Shown piece after piece: positions 1 through 64,000 of a stretch of DNA of 64,000 bases (within the stretch, counting starts at the first letter, position 1; each line of letters starts with the position of its first letter). The notes beneath the pieces were generated by a model that ran no database searches, had not been told where the DNA came from, and saw only the letters and a program-made list of their open reading frames with translations. Location of the stretch: assembly GCA_964252035.1 (NCBI GenBank), contig OZ176202.1, one strand, 5' to 3'. Made by a program: the position numbers and the translations under genes. The DNA comes from Podarcis erhardii (Eukaryota).

Positions 1-338
1 GGACTAGCACGGATGCTAGATGGTATTGTATTTTTCTACAAGATAACATAGTTATTCTTCAGTTAATGTTGCTATTACCCAATCATTATACTCATCACCT
101 TACATGCATTCACAGATGGCAGCTTTTGGTGGTTTCTGAAAGATACTTGATCCCATCACTCATGGTACATTTTGAGGAAACTGATGCTGAACTAATGCAA
201 TTAATATTGAAAAAAAGTACTTTGCTTATTTAAACCAAAACACATATGTACATATTAGCATAGGTTTTATTTTTTTTTAAAAAAACAACAACCTGGTATC
301 AGTTTTGCTGCTTCTAAATTTTTGTTATTTATTTTCAG

Positions 339-598
339 TTGTTTGGTCCAGGAATTCAGCCTCATCATTGTGACCTCACTAATATGGATGGAGTTGTTAC
401 AGTTACCCCAAGAAGCATTGATGCTGAGACTTATGTAGAAGGTCAGCGGATCTCAGAGACCACTATGCTGCAAAGTGGTATGAAGGTTCAGTTTGGGACC
501 TCTCATGTATTTAAATTTGTGGATCCCATTCAAGATCACATTCCTAAAGGACGTCTAGATGCAGGACACATGGTGAAAAGTTCACGACTCAAAGCTGG
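339..598 (+). CDS. AFDN: Afadin exon (FHA domain C-terminal part) LFGPGIQPHH...SSRLKAG
   Basis: ttttcAG acceptor at 337-338; GG|GTAAAT donor; peptide near-identical to vertebrate afadin; phase 0 to 2. Confidence 0.97.
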
Positions 599-1254
599 GT
601 AAATCACCATTTTCAAGCAATAATCCCAAACTCAGGAAATTATTTAAGATGGTGATGGCATAGCAATGTTTCATTTTTCAAGTGGCAACCCTGATAAGAA
701 TAATACAATTATCTTCTTACTAATGTTTAATACTCTTGCTCCATCTTGTGAAATCTTTTGGAATTTCCAGTTGCTTAATTCATACTTATAACTAATGTTG
801 TGTTGTAGAGTTCCATTAATAAAAGAGCAAAGTCAACATAGCTAAAGGCACCATGCTATACTATAATAATTTTATAAATGTTATAATTTTATAAAACCAA
901 GGATACTTGGAAGAAAATGCTGCACACCTTTCATATTACATGCATTTAAATGTATTCTTTATATGTCATGAGGTAAGGCATGATGGAAATCACAGTGGTC
1001 CCTGAACTGTAGTAGCATGAAGACACAAGTGTTGAACTATCTTTGTATTTGCAAGAGAGAGAGAGAGAGAGAGTTTTGTTTATAACATTTCTGCACTGCC
1101 TTTCCATAAAATGACTATGAGAGCCAACAATAAGTACAACAAATAAAATAATGGTAAGAATATCAATGAGCAGAATAGATTAAAATGTGGAAGTTTTGAA
1201 GTAACTTCCTAAATTTCTTTTAGTGACCTTTCTATAGTGTCATTTCTATAGTGT

Positions 1255-1367
1255 CTCCTGCCAACCTAGCAGTTCGCCGCTCCCTAGGCCAATAAAGCGA
1301 GATGAGCACCGCAACCCCAGAGTCAGCCATGTCTGGACCTAATGGTCAGGGGTCCCTTTACCTTTAC
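1255..1367 (+). mobile_element. 5'-truncated, internally deleted Sauria SINE
   Basis: ctcctgccaacctagcagttcg joined to ...ccaataaagcgagatgagc...tacctttacc tail; TSD ctatagtgtcatt (1232-1244/1368-1380). Confidence 0.8.
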
Positions 1368-1538
1368 CTATAGTGTCATTCTTTGAAAATGAGATAAAAT
1401 CTTTCTGTGTGTAAACATAATGTATATTTGCAGCTACTAACAAATTCCAGAAGCGATTAGTCGAAACATTGTTGTGCTGTGTGTCTGGATATTATATGTT
1501 GCTAATAATTAGTTCTTGAATGTACGTTGTCTTTTTAG

Positions 1539-1608
1539 AGCTGTACAGGAAACTACATTTGATTTGGAAGGAGATGTCCATAGTGGAACAGGATTGGCTG
1601 CAAGCAAG
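1539..1608 (+). CDS. AFDN: Afadin exon (G)AVQETTFDLEGDVHSGTGLAASK
   Basis: tttttAG acceptor, AAG|GTAACA donor; 70 nt, phase 2 to 0; matches afadin IVQETTFDLGGDIHSG. Confidence 0.95.
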
Positions 1609-1669
1609 GTAACAAATTGTCACCAGGCCTAGAAATGTGCTAAGTCATTTTACAACTGATAATTTAAAA

Positions 1670-1831
1670 ACGTTTTAGTAATATATACTGAAAATCTGGC
1701 TGTGAAGTCAGTCCGTCAGTCAGTCAGTCAGTCAGTAAGCTTTCTTTAGAGAGTAGTAAGCCTCTACTCTTTGGAAGAAAGCTTACTGACTGACTTCATG
1801 GCCAGATTTTTAGTATATATTACTAAAACGT
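1670..1831. repeat. ~160-bp fold-back (MITE-like) inverted repeat with (GTCA)n expansion in the left arm
   Basis: cgttttagtaatatatact...agtatatattactaaaacg; arms align with few mismatches. Confidence 0.85.
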
Positions 1832-2428
1832 ATTTAGGGCTTCATGTGTTATCATAGTTTTATTTTATATGCACAAGCCTCAGCCATTCATATTTCCTCC
1901 TTTGTCTTTCCTCTTCGGATGTATATATACAAGAGAAGGAGATTGAAAGCTTCTGATGGGATATTATGACACTTCCCTGTGACATCCAAACTTGGAACTT
2001 TGGTCAGTTTAAACTATGGCTAGTCAGAACTAGGCAGGATCAGAACAAGGTTTCATAACTTCATTAATCATAACTTACCAAACCACATTTCCCTAGGTTT
2101 AGCCATCATAGAAAGTTTTGCTTAATTTAAAGTATGGTTTCTCATTCTATATGAACTTCGCTTAGGTCTTGTAAAACAAAGGATTTTAAAACTGAAAATC
2201 AACCTTTTCAGATAGTTTTATCAAGGAACCTCCTTATTGAATTTCTGTACCTTTCAAAGTAGTATTGGATCACTGTCCTGGAGTGCACTGTTGGAACTCA
2301 CTTCTCACATGAATAGAGAGTACACCCTAAAATGTGTCCAACATTAACTTATAGTTGCAGAGGAAGGGTGGGCAAGGCAAATCTCTGATATGTTTTGTGA
2401 TAAATGCTACTAATCTTGTGTGGAACAG

Positions 2429-2541
2429 AGTACCAACAGATTGGATAGTGACAGAATGTCGGCATCCAGCACTGCTGAACGAGGCATGGTCAAGCCAATG
2501 ATCAGAATAGAACAGCAGGATTACCACAGGCAGGATGGCAG
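2429..2541 (+). CDS. AFDN: Afadin exon STNRLDSDRMSASSTAERGMVKPMIRIEQQDYHRQDG(R)
   Basis: cAG acceptor, AG|GTACCA donor; 113 nt, phase 0 to 2. Confidence 0.95.
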
Positions 2542-4494
2542 GTACCAAATAACATTTTTCAATTTCTAATGTTGATATGGGCAGACTGTATATTTTGATA
2601 ATCAACTTCATTTTACTACAAAAGCAGGACAGAATATGGTAGGATGTAGATGTAAAATGCAGAATTGTTTAATATATTTTTTAAAGGCAAAATATTTGAT
2701 TTCAAAGGATTCCATGGGGGTTGGTTTTTTTGAATAAAGCAAGACATGGTGCATTTCATTTTTAGCAAAAGAGCATTAAAATATGTATAAATATCAGGCT
2801 GTCTGGCAAATCTTTAGACGCAGGTGTGGTAATAGGATAATACAACTTTTCAGAAACAAGTGGGCCTTCTGCATTATTTGGATTGGGGAAAGCCTTTGCA
2901 CTTTCAGAACTACATTTGCCATAGACAGGATTACATGTTTTGAATACTGTACTGTATTAGGTTTCAAACCACTTCAGGAATTTCTCATGTAAAAGAGATA
3001 GCAAAACACAAATCACAATTTCATAGTCCTGCCAATAGTCATGATTCAGATTGTGTTCAAATTTAATCTGAAATCTGTCTGAGCTAAGGCAGTCATTATA
3101 TTGCTTTAAAAGGGGGAGGGGGAGTTGTGCAACTCAGACATATATTTAAGTGTAACTGGCAGCAGAATAGCTGGGGAAGCCATTGCCATATTAAATTATG
3201 GTCAAAAGAGGGAATGAAGGCAGATCTAATTAAAGTCCCAAGTACAAATTTAACTGAGTTGAAAGAGATTAGTGAGCAGAGACCATGATGATAAACGACT
3301 TGCTGCATCTATTTTCAAATGGGCATTTTCAGGTTGTCAGTTTCTTATGCGATGTCAAGAGAAATATATGCTTATTTCTGATTTAAACTCAGTACACATT
3401 TTGAAATGGCTGGCAATAGCCTTGTGTTACTGAAGAAAATGGGGAAACCTTTACTGATAATTGAAAAGTATGACCACATAAGGTTTTAAGTTGCAGGGTA
3501 GTACTGTTGGATTGATTTTTTTTAAAATAGTAATTTTTATTAGTTTTCAATTACAATTCAATAATAGCCTCATTATAACAATACCAATTTATAATACAAT
3601 TATTAATACCAATCATTTGAATACTGAATTATATAATTTTGATAATGTAGCCTCCCGCATGCTAGGGTTGATGGCTTGATTATTTGCTTTATTTCTGTGT
3701 TCCAAAATCTTATTAATTTCCATTACATTCCAGTCATCATAATAATCCCTTATACAACAACTGCAATATTAATAACTTCTGTTCGTGTGGAGCTGTTCGA
3801 TTGATTTGAAAAAATGGCTTGCCCTCCAGTCAGTAGGCAATAGTAAATGTCACTTCCGTTACAGACACATACTTCATCTTGTAACCAGAGACTCTCTGGT
3901 TTACACATTTGAAAGTGATAACGGGCTATTTAAAGTATAAAACCACAGTTAATTTTCCCTGTCACTTTATATCACATTAGTTCACATATTAAGCTATTAG
4001 TCATTCATTAAGTGACCTACTTGCATATGACCCAGCCTTCCAGGTCTCATAAAAACATAGTTTTTGAAATGGTTGTATCTATTACATTGTAGTAGCACCT
4101 GTGGATTTAGTGTGGTGCTAGTAAGCTAACCTCTCATTCTTCTTTTATGTGGCCTCATGCAGGGGCCTGTGTGTGTAACATGAGCTGTTTACAGCAGCTG
4201 ACAGGCTGCCTTGTGCACTGCAAATTCATTAAAATTTCATATTCATCTATAATGCAGACCTTCAGTTCATGATCTATCTTGTTAATGATCAAGTAGAACT
4301 TGAGAGTGAATCTAACAAGAAGAGGGGAGAATCAATATTTTTTGCCCCCAGTACTGTATTTTTCAGTTCATGTGAACAAAAATGGTGAATAAAGTCCCAG
4401 AAACAAAGCCTTTGGAAAAGTCTGTATCTTTTGATAGTGGAATTAATTTTCACTCTTTAAACTGGACTTTTAAAGATCTGCTTTCTGTCTGTAG

Positions 4495-4556
4495 ACCTCA
4501 GGATGCACATGGACCTGAATTGATATTACCTGCAAGCATTGAATTCAGGGAAAGCT
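4495..4556 (+). CDS. AFDN: Afadin exon PQDAHGPELILPASIEFRES(S)
   Basis: ctgtAG acceptor, T|GTAAGT donor; 62 nt, phase 2 to 1. Confidence 0.96.
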
Positions 4557-5909
4557 GTAAGTATTAACATTTCAAACAAAATCTGGTTAGGTGTGACATT
4601 TTTTTATTAACAATTTTTATTTCATTCTTATAGATAACTTCAAATATGCAAGCAGTTCAAAAAGTTACAGTGGTCACATTTTCCCCTCAGTCCCAGTCAT
4701 ACTCCTTACAAAAGCCAGTGAAATGCTACAAAGTGTAATAGTTGTTAAAGGTTATAGCTATCAATCCTATGCCTTTCGCACGGGACCACAAAGTAGAAGT
4801 AAGAGATGAAGTCAGAAATAGAAGCAGCTCTCGCGCTAAATAAAGGCACTGGTTTTATCAAGAATTTTAAACTACTTTGGAAGATTAACTGCTTAGGTAT
4901 TACTAAGTAAACTTGTAAACTACTTAGGTTTTACTAAAATCAACCGGTATATAAATTTTGTTGAAAATAATAATTTAAAAAAATTAAGAGAAAAAAATCC
5001 TGAAGTTGCATATTTGCAGAGCCATTTGCAGAGGTTCCTTTATGTACCTTCAAAATATTTCTACACCCTCCCCCAAAGGTTACAAGAATCACTCCCAGGT
5101 ATTTTTCTTAGTTCAGATAAGTCACACTTTCTTTGGCATAAAGATCTCAACCTATTAAAAAGTTAGCCTCATGCAAATCAGTATACTGTAGTGGTCCGTT
5201 TTCTTCAGTGGCCTGCTCTGCAAATTACAGCAACATCTGGCCACTCTACACTTCGCAGTAGGCCAGTGTGTTCTATATGGACTGCCCTGCAAGACAATTT
5301 AAGATAATCAACTGATCCAAAATATAGCAGCCAGATTACTGGTTGGGGTTCATATAACCCCTGTTTTGAAATAGCTGCACTAGTTGCCACTTTGTTTCCA
5401 AACCCAATTCAAGGTGTTCACATTGCAGTTTAAAGCAATAAACAACTTAGGCCCCAAGTATCTGCAAAACCATCTTTAGAGGTCTTTGGATATGCAGAGA
5501 GAGCTCTCAGAACTTCTTGCTACCCTTAGAAATGGAGGGTATGATGTCCCAGGAGAGTGCTTTCTCTGTAGCGGCCCCTGAATTGTGGACCTTCCTCCCC
5601 ACAGAAATGTGTCCAGCATCTTCCTTGTACACCTTTTGCTGTATGTTGAAGATGCACCTCTTTACCTTGGCCTTTGACAGTTAAGGTATTTTGTACTGAG
5701 GGACCAACCTCTTTTGCTGAATCTATATTGTTCTGTTCCACTTGGAACAGTTTTATGTGTTTTATAATTGAAATGATTTAAGCTGTTTATATCATTGTAT
5801 ATTCTGTGATCCATCCTGGGACTTGGTGGTGAAGGGCACGGAATAAACCTTGCTTATAAATAGAACAAGTTACGAATTCATCTGATCTTGGTTTATCTTG
5901 TTTTTGCAG

Positions 5910-6115
5910 CTGAAGATTCCTTTTTGTCTGCCATTATAAATTACACCAATAGCTCAACAGTTCATTTTAAGCTGTCTCCTACATATGTTTTGTATATGGC
6001 ATGTCGGTATGTATTGTCAAGCCAGTACAGACCTGACATCAGTCCTGCTGAACGTACTCACAAAGTCATTGCAATAGTCAACAAGATGGTGAGCATGATG
6101 GAAGGAGTTATACAG
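5910..6115 (+). CDS. AFDN: Afadin exon EDSFLSAIINY...MMEGVIQ
   Basis: tttgcAG acceptor, CAG|GTGAGC donor; 206 nt, phase 1 to 0. Confidence 0.97.
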
Positions 6116-8436
6116 GTGAGCTGCAGTTTTAAGAGAATTTCTGTGAATACATTTTCATAGCTTAATTTTTTTTATTCCAAAAATAAATACTTCACTTTTA
6201 GCAGGATTGTTTGACTTGATGGCTGTGGCTGCAATCACATAGCCAGTATGATAATGGATATCACAGGGCAGTTTATAAATATCACACAAAATGATTTCAA
6301 TTGCAGTGTAAAACAAACAAACAAAAAACTAATCAAGGTCCTCTAAAACAAAAATAAGATCAGTAACAGGATTCTCTTACTTGCATATAGACCTCATTGT
6401 CAGATATTGAACAAGAGATTCAGATAATCATGGTTTTAGAAAACTAGAAAGCACCTGTATTTAAGCATTTTAATTGGCATTTAGCTAGGTTCTACTCAGA
6501 GTAAATTAATAAACCTTAGTCTTTTCCATTAACTTCCATTGGTCTACTCTTGAGTAGGACTGGTGTCATACACCAACCTTTAGGTTTCATTTGTTGCCTG
6601 AGTCCATTAATTTCAATAGGTTTAATCTGAGTAGGACTCAGATTGGGTAACATTCTTTGCCAGCATGGGTCTTGAGCTCAAAATTTGGTTCCATGCTGTT
6701 GTCTACAGGAGGGGTAGTCAACATGATGCTTTCAGGTAGTGGTGGACTACAACTCCAGTCATCCCTGACCACCATACATACAGGCTAGAGTTGGAGTCCA
6801 GCAACATTTGGAAGGCCCCACATTGGCTACACCTCTTTTTTATGTATTGAATCCAGAATTCTCATGGGTGGAGCTCTGTTGGAGGAAGACACTTTTTATG
6901 GAATCCTCCTTCCCCTTGCAGCCTTGTGTATGCCTTGTAAACTACTGTGAATAGTTAAGAAAACCTCCGTGTGGGAAGTGGCATGTGGATTGCAGGGGAG
7001 GTTCCTCTGGTTCACAATTACTTTTAGGAACAGAAAGAGTTCGGAACATGGAGGGGGAACTGGATCCAACCCACTGTCTCGTATATATGCTCATTTATGC
7101 ATTCATATTAAAAACAGTTATTGTTTTTTGAATGATTGTAAGTAATTATATTTAAGAGAAATTCAGGTGTTCAACTGCAAATAAGCTTGCTCGTCACTCA
7201 GTTTTTATTTTTGGTACACGTGGTGCCAAAGTGAGCAGCAGCAGCAGCATCACTCAGGGTTTTTATTTTTTAGATTTTTGTGTCCCAAGATTTATTTTTT
7301 CAATTAAAACATACTTGTCTGTGAAAGCAATTCATTTATTATGGCTCCACTTGTATTTTCCTTTAAATGGTCCTATTTCTGTCTTCACCTGTCTCCCTGT
7401 TATGTTAGTAGTGCTATAGATTTGGCACGCAGTTCTGCCTGTCCTACACTTTCTGAATAATATGGAGATCTATCCCATTGAAGCCAGTAGAACCTTCCTG
7501 GCAGCAGCAGCGATTGAGGGTTGTGTGGGGCGGTAGCAGCACCTTCCTGGTGGTGGTGGTCTTGTGCACTGGTATGCGGCAGGGCAGTGGTGAGGTCAGG
7601 GGAGTTCTGGGCTGGTGTCATCAGCATCTCACAGGTGCGTGTACCTACAAGACACTAATGTCAACCTGGAATGCCCTCAGTCCATCCCTGTTGTGAGCGC
7701 AGTGCTGCTGGGAGGTAGGATTCCCTCTTCCAAGCAACATGCTACTGCTGCCTCCTGGCACTAGGCTATAACTCTTCCAGAAAGTGTATTGTGCCACACC
7801 ATGCATTTTGAGGCAGACAATTCCACACCTTCCTTTACAAGACTGTAGCATCTAGGTTTCTTGGAATGGCGGTCCCTACCAGCATTTAGCAATTTTGAGT
7901 GCATATCTGCAAATCTCACAGTAGATTGTGGAATAGTTTATGATAGATTGAATGTTATCAGTTTGGCTTTGATTGCAAAAATCTGATCAGCCCTTTATTG
8001 AACAAAAATGTAATACAAAACATAATTATTTTAAGTACAAAAATATACACCTATCATATTCCCTTTGGCCTCTGTTAAATTTAGGCTGTAATTCTATATT
8101 CCTACATGGGAGTAAGCTCCAATGAATACAGTAGTAATTATTTGTGAGTAAACATGCATAGGTTGCACTGTATAGTTTTCTACCTGATCTTTGCATGCAA
8201 ATTCTATAGTTTCCATGGAGCTTGAGCCAAACTTTTATTATAATTATGTTTATGCTTCCCTTCAATCATATGGTAAAATAGAAGGAAGAACTTAGGAATT
8301 TCAATTAATCACTGGAGTTCTGTTTGCATAGACCTTCCTAGATAGTAATTCAAGTAATTAGATTCAAAGCATTTTAAAAAGAAGCTATTCTACAAGCAGT
8401 ATCTATCTCAGTGAAAATCCAGAAAAGACAGCCAAT

Positions 8437-9154
8437 GAAGGACCAGGTGCGCAGCCTGGGAGTCATTTTGGACTCACAGCTGTCCATGGAGGCACAGGTC
8501 AAATCTGTGTCCAGGGCAGCTGTTTACCAGCTCCATCTGGTATGTAGGCTGAGACCCTATCTGCCTGCGGACTGTCTCGCCAGAGTGGTGCATGCTCTGG
8601 TTATCTCCCGCTTGGACTACTGCAATGCACTCTACGTGGGGCTAGCTTTGAAGGTGACTCGGAAACTACAACTAATCCAGAATGCGGCAGCTAGACTGGT
8701 GACTGGGGGCGGGCGCCGAGACCATATAACACCGGTCTTAAAGGACCTACATTGGCTCCCAGTACGTTTCCGAGCACAATTCAAAGTGTTGGTGCTGACC
8801 TTTAAAGCCCTAAACGGCCTCGGTCCAGTATACCTGAAGGAGTGTCTCCACCCCCATCATTCTGCCCGGACGCTGAGGTCCAGCGCCGAGGGCCTTCTGG
8901 CGGTTCCCTCATTGCGAGAAGCAAAGCTACAGGGAACCAGGCAGAGGGCCTTCTCGGTAGTGGCGCCTGCCCTGTGGAACGCCCTTCCAGCAGATGTCAA
9001 AGCGATAAACAACTACCTGACATTCAGAAGACATCTTAAGGCAGCCCTGTTCAGGGAAGTTTTTAACGTGTGATATTTTACTGTATTTTTGGTTTCTATG
9101 GAAGCCGCCCAGAGTGGCTGGGGAGGCCCAGCCAGATGGGCGGGGTATAAATAA

Positions 9155-9187
<33 letters not shown>
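8437..9187 (+). mobile_element. L2-clade LINE 3' end (RT C-terminal region + 3'UTR + (ATT)11 tail), young
   Basis: ORF 8411-9073 motifs SRLDYCNALY, LQLIQNAAARL, HITPVLKDLHWLPV; CpG-rich; (ATT)n at 9155-9187. Confidence 0.92.
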
Positions 9188-9191
<4 letters not shown>

Positions 9192-9739
9192 TTTTTGTGG
9201 GTGATGTAATCAAACACATATTGAGGGTGTACATATATCCAAACTTAGAAAAGAAATTCATGATACAACACACTGAGTGTCCATTAAGAAGCACTGTAAG
9301 ATTATTTAACAAATTTTGTAAGAAGAGTGTAGGTATCAGATGGATTAATTGTCACTGCACAAATTCTAGTGGCGAAATTACTTGAGATAAAACAGTCACA
9401 ACCATAGAAGAGTGCTCTTAAACTGGCATTTCTACTAGTTCTGTTTAATATATGAAAACTGAACTGACCTGGCTACACTGCTACAATGTCTGGCAGTCTG
9501 GTGTAAAGCTGCCTTCTCATGGAAAGGAAAGGCTCTGTTGTCTTCTGTGGAGCAGATCTCCATGTTACTCTTTGCAGGATTGCACAAAGTTTTCTCAGTT
9601 GTATCACATCTGGTGGTGAAATGTTTTAATGTGACTGAGCATAAGTCTTGTGCCTTCATATTTAGTGTTTGATTTCGAAAACTACCATGAATGTTCACAA
9701 GTTTCTTTCTTCTGTTTGATTTCCTTCGTTTTTCTCCAG

Positions 9740-9760
9740 GAGGTAGACCAGGTTGATCAG
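9740..9760 (+). CDS. AFDN: Afadin alternative 21-nt microexon EVDQVDQ
   Basis: Long pyrimidine tract + ccAG; GAGGTAGACCAGGTTGATCAG; CAG|GTAGGA donor; phase 0/0; peptide recalled from rodent l-afadin VIQEVDQVDQKQKN. Confidence 0.88.
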
Positions 9761-10506
9761 GTAGGATATATTGCTGGGAACTGATCCTAGCTGTGTTGGC
9801 TTAGCTCAGTTTCTCATGCTGCTTTCATGTAAAAATACAATATTTCTACAGCTGGATTGAACAGTTCATAACCCTCATTCAGCAGCTGGAACATGCAGTA
9901 CTAAAATCCTTTTTTGACTGCGCAGCCTATCAGCATTCCATAATTTCTGCTTAACGCACTTCAGTATGGAGACATAATGACAAAAGTTCTTTTTCTTCCC
10001 TTTTTTTGTTTTGTCTGTGGTTCTGTTCTTTGGATCTCATCTGAGGTTGCCTGGCCTAGCATTTGTGGTCGGGAAATGGTGAGATAGATCAGTACTCGAT
10101 ACTGAGTTGCTTGGTGTCAAAGCCAGTGGCTAGCAGTATCTGGGTGACAATGGGCATTAGTCAACATGTGCTTGCGCACATACAGATTACCAGATAATGC
10201 ATACATCTAAGCTTTCTGCATTTCATGACAACATGCTAACTCCATTTCACAAATGGCATTTGGAATATTTAATAATTTATCATTAAAATATCACTTGTAA
10301 TTTGAAGCAATTGCAAGATGTCCAGCATATATTACTTACAGTTTCATAGAAATTCTTTGCAAATATCTGGTAACTGAGTTATATTTGGTAATATGGAGGG
10401 GGTACTGGTCTATCTAAACAGAGCCTTTTGATAATGAATGCAAGCTGAATTGCCAGAGGAAGGCTTCCTTTTGATGTTTACACGACTTTTCGAAAAATAT
10501 TTTCAG

Positions 10507-10652
10507 AAACAGAAGAATATTGCAGGGTCACTTGCTTTCTGGATGGCAAATGCATCTGAGCTGCTAAACTTCATTAAGCAGGATCGAGAGCTTAGCCGAA
10601 TCACCTTAGATGCGCAAGATGTTTTGGCACACCTAGTTCAAATGGCATTCAA
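10507..10652 (+). CDS. AFDN: Afadin exon KQKNIAGSLAFW...VQMAF(K) (DIL region start)
   Basis: tttcAG acceptor, AA|GTAAGA donor; 146 nt, phase 0 to 2. Confidence 0.97.
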
Positions 10653-11787
10653 GTAAGATAATCAGATTTCTGTATATAGTACGTTCATCAAGTTTTTCCT
10701 TATTCAGGAAGAGTTATACATTCTTATTTCCAAATGCCTTTAAAAGCAGATATTGAGTGTTATCCAATATTAGTCATACCCAGAGTAAGCTCATTGAAAT
10801 CAATGAACTTTATTGCACTTATTTCAGTGGGTCTACTCAGAGTATAATTAATTGGCTATCACCAGTGTTTTTATTTTATTTTAATGAAAGTTGGTTAATT
10901 CATTTGTTTATTATATCTGTTAGGTGCTTTATCTACTGGTGCATTGTGCATCTTATCATGCTCTAAGTGAAGAGGAGTTCATCCTTATACTTGGGCACAG
11001 TAAAAATTCTGAAGATTCTTTATTAGAATTAATTTATATTAAGAGTGAAATGTACAAGCGACCTGTGTAATTAGAAGTAAAAAAATAAACTCCTTTTGTT
11101 ATTTTTCCAGATTCAAGCAATCTGCGTTGTGTAATTGAGCTAGTAGATTATATGTTAGGATTCCACTGGAAAGGGGGGGGGATGTGACACCCCCCATCAA
11201 AACACACATACCCCGCCTTTTTCCTTAACAGTTTTGGGTTGAATCCGGAGGAAGTCACGTTGTAGTCCCACTGAAATCTGTGGGACAAGTTAGTCATCAC
11301 TAGCTTAAGTCTCATTGTAACTATTTCCAGTGTCAGTTGCAACAAAACAATAAAGTGCCATAAGATTGTTGTTTATCTCAGTTCTTCTCCTAACATCCCC
11401 TGGGTACAATCCCATAAAAATCATAGTCCGTTTCAAAATATAACAGGAATTGACTTGGCACAGTTTGGTATTTTTAATTCAGTATTAGTGCAGCAATATT
11501 TCTTAATGCATCTGTTTCTTGGAAAATTGCTCAGGAAACTTGGTGAATAATAGATAGTGAGGATGCAGTCCTAAGCACACTGAGGAGTAAGGCCTGGTAA
11601 ACTCAGTGGGACACTGAGATATGTGCAGGATTGTCCTGAGAGTTGAATTGTTGACACTTAGGTAAATTCATTTTTTCCATGGCTGCAGGTTTTCATCAGC
11701 CTAATTTCTATGTTCATGAATCTAAATATTCTTTAAATGGGTGGAAGCCTTAATATTACTATCTATACAAAATTTTATTTTTTTCAG

Positions 11788-11882
11788 ATATTTGGTTCAT
11801 TGTCTTCAGTCAGAGCTTAACAACTACATGCCTGCATTTCTTGATGATCCAGAAGAAAATAATCCTCAAAGGCCTAAAATAG
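11788..11882 (+). CDS. AFDN: Afadin exon YLVHCLQSELNNYMPAFLDDPEENNPQRPKI (DIL)
   Basis: tttcAG acceptor, G|GTTAGA donor; 95 nt, phase 2 to 1. Confidence 0.96.
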
Positions 11883-12263
11883 GTTAGATCACTTTATGAT
11901 ATAATGTACTGAGCATAAGGTCAACTGTCATGAGAGGAACATGGTGGGAGACCTTATATATTGCAGGGAAATGCAATGTCTTTTTGCACGTACAATAAGA
12001 CGTATTGTACTTTGTGAGGAGTTCCTCATTAGCAAGCTGCATGGCAGCCATTGACATCTAATCCACCTTTCCCGATATTGTATGTTAGAATGTAACCGTG
12101 CGTGTATTTGTGTGTAATAATGCATGACCCTTCCCACTTGGATAACTCCAGTAACTGCCCTAGGCAGTTTCTTTAAGCCATGTACTGTGGCAGTGCCCAA
12201 CAATATAAATATAATATTTGTTCTAAAGACATTACCAATTATGCATATCTATTGGACCCATTA

Positions 12264-12485
12264 ACCTTGGTTGTCAAACTTAATCCGTTCCGGGAGTTCG
12301 TTCGAAAACCAAGGCGCAGCTTCCGATTGGCTTCAGGAGCATTCAATCAGAAGCCGTGTCAGATGTTCGGCTTCTGAAAAATGTTCACAAACTGGAACAC
12401 TCACTTCCGGATTTGCGGCGTTCGGGAGCTGTTTGGACCCAAGGTACCACTGTACCCAAGCTGTTTGACAACCAAGGTACCACTG
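12264..12485. mobile_element. Tigger/pogo-like MITE; left TIR eroded, right end duplicated
   Basis: accttggttgtcaaac...gtttgacaaccaaggtaccactgTA; ccaaggtaccactgta occurs twice; same family as 62889-63129. Confidence 0.75.
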
Positions 12486-12920
12486 TATAAAAATTCTAGA
12501 AAAGTAAGGTGCAGACAAGTAACCTTGAATTTATTGTAAATTTTCTATGTGCAGTCATGCTGCAAATAGGAAGAATTCTGCTCCTCCTATGCTTAAGGAC
12601 TGGCTTGTCTGGAAGGAATCTGTGAAATAGCTGACATTATATAATGCACAAATTATTATACCCCTTCTTGAACCTAAAAACAAGTTTGTCCATCCTCACA
12701 TTCTCTTAATTTATTGATGAAGATTGACATTACCTTTGTTTCTCCTTTTTCTGTGGTTTTCCTATGACGGTTGCTGCTTTTTACTATATGCATTGGGAAA
12801 TAAAAAAATAAAAAAAATATGGAGCACAAGTATTACTTCATTATGCAGATAAATACATCATTGTTATTAATGTCTTCCAGTTATAATGTAATATTTAACA
12901 CTGAGTAACTTAACAGAGAA

Positions 12921-13283
12921 GGGACACGGGTGGCGCTGTGGGTAAAACCTCAGTGCCTAGGACCTGCCGATCGTATGGTTGGCGGTTCGAATCCCCGCGG
13001 CGGGGTGAGCTCCCGTCTTTTGGTCCCAGCTCCTGCTCACCTAGCAGTTCGAAAGCACCCCTAAGTGCAAATAGATAAATAGGTACCGCTTTATAGCGGG
13101 AAGGTAAACGGCGTTTCCGTGTGCTGCGCTGGTGCTGGCTCGCCAGAGCAGTTTTGTCATGCTGGCCACGTGACCCGGAAGTGTCTCCGGACAGCGCTGG
13201 CCCCCGGCCTCTTAAGTGAGATGGGCGCACAACCCTAGAGTCGGACACGACTGACCTGTACGGGCAGGGGTACCTTTGCCTTT
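12921..13283 (+). mobile_element. Full-length Sauria SINE
   Basis: tRNA-like head gggacacgggtggcgctgtgg...ggttcgaatcccc; accttt tail; 12-bp TSD aacttaacagag (12907-12918/13284-13295). Confidence 0.95.
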
Positions 13284-13347
13284 AACTTAACAGAGTACCT
13301 CAACCTGGAATGCATAGCTGAGTAAACTATTGTATTTTTTCTTTTAG

Positions 13348-13613
13348 ATGACGTCTTGCATACGCTGACTGGAGCCATGTCCCTTCTGCGGCGATGTAGA
13401 GTGAACGCCGCACTAACCATACAGCTCTTTTCCCAGCTGTTCCACTTTATCAACATGTGGCTTTTTAACCGATTGGTTACTGATCCAGATTCAGGATTGT
13501 GTTCACATTACTGGGGAGCCATCATCCGGCAGCAGCTGGGGCACATTGAAGCTTGGGCAGAAAAACAGGGCTTGGAACTGGCTGCTGATTGTCATCTCAG
13601 TAGGATAGTACAA
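13348..13613 (+). CDS. AFDN: Afadin exon DDVLHTLTGAM...HLSRIVQ (DIL core)
   Basis: ttttAG acceptor, CAA|GTAGGT donor; 266 nt, phase 1 to 0. Confidence 0.97.
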
Positions 13614-13999
13614 GTAGGTATTTGGTAGTAATAGGAAAAATAAGTGCTTACCTTGCATGATCTTGGAAGATTTTCCTCTACTAATTTAACAATGGAAATT
13701 CAGACTTAGCCACCTGTATGAAGTCATATGAAACCAGTGTCTGCAAAGTAGGGTTGGCGTGTACAGTTGCTTAATTGCTTCAATGTGGTTTTCCTCAGAG
13801 AGGTCTGTTTTCTTTCCATACTGAGGAGAGCTGTTTTGTACCAACTGCCTTATTTTTTAAAACCTGTGCTAAGAGTTTCAAACACAAAATGTGTACTCAT
13901 TCAAGAGCAGGGTTCCACTCCCCAATTTGGTGTGTAGGGTCCACTGTCATGTTTCTTAATAAAATAAAGGTGATTCTACTGATTGTGCTTCTTTTTCAG

Positions 14000-14143
14000 G
14001 CAACTACTTTACTTACTATGGATAAGTATTCACGTGAAGACATTCCAAATATCAACAGTACCTGCTTTAAACTCAATTCTCTACAACTGCATGCCTTGCT
14101 ACAAAATTATCATTGTGCCCCAGATGAGCCATTTATTCCAACA
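14000..14143 (+). CDS. AFDN: Afadin exon ATTLLTMDKY...DEPFIPT (DIL)
   Basis: tttcAG acceptor, ACA|GTGAGT donor; 144 nt, phase 0/0. Confidence 0.97.
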
Positions 14144-15168
14144 GTGAGTTAATCTTGACATTCATTCATTCATTTATTTATTTATAAAATAATTTCCCTA
14201 TAAATTTTTATATAGTGAATGTTACGGGGTAGCGTATGAAAAAAATAATGCTAACTCTATGAAATGATAAAAAGTTTGAGACATCGGAACCCCATTTTAA
14301 AAATAGTGATAGTAATTCTTTGCTTGCGTAGCCTATTCTGTCTCACATAGAAAAGGAAGAAAATACAGGCACCCCCCGTTTTTCATGGGGGTTGTGTTCC
14401 AGGTCATTGCTCTGCCCCATGACACCCCCTTTTCCATCCATTTCCAGGTTGCCGCAGTGCTCCCATGCACAATCACATATCAATTGGATGCACATAAATC
14501 TGCTTCATTGTTTTGAGTATCAACAGATAGCTTAATGATGCATTTTCAGTGCTCTTGGACTTATTTGTGTTTCCAATTTTGGGACACATTGCAGTATTCT
14601 ATTTATGGAACTTTCTTATTTTTATTAGGAATACATCTGTGGAGTAGCTTGCTAGAAGTTCTTGAATTGTAGGTGGGAGGGTGGCGAGAGCAAAAGAACT
14701 ATTAGTGCTAAATAGTCAAACTGTAGGTTAAAAACCTAATGTCTCCCTTCATTATTTTTCCTGCTTTTCAAAATACAGATTTAATCAAATATGTAACATC
14801 CAGTATAAATCAATTTCTTCCTATTGCAAAAATGAATGCCTGCAATTCTTGTTTTGGTATCAGTATAATAATCCCCTTTGTATTACTCGTTGATCACTGA
14901 TGTTTAATATATTTCTAATAATTTGAAAAATTTCATTTAAAGGGCACCTGCGGGTGGGGTGGGATGAAACTAAAGTTAAAGTTCACAGCTACAGTTGAAC
15001 GAAAGCTTTTGCCTCTTGTATCTGCTTCAGACAACATCAACCTAAACATATCACATACATCTTTTGCATTTGCTAATTTGGTGTGGCTAAAGTATAAAAT
15101 TAAAACTTTATATTATTGGATTCTCATGTACAGCATTATTTACTCCTCCCCCCCCCCCGCTAAACTAG

Positions 15169-15367
15169 GAGTTAATAGAAAATGTTGTAGCAGTGGCAGA
15201 AAACACCGCAGATGAGCTGGCTCGAAGTGATGGTAGAGAAGTACAGTTAGAAGAGGACCCTGATCTACAGCTACCCTTTCTTCTGCCAGAAGATGGTTAC
15301 TCATGTGATGTTGTCAGAAACATCCCAAATGGGCTGCAAGAATTTTTAGATCCACTTTGCCAAAGAG
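15169..15367 (+). CDS. AFDN: Afadin exon ELIENVVAVAENTADELARSDG...LDPLCQR
   Basis: actAG acceptor, G|GTTAGT donor; 199 nt, phase 0 to 1. Confidence 0.96.
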
Positions 15368-15767
15368 GTTAGTCTTTTTAGTCTTGTACTGGGACAAAAA
15401 ATGCTTCCTCTGCTGTAGTTCAGCTAAGAAAAATTCATTTTGTCTTTAGATGTTTGGAAATCTCTTCTTGCCATTATTTTTTATGCAGGATTTCAGCAAC
15501 TTTTGTTGCCATGGAGATTTTATTTGGGCATCCCTTAAATCAAGAAAAGGAGTGTCTTCTTTCCAGATTTGTATTATCATGTGATGCACATTCTGTGTTG
15601 CCTCCTTCATCTTTTAAAAGCACTTGTCACATTTATGATCAACACTGTTTTTAGTAATGAACCATTTGTTTGCATGGTTGTTGTTTTTTTGTGGACTCTC
15701 AAATTACCTTTTTTTGTGGACTCTCAAATTACCTCTCAAATTGTCTCCCCCACCCTACCCCTTCTAG

Positions 15768-15871
15768 GTTTCTGCAGATTGACACCTCATCCACGTTCAC
15801 CAGGAACTTGGACAATATATTTTGAAGGTGCAGATTATGAAAGTCATCTATTGCAAGATAATGCTGACCTG
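15768..15871 (+). CDS. AFDN: Afadin exon (G)FCRLTPHPRSPGTWTIYFEGADYESHLLQDNADL; probable GC donor
   Basis: ttctAG acceptor; homology (human RENTEL|AQPLRK) places the end at CTG|GCAAGT; 104 nt, phase 1 to 0. Confidence 0.88.
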
Positions 15872-16171
15872 GCAAGTACTAGTCTTCTGGACATTATGGT
15901 AGAGGACATAAACTGTAGTCTAACCATATGCAATTTGTTATTTAGGGTGGTACTAGAGAGTTAAAATGCAGATGATTGAATTTACTATATTTTTCCTGCA
16001 GCATAGCATATTAGTGCTTTACTAAAGCTATTCAAAGTGTTTCATTTTGCAACGCAGAAGTAAGTTGAGAGTAGAATTACCTGTATCTGTATTAAAGTAC
16101 CTAGAAGGAATTCTTACTGCTGTGCTCAGTGTCATGGAATACAGAGTTTAATCTGTGCTTTGTTTCTGTAG

Positions 16172-16258
16172 GCTCATCCGTTAAGGAAGGAACCTGAGAT
16201 AATCACTGTGACACTAAAGAAACAAAATGGGATGGGTCTGAGCATTGTGGCTGCTAAG
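16172..16258 (+). CDS. AFDN: Afadin exon AHPLRKEPEIITVTLKKQNGMGLSIVAAK (PDZ beta-A/beta-B)
   Basis: ctgtAG acceptor, AAG|GTATGA donor; 87 nt; PDZ carboxylate loop GMGL. Confidence 0.97.
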
Positions 16259-16372
16259 GTATGAATATATAAATATACTAGAAAGCTCTGTCCTCCTGCC
16301 TGCTCCATTCACCCCCCCCAAGCAAGGCACATTACTTGCTGAATTGTCTGTCCTATCAATATGTTTTGTAGC

Positions 16373-16535
16373 CCATTTTTCACCTTCACCCCCATGCCCA
16401 TGCCTTCTCTCTGTAACCCTTCTTGCTCACAGACTACCCTCATCTTCCTTCACACGTTGCAACTACTAAGCACCCCTTTCACCTTCCACCCAATTTTGAA
16501 GTCGCTATTTCCTCCTGTTTTGCAGCTCCTTTTTG
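16373..16535 (+). repeat. Pyrimidine-rich ~170-bp repeat unit; inverted copies at 23550-23930
   Basis: Core ttgcaactactaagcaccc reverse-complemented at ~23722-23740 and (variant) ~23903-23917. Confidence 0.7.
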
Positions 16536-18091
16536 CCTCCCCCCCCCCCCCACTTCTGCAGATAAATGTTACTGTAGAATTTTGAAGACTGCCAGCTGGT
16601 TCAGTTAGGGATGGTTAAGTGATGGATGTTGTACATATATGGTGTTTGCTTGTTAATAAAATACTTGTACAGTACTAAATTACTGCATTGAATCTGTACA
16701 TACATGGTACCAGGAGTGAGTAATATTTGAGGGCTCCTTTATCTCATTCACGAGGTAGCTGAGGAATGAAAGAGGGAGACAACAATGGAGAGACGTAAGG
16801 GGGGAAAGTGGCGATTTAAAGCAAGCCTTGAGTACTGTAAGAAGGGAGTTGAGAAAGGCTTTGTTGTGTTAGTTTTTTCATGTTGACCTCTGTGTTGTAC
16901 CCATTTCCATTATTTCTCCTTGTTTTCTCCCCATTCCTCAGTGTTCCTCCCTTCAGATATCCCTCATTGTCTTAAACCATCCCTTTCCCCCCTCCCAGTG
17001 TCCCTCTCTTCTCGTTTTGATTTTGTCCATGATAGCCATAAAGTGAGTAACTGAATTGCATCTCATCCTATTGACTGAGGTGTGGGGAGTGAACAGGCAG
17101 CAGAGAGGCTCACCCTGACGACTTTTCATTCTAATGTGAATTATTGTGCCACCAGTTTCCAACCACCAGATGGTGCACTGTACCAGTATTGTAAAGCTGC
17201 CACATATTTAACAAATGTAAAGAGCTAGTTGGTAGGTGGCAGTGTTCTAAAACAGCATTTATATTTCAGGGAAGAAATTTTAAGATCTGTACTGTTGAAT
17301 TCAATAATGATCTTGCATCATTTAAGCCAGAAGCAAGTCATTCACTTTTGTGTTCTGCTATTAAGATACAAATGAACAGCTTGCTATGCCAGCACTGACC
17401 ACTGTCATAAGTGACATTGCCTAGTTTGAAAGAGTCTCTGGCAGGAATACAGGTGTAGCAGCCTTCCCTGCCCCCTTCTGCAGTCATAATTCATCTTGAA
17501 AAGAATTAAACCTATTCAAGCTAGGTGGTTGCAAGAGGGAAATGACAATTTTTAATGGGACTAATCTGCGACCTCAGTGGTGGTATTTTAAAGTCTCTTT
17601 AAATGTATAGCATTTTTTACTATTAAGGACATGGTGCTTCTTGTTTCCAAAGTATTGTATCTTTGCTTGGTTGCAGAAGGGAAGAAGGAACTGGCTCTTC
17701 TGAGTGGTTTATATGTATCGAGTGTAAAAGAATGAGAGTGATCTTCGTAGCTTTATTATTAATCGTATTTTAGAAGATGTGCAAATATCTGGCAATTTTT
17801 AATTGGTGACTACTTCAGACTATTCTTATGCACCTTTAGTGATATTTTTGCTGATTGATTCATTTTTACTTAGGACATGGTTAGTTGCCCCAGAGTATGA
17901 ATGTGGGCAGGGCTGTTTCTGGCAAGTGCAGGACACAGGGCAAGTTTGCATACTAGAAATCTCTAGAGGGGAGATTTTCAACTTTTTAAGGCCTCTGGAC
18001 AGATTTAGATTTTTGAGCAAGTGCTGTGGACATCACACCCTCTGGCCACTTCTTTTCTACCTTCCCTGAATCAGGAAATCACACAATCTAT

Positions 18092-18093
<2 letters not shown>

Positions 18094-18131
<38 letters not shown>
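18094..18131. repeat. (AG)19 microsatellite
   Basis: Direct reading; a shorter (AG)10 is at 1054-1073. Confidence 0.95.
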
Positions 18132-18135
<4 letters not shown>

Positions 18136-21003
18136 CAAGCACACACTTCACTTTTTCAATGAATCTCTGTAAATGTCATATTCAGTAGAAAAACACTTAG
18201 AGCAGAAAGAGGAAGTGAGAAAATACACCATTTTTCTAACTTTCTCCTTTGGCTCTGTATACTTTTCAAGGGAGAAAAAGAAAACCAACCTCATGGTGAA
18301 AGGGTTGCTGAATGGGAGGAAGGCCTCAGAGGCTTGGTGAGCCCTAGGGGAAGACCTCAAGGGCACCACTGTGTCCATGGTCACAATTCTGGCAACCTCC
18401 ACTCCAGCGTTCCCTCTGGATGGTCATGGTTGCTACCACTGCCACTCCCATGCCTCTTCCTCACCTCAGCTCCCAAATTGTTTTGCCATTTTAACACAGC
18501 ATCAGTGCTGGTGCACTTTCCTCCCCTTTATCTGAAGAAAGGGTTGCTTTCTCAGAAGCTAAGTAATCAGGGTAAGGTGGTCCAGGAAAGGGACTGTGTT
18601 GGTCATGTGTGTGGCCTCCCAAAGGATTGAGTTCCAGAGCAATTTGCTAGGGATGGTCCTGAATTCCTATGCATGTCCAAATTACATTCACAAATTATCC
18701 GCAATAGGGATGCGTTCTTAAGCCTGCTTCCACATAAAGGTTGCATTCTCTGGATCCAGGCAAGTTCTGGTCATCTCATCTGCAATGGAGAAAGCAAAAG
18801 CCCCAAATATAGACTTTTAAACTTGTATGAGTTTCAGCTTCACATTATTACTGATTTTCATTTTTTTGAGGTGATAAAATCTTATATTGTTGCTGTTAAC
18901 ATCTTATGGTGTTGTGAAATAGCCAGTTGTCTTATCAGTGGTAGTCTGGCCTCTTGACTAGAGTGCTGGCTTGACAGATCCCTGGAGCCATGACCCAGAA
19001 TTAGTTCTAGGAACAGCCCGAGGTAAATCAGTATAAATTAGTTTCTAGAGGAATTTAGTGATTCCCTAGGAACTTCAAATTATCTGATAGGCATGGTTCC
19101 AGAGGGCAAACAGAAACCATTCACCTATTGCCAAGAGATTGGGACTTCCAGTTCAAATCTTGTCTGTGTTTTCCAGGAGATGTAGTAATAATCCTTCTAG
19201 CTGTTAGCATGTAGTTAGGAACATGAGCTGTTCTCTGTGATAGTAGTAGTGAGCATAGCCACACTGGCTTGAAAAGGCAATAGCCACGTTTCCAGTACCG
19301 CATTAGGAACAGAATAAATTACCTACCATTGATGTAATGGTTTCCAGTAGTGGTCTTGCTGATGCTTCATTTCTGTTGCAAGACTTTTCTATAGCAGGAG
19401 TACTTTTTTGGTGGTAGTGGCTGGATTGCTCAGGGGGTCAGGGGGGCAGTAATACTAAGAGACTAAGGGCAGAATTTAGTGCTCTAAGCCTGAAAGATGT
19501 TTCGATGTTAAATGCTGCCTGACTTCCAACCACACTGTGGTTACATTTCATGAAATCCAGATGATTTGGAAGCAGTGTGTGCATGCAGTTTACTTTAAAA
19601 ATATATCACGGGGTGGGATGGGGAGTGAGGGGAGGGGTTAGCATACGACTTCTTCCCATCTGTGGGCCAGCACTTACTTCCTGTTTAATTTGGATTTTCT
19701 GTATCTTACTGAAAAGGCCGCCTTGATTTTTCTAGGCAGTGCCTATAGTTTAATAAAGCTCTTAATGATAAACTAAAGGCAGAGTAGCATAACTGATTGT
19801 GCAAAGAGTTGGAATATTGTATTGGTTGTAACTAGTGTTGATAAATGCTATGCTATATCAGTGTCCAGTTCGGAGCTGTCTTGCTGGGTGTTTTGGAAAA
19901 TCTGGCAGACTGATGTTTGGGCTGTAGTAGAAGGCTGAGAAAGGATTGAAGAGTTGTATTTCTGGAGTTAAAATGTGGTTTTCTGTCGTTGGAAGAACAG
20001 AATCCTCGGTAAGTCTGTTCAAAAAGTGCTTTTCTATAAACGTTTAAAGTTGTCAGTGACTACTTCATTTGGCACTACTTGTTGTTGCATGCAGCTAAGT
20101 GATGTTCTTTTTAAAAGTTAGCACATTTTTTTTTTTACCTTAAGCCAGTTCCTTTTCTGTGCTTTTTAATGACAAACATAGTGAGAGGTTTTAATCTACT
20201 GTAGTCTGTCAAGTGAACAATTGCCTCATTTACTATTGAAAGATTATGAATAATGTAAGATGTGCGCTTTTCCTTCTATCTATAATCCAGAAATATCTTT
20301 ATAAATCTTGTGATTTTTCTGTGTGAAGAATGTTAAAACATATTAAAATTGGCATTCTAAATACTAAATAAGAATAAAATTAACTGACTTCAATATATTT
20401 CTGTAGAGGTTCCTTTAGCTAATTTACATGTCATTTCAATTGCTCTAAGTATTGATATTGAACTACTTGATGGCATAATTGACCTAAACACAATCATGGT
20501 TGAAACAGACATTTTTCTCTCAGTGCCAGTCCCCACTCTTCACAAGGAAAAGTCAAAACATTTGCTATTAAGCAGTGTTTGGTTTTTATGCCTGTACTTT
20601 GATATTGGAAAGGAAAACTCAATAACTCTTTCAAGTAATGATGGAGAAAATATCTATTATCAATGACAATAGTAGAAAGAAAATCATTGCACTAGGAAAG
20701 TGCAATACAGTATTAAACCACTGATTTATGTAAAAATGGATTTTTCAACAAACAGTTTTCATCTAACCTTTAATGTATTGTTGATGTTCACAGTCCAACA
20801 GTTCTGCATACTTACAAGCAATCCTATGTATGTTTACTTAAAAGTAATATGTTGAAGTAATGATAGTAAAGTAAAGTAATGATAGCTGCATTTTGGATTG
20901 CAGCCTCAAGCACCTAATTCTTTTATGAATTGTAACTAATATAGCTACCGTTATTCTGGATTCCGAAGCTTATGTTAAGATGGGATAAAAAAAGAACGAA
21001 GCT

Positions 21004-21122
21004 TGAGTTGGAAGGGACCCTGAGGATCATTTAGTCCAACCCCCTGCAGGAATATGCAGCTGTCCCATATGGGGATCGAACCTGCAACCTTGGTGTTATC
21101 AGCACCATGCTCTCACCAACTT
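21004..21122 (-). mobile_element. Short tRNA-derived SINE with CR1-type 3' tail (Squam3-like)
   Basis: Minus strand: gttggtgagagcatggtgctgataac...ggttcgatcccc...ggactaaatgatcctcagggtcccttccaactc. Confidence 0.75.
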
Positions 21123-21785
21123 CAGCTTCCACTATTCAAATTTTCAAATAAGATTAGTGGCTGATATTGTCGCATCATACTGTTTAGCAGTTTCTTGAAG
21201 AAAAATGTATAGAATGAATGGGAAAAGCTTTATATCATTCTCACGTTCTGTTCTGCTATGTCTCAGAAACAAGCTTTTATGAGAGCCACTATAGCCCAAA
21301 TGGGGAAAGTAATTGGCCTGATTACAGTGTGAATTGAGTGCCTTTGATCCAGAGATCTATGAGCAGCGTTACACTCACAGAACACTCCCACTTGAATAAG
21401 GAGTATAGAAGAGAAGTGGTTTTCCCCGGTTGCCCTTTCCCTCACGGACTGTGAACATTTGTTCTGGAGGATCACAGTGAGACAGGGAATTTGCAAAAAA
21501 TCACAAACCACTTCCATGAGTGGGAGCCTCCACTGAATTGCAACTCATTTTCATGAATGGAAGGATTTGTAACATTTACAGGACATCAGGCTACTCTTCT
21601 CTGACACTTAAGAGATCACTCAGAGTTCTGTTTTCCACATGGAGATTTAAAAAATGGACAAAACTTACAAGTGCCCCTCTGACAGTTAGATGCACAGTCC
21701 CTTTCTACCTTCTATGTAGACAAAAGTTATGCAGCAAAGTGAGCATGCATATATAGCAGGGGAAGGTTCCTAGCTAGGGAAAGTC

Positions 21786-21937
21786 AATAGTCCAGTGGTT
21801 GTGCACATGCTTTGCATGCAAATAATCCCACATTCAATCCCCAGCATTTCCAGGTAGGGCTGTGGTGGAGTCTGCCTGAAGTTCCGCTGACAGTTGGGTG
21901 TCTACAGCATTGGGCTAAAGAGACCAGTGGTCTGACA
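21786..21937 (+). mobile_element. Old tRNA-derived SINE (further copies ~25696-25868 on -, ~50146-50272 on +)
   Basis: Shared ccaggtagggctgg...gctgctgccag...gctagatg...ggtctga body. Confidence 0.55.
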
Positions 21938-22134
21938 TACATATAGTACATATGGAACTATATGTATATGTATGCCTATACTTATACCACATGTATACAT
22001 GTATGTATGGAAGTAAATTTGTTACAGATGAGTTCTCTTGCTTTAGAATCTATTTTAATACTTACAAAGTGTAAAAAGTGTTCTAAGTGCTGTATAGATA
22101 TTAAAGATAAGATTGGTATATTGAGGGTTAGCAC

Positions 22135-22384
22135 TAATAATAATAATAATAAATTTATTATTTATACCCTTCCACTCTGGGTGGCTCCCAACCGAATGTT
22201 AAAAACACAATACAGCATTAAACATTAAAAACTTCCCTAAACAGGGCTGCCTTCAGATGTCTTTTAAAAGTAAGATAGTTGCTTATTTCCTTGACATCTG
22301 ATGGGAGGGCGTACCACAGGGTAGGTGCCACTACTGAGAAGGCCCTCTGCCTGGTTCCCTGTAACTTCACTTTTCGCAGTGAGG
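22135..22384 (-). mobile_element. L2-clade LINE 3' fragment, same family as 8437-9187
   Basis: Minus translation KLQGTRQRAFSVVAPTLWYALPSDVK...; (TAA)n tail. Confidence 0.88.
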
Positions 22385-23549
22385 TAACCTTCATAACATA
22401 TATTTTATTCAAATCACCTGATGTGGCTAAAGCTTGGCTGCCCTATCATCAACTCACATTGTGTCTTCTGGAAGAAGGGCAGCATTGGTGTCCTGTCATG
22501 ATTTTACAACTTCAAAGAATTAGGTTTCACCAAGAATGCTATGCAAGATGCAACTAGTTCAAATCAAGGCACTTTTTACCTCACCTTCCGCAACTTCTTC
22601 CTTCTGCTTCACGTTTCTTAACAAAGCCTTTGCTTCTGCCACACTTGTTGCGGTTTACGAAATCAAAGGCTCTTTTAAGGAATTTGAAGCAAAAGGAAGA
22701 AGCTGTGGAAAGTTGGCATTAATACTGGTTGCAAATGTTAGCACATACCATTCACAGAAGTATATTCTTGCATTTCAGCTTTAGAATAGCCATTGAACAA
22801 TACACATGCTATGCAACGCACATAAATTCAGCAGGGCTTCTGTTTAAGAAATTGCAAGCTAACAAAATAACCAGGGATATAGTGTGATGTAGCTGTTGAA
22901 GAGTCTGAATTAAGAGTTGTCAGTCCTTGTTCACCTCACAGTTCAACTATGAACTTGCATTGTCTTGCCCTGGACCACCTAATATCTTCCCCTCAGTTCC
23001 TCTGCCCACCAGCCAATCAGTAATATAAGTATTGTGATACTGGCTGCCCTTACAGAGATGGTCATAGAGGTCAGTGAGATGCTTATATCAAATAGTTTTA
23101 TATTTTAGTTATCAGTGGGTAAATTGTTAAGCGAAACTGCAATATCATCACACTCCTATATTTCTATTTGTATAATAAAACAAAATGTAAAGAATGACAT
23201 CACACAGCCCCTGTTGGAGGATTTGTAGTTTTGCGTCCCAATCCTGAATGTGCATTAATTCGGGATGGGATAGGGGAGCAAATATGAAGTGATGGTTTAA
23301 AGCAACAGAAGTTTGAGTAAAGCAAGGTAGGAGGGAGATGACAGGAAAATGGGGTATTTAATCAAGCAAACACTCATATGTGTGCAATATCAATCAACTG
23401 AACTTAACATTCTCCATCTGACAGGCTTAAGATTCTGTTCATCTTAAAGGTACAGTAACATACATCATCATGGAGGAGGGGGAAACGCAAAGGGGGCTGT
23501 TAACTAGGAGAATGCATGGAAATGGGGTGATCTATGTGCAAAGGAGAGT

Positions 23550-23930
23550 TGAGAAAAGGAGGAAGAGGGAGATAGGAAAAAGAAGATGAAGGTGAAAATG
23601 GGAATGCAGAGAGCTGCGAAAAGGGGAATAAGAGGTGTGGGAATGCAGGTGAAAGCATTTGCACGAAAGGTCTGTGGAATAGGAGGGGATGATGGCTTCA
23701 TAATGGGGTGGGAAGCGAAAAGGGTGCTTAGTAGTTGCAATGTGGGGGAAGAGGAAGATGCAGGTTAGCAGGATATGTTGCACTAATGGAGGGGGAAGAG
23801 GAGGATGCATGGATCTGGGAGTGAAGATGAAAATGGTTGCAAAGCAGAACTGCAGAACAGAAGAGAGTGGCTTCATAAGTGTGGTTGGGAAGGTGAAAAG
23901 CAAGCTTAGTAGTTGCATGGGGTGGGAAGG
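23550..23930 (-). repeat. About two tandem units of the same repeat, inverted relative to 16373-16535
   Basis: gggtgcttagtagttgcaa and gcttagtagttgca, ~180 bp apart. Confidence 0.7.
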
Positions 23931-24024
23931 GATTAATGTGGGGAGAATTGCAGGATTTGCAACTTGTCAGAAAAAGCAACCTTTATTGTGCATTTGGAAT
24001 AAGAATTGTTTTATCTCTTTCTAG

Positions 24025-24090
24025 GGCGCTGGTCAAGATAAACTTGGAATCTATGTCAAGTCTGTGGTCAAAGGTGGTGCTGCAGATGTG
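24025..24090 (+). CDS. AFDN: Afadin exon GAGQDKLGIYVKSVVKGGAADV (PDZ)
   Basis: ttctAG acceptor, GTG|GTTAGT donor; 66 nt, phase 0/0. Confidence 0.97.
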
Positions 24091-24223
24091 GTTAGTAGTA
24101 CCTTTAATTATTAAATTACTAAAATTTCAGTGATTAATTTTGAATAGTTATCAACTACATAGCTTAGTTTGGCTAATCTCCTACTGTATTAATGTACCTT
24201 TGTCTTATGAAACATTTAACCAG

Positions 24224-24297
24224 GATGGCCGACTGGCTGCAGGGGATCAGTTACTTAGTGTGGATGGACGCAGTTTGGTTGGACTATCCCAAGAGAG
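24224..24297 (+). CDS. AFDN: Afadin exon DGRLAAGDQLLSVDGRSLVGLSQE(R) (PDZ)
   Basis: accAG acceptor, AG|GTATGT donor; 74 nt, phase 0 to 2. Confidence 0.97.
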
Positions 24298-25151
24298 GTA
24301 TGTCATGCTTTTATGTGTTTGTAGAAGAGTGGTGTGGTTATAAATCACATAGGACTTTTCCTCTCATCTTTTACACCCCTTGATTTGATTGACATATATT
24401 CCATTCTCAACCTCCTCTGTCTTTAATCACTGGTCATGCCATAGATGTTGAGACACATTTGCTCACCCAAACTTGTGTAGTGTAGTGCTGTGACTTGCAA
24501 TGGCTCTGGATCTTTTGAATTGGAGGCATTTGGTGTTTCCTGAGAAAAGTGACTGCGCTTTTCATCTTTATGCTATCTGGTCTGCCAGACTGTTTCACAG
24601 ACTTGTAGCACTTCTATTAGAGCCATATGGGAAAAATTGAGCCCTTTTGCCGCAGTTGCAGAAGTGGGATTGCACAGATTGGCAACCCAGCCAGATGGTG
24701 GGGTATAAACAACAACAACACTGGTGTACCCTTTTCTGCTGCAGTACCACTGATAGTAGCTCAGAGTGCCTCATCAAAGAAAATTCTGATTCCCAAAGTC
24801 TGTGATTAAATCCTGTATTCGATTTAAAGCTTGCAGTCCTTGCAGTTTTAAAGACAGTCATTTGTGCCATTTCTACTTTAGAAAATAAACTGGCAATTTT
24901 TTGTGTGGTGTGTGGGGTTTTTTTTTACTTAGAGAAAGTTTGGATGAGTTGTTTAGCGTGCAAGACATTAAATGAAATTTAATTCTACTCATGGTTCATA
25001 AAGAGGCCCTTTTTCCAAATATTACTATTTTAAACAAATTAGTTTTATCTTTTATCTGGAAAACTGTGTACTTTCTCTTTGATCTTTAGTACTATCTTGC
25101 TATTGTCAATTATAGTATTTTTAAATTAGTTTTATTTAACTCTCACCTCAG

Positions 25152-25270
25152 GGCAGCAGAGCTGATGACAAGAACAGGATCAGTAGTGACGCTAGAAGTA
25201 GCAAAACAAGGAGCAATTTATCATGGTTTAGCAACTTTGCTTAACCAGCCGTCTCCAATGATGCAAAGAG
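25152..25270 (+). CDS. AFDN: Afadin exon AAELMTRTGSVVTLEVAKQG...SPMMQR (PDZ end)
   Basis: ctcAG acceptor, G|GTAAAC donor; 119 nt, phase 2 to 1. Confidence 0.97.
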
Positions 25271-26375
25271 GTAAACAACTTGAAATATTTTTGTCCGCAT
25301 ACATTTTTGGGTGAAAACCAATCTTAAATCTCCATGCTTTCTAGAAATTGTGTTGGAATAAACATAGTACAGCCTAATTCACTCATTATTCTTTCTCTGA
25401 AGGAGAGGCTTATAAAATCCTTAAAGTCTAGTACAATGCAGTCCTGTGGATGTCTACTCAGAAAGTCTCACTAATGGGGCTTACTGTTGGACAAATTTGC
25501 ATTGGACTGCAGTGTTAAGTGTGTGGAAGGTTGTTCCCCAGAAGTAATGAGAGCACAGACTATTTCTTAATCTGTTTCCTTCTGTGTTAAATTTGAGGAA
25601 TGACAGTAACCTGTTGAAAGGACAAAACAGTCAAGATTGTCAGGCGTTTTGAAGATTAGATTAAAACATTTTCTATGGGTTGGTACTGTTTGGCAAACGT
25701 ATATTGAGTCTGACCTCTGATCCATCTGGCCTAGTACTGCCTGCTCTGACTGGCAGCAGCTCTGCAGATACCCGCTGCATAATATCCTTTTAGCTGGAGA
25801 TGCTGGGGTTGAACATAGAACACAATGCATACAACACCTGTGCTTTTGCCATGACTATGTACTTCCCCAACCTGGATAGGAGTGAGAATACTGCATTTCA
25901 TTTCTTTTGGCCCAGTAAATACAGATTGTGTGGCAACTCTGTTCATTTGTTAATTTCACTGGCTTGGAAGGAGCTGTAATTCAAGTGATTCCTAATTCAT
26001 CTCTCATTCAGAGGCCCCGGGCAAGCCACTTTCATTTCACAGAGATACTACCACCTCAGTATTAATTCACCTTAAGAAGGAAGCAGGAGGTGCTTCATAG
26101 TTTAGCCTCTGTCTGAGCTTGTCTTCAAAGAACCTTCCTCCTAGTAAATAAGAAAGGAGAGTGTCCAGTGACTAAAGCCCCATTTGACCAGCACACAGCA
26201 GGCAAATTCACAGTTAAGTCCAAATTCTCAATTCACTTCCCTTCACCCAATTTCATCCATCTGGGATTAGGGGCATGACTTCGAGATCATATTCCGGCAG
26301 CTTTGAATCCATGCAGTAAGCATATGAGAAGTTAAGCACTGATTGTTCTCATACAACTTCTCTCTCTTTCTGGAG

Positions 26376-26570
26376 TTTCAGACCGCCGTGGCTCAGGTAA
26401 ACCCCGACCAAAGAGTGAAGGATTTGAGCTATATAACAACTCCGCTCAGAATGGATCCCCTGAGAGCCCCCAGTTGCCTTGGACAGAATATAATGAACCA
26501 AAGAAATTGCCAGGGGATGACAGACTGATGAAAAACCGAGCTGATCACCGATCTAGTCCCAATGTAGCAA
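26376..26570 (+). CDS. AFDN: Afadin exon (V)SDRRGSGKPRPKSEG...RSSPNVA(N)
   Basis: gAG acceptor at 26374-5 (alternative in-frame cAG at 26380-1); A|GTAAGC donor; phase 1/1. Confidence 0.93.
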
Positions 26571-26871
26571 GTAAGCAGGAAATGGTTTAAAAATGTTTAT
26601 ATGGACCATGTTTCTGTAGAGGACTGAAATGCTCTGAAAATGAATGGAATAAAAATTTGATAGTTAGCTACAGGGGCTAAATTCTAAAGAATATAGGCCT
26701 GTGTAGGCCTCCACAGATGTTATGAAACACCCAACACATTACATCAGATTGTGAGACCTCACAGGCCATCATTCAGCTTGTAAGTGCCTGGGACAAGAGG
26801 TGAGCCAAAGAAGAAATCAGAGGCTTTCAGGAACCTGCTGTAGTGGGTATATGTTTATGTAAAATTATGTA

Positions 26872-27113
26872 CAGTGGTATCTCAGGTTACAAACGCTTTG
26901 GGTTACAAATGCTTCAGGTTACAGACTCCGCTAACCCAGAAATAGTACCTCGGATTAAGAACTTTACTTCAGGATGAGAACAGAAATCGGGCAGCAGCAG
27001 CACGGCAGCAGCGGGAGGCTGCATTAGCTAAAGTGGTACCTCAGGTTAAGAACAGTTTCAGATTAAGAACAGACCTCCTGAACGAATTAAGTTCTTAACC
27101 CGAGGTACCACTG
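26872..27113. mobile_element. Tigger/pogo-like MITE
   Basis: TA|cagtggtatctc...cgaggtaccactg|TA terminal inverted repeats with TA duplication. Confidence 0.85.
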
Positions 27114-27429
27114 TACTGAGACCCCTAAGTACATGCATACATCATTTGATTTGTATGTTGCTTTTCCATAGTTAAAACTATGCTCAAGGCAGCTTACAAT
27201 ATGAAGAAATATGCATAATATAACAAAAATACAGTAGTCATAAATATGTACAGTAGGCTAGTTATTCCACCCCTGAATAGCTAGCTGTGAAACAAATTAT
27301 GTATACTATTCTTCTTACATTATTTAAGAGGAGCAAACAAGTTTATCAGCCTTGTTATTTCTCTTAGTTTGAATTAGTTCTCTTGTGTAGGCTAACAAAG
27401 ATGGTTTAAATTTTTTCCCCCCTCAACAG

Positions 27430-27521
27430 ACCAGCCTCCAAGTCCTGGGACCAAGAATGCATATGCAGCTGGAACCACTAACAAGATAACATCAGTGTCT
27501 ACGGGAAATCTTTGCACAGAG
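27430..27521 (+). CDS. AFDN: Afadin exon QPPSPGTKNAYAAGTTNKITSVSTGNLCTE
   Basis: acAG acceptor, GAG|GTTAGA donor; 92 nt, phase 1 to 0. Confidence 0.96.
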
Positions 27522-27618
27522 GTTAGAAGTAGCAAGCAAAAAAACATTTACCATATATAACAGTGTAGTGTGTTTTAATAGGTACAAAAGTGTAAATGAT
27601 CTTTCTATATTTATACAG

Positions 27619-27807
27619 GAACAGATACTACCATCCAGACCTGAAGCATATCCTATCCCAACACAAACTTACACCAGAGAATATTTCACATTCCCAGCCT
27701 CCAAATCCCAGGATCGAATGGGTCCTGCTCAGAATCAGTGGTCGAGTTATGAAGAGAAACCCCAAATTCCACCTGAAAGTAATCATTATATCAGTGTGGC
27801 AATGCAG
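27619..27807 (+). CDS. AFDN: Afadin exon EQILPSRPEAYPIPTQTYTREYFTFP...SVAMQ
   Basis: tacAG acceptor, CAG|GTTAGA donor; 189 nt, phase 0/0. Confidence 0.96.
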
Positions 27808-29206
27808 GTTAGAAATTTGCTTTTATCAACTAAGTTAACTGAATGGTTTTGGTGTTGTGGTATAGAATAATAAGATTATTGGTCCCCTAATATTTAGTAC
27901 TTGTAAAAATATCTCTGGTTTGTTACAGCTGCTATTTGTTATTTGGTTAGCTTTAAAATTGGAAATTAAAGGTTCGCAATATATCTAAATTTCTAAGAAA
28001 AGGTCCATACATACTGGCATCTTGTATGAAAACTTGACAATATATATTTAGAGCTGATGTTTGAAACATAGCAATAGTAAATAATATTGGGAACATTACT
28101 TTTGCCAAAGGTTTGTGTCTTAAGAGTGACTGTAAATGCAGTTTAGTATTCAAAGACTGCATTAACTATTGTCAAACCATAAAATGCTTGTTTAAGTTGT
28201 GTTCGCTTTTAAATACCCAAGTCATTAGCAATCTGCTAGTAGCGTTTTCACAGTGCATCTTACACAAGTTGCTTTGTGTTCAGTGCTTCTGGACTAATAG
28301 AGCATAAGAAATGCTTTCATTCCAAACAATGCATTCTTTCTAGGTCATGGTTAAGGTCATTGATAGAGAAGCACCAAATAAGTTGCCTTTGTTCATAGTT
28401 TCTAACTACGATTCTTTTGCATCTGGTCAACTTTGTGCCTAAAATAAATCTTGGAAGGAACACTTAAGGAATTTTGAATTAAAATTAAAATTTATAGATG
28501 GTTTCATTGGAGCTTCTAAGGTATGTGGTGCCTTATTATCAAATGGTATTACATGCTGTGCAATGGTTGTGTTTTTCACTTAATGCTGGAGAACTTCACA
28601 GTGATCTAATCAAAATGCAGCATATCTGTGAAGATGGAATATTTTACCAGGAATTTAATGATCAGATGTTTTCCTACCCTATATAACTATGAGAAGGAGT
28701 GGGGAAATACAGTAAAGTGAACAGATGGTTCCACTTCCTGTGCTGCTCTTAGGGTTAATTGTGATTATAATAAAAGCTTGTCACAGCAGTTGGAGGCAGG
28801 ACTAGATAAGTTACTGTGCTTCAGTTCTTCTTGTAAGCTGCTAGCCCGACATCTTCTATGGGAATACGTTTCAGAGCTGGAAGTAGTTTCAGTTTGGCAT
28901 TGTTGTGAGTTCTGTGTGAGAATGGGTATACAGCCTAAATGAGGTTGCTGTTCTTTCTCCTCCCAAAGTAATTTCGTAATCGTGTATCAAAGCTCACAGA
29001 CCTCTAGAGCTTGCATAACTTGTTTGGAATGAAAGCCTGTATGCAGTACTTGGAACTGTTGCAACATGCTGTTTATGAAAGTGTTGATTTTACAGGAAAG
29101 TGAGTAAGCATTTCATCATCACTCTAGAATGCTATAAACTGTCATTTAGTAATTTTTTTTCTGTATATGAATTCTAACATGTGAAAACTTTTTTTCCTTC
29201 TTCAAG

Positions 29207-30235
29207 CGTGTAACACGTTCTCAGGAGGAACTACGAGATGATAAAGTTTATCAGCCAGAAAGGAGTCGACTAGAAGTTGCCATACGAAAAGATGTGGAAT
29301 ATATTGATCGCAAATCAGACAGTGATCCATGGATGAATTCTTCTGTGGATTCTAGCACATCAAGCCAAGAGCATCTAAACCATTCCTCTAAATCTATTCC
29401 CCCTGGTTCTTCTTTAACCAAAACTGGACCTGGTCGCTGGAAAACTCCTATTGTTTCTCAACCAGTATCACTAGTGACTTCCCAGTCCACCAGAACAGAC
29501 CTCCCTCCCCCTCCCCCTCCTCCACCAGTGCACTATGCAACTGACTTTGATGGGCTGCAAATGGATTTGCCTCTTCCGCCCCCGCCGCCACCTCCAAGCC
29601 AGTTGGGGCCACAGTCATCATCTCAGGTTGCTGCTGCAGAACGCAAAAAGAGAGAAGAACATCAAAGGTGGTATGAAAAAGAGAAAGCCCGTTTAGAGGA
29701 AGAGCGAGACAGGAAGCGTCGGGAGCAGGAAAGAAAACTGGGGCAAATGCGTTCTCAGCCACTAATTCCTGCGCAGTCCCTACTTCCTCCAGTTTCAGTT
29801 CAGCAGGTGAAACCAGAAAAGCCTTCAACATTGCAGAGACCCCAGGAAACCGTCATTAGAGAATTACAGCCCCAGCAGCAACCCCGAACCATTGAGCGAA
29901 GAGATCTGCAGTACATCACCATCAGCAAAGAAGAGTTGTCCTCTACTGATAGTTTATCTCCTGACCCTTGGAAACGAGATGCGAAGGAGAAGCTGGAGAA
30001 GCAGCAGCAGATGCACATTGCAGACATGCTGAGCAAAGAGATTCAGGATCTTCAGAATAAGCCAGATAGAACAGCTGAAGAGAATGACCGCCTGCGCAAG
30101 CTCATGCTGGAGTGGCAGTTCCAGAAACGACTCCAAGAGTCAAAGCAAAAAGATGATGATGAGGATGATGAAGAAGATGATGATATTGATACTATGCTGA
30201 TTATGCAGCGACTGGAAGCTGAGAGAAGAGCAAGG
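29207..30235 (+). CDS. AFDN: Afadin large exon RVTRSQEELR...RLEAERRAR (proline-rich regions, coiled coil)
   Basis: ttcaAG acceptor, AGG|GTAAAA donor; 1029 nt open frame (343 codons); strong afadin similarity. Confidence 0.97.
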
Positions 30236-31684
30236 GTAAAATGAGAGAATCCTTTTAATAAGCTGTTTGTATTCTAAAATGTCTGTTAGCCTAAAAAAAA
30301 AACCCCACCTTAGATATCACCACAGGATAAAGGAGGACTGGACTCTCTTATTGTCCCTGTCTTTCATTGTATATAATGAAGTTTGGTCTAATCTGTTTTG
30401 ACTTTGTCCAAGTAAGTGGTGTATTATAAGCTACTAACTGGAAAGCTTGAGCTGAAGATAGCTCTATTTCCAGTTCCCTCCCTACCCCCAGCCCCCCAAA
30501 TAGCAAGGGAATGACAGGAAAATTAGACATCCTTTCTAATAAATAGATGTTGATCCCTGCTTTGTTTAAGTCTAGTATATGATTGCATACATATATAGTT
30601 GTCCATAAGGGCAAAAAGTGAAGGACTGTCACCTGTATTTTTTTTAAGTAAGCCTAGTTTTAATTCTGCTTGATTTTTATACATTCATGAAGCCAATGCC
30701 ACAACATATTTTATGTTCATGTTTCATCTGTCAAAATGCATAGCATGATTTGGATTTTTAATTCCACAAGAGTGATGATGTGGTTCTTTTATTGGTGAAA
30801 ACACAAAACTACAGAAACTGATTAAAAATGTACAGAAACTTTTTTCATGCAGCAGCATATAAACTAACTCAATGATCGTATACTTGACAGTGATGAAAGT
30901 TAAAAGTGGTGCAATTCTTTATTTAAAGATTTGTAAATAATTGGTCTATAACTTATGCTACTTTTGCCACAGTGAAAAGCATTTGCTTTCCAGGGCAACC
31001 ATTTTATGCATTTTCTCAATGAAAGCATTGCTTTATTTTTATTTTTCTGTTGTGGCTCACTGCAACTTAAATCAGTTTCTTAAAGCTAAGTGTGTCCGCA
31101 ACAGATTCATTATATGGTATCTTGTGGTTGCTGCCTCTTGTTTTGTCACACAGCTTTATTAACTACAGTAATATATCATTTAAAAACAAAATTATTTATT
31201 TTGGGTTATCTAACACATTAATCTTGTTCTTTTAAAACCTGCATTATAATTCTTTGTTAGGTGGTCATCTCTGTTGCATAACATCTAAATCATTCCTTTC
31301 CACTAGGACTGATAAATTTACATTTTGTACGTTTTAGAAATATTATCCCCCATCTCTAATAACCAAATATTTTTAAAATGAGGTAACTAATTGGCTGTGG
31401 TTTTTGCAATAAAAATTGTATAGCTCTTTATCCACTTACAGATGGACTGTGTGTTCTATCTTAAAGGACACAGTTTACAGAAATAACTTGCTTTTTAAAA
31501 CTATTTTTTACTGATTTATTTAGACATGTTCACCATTTCCACATTAGCTTATCAAACAGTGCTTTTCATTTTTCCTTTTATACAGCTGTAGTAACAAATC
31601 AAAGTGCTTTTGGCATAGTGCAAATCTAAATTTATCCTTATTTTCACTGAGCATCTTTCTTTTTCCTTCTCTTACTACCTGCAG

Positions 31685-31720
31685 CAGACTGCTATGCCAG
31701 CAATCTCTGTTCTAGATTTG
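31685..31720 (+). CDS. AFDN: Afadin alternative microexon (Q)TAMPAISVLDL with NAGNAG acceptor
   Basis: Long pyrimidine tract, CAGCAG acceptor (starts 31685 or 31688), TTG|GTATGT donor; phase 0/0; peptide recalled from rodent l-afadin. Confidence 0.9.
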
Positions 31721-33735
31721 GTATGTTCTTATTTCTTTCTCTTCAATGCCTTTTTCTTACTGCTTTTTATCCTTTTCTTCTTTTTAATTAATAATGATCC
31801 AATATGCATTGGATATTGCTTTCTAAGTGCTTTATGGCAGGGTGTAATGTGTTAAAGGGCTTTAAGCAAGCACACAGCCGTTGCTTGAGGTATGTTCCTA
31901 GCTTTTCCCCACTCCTGCCTTTATTCTTTAAAAGTTGTGTTCTGTTTGCATCTTTGAATTGTTTGCAGCTGTGTCCGACCATTTATAGGAATAATATATC
32001 TAACATTTTCCAAAAATAACCCTTAGCTTTGATAAACATTATATGTAGCTGGGACTGAATGGCTCCCTTCTTTTTTATTGTTGTTACTCCCATGTCCCGC
32101 AAACCATAGATTTAATTAAATTTATTCTAACCATTTCAATATTCAACTTCTAAACCATTTATTGTTTCTTACTCCCATAATGGATAGTTTGGCATTCACA
32201 TTAATTTCCTAGAAACTATTTGCTTTAGCGCTTTGCTTTTTGGAATGCTACCTTGAAGTAAAAAGTTTGGAACTCATTTATAATTATTCTAAATATCTAT
32301 ATAAAAATAACCCCTTAGTTGATCAGTAAGGGATATGCTGCTAGTAAGTAGCAATATTGTGTCAGAAGCTAACAGTATTATAATATAGACAGAACTATGC
32401 ATCTCAGCAGGCTTCCCATGATATATAGCTGTTTTATGAGGCAGAAATGAGGTTCTCTGTACCCTGATCACCTGATCATTTCTTACTTCTCTTTGCCCTG
32501 TGATACAGCTTGTGATCTGGTTGGCACATTGTAGTTTCCTTTCACCTGCATTTTTTATTTTTATTTTTCCTCAAACAAAACCAGTGTATAGATGTTAAAA
32601 TAACTCTCAAGCTATAGAAAATTTTCTGTTTCTGGATTTTTGAACACAATCTAACCTATGTCACTCCACATATTTAAAGGGAAGAGATGAAGGATATAAA
32701 ATAGAATTATAGTTAAAAACTTTTGTCTCCCTATCCCATTTAATTTCTCTTGAAGCTTCTCTTTAGAGTAACACCACTTTGACATTTTGACATTCACAAT
32801 TTGAGTCTCTTCAGCAGTGTGGGACATAGTCCAGTAGTTCTCCTTTATTCTTTCATGAAATTTTCTGACAGGTTCTTAACTAGATAATATCCACATATCT
32901 CTTCAAGGACACTTTCTGAAATCATTTTACTTCTGTAAAATCTTCCCAGTAATGTAAGATGATCTGTTGTACAGAAATAGGCCCTCCTTGAACATGAGTG
33001 AATACTTTTGCACTTACCATGCACTTTATTCACATGATTTTTTCCATGTTAAATGACTGCAAATGGTTCCTTCAGTATGGAAATCCTTATGCAATGTCAA
33101 GAAGAACCAAATATATTACTCTAAATAGCTATTCACTTGGGCAGGCTGTCAAGGCCAGATCGATTCTAGTGCCATTTTTAAAAACTAAATGGGCAAAGGG
33201 ATCTTTGCCTTTTGACTTGCATACCTGGTGGACAAACACATGTAATTCTTGTTTTTTTAACAAGTTTTTTTTCCTAATTTACACTGTAAAGTACATAGCT
33301 GGGTTTTTTAGTAGGATTAGTGTCATTTTCAAAAGCTGAGTAGAGCTAGAAGCAAACCTTCCCTCCAACACTCTATGCCTGCTGACCCACAGACCAGTTG
33401 GAGAGGGGGCAGGCAAGTGAGAGGAAAGAGATAGATTTACCAAAATATTGTACACATCTACATTTACACTATAAATGTATTTCACTGCTCATTCAGTTAG
33501 CTCATCAGCACTTCAGGAAAGGGGTTGCTAATCTTCTGTGCTCCAGATGTTGTTGAATTGCAGCTCCCATCACTTGTACCCATTAGCCACACTGGCCGAG
33601 GCTGATGGAGGTGTAATCCAGCAACATCTGGTAGACCATAGTGTAGCAATCCCTGGTTTAAATTGAGGTGAAATTAGGGGATGAAAAAGTTGAGAGGGAA
33701 TTTTTTGAATTATTATATATAATAAATATATAGAG

Positions 33736-34045
33736 AGAATGGGCCTTTTCTGTGGTGGCTCCTCAGTTGTGGAATGCTCTCTCCAGAGAGGCTCTTCTAG
33801 TGCCATCATTACATGTCTTTAGACACCAGGCAAATTCCTCTTTACCCAGGCCTATGGCTATTAAATAATCTGTGGCCTGTAAAAGTGTGGGGGAGAGGAC
33901 TATTAGTATTATGTTTATTTTACTATTAGGTGCCTGTCAGTATGCTTTTTACTATGTTTTATTATGTTTTAACCATTGGTGTTTTGTAATGTGTTTCTAA
34001 TACTGTACACTGCCCTGAGATCTTTTGATGAAGGGTGGTATAGAT
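33736..34045 (+). mobile_element. Old degraded L2-type 3' end
   Basis: ggccttttctgtggtggctcctcagttgtggaatgctct...ctgccctgagatcttttgatgaagggtggtata. Confidence 0.55.
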
Positions 34046-34875
34046 ATTGACATTACGATGATGATCACTACAGCATTTGTGTGCCTTTTGAACCTTCCAA
34101 ATTCACATTGATTTAAAAGTCCTAATTTTCCCCTGTCCTTATGTTCTGCTTTCAAGTGGACCAGCAATTTCATAAAGAGATGTTGATTTCGAACTGAGAT
34201 TAGCTCTAAGAATTTCACCATTGCAAACGAGTAAAAACCAGCAAGTGCCAGGTTCTTCTTGTGTTTGTATCATTGTGCTCTCCAGCATGGACCTTTGGTA
34301 TCTTCTTTAGTGGGGAGCAGAAACTTGCCCCACATTAGATGTTTGTTTGTGTGGGGAGATGCTGCAAACATCCAGCCATCACAGCAATGTAATGGTATAG
34401 GTGTAAGTTGCTTGCATTCCCTTCCCACAGATGTAGCCAAAGTGTTGCTCTCCAGATGCTGTTGGACTTCAACTCCCATCATGCCTAATTGTGGCCATGC
34501 TGCCTGGGGTTGATGGCAGTTGTAGTATAATGACACCTGAAGGGCATCACATTAACAACCTTCACAAATGACTGAAGTTAAACTGTGGAGAAGAAACATG
34601 CATGTTCTCTAGGGACAGGGGGAAGAAAAGAAATTCCTCTGCACATTTCTTTTCTCTCAGTAAAAAACAGTAGTAATTTTCCAGAGTTTTAAGATGAAAT
34701 ACTGATCCTCATCCCATGACCAAAATTTTCTGCTTTAGCAGTGACAAAATAACACCTGTGTTGGACTATGGGTTTTTAAAAAATGAACAAACCAAGATTT
34801 TCTCGTCAGAATTTCTGTCCCGAGGATTCATTTGCCCTTATTTGGGAAAATAAATTGAAGACAGATCTTTGTTAG

Positions 34876-35010
34876 CTACAGGATGAAGAGCGTAGACGGC
34901 AGCAGCAGTTGGAAGAAATGCGTAAAAGGGAAGCAGAAGACAGGGCTAGGCAAGAAGAAGAGCGCCGGCGCCAAGAGGAGGAGCGGACAAAGCGAGAGGC
35001 TGAACAAAAG
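34876..35010 (+). CDS. AFDN: Afadin exon LQDEERRRQQQLEEMRK...REAEQK
   Basis: gttAG acceptor, AAG|GTTATG donor; 135 nt, phase 0/0. Confidence 0.96.
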
Positions 35011-35287
35011 GTTATGACCCCCTTGAGTGGAGCAAAAAATCTTTGTATGCTTGACTGCTAAGAATTCAATTTTTAGTGAATGGTGGATGGACACCCTATT
35101 TTATGCTACTGTAGAACAGGTTGGCTCTATGCGCATAAACCTTGAGAGTTACTGCATTGCTTGCTACTTTTATAGTGCTTAACAAGTATTGGATGCTATA
35201 TGCTAGCTAAAACCAGTAAGCAGACCCCCATTGGCAGGCTTAATAAATGGCAAGATATATAGGACAAGTGCAGAAATAAATATATTA

Positions 35288-35568
35288 CAGTCATATCTCA
35301 AGTTAAATATGCTTCAGGTTGAGCGTTTTCAGGTTACACTCCGCGGCGACCTGGAAGTGACACGTTCCATTGCTTCTGGGTCGCCGCGGAGCATAACCTG
35401 GAAGTAACGGAACGCGTTACTTCCGGGTTTTGCCACTTGCGCATGCGCAGATGCTGAAAATGACGTCATGCGCAGAAGCGGCGAATCGCAGCAGACGCGG
35501 GTTGCGTTCTACTCAGGATGCAAACGGGGCTCTGGAACGGATCCTGTTCGCATCCAGAGGTACCAGTG
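35288..35568. mobile_element. CpG-rich Tigger-like MITE with internal hairpins
   Basis: TA|cagtcatatctc...gaggtaccagtg|TA; internal inverted ctccgcggcgacc...ggtcgccgcggag. Confidence 0.75.
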
Positions 35569-36000
35569 TACAAGGTTGTTGAATATTTAGTACAATGAGA
35601 GAGATTCAAGATGAAATTCAGTCCAGGTGGTTAGGACAAAAGAATGAAAGTGGCAAAAAGGTTTAAAATGATTTAAAAATTAAGATAAAAAATATTTTAA
35701 AGCTTTTCAAAGGAGGGAAGAGCCATCAGGCAAGGTATGAAGTTGTAGAATTCCATGCGAAAGGCACATAGGTGCTCTTTTCTTCACCTTTCACCTCCCT
35801 CTTGTGTGCAAGTTCTCCATAACCACCCACTGCCAATATGATTCAGAATCTTGTTGGGCCATTCTCACCATAGCTCGCAGGATCCTTAACCGTGTAGTTT
35901 CACTGATTAAAAATTTTGAGCTGTTAGCAACAATCTCATAAGGAGCAGTGCAGATGTAACAACCATGATTTAGGAAGTAGGCTGAATCCCTACTTATGAG

Positions 36001-36289
36001 AGCCAGTGTGGTGTAGTGGTTAAGAGCGGTAGTCTCGTAATCTGGGGAACCGGGTTCGCGTCTCCACTCCTCCACATGCAGCTGCTGGGTGACCTTGGGC
36101 CAGTCACACTTCTCTGAAGTCTCTCAGCCCCACTCACCTCACAGAGTGTTTGTTGTGGGGGAGGAAGGGAAAGGAGAATGTTAGCCGCTTTAAGACTCCT
36201 TAAAGGGAGTGAAAGGCGGGATATCAAATCCAAACTACTACTCTTCTTCTTCTTCTTCTTCTTCTTCTTCTTCTTCTTCTTCTTCTTCT
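36001..36289 (+). mobile_element. tRNA-derived SINE with MIR/CORE-like body and (TCT)16 tail
   Basis: A/B-box-like tggtgtagtggttaagagc...gggttcg; gggtgaccttgggccagtcac; microsatellite tail 36242-36289. Confidence 0.8.
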
Positions 36290-37259
36290 ATATGAACAAC
36301 TCTTTCCCATCTCAAAAAACGTTCACTGAACCGGCCTTGTAGTTAACTATGGTTAGCAATGGACAGATGTAAAATTGAACCATGGTTGAATAGCACTTCT
36401 TCAATGGCTCCCTTTACTGTTCCAAAGAATAATTGAGGGAGATAGGGGATTTTTTAATTAGAAAGGAATAAAGGGGTATGGGCTCTTGCCAGGTCCTCAG
36501 TCCATTGTGTGGATTGTCTCTTAAGAGGATGCAGGTAACAAAGCTCATTAAGTATAAAACTTCTCACTATCAGTTGAATGGTAAACTGAATCATAATGTT
36601 TGTTTTCATTGGTCTGGTACGTATGTGCAAGTTAAAGTTTGGCATTAACTTTCACTCTATCTTGAATATATGTTCAGTTTGTTATTTGTCATTAGAGACA
36701 GGAAATACTACTTTCCTTCAGTATCAGCTTGAATAAGAGAGTAATATCTGTTCAATCATTTAAATTCAAAGAAGTTGTACTGTATATACAGTGCTTCACA
36801 CACCTTAAAATACAGTGCAAGAAGCTCTATAGAATTGACAGGGTAGAGCAATACCTAATTTCTAGAGCAGTATACTGTCAAAACAATGAGTGTCAATACA
36901 ATTTTAAAGTGCTAACTTGAAAAGGATGGGTAAACATTTGTGAGCTATTGGTTTTCTTCTCATTAAAAGCAAGGTAGAATTCTACATCAGTTGTATTTAG
37001 CCTTATGTGTGCACCGTTCCTTTAAACTCTATGCAATGTTTGGTAATGTTTAAGTTTAATTTTCTCTGTGAAAATATATACCATGTCTTAAGTGCAAAGA
37101 TTACTCGACATTTGAAGAAGCTTGTAAATAATGTATAATAGTAAGCATTGCAAATTTACTGGGTATAAGAGACGAAATTGTAACTGAGTTTTATTTTGTT
37201 GGTATAAAAATGGCCTTCTCCAACGTTTGTTTGACCATTTGTTTCCTTTGGGCCCACAG

Positions 37260-37548
37260 AGGCGACAAGAAGAAGAATATTACAATCGCTTGGAAGCTGA
37301 AAGGCGCCGTCAGCATGATGAGGCAGATCGGAGATTGCTGGAGCCCGATGAGCCTGGTCTGTACAGACCTCCGCTTCCACGGGAATATGAATTCCCACCC
37401 TTGCCCCCTTCATCTAATGCTCCTCCTCCCCCACCTCAGCGAAACACCTCTTACCTCAAAACACAGGTCCTCTCCCCAGATACGCTTTATACTGCCAAGT
37501 TTGTTTCATACAATGATGAGGAGGAGGAGGACTCCTGTCTAGCAGCAG
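37260..37548 (+). CDS. AFDN: Afadin exon RRQEEEYYNRLE...EEEEDSCLAA (extendable in frame to 37773 or to the stop at 37916)
   Basis: cacAG acceptor, G|GTCAGG donor; 289 nt, phase 0 to 1; includes PPPPPQRN and LSPD motifs. Confidence 0.95.
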
Positions 37549-40500
37549 GTCAGGATAAGTACTCCAGTACAAGAAAGTCTTATGGTGACCTTCCTCCTGC
37601 CAGCCTTAAGCCAAAGCAGCCCTCACGCCAGCCACGCCCAGCCTCAGATGGCATATTTCTTTCCAACTCATTCCAGCCATCCTCAGTCAATGCCAACAGT
37701 ACTGCTTTCAAAACGAGCCAGCCCCCTCCCCTACCAAACAAACCGAGTTTCATCAATCCCAGCAGCTCAAAAGGTAGACGCAAAATTTTAATTAAGAATC
37801 TTTTCTGTATGAAACTCTCTCCACATTTCCCGCTATGGTGTTCTGAACAAAATCACTTCATGATTATATCTCACTTGATCACTGTCCTAAGCATGGTGGT
37901 CCGACTTCAGTGCTGATGTGCTACTGTAAATCCTATTTTTAAATGTGTGTGGTCTTTCCGTTTTCTTACCAAACTCTCTGTAATTCCTACTTTCATATAA
38001 TGAAAGCAAAGTGATTTTTTTTATTGAAAAAAATCCCTATCCAACCAGCTAAAAGTACTGTTGGTTTTGGCTTTTGTTCTGTATCTCTTTTCAGCTACTG
38101 TTTCTGATTTTCACTGGGTCCATGGTGCTTTCACATTTCTGAGCCACATGTTTCTCATGATAATAGGACATGTGTGTCTGGTTTGTTAATAATGGGAAGA
38201 TGTTTTCCTTCTGCTTATTTGGCATGTATCTCATGTGCAAATGGCTTTAAGAGTATACTACCCAACAACAGTATTTGAAATGTTAGGTGTATATTTGAAA
38301 ATTCAGGGGGGGAGAGGTAAATTAACTTACAAGCAATATCAATAAGCATATATTGATGCTTCTAGCACTGGTTGCCTAGAGTTGAAGCAGAAGCCTATTT
38401 TTCCATTTCTAGTGCTTCCTCCCTAACTTTCTCCCATAAGTTACTTTTCCTGACTTTATTCTCATTAGCATAAATGAATAAACCTAATAACCTTGGCAGA
38501 AAATAGTTCCATTATCTGCAGAGCACGACAATTCTAGTGTAAAAGAATTGGGGTGCCACACTGACAGAAGGGTGTGGTTGGTTTAGCTTTTGATAATTAG
38601 GAAGAGGAAAACCAATTTATTAAAACTCTTACTTTTCTAGGTATTCTCCCAATTTAATTTTGGTAAGCGGGGCTCTCTGAATGTTTTGCCCTTTAAACCA
38701 CCATGCGTAGTGAGACGCAGGAGGCCAGCAAGGCTTCTTCAATTGCTTTTAATGTTATAATAGCAGTAACCCAAAATAGAAACACACTCACTGATGTTAT
38801 GTACTTCTTTGAGTACCAATAGGAAACCTATTTTTGAACCTCCAATTTATGTGAACTGGTTACTATATTGCTATGTAGCCACCACACCTGTCTCTATTTA
38901 TGTTACACAGCGCTCACCTACCACATACACTGTAAGAGTTGAGTGCAAACTTAATTAACAAATAGGTAGATATAATATTTGCCAAAATGAGGGATACAGT
39001 ATTCCAGCCCTGATGCCATTTAATAAAAATGAATTATTAAAGTACTTTTTTGTACTTCCTCTACTGGTACTAATTTAACAAAAACTGAACACATCTGCTT
39101 GAGTAATTTAATTCATGCAAATGATCAGTTGCCAAGTTCCAGAATAAAATTTGTTTCAATATTATAGTGTACATATAAATACTTAATTTCAGCCTGAAAG
39201 TGGTCAGTTGGTGGCCATCTTTTTCTAATGGTTGACAGGGAGTCAGTGTAGCACAACATAGTTGTTCCAAAAAATACTGCTAATCTTAATCCTTACCCAA
39301 CCCTTTTCATATTTGTGAGAGGCAGCTACATCTTCCAATAAACTACTAGCATCACATTTTAAGATACAAATAAATGTGGGTACATTTTGGTAATACTGAG
39401 GAATGCTATGTAATATTCTTCACCTTCATTTCAGCACATTTTTAAAAGCCTATAAAACAGGTCACACATTTCTCTTAAATGTTTAGTCAATACTGCCTGC
39501 ATAAAATACAAAGCTCTTTGCACAAATGAAGAATTCACTATACAGCTTGTCATCTCACCATCTCACTAACACATTTCTGTCCTTTAATGAACACTACTAA
39601 CATATGGCAAATTGTGCTTCTGCAAAACTCCAGTTCTTAAGCTCCTTCCACTGGATCATTTGGAATCACTTCAAACATTGGTGGTCACAAATTTGGGAAT
39701 AAAGCTTGATCAGCCTTGACTAAATATACAAATGTAGGTTAGGTGCATTTTTCTGCTGTGCAGATCTTTCAACATTGAAAAAAAAAAGTTTTTTGGCTTT
39801 AAAATTTGGCAGAGGACAGAATAATTGTTTGTTATAAATATTTAGTTAACATGCATGGTGGATTCTCTGAATTTTTATTCAGACTGCATTCTTAGTTTAT
39901 TGGAGAATCTATAGAGTTGAATTAAAAATACTATTGGAAGGAGCATGCATTTGTTTTTGTGTAGATTAAGGCTCACAAGACACAACACAGATTATCAAGA
40001 GACTTAAAAAAATATCAGTGGAAAACGGACAAGGATTTGTGGCGACTCTAGTGTTTTTCTTAACAGAACAAAAAGCAAAAGTGAGGGAGACCTTAAAATG
40101 TGGGCATGGTGTTGATATTTCACATATAAATTATGTGTTTTGTCTTGTGGCCTTTGGAGAACATCAGTCTACTTTGTGGGAATTTTATGTGTGAGAACTA
40201 AATATAAAGGTGCAGTGCTGTAAAACATATAGAAACTTAGAGAAAGATAGGACAAATTCCCCATCTCTGAATATATTCTATAAAATTACTAAATAATTTT
40301 GCAGCCTTAGAATACCAGAAAAGAATATATTCTTATATGTCATAAAGCTGGTCAGTGGGTAATATTTAAGCACAAAAAAGCAATAATTCTAGTTCTTTGC
40401 CCTCCCTTGAAACTGGAGAGATAATAATCTTGCACCACAGGATGCTTAAATTCGTAAGCTTAATTGGGGTTTAAGCAGTCTAACTGCATACTGAATTTCC

Positions 40501-40839
40501 ACATTTCAATCTGGAATTCTTAGTTGATTTTGTTGCTTTGTGATGATCATTCAAATGTGCATTTGATTTGATTTTATCACAATCTTATTTAAAAAGTAAA
40601 GTCTTAAGGCAAAAGCATTTGACAATTATTTGTTTTAGTAGGATATGTCTTTCATTTTAGTAATCAAGAGAGAAGTGTATGCTTTGAATCATCTTAAAGG
40701 ATAGAAAGCACAGATTGAGCCATCTTACTCTATCGAAAAAGCACTGCAGCTTTGTGTGTGTTTGTGGTGGTGGGGAGTAATATTGCCTTGTGGCACTGAA
40801 CAGATATTTCATTTGGCCTTGTACTTTTTCTTGCATAAG

Positions 40840-40921
40840 GCTCAAACTACACTGGATCTACTGGAGCAATTGCAGGCCCACATGAACCCTTCCGGGACCT
40901 GAGAGAGAAAAAAGCAAAAAG
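40840..40921 (+). CDS. AFDN: Afadin penultimate exon (G)SNYTGSTGAIAGPHEPFRDLREKKAK(S)
   Basis: ataAG acceptor, AG|GTGAAA donor; 82 nt, phase 1 to 2; aligns with human GPNSYPGSTGAAVGAHDACRDAKEKRSK. Confidence 0.88.
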
Positions 40922-41533
40922 GTGAAATGAAAAATGCCTTAAATAATAATGGTGAATGTATGTAAGCAGTTTATGTAATCTTGGTTTGAATATTAGATAG
41001 TTGAAGTCTCAAAAGCGTTTGAACATAAACTTTGTAGTCCCTCCTGTTAAAGGAAATTATTATTTGAAACTTAGAGAATGCCTGACATTTTCTAAATGCT
41101 ATACATTTATGTGTAAGAACTAAATATAAAGTTGCATTGCCATAAAACATAGCAACCCCTGCAGCTAAGCTGGTATTGCTCTGCTTTCCTTTGGACCAAA
41201 TCAGTGAGGCTGAAAGGGGGGTTCTTGTCATCTGGGCAGGCCAGGAACTCCACACACACTGCCCAGGTTTGCTCCCCCAAAGAGGTAATTTGAGTGCTGC
41301 TAATGTAGTGGTTTGACTTCACCCCCAGGGGCGCACTCCATTGTCTCTCAAGACAGGCAGGTGTAAACAACCATACATTTGTCAAAAGATAAGACGGCCT
41401 GTGTCCACAGCCTCACTACAAAAGGAAAAAGGAGACCGTGGTAAAATCATTCCTCAAGAAACCTTCCCTGAATTCAGAAAATCTTAAGTAATTACAAGCC
41501 AGTGGCCAGTCTCACCTTCTTGGGCCAAGGTTC

Positions 41534-42390
41534 TTGAGTGGGATAGTCACAGACCAGATCCAGGCACTTTTGGAGGAAACTTATTTTCTAGATCCATTTC
41601 ATTTGGGTTTTAGGCCCTGTTTTTTTGCCCTGTATGATGATATCGGTTGGGAGAGTGACCTTTCAGCAGCTTTTGATACCATTGATCATGTTATCTTTCT
41701 GCAGCAGCTATCCCAGTTAGGGGTGGGTGGCACCGCTTTGTGGTTCTGGTCCTACTTAGATGGTCTCTTCCAGAGAGCAATACTTGCGTAGTGTGCTTCA
41801 GTCCTGTGGAGCCTTCAATGTGGGGGTTTCTCAGGGTTCCATTTTAACCCTCATGCTGTTTAACATCTATATGAAGCAACTGACTGGGGACATCTGGAGC
41901 TTTGGAGTACGGTACATTGTCAGGAATATGCTGATGAAACACAGCCCTACTTTACTACATCTGCAGATGTGGCAGTGGATGTGTTGGACCGTTGTCTTGC
42001 CTTGGTAATGGACTGGATGAGAGCCAACAAACTGAAGCTCAGTCCGCATAATACTGAGGCACTGTTCCTTGGCCAGATGGATGGGAGATTGCCTGCTCTT
42101 AAAGGGGTTATACTCCCTTTGAAGTAGCGAGTTTCATAGCTTGGGAGTTCCTCCTGTTCCATTGCTTCCACTTGAGGCTCCGGTGGCCTCAGTGGTGCTG
42201 AGTTCCTTTCACCAGCTTCAGCTGGTGGCCCAACTCTGTCCCTATCTGAACAGGGATATCTATGGACTTTTAAACTCTGGAGAGGGTCATTGGTTTGTTT
42301 GTTTTTGTCGCTATACTATGTATTATTGTGTTTTTATATTATAAGCCACCCTGTGATCTTTGGATGAAGTATAGAATTTTTAATAACAAT
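41534..42390 (+). mobile_element. Degenerate L2-clade reverse transcriptase remnant
   Basis: Broken frames with DLSAAFDTIDH, GVSQGSIL, LFNIYMK; (AAT/AAC)n tail. Confidence 0.85.
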
Positions 42391-42699
42391 AATAACAACA
42401 ACAATAATAACAATAATCTAAAGTATGAACTAATTTTGTATAAAACATTGTAGCAGTCTTTACAACAGCACTGACATTTGTACATAATCTGATACAACGT
42501 GGACAAAATTGTCCGTGCAAAAGTAAAGACTAACAACCCAATCCTAATCTGGTTTACTTGGAAATAGGCTTCTTTTATTTCTATGGGATTTACAAATACA
42601 TATGCAAGTGATTGCAGACCCCAGCTAAAAAATATGCAAAGCATCTAGATTTCTGGCAATGTAATACTTCTGTAACATTGAGATTTTTTTTCTTTGCAG

Positions 42700-42844
42700 T
42701 CAAGATGCAGATTTACCTGGTGCACCAGAAAACTTGACTTTTCGGGAACGTCAGAGACTCTTTTCCCAGGGTCAGGATGTGTCCAACAAAGTTAAGGCAT
42801 CTAGGAAATTAATGGAATTGGAAAATGAATTAAACACAAAATAG
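42700..42844 (+). CDS. AFDN: Afadin last coding exon QDADLPGAPENLTFRERQRLFSQ...ENELNTK* (F-actin-binding C-terminus)
   Basis: ttgcAG acceptor; TAG at 42842-42844; matches l-afadin C-terminus. Confidence 0.97.
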
Positions 42845-43651
42845 GATTAAAGGCACCTTATGAAACATAATCCGAAGAATATCTGTGGGACTAGGGAAGG
42901 GGCTGTTCAAGAAGGAAGAAGTGTCCTCTGACAATTGAGATGGAATCTCAACATCTGGATGGTTGAGATTTAGATATGTTGCAATAGCAAGAAAAACATT
43001 TTTTCCCCAAGAGCTTGTGTTTATACAATGAAAGCACTGTAAAATGTATTTTAATTATATGAATCAAGTGTCATTATGTCCTTTCTCCACACCCTTTCCT
43101 TTCTTTGAGGGTTTAACTACTTCTGCAAAGGTCCTGGGTCACACTTACTGAAGAATTGTTGCTTCCTTGTCTTACAAAAAATACTTTGTTAGCTGCTAAA
43201 CAGAAAAAGTGGCTATAGCTTGAACTGCCTAAACTAAACTCTGCACTGGCTTCTTGCACTCTAGATTGTTTGATTCAAAGTATGAGGTGGTAAACAGTTT
43301 ACTAGCATATCACTGAAAACTTGTGGTTCGAGTCTGGGTTTCCTTGGATATTCTCTTGCAGTAAAAACAGAATTGAATACTCTGAAACTAAAAGGGCTGT
43401 GTTAGCACATTTAATCATTAGACACAGAGTGATATCTCTATATTCATACAGTTACGGGGACATGAAATACTTGACTTGATTTATATTGGTGGCAGTCCAG
43501 TGATGTGATAAAACCTGCACCCTGGATTTTCCAGCTCTTCTTCCTTCATCACTACACTTGAGCTGTAAACCACTTTTAAAACTTGAGTTGTGAAATCCTT
43601 GGTAAGAGCTGAAGGAAGAGATTGGTAAAATATAGATGGACGCATAGGAAT

Positions 43652-43652
<1 letters not shown>

Positions 43653-43692
<40 letters not shown>
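43653..43692. repeat. (GT)20 microsatellite in AFDN 3'UTR
   Basis: Direct reading. Confidence 0.95.
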
Positions 43693-43695
<3 letters not shown>

Positions 43696-44799
43696 TGTAG
43701 ATTGAGAATACAGTGTTTTAAAACTATGTAGAAATTCCAGACTTAAGCAATAGGGAATAAGTTTCTTCTGGTAGCTCCCGTTGTAGCTGAGACAAAACCA
43801 AAGTTAGATGTTAAAAGGACTAGAAGATTTCCAGTACTAATAGATAGCATATTAAGTACTACTTGCAGAGGGACATGGTTACTATTACTGTGATGAGAAA
43901 CATGAAAGTATTGTCTGCCAAAAATAGTTTTACTGCAGTGGCCTGGCAGCACATCACTTGGTCTTTCATGTTGAGAAGTGCTAGTCAAGCAGCCTTTGGT
44001 TTACTAGCATCCTCTTTCTATATATTGTAGAAAATATTGGCAGTTCAAGCTATCTTTCACACTATTGCAGCATTATTTAATTTTTAAGCAGTTGAAATCT
44101 TTTTTTCTCCCACTGTTCCTGTATGGCTGATGTTGAGAATAAGGACCTCATTAGAGTTTGTTTCTCATTGTGTGATGTTTAAAACAATATATTATATTGT
44201 GATTCTAAGCAAATTTTCTATTTGATAAAGCCCTTAATTGGGTTTTAGATGATTTTTCTGTATAATATGTTATCTTATAAATATATATTTAGGGAATTAT
44301 GCACACTTCCAAATGCAGAGGGTAGACTTTCACTGCCTTAGAAATCACTTTTAATAAGAGTTGTATGATAAATAAATGCAAGTTAATGATATTAAAATTC
44401 GAGTGTAAATATTTTTTTTTACATATTTCAGGTTTCTTATTTGAAAGTGTGCTTTTACCGTTCACCTGTTAAATATGAAGTAGGAGATGAAATTGGTTGA
44501 AAGTGTTAATGAAGGATTTGCATGCTTGCTATATCTGTTAATCAGGAAAAGCAAGCCTCCCCCAATTTATCTTGAGAACACTAGATAATCTGTGGCTGGA
44601 ATACTGTTGCTGCTAGAACCTAAGCAAGGAAATATCACTTACCGTGGAGTGGATTTGACTGCTACTGGGCATTCAGGCCACATGTGAATATGAGTAAAAG
44701 TGCTTTTCATAACTGTCTGTGCATTATTATGAAAAAAAAGAAACATCAAAACTGCTGTAGTTTCCCATTTCTACTGTATTTCACTTGCAACCTATTTTT

Positions 44800-44805
44800 A
44801 ATAAA
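44800..44805 (+). terminator. Candidate main polyadenylation signal of AFDN
   Basis: AATAAA followed by U/GU-rich sequence, ~1.95 kb after stop. Confidence 0.6.
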
Positions 44806-45035
44806 CTTTGTATTGTATTTAACTTTGCACTGCATAATGTCTGTATCAAGAGTATTTGTTCAAACCACAAATGTCAATATCTAATTATTTTGTTACACAT
44901 TTACCTAAAATATAATCAAAGACACAAAGTGCGTAATTGAATTTTAGCTTTAGATAATGCTATAGAATCTATAGCATAGTATAGATGAATATCTGTTCAG
45001 TAAACTAGATTGGAAGTGAGCTGGTTTTGCCACTT

Positions 45036-45384
45036 AAAGGTAAAGGTGAAGGGACCCCTGACCATTAGGTCCATCGTGACCGACTCTGGGGTTGCGGCGC
45101 TCATCTCGCTTTATTGGCCGAGGGAGCCAGTGTACAGTTTCCAGATCACGTGGCCAGCATGACTAAGCCGCTTCTGGCGAACCAGAGCAGCACACGGAAA
45201 CGCCATTTACCTTCCCGCCGGAGCCGTACCTATTTATCTACTTGCACTTGGATGTGCTTTCGAACTGCTAGGTTGGCAGGAGCAGGGACCGAGCAACGGG
45301 AGCTCACCCTATCGCAGGGATTCAAACCGCCGACCTTCTGATCGGCAAATCCTAGGCTCTGTGGTTTAACCCACAGCACCACCC
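45036..45384 (-). mobile_element. Full-length Sauria SINE just downstream of AFDN
   Basis: aaaggtaaagg tail to ...acccacagcaccaccc head; near-perfect 13-bp TSD ttttgccacttaa/tttttccacttaa. Confidence 0.95.
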
Positions 45385-47073
45385 TTTTTTCCACTTAAGA
45401 ACTTGTAAAATACCAAATTATTGGTTTACATATTAGAGCAGGGGTGGGGAACAGGGTAAAGCAAGTGGCCAGGTCCTGGGTTCCTTAACTGTCTGCGAGC
45501 TATATTGGATGAGTGAGTTCTGCCCACCTGTCAATCCCCTGGTGTCACTGTCATTTTTTCCCCATTTGTAGCATGACAAGCTGCACCACAAAAGAAAGTC
45601 CAGGCCCAGCAAAGTGGGCTTAAAGTTACCACTGATAGGTGCAGACTTCAAGCTCTACTTTCTACTGGGATTAGCTCAACTGCAGAGTTTCTCATGGTGA
45701 ACTCTATAGTGCAGCCAATCTCAGCTAGCGGGCTCACAGTGCCAGTCAGCTAATTGACAAGGGAGGCTTGCCAATGCATAATGAAGAGGGCACTTTAAGG
45801 CTTCTGATGTGCATTGGCGGCCACATCTCCACCTGTCCCATCACCTGACATCATATAATGACATCAGGTGTTGTGTAGGTGGCCACAGTTGAAGAAACTG
45901 GCCTCACAGACCAAATTCTGCTGGACCTAATAAGGCTCATGGGCTAAAGGTTTCCCACCTCTGAATTCAGAGGTGGGAAATTCTTATATACAGCATATTT
46001 AATTGCAGTTTGGCTGTAAACCAGGGGTGGAGACTAGGGAGCCTCCTACTCGCAGACCAAATTTGGCCTTCAAGGCCATTTTTCCTGGTGATATCAGCTG
46101 AGGTACTTTGTCCTTCAAGCAAGCAAGGGACAAGCAAGTGGAGAGAATATTAAAGGAGCCAGTACAATATGCCTCAGTCTCTTTCTTTCCCCCCATCCAA
46201 TGCCTGGTTCAAAGAAGTGTTTTAAGGAGGTCCATGCTCAGATGGAAGAGTGGGGAATGACTTGAAGCTAACAGTGTTTGAGGCAATCTCTACCCACACA
46301 TACGGTAGATAAAGATAGCTCTGAACTGGAGGTTCTAAGAATCGGCATGGGACAGGCTTTGAAAGCAGGAGGGATTTCGGCAGGTGAGCGGGGCAACCCA
46401 CATCTCGTGTGACTGACAGGTGACTTGTTCGCATCCACCTGTCCAAGTTAAGTCCACCACTGAAAATTTTCATTTCAGATAATAAGTGTGTGCACATCTT
46501 TGGACAGAAAGTATGGGAGAAGCTATAGGGGCTTCAGGGCAGTTATTATCAAGCATTGGGAGTTACCAAGAAATTTCTACTCGTAGTTATCTAGTCTCAA
46601 TAAAAGATAGAATCTGGGAGATCTCAAAGTGCTGGAGGATCTTAAGGTAGAAACAAGCTCCAAGATCCACATAAACTTAAAGTCATTTTTATGCACATTT
46701 AAATAACCCAGCAGGCATAAGAAAGAAGCCTCTGGCAATCTAAAATGTGTAATCTCTGACAGGCTGTTTCATTCCTAGTTAGTTCTGTGATACAGATTAG
46801 TGCTTGCCTAATTACGATCTTGTTTTATGCAGAACTCAGTGCTACACTCTCATGCCTACCCAAGGTTCCTGATCTAGGCTTTAGGAACGGGAGGTGTGAA
46901 ACTAGCCCCCTCTGCCTCACATTCTACTCATTCCTTTATCAACTTCCTGGCTGGGCTTAAGCTTTTGCTAGAACGAGGGGAAATCCGAACTGAACAAGCG
47001 CGGAGAAGAATCCTCTTCTCATTGTCCTGCTACCTGCCCACTGCCAGCTATTGCTCAAGGGGAGGGGTTGAAG

Positions 47074-47205
47074 CAGGCACAGGCAAACACCTCCAGGTGT
47101 TTTGGGACTACAATTCCCATCATCCCTGACCCCTGGTCCTGTTAGCTAGGGATGATGGGAGTTGTAGTCCCAAAACATCTGGCGGGCCGAGTTTGCCTAT
47201 GCCTG
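47074..47205. mobile_element. 132-bp hAT MITE (fold-back) upstream of KIF25 promoter
   Basis: TIR caggcacaggcaaac...gtttgcctatgcctg; 8-bp TSD ggttgaag/ggttaaag; ~34-bp internal stem; degraded relatives near 6715, 33530, 34420, 57680. Confidence 0.85.
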
Positions 47206-47339
47206 GGTTAAAGGATTGCGAGCCTATTTTGCCTAGTTGAAATAAAGAGAGGAAAAATGCAGGAGGCAGCTGCTTCCTCTCGCTTTGCAGGCACCACCCT
47301 CCTCATTATATTTTAAACACAAGTATTGACAATATCCTT

Positions 47340-47790
47340 GAAATGCAAACACTGCTCCGGCGCGGCCGATACCCCTCTCTCTGCCTACTAGGCAAAGGGT
47401 CTCCGCTGGAATCACCAGCAGAGAACTCACAAGCAGCTTCTTTAATCCCCACTCGGCTGAGTCCCTCCCCTTTCCAAGCCCGGCCAATCGCGACGCACTC
47501 CCTTCCCGGAAGCGGAGACGAGTAACCGTGGCAACCGCGGCGAAGCTATGTCCTTGGCTGCAATTGGTCGATTCAAACGGGCCTGCCAGAAAGAGTGCGG
47601 CAGGGAGAAGAGGCTTCCACCCCACCCCTCCTGGACCAGCAAACTTGCAGGATGCGGCCCGGGGATGGGATAAGCCTGAGCTTTGCGTCGCAGCAGCGGA
47701 TCCGGCAGCTGGAGCAGAAGCTGCGCGTGAGTGTCTGGGAAAGGGGTGCTTGGCAAGGGCGAAACTGCTCCGGCTTAGAGGGGGGGGGGT
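47340..47790 (+). promoter_or_regulatory. CpG-rich promoter/first exon of KIF25 with CCAAT (47484-47488), ETS/GABP CCGGAAG (47506-47512) and RFX X-box (47522-47535)
   Basis: High CpG density relative to flanks; motifs read directly; in-frame ATG at 47652 with A at -3. Confidence 0.8.
47652..47726 (+). CDS. KIF25: Kinesin-14 (KIF25) coding exon 1 MRPGDGISLSFASQQRIRQLEQKLR
   Basis: ATG in Kozak context within CpG island; CGC|GTGAGT donor; phase 0. Confidence 0.75.
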
Positions 47791-47935
47791 GACCAACTTG
47801 TCCTTGTGGGTAATACACCCTGGGTTTAGCTCCATCATCCCTTCCTTCCTTTCTTCTTTCCTTCCCTCCCTCCCTTCTTTTACATAATAAATATCGCAGT
47901 GAGTTGAGAGAGGGCAAGAACTCCTGCCTGCATAA

Positions 47936-48350
47936 TGCCGGATTTACTTATAAGCTAAACAAGCTATAGTTTAGGGCCCCACTCTCTTGGGGGCCCCCCA
48001 AAAATTTAAAGGGAAAAACAACTGCATGTACGTTTCCAAAATATAAAAACAAACTTTTGTTATTGCCAAACGCCAATGTGTTTGCATTATTAAGTTTGTT
48101 ATGAATAAAAAATCATTTTCAGTTAAAGATTAATAATACTTTCACTATTAATATACTTCTTCTTAATTGTATTTCAGTTCAACAATTACTTTGATGAAAT
48201 ACATATTTTTTATATGCAAATGGCTTTAGATATCTATTAGGTCCATAAATTACCATATAGCATATTATTCAACACAAAAAACAGCAACAATTTGTTGTTG
48301 ACAAAGGACACCTGGACATATAAAGGGCCCCGTTACCTTCAGTAGCTTCA
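47936..48350. mobile_element. Probable non-autonomous DNA transposon fragment in KIF25 intron 1
   Basis: gccggatttac...tttagggcccc left end; gggcccc.ttaccttcagtagctt right part; right terminus missing. Confidence 0.5.
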
Positions 48351-48551
48351 GTGTCTGCCAACGCAGACACATTTTGTGGCCACTGAACAGGCTCAGTCCT
48401 TATTGGGTTAATACTGTGGGGTGCCTCCTTAAAGGTCCCCCCCAAAAAAATATTTTTTTGTACCTGTCTCTTTGGGTCCCCCCTGGGCATTTTGATACTT
48501 CCTTCTTGCTTTCAAATGACCCTCTCTGGACTACACTGTTGCTGGCGGACT

Positions 48552-48672
48552 CATAGAATCATAGTGTTGGGAGGTACCCTGAGGATCATCTAGTCCAACC
48601 CCCTGCAATGCAGAAACATGCAGCTCATCACACTTGCAACCTTAGCATTGACAGCACCACGCTATCCAGTCA
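48552..48672 (-). mobile_element. Second Squam3-like SINE copy (degraded)
   Basis: catagaatcatag tail + gatcatctagtccaaccccctgc. Confidence 0.65.
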
Positions 48673-49844
48673 GTGGCTTTGTTCATGATTGGAAGAGGTA
48701 ACGCTTTGAAGGGATTCACGGTTCCTCTAGCTGTAGTTAGTGTGCTGCTCACACAACTGTTTCATATAACATATTGAGTGGAGAGTGAGTTTGCACTTGT
48801 TGGTAGTGCCCTCTTCACACTGATCTGCGCAAAGTTTATGTTCATACAAGCTGTGTGCATAGACTCTCCTTGTGTGATCTGCACCCTGCTTGATGAAGAT
48901 ATTCAGTATCTGCAGGTCAGGAAGCTGGGCAGCAGGTGCATTCCTCTTCCATATGTTAAGGGGATGTGGTATTTCTGTGCAGAAAGGACTCGTGGAAAGT
49001 CTTCGCAACAAGACCCCAGTATCATGCCAAACACTTTTGGAACAAGGACGTGCACATTTCAATGCGATTCTGACATCTTTTGGACAGAGACAATGAGGAT
49101 GAGCACACTTTTCCCTACCCCATTCATGTATGCTTTTGAAGTTGTTACATTTTAAATACACAAATGAATGGATATTTCCTCTTTGGAGTAGAACTGAACA
49201 AATCTGCTGGCAATCTAATCTATTCCCTTTTGTAATCCCTTCATATTTTCTGGGGCTACCATTCTAGAATCCTAAAGGGCAATGCAATGGGGCCCATTGA
49301 GGCTATTTTCCATACTTCCTTCTCCAATATGTTGTACAGTTGCCAGTGGCAGTTCAGAAATAATATTACTGAAAAGGGGGCAAGCACAAAGGTGGATGCA
49401 ATGATGGCACACACATTTTTATAGGGAAAGATTTTTAATAATGATTTAGAGCTGTTGTGATTTTTCTTATTAAAATGTTCTGCGAAAGTAGTGACTTAAA
49501 TCAATGCAGAATAATACTTGGCCCCTGTCTTAAATTGTTTCCATGTTACAGGTGTCAGTTAACCCCCCCCCCAAATACTCCCTTCCCAAATTGTGTGATA
49601 AGAGCTAAGCTTTAAACTATATATCAAATAGCTGATTTGTAGTGATTACCAAAGGGTTCCTCATACAAATTGTCCCTGAGGCAAGGATGACCAGAGAGTT
49701 TGGTGTATTGTAATGTGTGGCTTGGCTCTTAGAGTGAGAAACAGATACAGTTTGGGATCGGAGGAGTTGCTTGCTGTAAATTAAATTGGCTTCTTGTATA
49801 ACTTACTTTATCCATTTAAGTTCAGGCTTATCATGTTTTCCCAG

Positions 49845-49910
49845 ACAAAGCAAGAACGGATCATAGTGCTAGAAACAGAAAATGCCCTTCTGCATCTCAA
49901 GCTTGCAAAA
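49845..49910 (+). CDS. KIF25: KIF25 exon 2 TKQERIIVLETENALLHLKLAK (coiled coil)
   Basis: ttcccAG acceptor, AAA|GTAAGT donor; 66 nt, phase 0/0; heptad pattern. Confidence 0.82.
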
Positions 49911-52900
49911 GTAAGTACAGTATAATGTGCTCCATTTCCCCATCCCACTGTAGTATACACATCTCCCCCAAGCTTTCAATTTCAACTTATTAATGGGTCA
50001 AACCTATGTAAATAAACACACTGATCCAGGAAGCATAGTTCCACAATCTGAGTTCACTTTACAAATGACTTCCATCTAATATCCATTGACCAGGAAGATG
50101 TGCTTGCCAAAAGAGAGTTACTGACAGGTTGCTGGGGAATGGCCATGTCTCCAGGTAGGGCTGGGAGAGACCCCAGTCTGAAATTGTGGAAAGCTGCTGC
50201 CAGTTAGTGGAGACAATCCTGGGCTAGATGAATGAGTGGTTTGATTCAGCATAAAGCACCTTCTGATGTTCCCAGGTTTCTGAAAAATGTGTATCCTGCA
50301 TCTGGTTCCTGATATTAGATCAGGTATCCAGCCGATGGGGACTGAATATGCTACAACAGGTGATCTGACTGGTGTAGATCAGCATAAAACAACTTGGATG
50401 GAGATGTATCTTCTTATCCATCTTGCAGCGTTCCCCTGGGTTGCTATGCATATTTGTGTGTATTACTACACCTTTCAGTATAAGCAGAGTAAAAGCCATC
50501 TGTCAACCTACAGGCACAACTAAAACATTAATTACTGTAATTATCACCTGACACAGCTCTTCCTGAACAGTTGCTGCTACCTAGAATAGACAAGGGCCTA
50601 ATTCACAAGTCTTTGGATTTATCTACGAACATTATAATACTGGCTGTTTCGTTTTCAGTCCTTATTATCTCCAGCGTAGAATAGGCATTTTTTTCCACTG
50701 CCAGTTCTGTGAGTTGTAATTTAAATAAATGCTTGTTAAGTGTTTTGGCAATCTAATCCAAATCAACCACCTTATTTTTAACATAATGCTCCTTTTTATC
50801 CTCATAATTGTAAGACACCTACTTTTTACAGGAAGTGCTCCTGCCTTTTATAGCTAGCTTCCTTGAGCCTTCTCATTAACCATATTGGCATCCTCTTGAA
50901 TTCATTTGTATGTTTTCTTACCTGTGGAACACATTTTACCTTTCATTCTATTAGAGAGAATTCAAGGCTGCAGGAAATTATTTAATATTTGATCCTCCCC
51001 TTTAATTAATACTGTCGTTTTTAGGAAGTGCAACATTGCAACATTTTCTGCTATGCTGGTGCAAATGAAAATCAGCGGAGCTACATGGGGAGACACTATT
51101 AATGCAAAAATTTTGCCATGTGGCGTAGCCTCTTTGCAGCTGTGTTTCAAGTGATTGCTTGCAAGAATGAATAAATGATGGGCCACATGTTACAGATTTA
51201 TGTACCCTCTTCTACCGGAAAATACATGAGGCAGATTATACATGTTTATTTCACTATGGAAAAACAATTCGGCTATGAAAACACATCGTAGCATGCTGGT
51301 GCTAAGCATGGGTCCCTGCAGTAAAGTTTCTCTATGTTCACATGATGTAATAAATACCAGCTTCCTAGGTTACCAGATTCAGATTGCCTAACTATTATAA
51401 TGGTAACTTATGCAGTGGTCCACTGATCTGAAGTAGTAATCTTAATTGTCTCATTCAACATAGTATGTTTGTTATTGTTAAGTGGAAGAGGAAGAACAGG
51501 TCTAGTGGAAACCACCAGTGTCTGAGAAACCTTTAAAAGATGACAATATGTTGCTTCTTCTTTATAGCTGCCTTAATTTAATTTTCAAGCCATAGTTGAG
51601 CATAGTCGACACTTATCCTTGCTGAGGGATTTTGCATCTTGTACTGCAACACTGCTAGAGATATAGAAAACTTGGAACAGTTGGAGGCTGGGCCCGCATT
51701 AGGGCAGACTGCAGGGATTAGTGGTAATAGCAACTGTCAGCCAAGAGGTTCTAATCTAATGTGAGACTGTAAATTGCTGGGTGACCTCATGAAAGTCTCT
51801 TGCCCTTGTGGAGGCTTGGTTAACTCTTTAAGGATAAAAACGGGGATCAACTGAAACAAAATAGAACTTGACTGAAAACCAGATGTTGCCTTTTGAGCTC
51901 AGCTTCCCTGTGAGTACTTACCAGAATAACATGCTGGAGAAATATGATGACTGCAGTGCTTCAAAGTCTTCACATGGATCTATTCAGGAGCTTACAATTT
52001 TATCTCAGATGAAACCATTTGTGACATAGACTGCTTGCATCTTGACACTTAGCTTGCAAGAAACAACCATCAAAGGCAGGTAGCAGCTCTGGCGCACACC
52101 AAAAAGACACTGACTGGCCTAGCCAGAAAGGGATGGTGAGCAGCTGAAGAAATGACTTGTGCTTGTATCTGGATACTAAGAGGTTGCATTTAGCTGTAAT
52201 GGCAATAGATCTAGTTTATTGGGGGGGGGGGGGTGATTTAAACCATAATTTTTCCACCGCTGCCTTCTCTCATTACAACCTCTTGTTTTAATGCATATGT
52301 TGTGTAACATAATACTTCCTTTCTGTCCCTTTTGAACCTGCTGTCAATCATTTTCACCCAATTGCCTACATCAGTGGTTCCCAACTGGTGGTCCACAGAC
52401 CCCAGGGGGTCTGTGACACCATTCACAAAGCAAAAACTACCATAGAGGTATCAGTTTTCAAAAGTAGGGGGCTTAGTTTTTTAAAAACAGGAGGTTCGCA
52501 ATACTTAGCTAATTGTGAACTACTGGCCTACAGCATTTACTCTGCTTTTGATCATAGCCAGTCACCTTACTGAAAAAACAACCACACACCAGAACCTTTT
52601 ATTTGATCTTCAGCTGTAATCCACAGACCACTTCAGAAAAAGAACAATATCAGATCCGTTGGCCTTTTCAGCAGTAGGGCATGCAGGGGGTAGCAGAGGC
52701 TTACTATGGCTTACAGCTGCCATAAATGCCTGCATCTCATCAGATTTGTTACATGAAACTTAAAAAAGAAATTGTCAGGGGATTGACACAGAAGCACCTC
52801 ACACTTGGCACGGGAGCTATGCAATAGAAACAATTTTGTGCACAGCTGCATATGTCTTGATGGAAATCTACCAGAAAAAAATAATGTATGTATTGAGCAT

Positions 52901-53447
52901 GAGAGTTTCTACATATTGGAAAATATACCAACCTTCATTGTCCATGATATTGTGGAGTAAAAGATTAAATGACAACAGGCACTTGGAAAGTGGCAAGAAT
53001 GTTAGGGTTAAATGAACTCATCTGCTCTCAAAATTGATTTTCATTTCCCCTCTCTTATGAATAGAAATGGGATTTCAGAACTTTTTAATATAATAAGTCA
53101 AATGTTAATCAATTCATTGTGTCTACAGCTATAATCTCCCACTGCTGACTTAAGTGGAAGACTGTCATTCATTCAAATAGACAACCTTTTGTGAGAACCT
53201 AGTTAGAAGCTGAAGGTGATCTAACATTTCATGCATAAAGGAAAATAGAAAAACTAGGGGTGATAGAAAACCATTGTTTCATGTGAAAAATTTCAATTCC
53301 TCACATCCAGCCTTTGCTTTTGTGGGTTATAACACTTGACTTTCTGAATGTTTACATTTTATGTTGTTGGGCTTTGTAGAAATATCCAATTGCCAGTCTA
53401 TTTGTCTTTTAGAACTATCTGGGTTTTTTATTTTTATTTTTAAACAG

Positions 53448-53570
53448 AATCAAGGAATTATTGGGAAAATCTCAGGTGAAGAAGCAAATAATAGCTTTGC
53501 TTATTACAAGCAGCAGAAGTGTCATGGAAGTGTCAGATCCGTTATAATCCAGCTGCATGAAGCCGTACAG
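53448..53570 (+). CDS. KIF25: KIF25 exon 3 NQGIIGKISGEE...QLHEAVQ
   Basis: T-rich tract + acAG acceptor, CAG|GTAAAA donor; 123 nt open, phase 0/0. Confidence 0.75.
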
Positions 53571-53605
53571 GTAAAAGCACTAGCCCTAGCCCTACTTACA
53601 AGCAA

Positions 53606-53884
53606 GCTTGTTTTCTGCTGCTCCAGAGGGTAGGACCCAAACCAATGCATTCAAATTACAAGAAAGGAGGTTCTGACTAAACATCAGGAAGAACTTTCTG
53701 GCAGTAGGAACTGTTCAACAGTGGAATGGACTTCCTCCGGAGGTGATGGACTCTCCTTCCTTGGAGGTTTTTAAGCAGAATTTGGATGGCCATCTGTCAT
53801 GGATGCTTTAGTTGAGGTTCCTACATTGCAAGGGGGTTGAGCTAGATGACCCCCAGTGTCTCTTCCAACTCAACAATTCTATTC
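53606..53884 (+). mobile_element. CR1 LINE 3' end
   Basis: aacatcaggaagaactttct...ggaggtttttaagcag...ttccaactc..attctat terminus. Confidence 0.9.
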
Positions 53885-54594
53885 CACCTGGGAGTAAGCC
53901 CCATGGAATTCAATAGAACTTACCTTCTGAGTACACATACAAATGCTCCACCATCAGAATTTGAAAGACTGTACGCAGAGAATTTTTAAAATGTAACTTG
54001 ACCTTTAGGAGCCTCTTATTATTTTGTTGTTTTTCTTCTTTTCTAAAGGTCTTGGGTTTGGGCGCAGGTGATTTAATTGATTGATTAGACAGTTTCATAC
54101 CACAAAGCAGTTTACATGAAACATCAGTAAATTATTATTTAATTTGAACGTTGACTAAAATGGGTCCAGATAATTCTGCTGAAAGAAGCCCAGTATAAAT
54201 AGTCCCCAGTGGGAAATCATATTGCTTGTGAAACACCTGGACGGAGGATGCGTTACAGTTATAATAAATAATACATGCCCCCACAGCTTACCTTGGGAAT
54301 AGTTGGCATGCAGTTCCAATATATACTCACACTGGGAATCCTAGTGCAGTGATATTTTGTGAAAGGTCGTATAAATCCTGTCTGAGTTAGTAGAAATTAA
54401 ATTAGTGTAGAACTGCAGCCATAGGGAGGAATTAAAAGTTGCACCAAGGTAAGTGTTCTGTCAGTGCAGGAATTTCAGCTTGCCAGACAGAATGATCTCC
54501 TCTCTCCTCTCCATGTGCTGTTCTGGGGGCTCTCCCACCCCATTCCTGTCTGAACCTCCTGGCCAGATCCAGTTCCCAATCCCTGCAATAAGGG

Positions 54595-54641
<47 letters not shown>
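54595..54641. repeat. (GATA)~12 microsatellite
   Basis: Direct reading. Confidence 0.95.
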
Positions 54642-55060
54642 GAAGCTGCTCCTTTGCTTTTTCTCCCCCAATATCCTAAAGAGTGTTCATAGGGAGGTTG
54701 ATGGTGCTGTGGTCTAAACCACTGAGCCTCTTGGGCTTGCTGATCAGAAAGTTGGCGGTTTGAATCCCCACAATGGAGTGAGCTCCTGTTGCTCTGTCCC
54801 AGCTCCTGCCAACCTAGCAGTTCGAAAGCACACCAGTGCAAGTAGATAAATAGGTACCACAGCAACGGGAAGGTAAACCGCGTTTATGTGTGCTCTGGCT
54901 TCCATCATGGTGTTTCGTTGTGCCAGAAGCGGTTTAGTCATGCTGGTCACAAGACCTGGAAAGCTATCTGTGGACAAATGCCAGCTCCCTCGGCCTGAAA
55001 GCGAGATGAGCACCACAACTCCATAGTCGCCTTTGACTGGACTTAACCATCCAGGGATCC

Positions 55061-55297
55061 AGTTACAGATAGGTAGCCGTGTTGGTCTGCCATGGTCAAA
55101 ACAAAATAAAAAAAATCCTTCCAGTAGCACCTTAAAGACCAACTGAGTTAGTTCTAGGTATGAGCTTTCGTGTGCATGCACACTTCTTCAGATACACGTG
55201 TATCTGAAGAAGTGTGCATGCACACGAAAGCTCATACCTAGAACTAACTCAGTTGGTCTTTAAGGTGCTACTGGAAGGATTTTTTTTATTTTGTTTT
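55061..55297. mobile_element. Penelope-like element 3' end, as an antisense copy plus a 100-bp inverted copy (perfect 200-bp palindrome 55098-55297)
   Basis: 13-bp TSD catccagggatcc (55048-55060/55298-55310); arms checked base by base; hammerhead core typical of PLE pseudo-LTRs. Confidence 0.8.
55200..55237 (+). ncRNA. Minimal type I hammerhead ribozyme motif (mirror copy on - at 55158-55195)
   Basis: Stem I GTAT/ATAC; CTGAAGA core 55204-55210; extra A; stem II GTGTGC-AT-GCACAC; GAAA 55226-55229; palindromic stem III AGCT; predicted cleavage after C55233. Confidence 0.75.
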
Positions 55298-55358
55298 CAT
55301 CCAGGGATCCTTTACCTTACCTTTATCTTAAATATTGTTCTTTCTGTTTCTTAAATAG

Positions 55359-55497
55359 AAACTAAAGCAAGAAGTGAAGAATCTCCGTTTGTCTGCCCTC
55401 ACATTCTCCAGAGATGTCCAGCATCACGGCAAAACCTACCTTGGTCAGATTTTGGCTGCTGTCCAAAGGCTTCAGATGCATAATGAGGCTATGCAAA
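55359..55497 (+). CDS. KIF25: KIF25 exon 4 KLKQEVKNLRLSALTFSRDVQ...HNEAMQ(T)
   Basis: aatAG acceptor, A|GTAAGA donor; 139 nt open, phase 0 to 1; coiled-coil character. Confidence 0.8.
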
Positions 55498-55794
55498 GTA
55501 AGAGATGAGCACCAGTGAAAGCTTATCAGGCTGGCATCTAAGGCGCTTGAACCATATGAGCAGTGCCACCGTTGGTATCAGCTCACAGAATTTGCAGTGA
55601 AGGTTCTGGCTTTGGGTTGAGGGGCAACTTTTTACCGCTGCCAGGACTTTACACGAAGCAGGTGTACTGCACCAAGAGCATACTGCATCTCTGGTCCACT
55701 CAAGAGTGGATGGGTTGTCTTCCTGTCCCCTTAGAATAAGAGTTACAGGGGTCAGGCAAAAGCACCTAGCCATAACTGAAGGTAGTGATAAGGT

Positions 55795-57360
55795 TAAAGC
55801 TTACTGGAAAATGATATATAATGAAATGAAAAGGATGTTTAAAATAACCTTTGTAAAAAACCCAGAAACTTTTCTTTTGGGAATTATAGGGAAAGAACTT
55901 CCTAAAATATATAGAAACTTATTAATGTATGCTACTACAGCGGCAAGAATGTTACTTGCCCCAAAATGGAAAGAGGCAGAAGTCCCAGCAAAGGAAGAAT
56001 GGATACAAAAACTTACGGAATATGCAGAAATGGCAAATCTCAGCGGAAGAAATGGTTTGTTGAATATTTACAGATAAATTATAAACAGATAAAAACATAG
56101 GCAGGATTATTATAATAACCTGCAGTTTCATAAGAGTATATATTTAAAGAAGATGAATAAATGAGCAAATTACCGTATTTTTCGCCCCATAGGACGCACT
56201 TTTTCCCCTCCAAAAATGAAGGGGAAATCTGGGTGCGTCCTATGGGGCGAATGCAGGCTTTCGCTGAAGCTTGGAGAGCGAGAGGGGTCGGTGTGCACCG
56301 ACCCCTCTCGCTCTCCAGGCATCAGGAAGACATCCATAGCCTAGGCAGCCCTGAAAGCAGAGCGCCCGGCACTTCGGGAGCACATCCACAGCCTGGGCAG
56401 CCCTGCAGGAGGTCCGGCAGGGCTGTCTAGGCTGCGGATAGCAGCCTGCTTCCCGGAGCGTCGGGCGCCCTGAAAGCAGAGCGCCCGGCGCTTCGGGAGC
56501 ACATCCGCAGCCTGGGCGGCCTTGCAGGAGGTCCGGCAGGGCTGTCTAGGCTGCGGATAGCAGCCTGCTTCCCTGGAGCGTCGGGCGCCCTGAAAGCAGA
56601 GCACCCGGCGCTTAGGGAGCGCATCCGCAGCCTGGGCAGCCCTGTGGGAGTTCTCCGCAGGGCTCCCCATGCTGCGGATAGCAGCCTGCCGCCCCGCGCG
56701 CCAGACAGACATCCGCAGCGTGGGGAGCCCTGCAGGAGTTCCCCGCAGGGTTCCCCACACTGCGGATAGCAGCCTGCCGCCCGGCGGGCGGGAGGGGCGC
56801 CCTGAAGCAGAGCGCCCCGTGCGCCGGGCAGACATCCGCAGCGTGGGGAGCCCTGCAGGAGTTCCCCGCAGGGCTCCCCACGCTGCGGATAGCAGCCTGC
56901 CGCCCCGCGCGCCAGACAGACATCCGCAGCGTGGGGAGCCCTGCAGGAGTTCCCCGCAGGGTTCCCCACACTGCGGATAGCAGCCTGCCGCCTGAGGCAG
57001 ACATCGGCCAGCCCCACAAGCTTGGGGGACAGCAGGGAGGCGCAGCATCATTCCTCGACCTGGTTCAGTTTCCCCGACCTGCTTTTGGGGGGGAAATAAA
57101 GGAAAAATTATTTTCCTTTATTTCCCCCCAAAAAAACTAGGCGCGTCCTATGGGACGGAGCGTCCTATGGGACGAAAAATACGGTAAGTTAATTTGGATA
57201 TGTAGAAGATATTAAAAACAAATTTAAGGAACCGCAGAAAGGGGGAAGGAAGTCAGGTTTTGAAATGCCAAAATGATTGTAAAATTAGTGAAATGTGTAA
57301 AATTAATGAAATGTATAAACTTGAAAAGTATAAATTAAAAAATTAATTTATTTTTTAAAA
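55795..57360 (+). mobile_element. 5'-truncated L1-clade LINE (ORF2 C-terminus + 3'UTR) split by a MITE
   Basis: KAYWKMIY...PETFLLGI...AARMLLAPKWK...P...W (ORF2 C-terminal region); 18-bp TSD tgaaggtagtgataaggt/tgaaagtagtgatgaggt (55777-55794/57361-57378). Confidence 0.8.
56173..57184. mobile_element. Non-autonomous Tc1/mariner (Tc2-type TIR) element, 1012 bp, with internal GC-rich hairpin array
   Basis: TA|ccgtatttttcgccccataggacgc...gcgtcctatgggacgaaaaatacgg|TA; 25-bp TIR with 1 mismatch. Confidence 0.88.
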
Positions 57361-57852
57361 TGAAAGTAGTGATGAGGTGGAGCATGTTTCTATGGAAACT
57401 GGACAATGGGCCAGGTCTGGGCATCCTGTGTTTTTTTAAATGATGCTGGAGAATGCTGTCTATGGCTGCCAGCCACAATGCCAATGGTCTTCCTTCACTG
57501 TCAGAGGCAGTAGGCCTCTGAAAACCAGTTGCACAAGTTGTCACAAGTGAGGAGAGCACTGTTGTATTCATGTCAGCTGCTGTGAGAACAGAATGCTAGC
57601 TATATGGGCCTTTTGCCGGACTGAGCAGGGCTCTTTTTATGGCCTTCCATTAGACTCAAATTCCTAATTGCACCAATCAGAATTGTCAAAAGTCTGGGAT
57701 GATGGGAGTTGTAGTCCAGCGACATGTGAAGGACCACAGCTGCCTTACCTTTAATATAAGCATTGCCCAGGTACTTCGGATGCTCTCAGGCCCATGCCTG
57801 AGGGGGAAATAGCCTAACAGTTCTGTGAACATTTGTGAAAATGTCTTTTCAG

Positions 57853-57956
57853 CCTTTCAGACCAGAGCCTTTGAACTTGAGCAGTCCTTGCATGAAGTAA
57901 ATGAGCGATACCAGAAAGAAAAACAAAGGAGAAAAGTACTTCATAACAGTTTAATT
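57853..57956 (+). CDS. KIF25: KIF25 exon 5 FQTRAFELEQSLHEVNERYQKEKQRRKVLHNSLI (kinesin-14 neck)
   Basis: tttcAG acceptor, ATT|GTAAGT donor; 104 nt, phase 1 to 0; E..RRK.LHN.L neck motif. Confidence 0.9.
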
Positions 57957-58535
57957 GTAAGTGTCCTGGTAACTGAGTCTGCAATGTCTTTTAAAAGATC
58001 TGCATAAATATGAGAGTTGCCAGTGTGCAACTTGAGATGACTTTCCAGTTCCTTTTTATCAGTTCCTGTATCTGCATAGGAGGCTGTGCTCATGGCTTCT
58101 CTTGCCTGCTCTTTCCAAGGCCTGTTGCCTTCCCTTTATTGCCAGCTGCCTCTTCAAACTGTGGGGCTGTTTAAGGAAACGGTTGGGTTGTCTGAATTGC
58201 AACCTTTTAAAATATTTATTGACTTTATGTGCTGTGTAAGAACATTTACTTTCCTTAGTGCATCAGTCAGATTACAGTGGCTAAAAAAAAATGGGGAAAG
58301 AATGGCAGATTAAGGAGATTAAGACCATCATCTTTCATCAAAATCCTGGTCTGGGGTAAAACCAACTTGGACACTTTTTCACTCTCTGTGGTAATTTAAT
58401 GAGGCAGAGCTTCAATAGTCATGAGGCAGGATAGCAACACCACAACTTTCTGTATTTTCTTACCGCATCTGAGTCACACCATTTCGTTCACGAGTTTTTA
58501 AAACTGCTGACTATGTTTCTGCGTTGCATCCTCAG

Positions 58536-58624
58536 GAACTAAGGGGAAATATCAGAGTCCATTGCAGGATCCGCCCACTGTTACCATTTGATACACCTCC
58601 TGGAGAGTCAGACTTAAAAGACAG
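58536..58624 (+). CDS. KIF25: KIF25 exon 6 ELRGNIRVHCRIRPLLPFDTPPGESDLKD(R) (motor domain start)
   Basis: ctcAG acceptor, AG|GTAATT donor; ELRGNIRV.CR.RP is the C-terminal-motor kinesin signature; gene identity from AFDN-KIF25 synteny. Confidence 0.9.
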
Positions 58625-61600
58625 GTAATTTATTTCATGAATATAGTTATGTTAACTGACACTCGGATGTCTTTCCGGCGCCAGGAAAAGACCTTTTTAT
58701 TTTCCTAGGCTTTTAAACTTTTGTTGGTCTGTTTTATTTGGGTGTTGCTTTTATAGAGTTGCTGTTTTTGGCTGAATTTATGGGTGTTAGATATTTATTG
58801 TAAGCCACGCAGATAATGTGTTTGAAAGCTTGGGTACAAATCTGAATCATAAACAGTCTAATTGTTCTTCTATTTGAAAATGTTGGTTAGATTCTGCATT
58901 TTTACATACTTTGGAAGACATTTCCACTTTACAAGTAGAATCTGCAACAAACTTGCATTTTATCCTCACACCCTAACAGGAATGTTCCTGTTAAGAATTC
59001 CAGCCAGTCAGATGTGTTCTCCTCCAAGGCAGTAGTGGGATCAAGCAAGCCAGTTTACTCCTCTGTCTCCCTGTTGTCCATTTTTCCTCAACCAACATTA
59101 AACATTTTTTAGCTCTTGCAAGCCATTGAGCACGATGAACCCTCTTTTGGCTGAGGAGGTTTTTGGGGGGGTGGAGGGGGAGGTTGTCATGTCCCTTTTG
59201 GTTTTTAAAAATGTTTTGTATTTTTCTGTGCTCATGGGCTCATCCAGGCATGTTAATAGTTCCCTCTTGCTTCTCCAATTCTGTAGGCACTCAACCATCT
59301 GAATTCTCTGTTAGAGGAAATTAGGGTGATTTTTACTCATGTCTCCTTTTATAGCCTTCCAGCTTCTTAGATCTGAAGGATTCTGACATCACCATTGTCG
59401 GGTTCAGATTACAGGAGGTAACAACGTGTTTGGGCTCTGACACGCAAGCCCTGCCCCCAGCATCCCCATACATGTGGCCCTCCCCACTCCACCCCCAACC
59501 TTCCTCAGGCTGAACAAGGAAGAGCTGCAAGAGGGCTTTTATTTGCCTTTCCTTGGAATGTCTTGCATGACTGGGGACCCTGTTTCATGCCCCTGTCTCC
59601 ATTCATTGATTCAACGTTTTGTCTTTATCTTCTAATTAGCTTTCACGAAGGTGGAAGCGCCTCTGAAACATCCTTTTGTATCCTCTGAGCTTGGCAGATC
59701 TTGTGCATAACTCAGTATGGAAGATGCTGTGAGGGCAGAAAAGAAAGCTGAGATGCTTTCTGCCTGGCTTCCTCGCATAATCCTCCCCGTACTCCAGGCT
59801 TGGTGGGGCCCCAGGAAACTATTTGGGGGGCTGAACAAAGCCCTTTCCAGACTGCTAGCTATCTTTTTTCCTTTAAAGAAAGTAATGGGACTTTTCTCCC
59901 CAATGAATCTGTGAGTACACTATCAATACAGACAATGAAAGATGGAGCCACAAAAGTGATATTGAAAGTAAGCAATTCCCCTTCCTTATTGGCTCTTCCA
60001 GGTGACCTGCTTGTTGAGCATGTATCCTGATGTTCATGAAAGCTACATCATAACTGGTCTTTTGTTCTGATTTGTTTATCGTCTGGTTAGATGACAGTGA
60101 TCAATCATCCCGCATTCATCCTGATTTCCTTACAGGGTGCTTATACATCTTCCCATTAATCATGTCTTCCTTTCACACACTTTAATGCACATCCTTGTCA
60201 CTTTGCAAACTGCAAGAAGTCCCATTCTTTTCGAAAGTGGATCTCTTGGGTGACAGAGCACTTTAATATACTTTAATTGTGCAAACTTGAATCCCTTCTG
60301 CAAAACATTGACAGTCTGGAGGCACCCAGAATGACTATATTGAGTGTTTATGTTTTTCTTACGTTGCTCACCAACCTGTCTTGCTGTTCAGGTTCCATTA
60401 ACTCAGACACCGTTTTCCCATGTCACATCCCTCTCGAAGGCTGAAAGAACAGAAGGGATAGGCTGATGTAGCAAGCCTATACTGCCACTTTATAATCTGT
60501 TGCTTTGTAATCAACCCTGATGTAGGGAAATCAATCCCAGAAAGCCACAAGAAGTGTCTCTTTATGTTTGCTTGTATATGGGTTTAAGAAGGTTGTATTT
60601 ATTTCTGTTTGCTAAGGTTTGGGAAGGGGGGGGGGGAGGAATAAAATACTGCTGTGATTTGAAAAGCAATTACAACTAAGAGGAGAGCTGTGTAATCTAG
60701 GATTTTTATGGCTCCAAGGAACACGATTGTTTTTCTGAGGCTCTCCAAATAGTGGTACGTTTATCTGCAAAACTGCAGCACAAAGCAGAGTGGTCAGTGC
60801 TCCAGAACAGGTCTAAGCATCCTGTGTTTCTCCGCTCTCCCCATACATTTCTCAGCAAAACTTTCTTTTCTCCCAGCACTTACACAGGTAGGTCCACACA
60901 GCTACAGCTGCAAACTCACACTTCCATTTCCTTTAACGTAGTGCTCTGTTCTTCATGTTGTCCAAGTTGCTAGAGCTCACACTGTGTTATGAGCTGAGGG
61001 TGGAATTCAGTGTAGCGCTAAGGTGTATGCATGTGAGGAACGAGGTCCCTTGGCACCACAGGATTGTCCCCTCTCTTCTCCCTCTGCCACCTAAACTTGT
61101 CCTGGGCATTCCCTCACATCTTCAGGAGCAGATTTAGTGGGGAAGGATGGGGGAGAGCGGACCTTGTTTTCCATATGCAACAATTAGTTGACTCCTGCCC
61201 ATAGTTTGAGCTTGCATGTTTATTATTTTTCATTTGGAAATAGCAGCTGGGGGTGGGCATTGATCAGAATTCAGATCATAGAGGGGATAGAAGGTTTTTA
61301 AAGCCATTTTAACCCACAAACCATGGTCCTGACAAAGATCCTCCCCACTTGCTGTTTGTTTCTTTCCAGTAACTGCTCCCAACAGTAGAGGAGTTTCGTG
61401 AGCAAATTCTGAGACGGTTGCTGATGACCCAAATGGGTTGGGTAACATCTCTCTTCACATGATGGTGGCAGGAGAAAAGCATCTATACCCCACGCTTCAG
61501 CCTGAAAAGCTCTCAGGGTGGCTTGCATATCAATAAAAACAACACTGCCCTGCCCTCTGTCTAAAAAGGAAGGAAGAGGAAAACATGCATACTCCACAAC

Positions 61601-62451
61601 CAAATTCTTAATGTTGCAAGGTTCTTATAATGACTAGCTTGGATGGGAAGAGACTGCTTACAGTACAAAAGCAGACCTTGGTGAGCCCTGAGAAATACTC
61701 TTCCTGGAAGTGACTATAATGCTGGAAGTTGTTGACCTTATAGGGTGGGTCTTCACTTGGCCTAGCTGGAATTGCTTCTTGTAAGTCGCATCATGACAGG
61801 GAGACTCATACTGGCCCAGCTGATGCCACCATTCTCAGAGGAGATGGTCCTCTCTTTCTCCTCAGAGGACAGCTGAACCTGATAGTCTCTAGGGGAAGCA
61901 GCAGCGAATGAAGGTGGCTGTTCTTGTTTGGATACCATCTGCGTATTTTATTACCAGGAATATGGCCTCTGCTTTCCTCTGTTCTGGCGAGGCAGTCACA
62001 GTATTCAGAGCTCTAGGGAATTTTATTATGTAAGGAAAGGGAAAAGGTGGTGTTTGCACATGGTATCGCAACTATTTGGCAATTTCCACACCTGGGGTCA
62101 CAGTCTGAGCTCAAGACCATTCCTGCAGCTTGCTTATCTTTGTGGTTATTCTAGCCCTGACTGTGTCTCTGCCTCCTGGTTGTCAGGTTCACTCCAAGGG
62201 TGAGTAGCAGTCAATGTGAGCCTAGGAGAATAATCAGAAAACTCTTTCCCATCTAGCCAGAAGGCCAGCATAGGTTCTACAGGAAGAAGCAAGGGGCACA
62301 CATTTTGCCATTAACCTGTGGCATATCATTGCGCCTTAGGCCCCTAGGTTTCTTGGGCATTTGTGCAATTGGCTGTTTTGTTAAATTTTATGCAAATTGC
62401 TGCTTGTGTTCTTGAATGTTTTGTAAGTTAATACATTTTGTTGTCAAAAAG

Positions 62452-62494
62452 GCAGAGAAACATCCCAGAAAATGTGGTGTGTGAAGCTGATGAT
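62452..62494 (+). CDS. KIF25: KIF25 exon 7 (R)QRNIPENVVCEADD
   Basis: aaAG acceptor gives the required phase 2; GAT|GTGAGT donor; acceptor position uncertain (alternative gAG start 62458); rest of gene lies beyond the window. Confidence 0.65.
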
Positions 62495-62888
62495 GTGAGT
62501 ATATTTAAGTTTCTATGGCTTTTAATGCTTGTGTTTTCTGTTTTTATTGCTGTAAAATGCTTATCCCTTGTTGGATAAGAATGAGTGGACCGTGATATCT
62601 TCACTTTCCAAGAGCTTTGCATTCTCACATGCAGCATTCGCTTTATGACTGACTCCCCACCCCCCTCTGATATCCTGAAGGCTTGGACTATTGATGTTAC
62701 CCTCCCCATTTCTCCATCACACTGTACAGCCTCCTTAGTGACTGTGGCTAGGAAGTTATTTCTGGCATTGTGAAGTGAGTTCTGGCTGTCCCTTGTTAAT
62801 CATTTTCTTCTAGCATATCAATGTGCAAAAGGCTTTGTTTGCCCTCACTGTAACTCTGCGTGTGCATCTGTGTATGTGTAAGGGGTTA

Positions 62889-63129
62889 CAGTCATACCTT
62901 GGAAGTCGAAGGGAATCTGTTCTGGAAGTCTGTTCGACTTCCAAAACGTTCAGAAACCAAAGTGTGGTTTCTGATTGGCTGCAGGAAGCTCCTGCAGCCA
63001 ATCAGAAGCCCCGTCAGACATTTGGCTTCCAAAAATAGTTTGCAAACCGGAACAGTCACTTCTGGGTTTGTGGCGTTCGGGAGCCAAAACCTTTGAGAAC
63101 TAAGCTGTTCGAAAACCAAGGTACGGCTG
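62889..63129. mobile_element. Tigger/pogo-like MITE with 18-bp internal hairpin (62969-63007)
   Basis: TA|cagtcataccttgg...ccaaggtacggctg|TA; ttctgattggctgcagga-agc-tcctgcagccaatcagaa. Confidence 0.85.
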
Positions 63130-64000
63130 TATTCTTATTCCAGTTTTTCAGCTAGAGCAAGGCTGAGAGGGTTACTTGTGATGACACAGTAATATGTGAG
63201 CATTCCCAGCATTCGAATCCAGCGCTTGGCCCACCAGATCACATGCCTGAGTTCTGTCAGTGGCACTTCAGCTCCAATAATAAAAGTTATTTCCCGCCTT
63301 AAACTACTTGTAGTTGCTTCACTGATGCCTTGCCAGAGGCTAGAAATACAGTGTCTAAAGTGTTGCTGCCTACCAAGCCTTGCTTTCAAGTGCATTAAAG
63401 GGACCTGGCTTAAATCCACCAAAGCAGGGGGGCTTGAGAGCTGAGCTGCAAATCCAGATGGCATTCCAGTATTAATTAAACCCATTACCAAGAAATAACA
63501 TTGGAAAGGCATGGAGCTAAGATGGAGTTTTAAATTCAGGTTTGGCGGTAATTTTCTTGACTATTCAGCCAATTTTCCTTTTATGGTAGCATATAAAATG
63601 CAGCAAAAGAGCACATGAACATATGTAGCTGTGTTATATTTGCTCAGGCCTTCTGTCCACCTAGCCCAGTGCTGTCTGCCTGGCTTGGCAACATCTGTTA
63701 CAGGATTTCAGAATGCAATCTTTCCCATCATTTATTTTTCCTTTTGTGTAAGTGATGATGCTGGGGATTGATCTTGGGGTCATCTGCAGGCAAAGCACCT
63801 TATCCACCACTGAGTTATGGTGCTTCCATGCATTTGATTTACTCTGTCCCCTATACAATCTAGGCATGTACTTAGATCCATTCAAACACAGGCTTAATGG
63901 GCTGTTTTGGAGGAGGGTGTAAAAACAATAATACTACTCTTTTAAAAATAATAATACTTTGCATACTTCTGCAGACCTAAGGCTTTCCCAAAGCATGTTG

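What the first reader, a model, noticed from the sequence alone, without database searches (positions are those of the whole stretch)
55048..55310. Perfect spacer-less 200-bp palindrome nested in a SINE tail, 61 nt before a KIF25 exon
Seen: 55098-55197 and 55198-55297 are exact reverse complements around CAC|GTG. The 237-bp insert sits in a Sauria SINE and is flanked by an exact 13-bp duplication, so it is recent. The SINE tail next to it lies in the pyrimidine-rich stretch of the exon-4 acceptor. Established: long spacer-less palindromes form cruciforms, are unstable, and as RNA are ADAR/Dicer substrates; inverted 3' ends are typical of Penelope insertions. Inference: this may be a polymorphic insertion that affects exon-4 inclusion or yields small RNAs.
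Basis: partly seen in the sequence, partly recalled or inferred. Interest (0 to 1): 0.7.

Follow-up and report, generated by a model that had tools for sequence, protein, structure and literature searches.

The report
Penelope retroelement head-to-head palindromic insertion
A perfect 200-bp DNA palindrome in a lizard kinesin-gene intron is real, and it is the typical scar of a heavily truncated Penelope-like retroelement inserted as two inverted copies; this is a known insertion type, and no effect on the gene has been shown.

Summary
Positions 55098-55197 and 55198-55297 are exact reverse complements with no spacer. The 237-bp insert (55061-55297) sits in the 3' tail of a SINE and is flanked by an exact 13-bp target-site duplication.

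Each arm carries a minimal Penelope-type hammerhead ribozyme. One arm is 37 nt longer, matching the one-sided "tail" described for Penelope-like elements (PLEs). The layout (hammerhead, then two alternative outer ends 37 nt apart) matches the two reverse-transcription start sites mapped in vitro for the Anolis PLE. That protein nicks and extends both target strands.

My best reading is that both target strands primed cDNA, one from each start site, and the two cDNAs were joined head-to-head. The PLE identity is well supported; this mechanism is inferred.

Contigs show the family at roughly 10^4-10^5 copies in several related lizards. This copy's subfamily makes up 30-40% of copies in the source organism and under 0.5% in two relatives, so the insertion is probably lineage-specific.

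The exon 61 nt downstream is real and belongs to a kinesin-14 gene. KIF25 orthology and the exon number were not tested. Effects on splicing, RNA editing or small RNAs were not tested either.

Unchecked first-reader notes of this scan list more than 20 similar palindromes elsewhere in this genome. This is a new member of a known kind.

The parts
54690..55047 (+). Body of the host SINE (tRNA-derived, Sauria-type), upstream of the insertion point
   Evidence: Paralogues at 45381-45081(-), 12931-13243(+) and 1279-1342(+) are 72-80% identical. Summed contig depth is up to about 5 million against 12-18 for single-copy sequence. A B-box-like GGTTTGAATCC is present. ARAGORN calls no tRNA.
55048..55060 (.). 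Left copy of the 13-bp target-site duplication CATCCAGGGATCC
55061..55097 (-). 37-nt 'tail': extra 3'-terminal PLE sequence, present on the left arm only and AC-rich in sense orientation
   Evidence: The left arm is 137 nt and the right arm 100 nt. The composition is A11 C12 G7 T7, and its AGACCAAC pairs with GUUGGUCU upstream. The literature describes a 30-40 bp one-sided tail.
55098..55197 (-). Left palindrome arm: PLE unit nt 1-100, sense on the - strand
55198..55297 (+). Right palindrome arm: PLE unit nt 1-100, sense on the + strand (same sense as the host gene)
   Evidence: The last 27 nt plus the TSD are confirmed in an X1 contig.
55200..55237 (+). Minimal type-I hammerhead motif: GUAU-CUGAAGA-A-GUGUG(CAUG)CACAC-GAAA-GC-UC|AUAC, with the predicted cut after 55233
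   Evidence: The descriptor hits here and 0 times in 100 shuffled windows. Criteria are from PMC4209133. The unit's MFE fold forms helices I and II.
55158..55195 (-). Mirror copy of the hammerhead motif on the - strand
55298..55310 (.). Right copy of the 13-bp target-site duplication
55311..55330 (+). Remainder of the SINE 3' tail (TTTACC-type repeats); the end point is approximate
   Evidence: Alignment with three paralogues.
55280..55304 (+). Acceptor-like string created by the insertion: an 18-nt T-rich run from the arm end followed by CATCCAG|G of the TSD (inference only)
   Evidence: Sequence. The 54-nt in-frame extension it would give has TAA at 55329-31. In the RNA hairpin the T-run is paired with the A-run of the other arm.
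55359..55497 (+). 139-nt coding exon of the host kinesin-14 gene (coiled-coil part); only frame 1 is open
   Evidence: A contig from a probable RNA run covers only 55357-55497. Translation. AG and GT.
57825..58007 (+). Open frame holding a downstream exon that ends in the kinesin-14 neck motif ...QRRKVLHNSLI
58536..58625 (+). Start of the kinesin-14 motor (ELRGNIRVHCRIRPLLPFD...)
   Evidence: The best PDB matches are the Kar3, KIFC1 and Ncd neck/motor starts, E = 5e-4.

Best explanation
The 237 bp are a single, evolutionarily young insertion of a high-copy Penelope-like retroelement (PLE), cut down to its 3'-terminal module. That module holds the minimal hammerhead and the roughly 100-137 nt between it and the sites where the PLE reverse transcriptase starts. 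The insertion consists of two inverted copies of this module joined head-to-head.

Proposed mechanism (inferred). The PLE endonuclease nicked both strands of the SINE tail 13 bp apart. Each 3' end primed reverse transcription of PLE RNA without homology. The + strand end used the distal start site (137 nt, including the 37-nt tail). The - strand end used the proximal start site (100 nt). Both cDNAs ran to the same point 2-6 nt upstream of the hammerhead core. One was then extended on the other by an end-to-end template jump or by annealing of self-complementary ends. This gives a spacer-less perfect palindrome flanked by a 13-bp duplication.

Function. It is a by-product of transposition, not a host feature. 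In the kinesin pre-mRNA it should fold into a 100-bp perfect hairpin that buries the sense hammerhead and the new T-rich acceptor-like string. The most likely effect on the gene is therefore small.

Shown: the anatomy, the TSD, the hammerhead motif, the high copy number, the subfamily distribution and the reality of the exon. Inferred: dual-strand priming, the nature of the turn-around point and neutrality.
For: The anatomy is exact. The TSD is real because SINE paralogues carry one copy of the site.

[quoted passage not shown] It occurs only in the two arms and in none of 100 shuffles.

PLE insertions are described as 5'-truncated, often with an adjacent inverted copy, and with a 30-40 bp tail at one end only (PMC8557442). 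Head-to-head inverted pLTRs with a palindrome at the junction, a 31-bp optional tail and 8-10 bp TSDs are described in rotifers (PMC3846280).

The Anolis PLE protein cleaves and extends both strands. It starts reverse transcription at two internal, non-homologous sites whose distance equals the tail (PMC11167929). In that element the cut site is at +30 and the tail spans about +85 to +119. The starts therefore lie about 55 and 89 nt after the cut; here they lie 64 and 101 nt after it.

Both insert/target junctions show zero microhomology (sequence), as expected if both are initiation events. The tail is AC-rich and forms a stem with upstream sequence, as reported for the Anolis start region.

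Summed contig depth over the arms is 0.5-1.9 million against 12-18 for single-copy sequence in three organisms, so the family is very high-copy. G at 55094, G at 55145 and C at 55250 are carried by 41%, 33% and 29% of that depth in the source organism, and by 0.2-0.4% in two relatives.

The X1 contig covering 55271-55818 has 0 differences at single-copy depth.
Against: No Rfam hammerhead model matches, which is expected for a motif without helix III. No ribozyme activity was tested.

The insert has no open reading frame, and no RT/GIY-YIG gene or second copy lies in the window. The family assignment therefore rests on architecture and the hammerhead, not on homology to a curated PLE consensus. 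No Repbase or Dfam library was available. The Anolis Poseidon sequence shows the same layout but no obvious sequence identity by eye.

The two start sites are assigned by analogy with a different PLE family studied in vitro.

For two independent cDNAs to end at the same nucleotide, a defined template 5' end or strong stop is needed. This was not shown. The scan's unchecked notes list sister palindromes with arms of 44-219 bp, so no single stop point holds for the family.

The palindrome centre and the left junction were not seen in independent data.
Confidence: 0.62

Rival explanations
1. Same PLE origin, different mechanism. Only one target strand primed cDNA, from the distal site. After 137 nt the cDNA 3' end snapped back and primed on itself (self-priming). 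It copied 100 nt of itself before being joined to the other target end.
For: Arkhipova and colleagues interpret the frequent palindromes at inverted PLE junctions as self-priming (PMC3846280). Self-copying naturally gives two arms that meet at the same nucleotide wherever synthesis stopped. This fits the variable arm lengths noted elsewhere in this genome.
Against: An intramolecular fold-back needs a loop of a few nucleotides and some terminal self-complementarity, so it should leave a short asymmetric spacer. There is none here. It gives no reason for copy-back to stop exactly 37 nt short of the first arm's end, at the tail boundary. It also gives no reason for that junction to lack microhomology. 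The in vitro work shows extension from both strands.
Confidence: 0.26
2. Assembly artefact. A fold-back or chimeric long read, or mis-assembly of a repeat, created a palindrome that does not exist in the genome.
For: PLE inverted structures are known to trouble assemblies. The centre was not confirmed by independent reads, because only k=31 contigs were available and both arms share their words.
Against: An exact 13-bp TSD brackets the unit. The right junction (sense arm end, TSD, unique flank) is in an X1 contig at single-copy depth with 0 differences. In the assembly the left junction has the element pointing the other way. If both junctions are as assembled, an inversion point must lie between them. 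The ends fall at PLE-typical boundaries. Many similar structures are noted across the genome.
Confidence: 0.04
3. A foldback or MITE-type DNA transposon with 100-bp terminal inverted repeats. Alternatively, a later inverted duplication of a simple 137-bp insertion caused by a DNA replication template switch.
For: Long inverted repeats flanked by a TSD are what foldback elements and MITEs look like.
Against: The termini are not symmetric: there is a 37-nt extension on one side only. There is no internal unique sequence. The arms are a PLE hammerhead module. A later duplication would have to end exactly at the element/target junction without disturbing the TSD. That junction also coincides with the PLE tail boundary.
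Confidence: 0.03
4. A host-used element: a hairpin RNA or miRNA-like precursor, or a regulated self-cleaving ribozyme acting on the kinesin pre-mRNA.
For: The RNA would form a 100-bp perfect duplex at -198 kcal/mol. Generic miRNA-precursor models score up to 75 bits. The sense hammerhead lies in the pre-mRNA strand.
Against: All Rfam scores are far below the gathering thresholds and are the same on both strands, as for any perfect hairpin. The sequence is one of about 10^4-10^5 repeat copies. Minimal PLE hammerheads need a partner copy and cleave poorly. Here the motif is locked by its antisense arm. The insertion appears lineage-specific, so there is no evidence of conservation.
Confidence: 0.03

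Closest known systems
[quoted passage not shown]
   Same: A minimal hammerhead in the terminal repeat, heavy 5' truncation, head-to-head inverted copies with a palindromic junction, a 30-40 bp tail on one end only, a short TSD around the whole unit, and very high copy number.
   Different: Here both copies are cut down to 100-137 nt, and the inverted junction is perfect with no overlap or spacer. No RT/GIY-YIG ORF is attached, and the clade could not be assigned. Unlike Poseidon_Ac, no ORF starts at hammerhead helix II; all three frames have stops.
Poseidon_Ac (PAc) of Anolis carolinensis, the only PLE reconstituted in vitro (Frangieh et al. 2024, PMC11167929)
   Same: The order is hammerhead, then about 55-65 nt, then the first start site, then a 34-37 nt tail, then the second start site. 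The start region is AC-rich and structured. Priming shows no homology to the target. Both target strands are used.
   Different: The PAc work did not report the joined head-to-head product. The target here (C^TTTACC and G^GTTAAG) is only loosely like the ATT preference reported for PAc.
Animal non-LTR retrozymes and Schistosoma Sm-alpha-type hammerhead repeats (non-autonomous PLE derivatives)
   Same: Short, non-coding, hammerhead-bearing, PLE-related and very abundant. The unit here has no ORF.
   Different: Retrozymes are defined by tandem head-to-tail arrays that yield circular RNAs. This locus is a single head-to-head pair with a TSD. The 2026 preprint reports retrozymes as depleted in introns, whereas this copy is intronic.
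L1 'twin priming' inversions
   Same: Both target strands prime reverse transcription, giving an insertion with an inverted part and a TSD (my own knowledge).
   Different: Twin priming inverts a different, upstream part of the RNA, so it does not give a palindrome. Here both arms copy the same 100 nt.

Membership tests
Penelope-like element (EN+ PLE) insertion | Minimal type-I hammerhead in the terminal repeat: CUGANGA core, extra nucleotide between 9 and 10.1, G10.1-C11.1, GAAA, palindromic 15.2-16.2 | tested here: met
   The descriptor hits 55200-55237(+) and 55158-55195(-) only, with 0 hits in 100 shuffled windows. Criteria are from PMC4209133.
Penelope-like element (EN+ PLE) insertion | Inverted 5'-truncated copy adjacent to the unit, head-to-head, with a palindrome at the junction | tested here: met
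   Arms of 100 nt, 100% complementary, 0 spacer. Criteria.
Penelope-like element (EN+ PLE) insertion | [quoted passage not shown] | tested here: met
   A 37-nt extension (55061-55097) on the left arm only. Criteria.
Penelope-like element (EN+ PLE) insertion | Target-site duplication around the whole complex unit | tested here: met
   A 13-bp exact TSD; the empty-site state is seen in SINE paralogues.
Penelope-like element (EN+ PLE) insertion | Single ORF with a telomerase-like RT and a GIY-YIG endonuclease | tested here: not met
   The 137-nt unit has stops in all three frames, and there is no other copy in the window. This is expected for a copy truncated to its terminal module, so the copy is at best a non-autonomous or truncated derivative. 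The autonomous partner was not found.
Penelope-like element (EN+ PLE) insertion | Sequence homology to a curated PLE consensus (Repbase/Dfam) | not testable with these tools
   No repeat library is on hand. Poseidon_Ac shows the same layout but no clear identity by eye. No paper prints this sequence.
Hammerhead ribozyme, Rfam families (Hammerhead_1, _3, HH9, HH10, _II) | Score at or above the family's gathering threshold | tested here: not met
   No hammerhead model matched even at E <= 1, and there were no gathering-level hits in the window. The motif lacks a closed helix III, as PLE minimal hammerheads do.
Hammerhead ribozyme (function) | Self-cleavage at the predicted site (after 55233) | not testable with these tools
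   This needs an in vitro assay with a dimeric construct. Published PLE minimal hammerheads cleave weakly or need protein.
Sauria-type tRNA-derived SINE (host repeat) | tRNA-related head with A and B boxes, a unique body, a LINE-like tail of short repeats, and high copy number | tested here: inconclusive
   A B-box-like GGTTTGAATCC is present, and paralogue contigs carry GGTTCGAATCC. There are three paralogues in the window and a TTTACC-type tail. ARAGORN calls no tRNA. I made no comparison with the published consensus; the name rests on my recollection of that family.
Foldback / MITE DNA transposon | Symmetric terminal inverted repeats reaching both ends of the element | tested here: not met
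   The left end carries 37 nt with no counterpart on the right.
microRNA precursor families (MIR8562, MIR1222, mir-559 and others) | Score at or above the gathering threshold, with a strand-specific match | tested here: not met
   The best score is 75 bits against a threshold of 211. Scores are equal or nearly equal on both strands.
Kinesin-14 (KIF25 as claimed) | Neck motif followed by a C-terminal motor start | tested here: met
   ...QRRKVLHNSLI at about 57939 and ELRGNIRVHCRIRP at 58536-58625. The top PDB hits are Kar3, KIFC1 and Ncd.
Kinesin-14 (KIF25 as claimed) | Orthology to KIF25 specifically, and the exon number | not tested
   The only support is an unchecked scan note that afadin lies upstream in the window, plus my knowledge that AFDN and KIF25 are neighbours in vertebrates. 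The Atlas search on the exon gave nothing.

The most novel reading that the evidence does not exclude
This lacertid PLE subfamily is a very recent, possibly still active, mass producer of perfect DNA palindromes, with on the order of 10^4 copies gained in one lineage. Each insertion would be a natural record of target-primed reverse transcription from both target strands, using two start sites and a cDNA-to-cDNA jump. If so, a census of these insertions would settle how PLEs build their inverted structures, which is an open question. It would also give a natural system for asking how a vertebrate genome tolerates thousands of spacer-less palindromes and the perfect intronic hairpin RNAs they encode.
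Probability: 0.3. Interest if true: 0.6.

Novelty: new member of a known kind. Interest (0 to 1): 0.35.

Why it matters
On its own, this locus is an ordinary though unusually clean PLE insertion scar.

Its value is as evidence. The two arm ends lie 37 nt apart and neither junction shows microhomology. This is the in vivo footprint expected from the in vitro finding that a PLE protein extends both target strands from two internal start sites. The steps that turn such intermediates into the inverted structures of PLEs have not been validated experimentally.

The read data also point to a lineage-specific burst of the subfamily, equal to roughly 17,000-36,000 copies by summed depth. That makes this lizard group a good place to study PLE integration, palindrome stability and hairpin-RNA load.

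For the kinesin gene, the practical questions are whether the 100-bp intronic hairpin is edited or diced, and whether the T-rich acceptor-like string is ever used.

Tried and rejected
1. Rfam scans at E-value and gathering thresholds gave only sub-threshold, strand-symmetric miRNA and sRNA hairpin matches and no hammerhead model. I rejected these as generic hairpin hits.
2. A search for further copies of the unit in the window found none.
3. Two metagenome-contig scans, one with an exact and one with a degenerate block of the unit, found nothing useful. The 71 hits of the second share only the seed and are chance matches.
4. An ESM Atlas search on the 46-aa exon gave no usable hit. Pfam on the neighbouring ORFs gave nothing significant.
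5. ARAGORN on the SINE head found no tRNA.
6. A literature search for the hammerhead sequence string found no paper.
7. I tried to read presence or absence of the insertion in organisms B and C from contigs. The joint 55045->55300 (skip 254) looked like an empty allele. I rejected it because it also occurs in four contigs of the source organism and fits consensus SINE paralogues.
   - The unique-flank contigs of B and C stop at 55301 and at 55298 (the latter with 3 unfitting letters). They do not run 27 nt into the arm as in the source organism. This suggests empty sites but does not prove it.
8. I considered that the palindrome centre marks a fixed 5' end of the template, because several contigs join inverted pieces directly to 55198-55200. 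I did not adopt this for two reasons. The alignment to a palindromic reference biases joints to that point. The scan's notes also list sister palindromes with arms of 44-219 bp.
The comparison is positional and by eye.

Full report
**1. Observation**

The repeat finder gives one inverted repeat: arms 55098-55197 and 55198-55297, 100 nt each, 100% complementary, with no base between them. A script confirmed this. The centre reads GATACAC|GTGTATC.

The 13-mer CATCCAGGGATCC occurs at 55048-55060 and again at 55298-55310. It brackets a 237-bp insert, 55061-55297.

The host sequence is a high-copy tRNA-derived SINE. Three paralogues in the window align across the insertion point and carry one equivalent of the 13-mer, which runs straight into the TTTACCTTT tail. 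In each of three genomic runs, more than 100 paralogous contigs do the same (loose ends at 55060). The duplication is therefore a true target-site duplication (TSD).

As single-stranded DNA the stretch folds at -126 kcal/mol, against -26 +/- 3.5 for shuffles, z = -28.5. As RNA it folds at -198 kcal/mol.

**2. What the insert is**

The left part, read on the - strand, is a contiguous 137-nt unit. The right arm repeats its first 100 nt on the + strand. So two copies of the same unit lie head-to-head, and one of them is 37 nt longer at its 3' end.

Nucleotides 3-40 of the unit read GUAU-CUGAAGA-A-GUGUG(CAUG)CACAC-GAAA-GC-UC|AUAC. Cervera and de la Pena list the traits of metazoan PLE minimal hammerheads (PMC4209133), and this motif has all of them:
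- the conserved core;
- the G10.1-C11.1 pair;
- a long helix II;
- a palindromic 15.2-16.2 pair, which implies action as a dimer.

A descriptor built from these traits hits only 55200-55237 (+) and 55158-55195 (-) in the 64-kb window. It hit none of 100 shuffled windows. The free-energy fold of the unit forms helices I and II unaided.

Rfam's hammerhead models do not match. This is expected, because the motif has no closed helix III. The many miRNA-family matches are far below threshold and equal or nearly equal on both strands. They reflect only the perfect hairpin.

**3. Comparison with known PLE anatomy**

Three sources describe this arrangement.
- Craig et al. describe PLE insertions as strongly 5'-truncated. 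They often carry an inverted 5'-truncated copy next to the unit and a 30-40 bp tail at one end only (PMC8557442).
- Arkhipova et al. describe head-to-head inverted pLTRs with palindromes at the junction, an optional 31-bp tail on one of them, and 8-10 bp TSDs around the whole unit (PMC3846280).
- Frangieh et al. reconstituted the Anolis element PAc. The protein cleaves and extends both target strands. Reverse transcription starts at two adjacent internal sites with no homology to the target, and the distance between them equals the tail (PMC11167929).

In PAc the hammerhead cut site is at +30 and the tail spans about +85 to +119. The two starts therefore lie about 55 and 89 nt after the cut, and the tail is about 34 nt. 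In this insert the predicted cut is after unit nt 36 and the arms end at nt 100 and nt 137. That places the ends 64 and 101 nt after the cut, with a 37-nt tail.

The tail is AC-rich, and its AGACCAAC pairs with GUUGGUCU upstream. This resembles the AC-rich stem-loop reported for PAc. Neither insert/target junction shows any microhomology.

The PAc sequence itself is not obviously similar by eye.

**4. Mechanism**

*Best reading.* The endonuclease nicked both strands 13 bp apart, leaving 3' overhangs. The + strand end primed cDNA from the distal start, giving the 137-nt left part. The - strand end primed from the proximal start, giving the 100-nt right arm. Both cDNAs are antisense. To complete the duplex, one must be extended on the other from its 3' end. 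This gives a spacer-less palindrome if both stopped at the same nucleotide.

This reading explains three things: the one-sided tail, the sharp homology-free junctions and the TSD.

Its weak point is the common stop. That needs a defined template 5' end or a strong stop, which I could not show. Several contigs join inverted pieces directly to 55198-55200, but alignment to a palindromic reference biases joints to that point. The scan's unchecked notes also list sister palindromes with arms of 44 to 219 bp.

*Main rival.* Self-priming (snap-back) of a single cDNA, favoured in PMC3846280, explains coincident arm ends at any position. It predicts a small central spacer, and it gives no reason for the second arm to stop exactly at the tail boundary.

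I rate the PLE identity at about 0.9 and dual-strand priming at about 0.6.

**5. Reads**

Only assembled contigs were available, so starts, ends, editing and rare alleles cannot be read.

*Source organism.* Run X1 matches the window. A 548-nt contig at single-copy depth covers 55271-55818 with no difference. It confirms the right junction: 27 nt of arm, the TSD and the exon. The centre and the left junction were not seen independently. In the assembly the two junctions have the element pointing outwards in opposite orientations. If the left junction is as assembled, an inversion point must lie between them.

*Copy number.* Summed contig depth over the arms is 0.5-1.9 million, against 12-18 for single-copy sequence, in organisms A, B and C. 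That is on the order of 10^4-10^5 copy equivalents.

*Subfamily.* This copy's bases at three positions mark a subfamily. The table gives the share of depth that carries this copy's base.

| Position (base in this copy) | Organism A | Organisms B and C |
|---|---|---|
| 55094 (G) | 41% | 0.2-0.3% |
| 55145 (G) | 33% | 0.2-0.3% |
| 55250 (C) | 29% | 0.4% |

The subfamily therefore expanded after A split from B and C. Their unique flanks differ from A by 8 in about 517 nt, roughly 1.5%. This is better evidence of youth than the perfect identity. Zero differences in 113 paired sites only bounds pairwise divergence below about 2.65% (95%).

*Presence in B and C.* This could not be settled. Their flank contigs stop at 55301 and at 55298 (the latter with 3 unfitting letters). 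They do not run 27 nt into the arm as in A, which suggests empty sites. The apparent empty-site joint 55045->55300 also occurs in A and fits consensus SINE paralogues, so I set it aside.

**6. Gene context**

A 2666-nt contig from a probable RNA run of a related organism covers only 55357-55497 of the stretch. AG lies at 55357-8 and GT at 55498-9, and only frame 1 is open. The exon is therefore 55359-55497, 61 nt after the insert.

Downstream + strand frames read ...QRRKVLHNSLI (about 57939) and ELRGNIRVHCRIRP (58536-58625). The latter's best matches among solved structures are the neck/motor starts of Kar3, KIFC1 and Ncd. The gene is a kinesin-14.

KIF25 is plausible, given an unchecked note that afadin lies upstream. 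Orthology and the exon number were not tested.

**7. Likely consequences (inference)**

- The insertion lies upstream of the branch-point zone and the pyrimidine tract, so the core acceptor signals are intact.
- It does create an acceptor-like string: an 18-nt T-rich run followed by CATCCAG|G, with the AG at 55303-4. Using it would add 54 in-frame nt containing a TAA at 55329-31.
- In the RNA hairpin that T-run is paired with the A-run of the other arm, and the sense hammerhead is paired with its antisense copy. Both should therefore be masked.
- A 100-bp perfect intronic duplex is a plausible ADAR or Dicer substrate, and a 200-bp perfect palindrome is a plausible site of DNA instability (established knowledge). 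Nothing here tests either.

**8. Novelty**

The arrangement is documented for PLEs, and the scan's unchecked notes list more than 20 similar palindromes elsewhere in this genome. This locus is a new, very clean member of a known kind.

Two points have some wider interest. One is the in vivo footprint matching the two-start-site, both-strands model. The other is the apparent lineage-specific burst of the subfamily.

Noticed in passing
window 55061-55297 (read depth): The PLE module is present at roughly 10^4-10^5 copy equivalents in three related organisms. A subfamily marked by G at 55094 and G at 55145 accounts for 30-40% of that depth in the source organism and under 0.5% in the other two. 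This points to a lineage-specific burst of tens of thousands of copies since about 1.5% sequence divergence.
   Followed up: partly
window 55088-55143 joined to 55198-55200 (tables 5 and 5c): Several contigs from three organisms join inverted pieces of the unit, truncated at different points (often just inside the tail boundary), directly to the start of the sense unit. This is the 'inverted 5'-truncated copy next to the unit' pattern. Whether 55198-55200 is a preferred 5' boundary or an alignment bias is open.
   Followed up: no
window 54595-54641: A perfect (GATA)n microsatellite of 11.8 units lies about 50 bp upstream of the SINE head.
   Followed up: no
window 56348-56992: A GC-rich minisatellite in the next intron has periods of about 88, 119 and 211 bp and 86-94% matches. 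It lies in the window's most GC-rich 2 kb (GC 0.52). Its long ORFs on both strands are probably products of the repeat.
   Followed up: partly
window 55740-56340: Another interspersed repeat has summed contig depth about 10^3-10^4 times single-copy. It overlaps a 123-aa ORF at 55706-56077 whose product has no significant Pfam match. From memory, its sequence recalls the C-terminal part of a LINE ORF2.
   Followed up: partly
window 55047/55048 and 55060/55311 (empty-site coordinates): The two inferred nick sites both precede a T-rich, AT-rich string: C^TTTACC on the + strand and G^GTTAAG on the - strand. This agrees loosely with the AT-rich cleavage preference reported for PLE endonucleases.
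   Followed up: no
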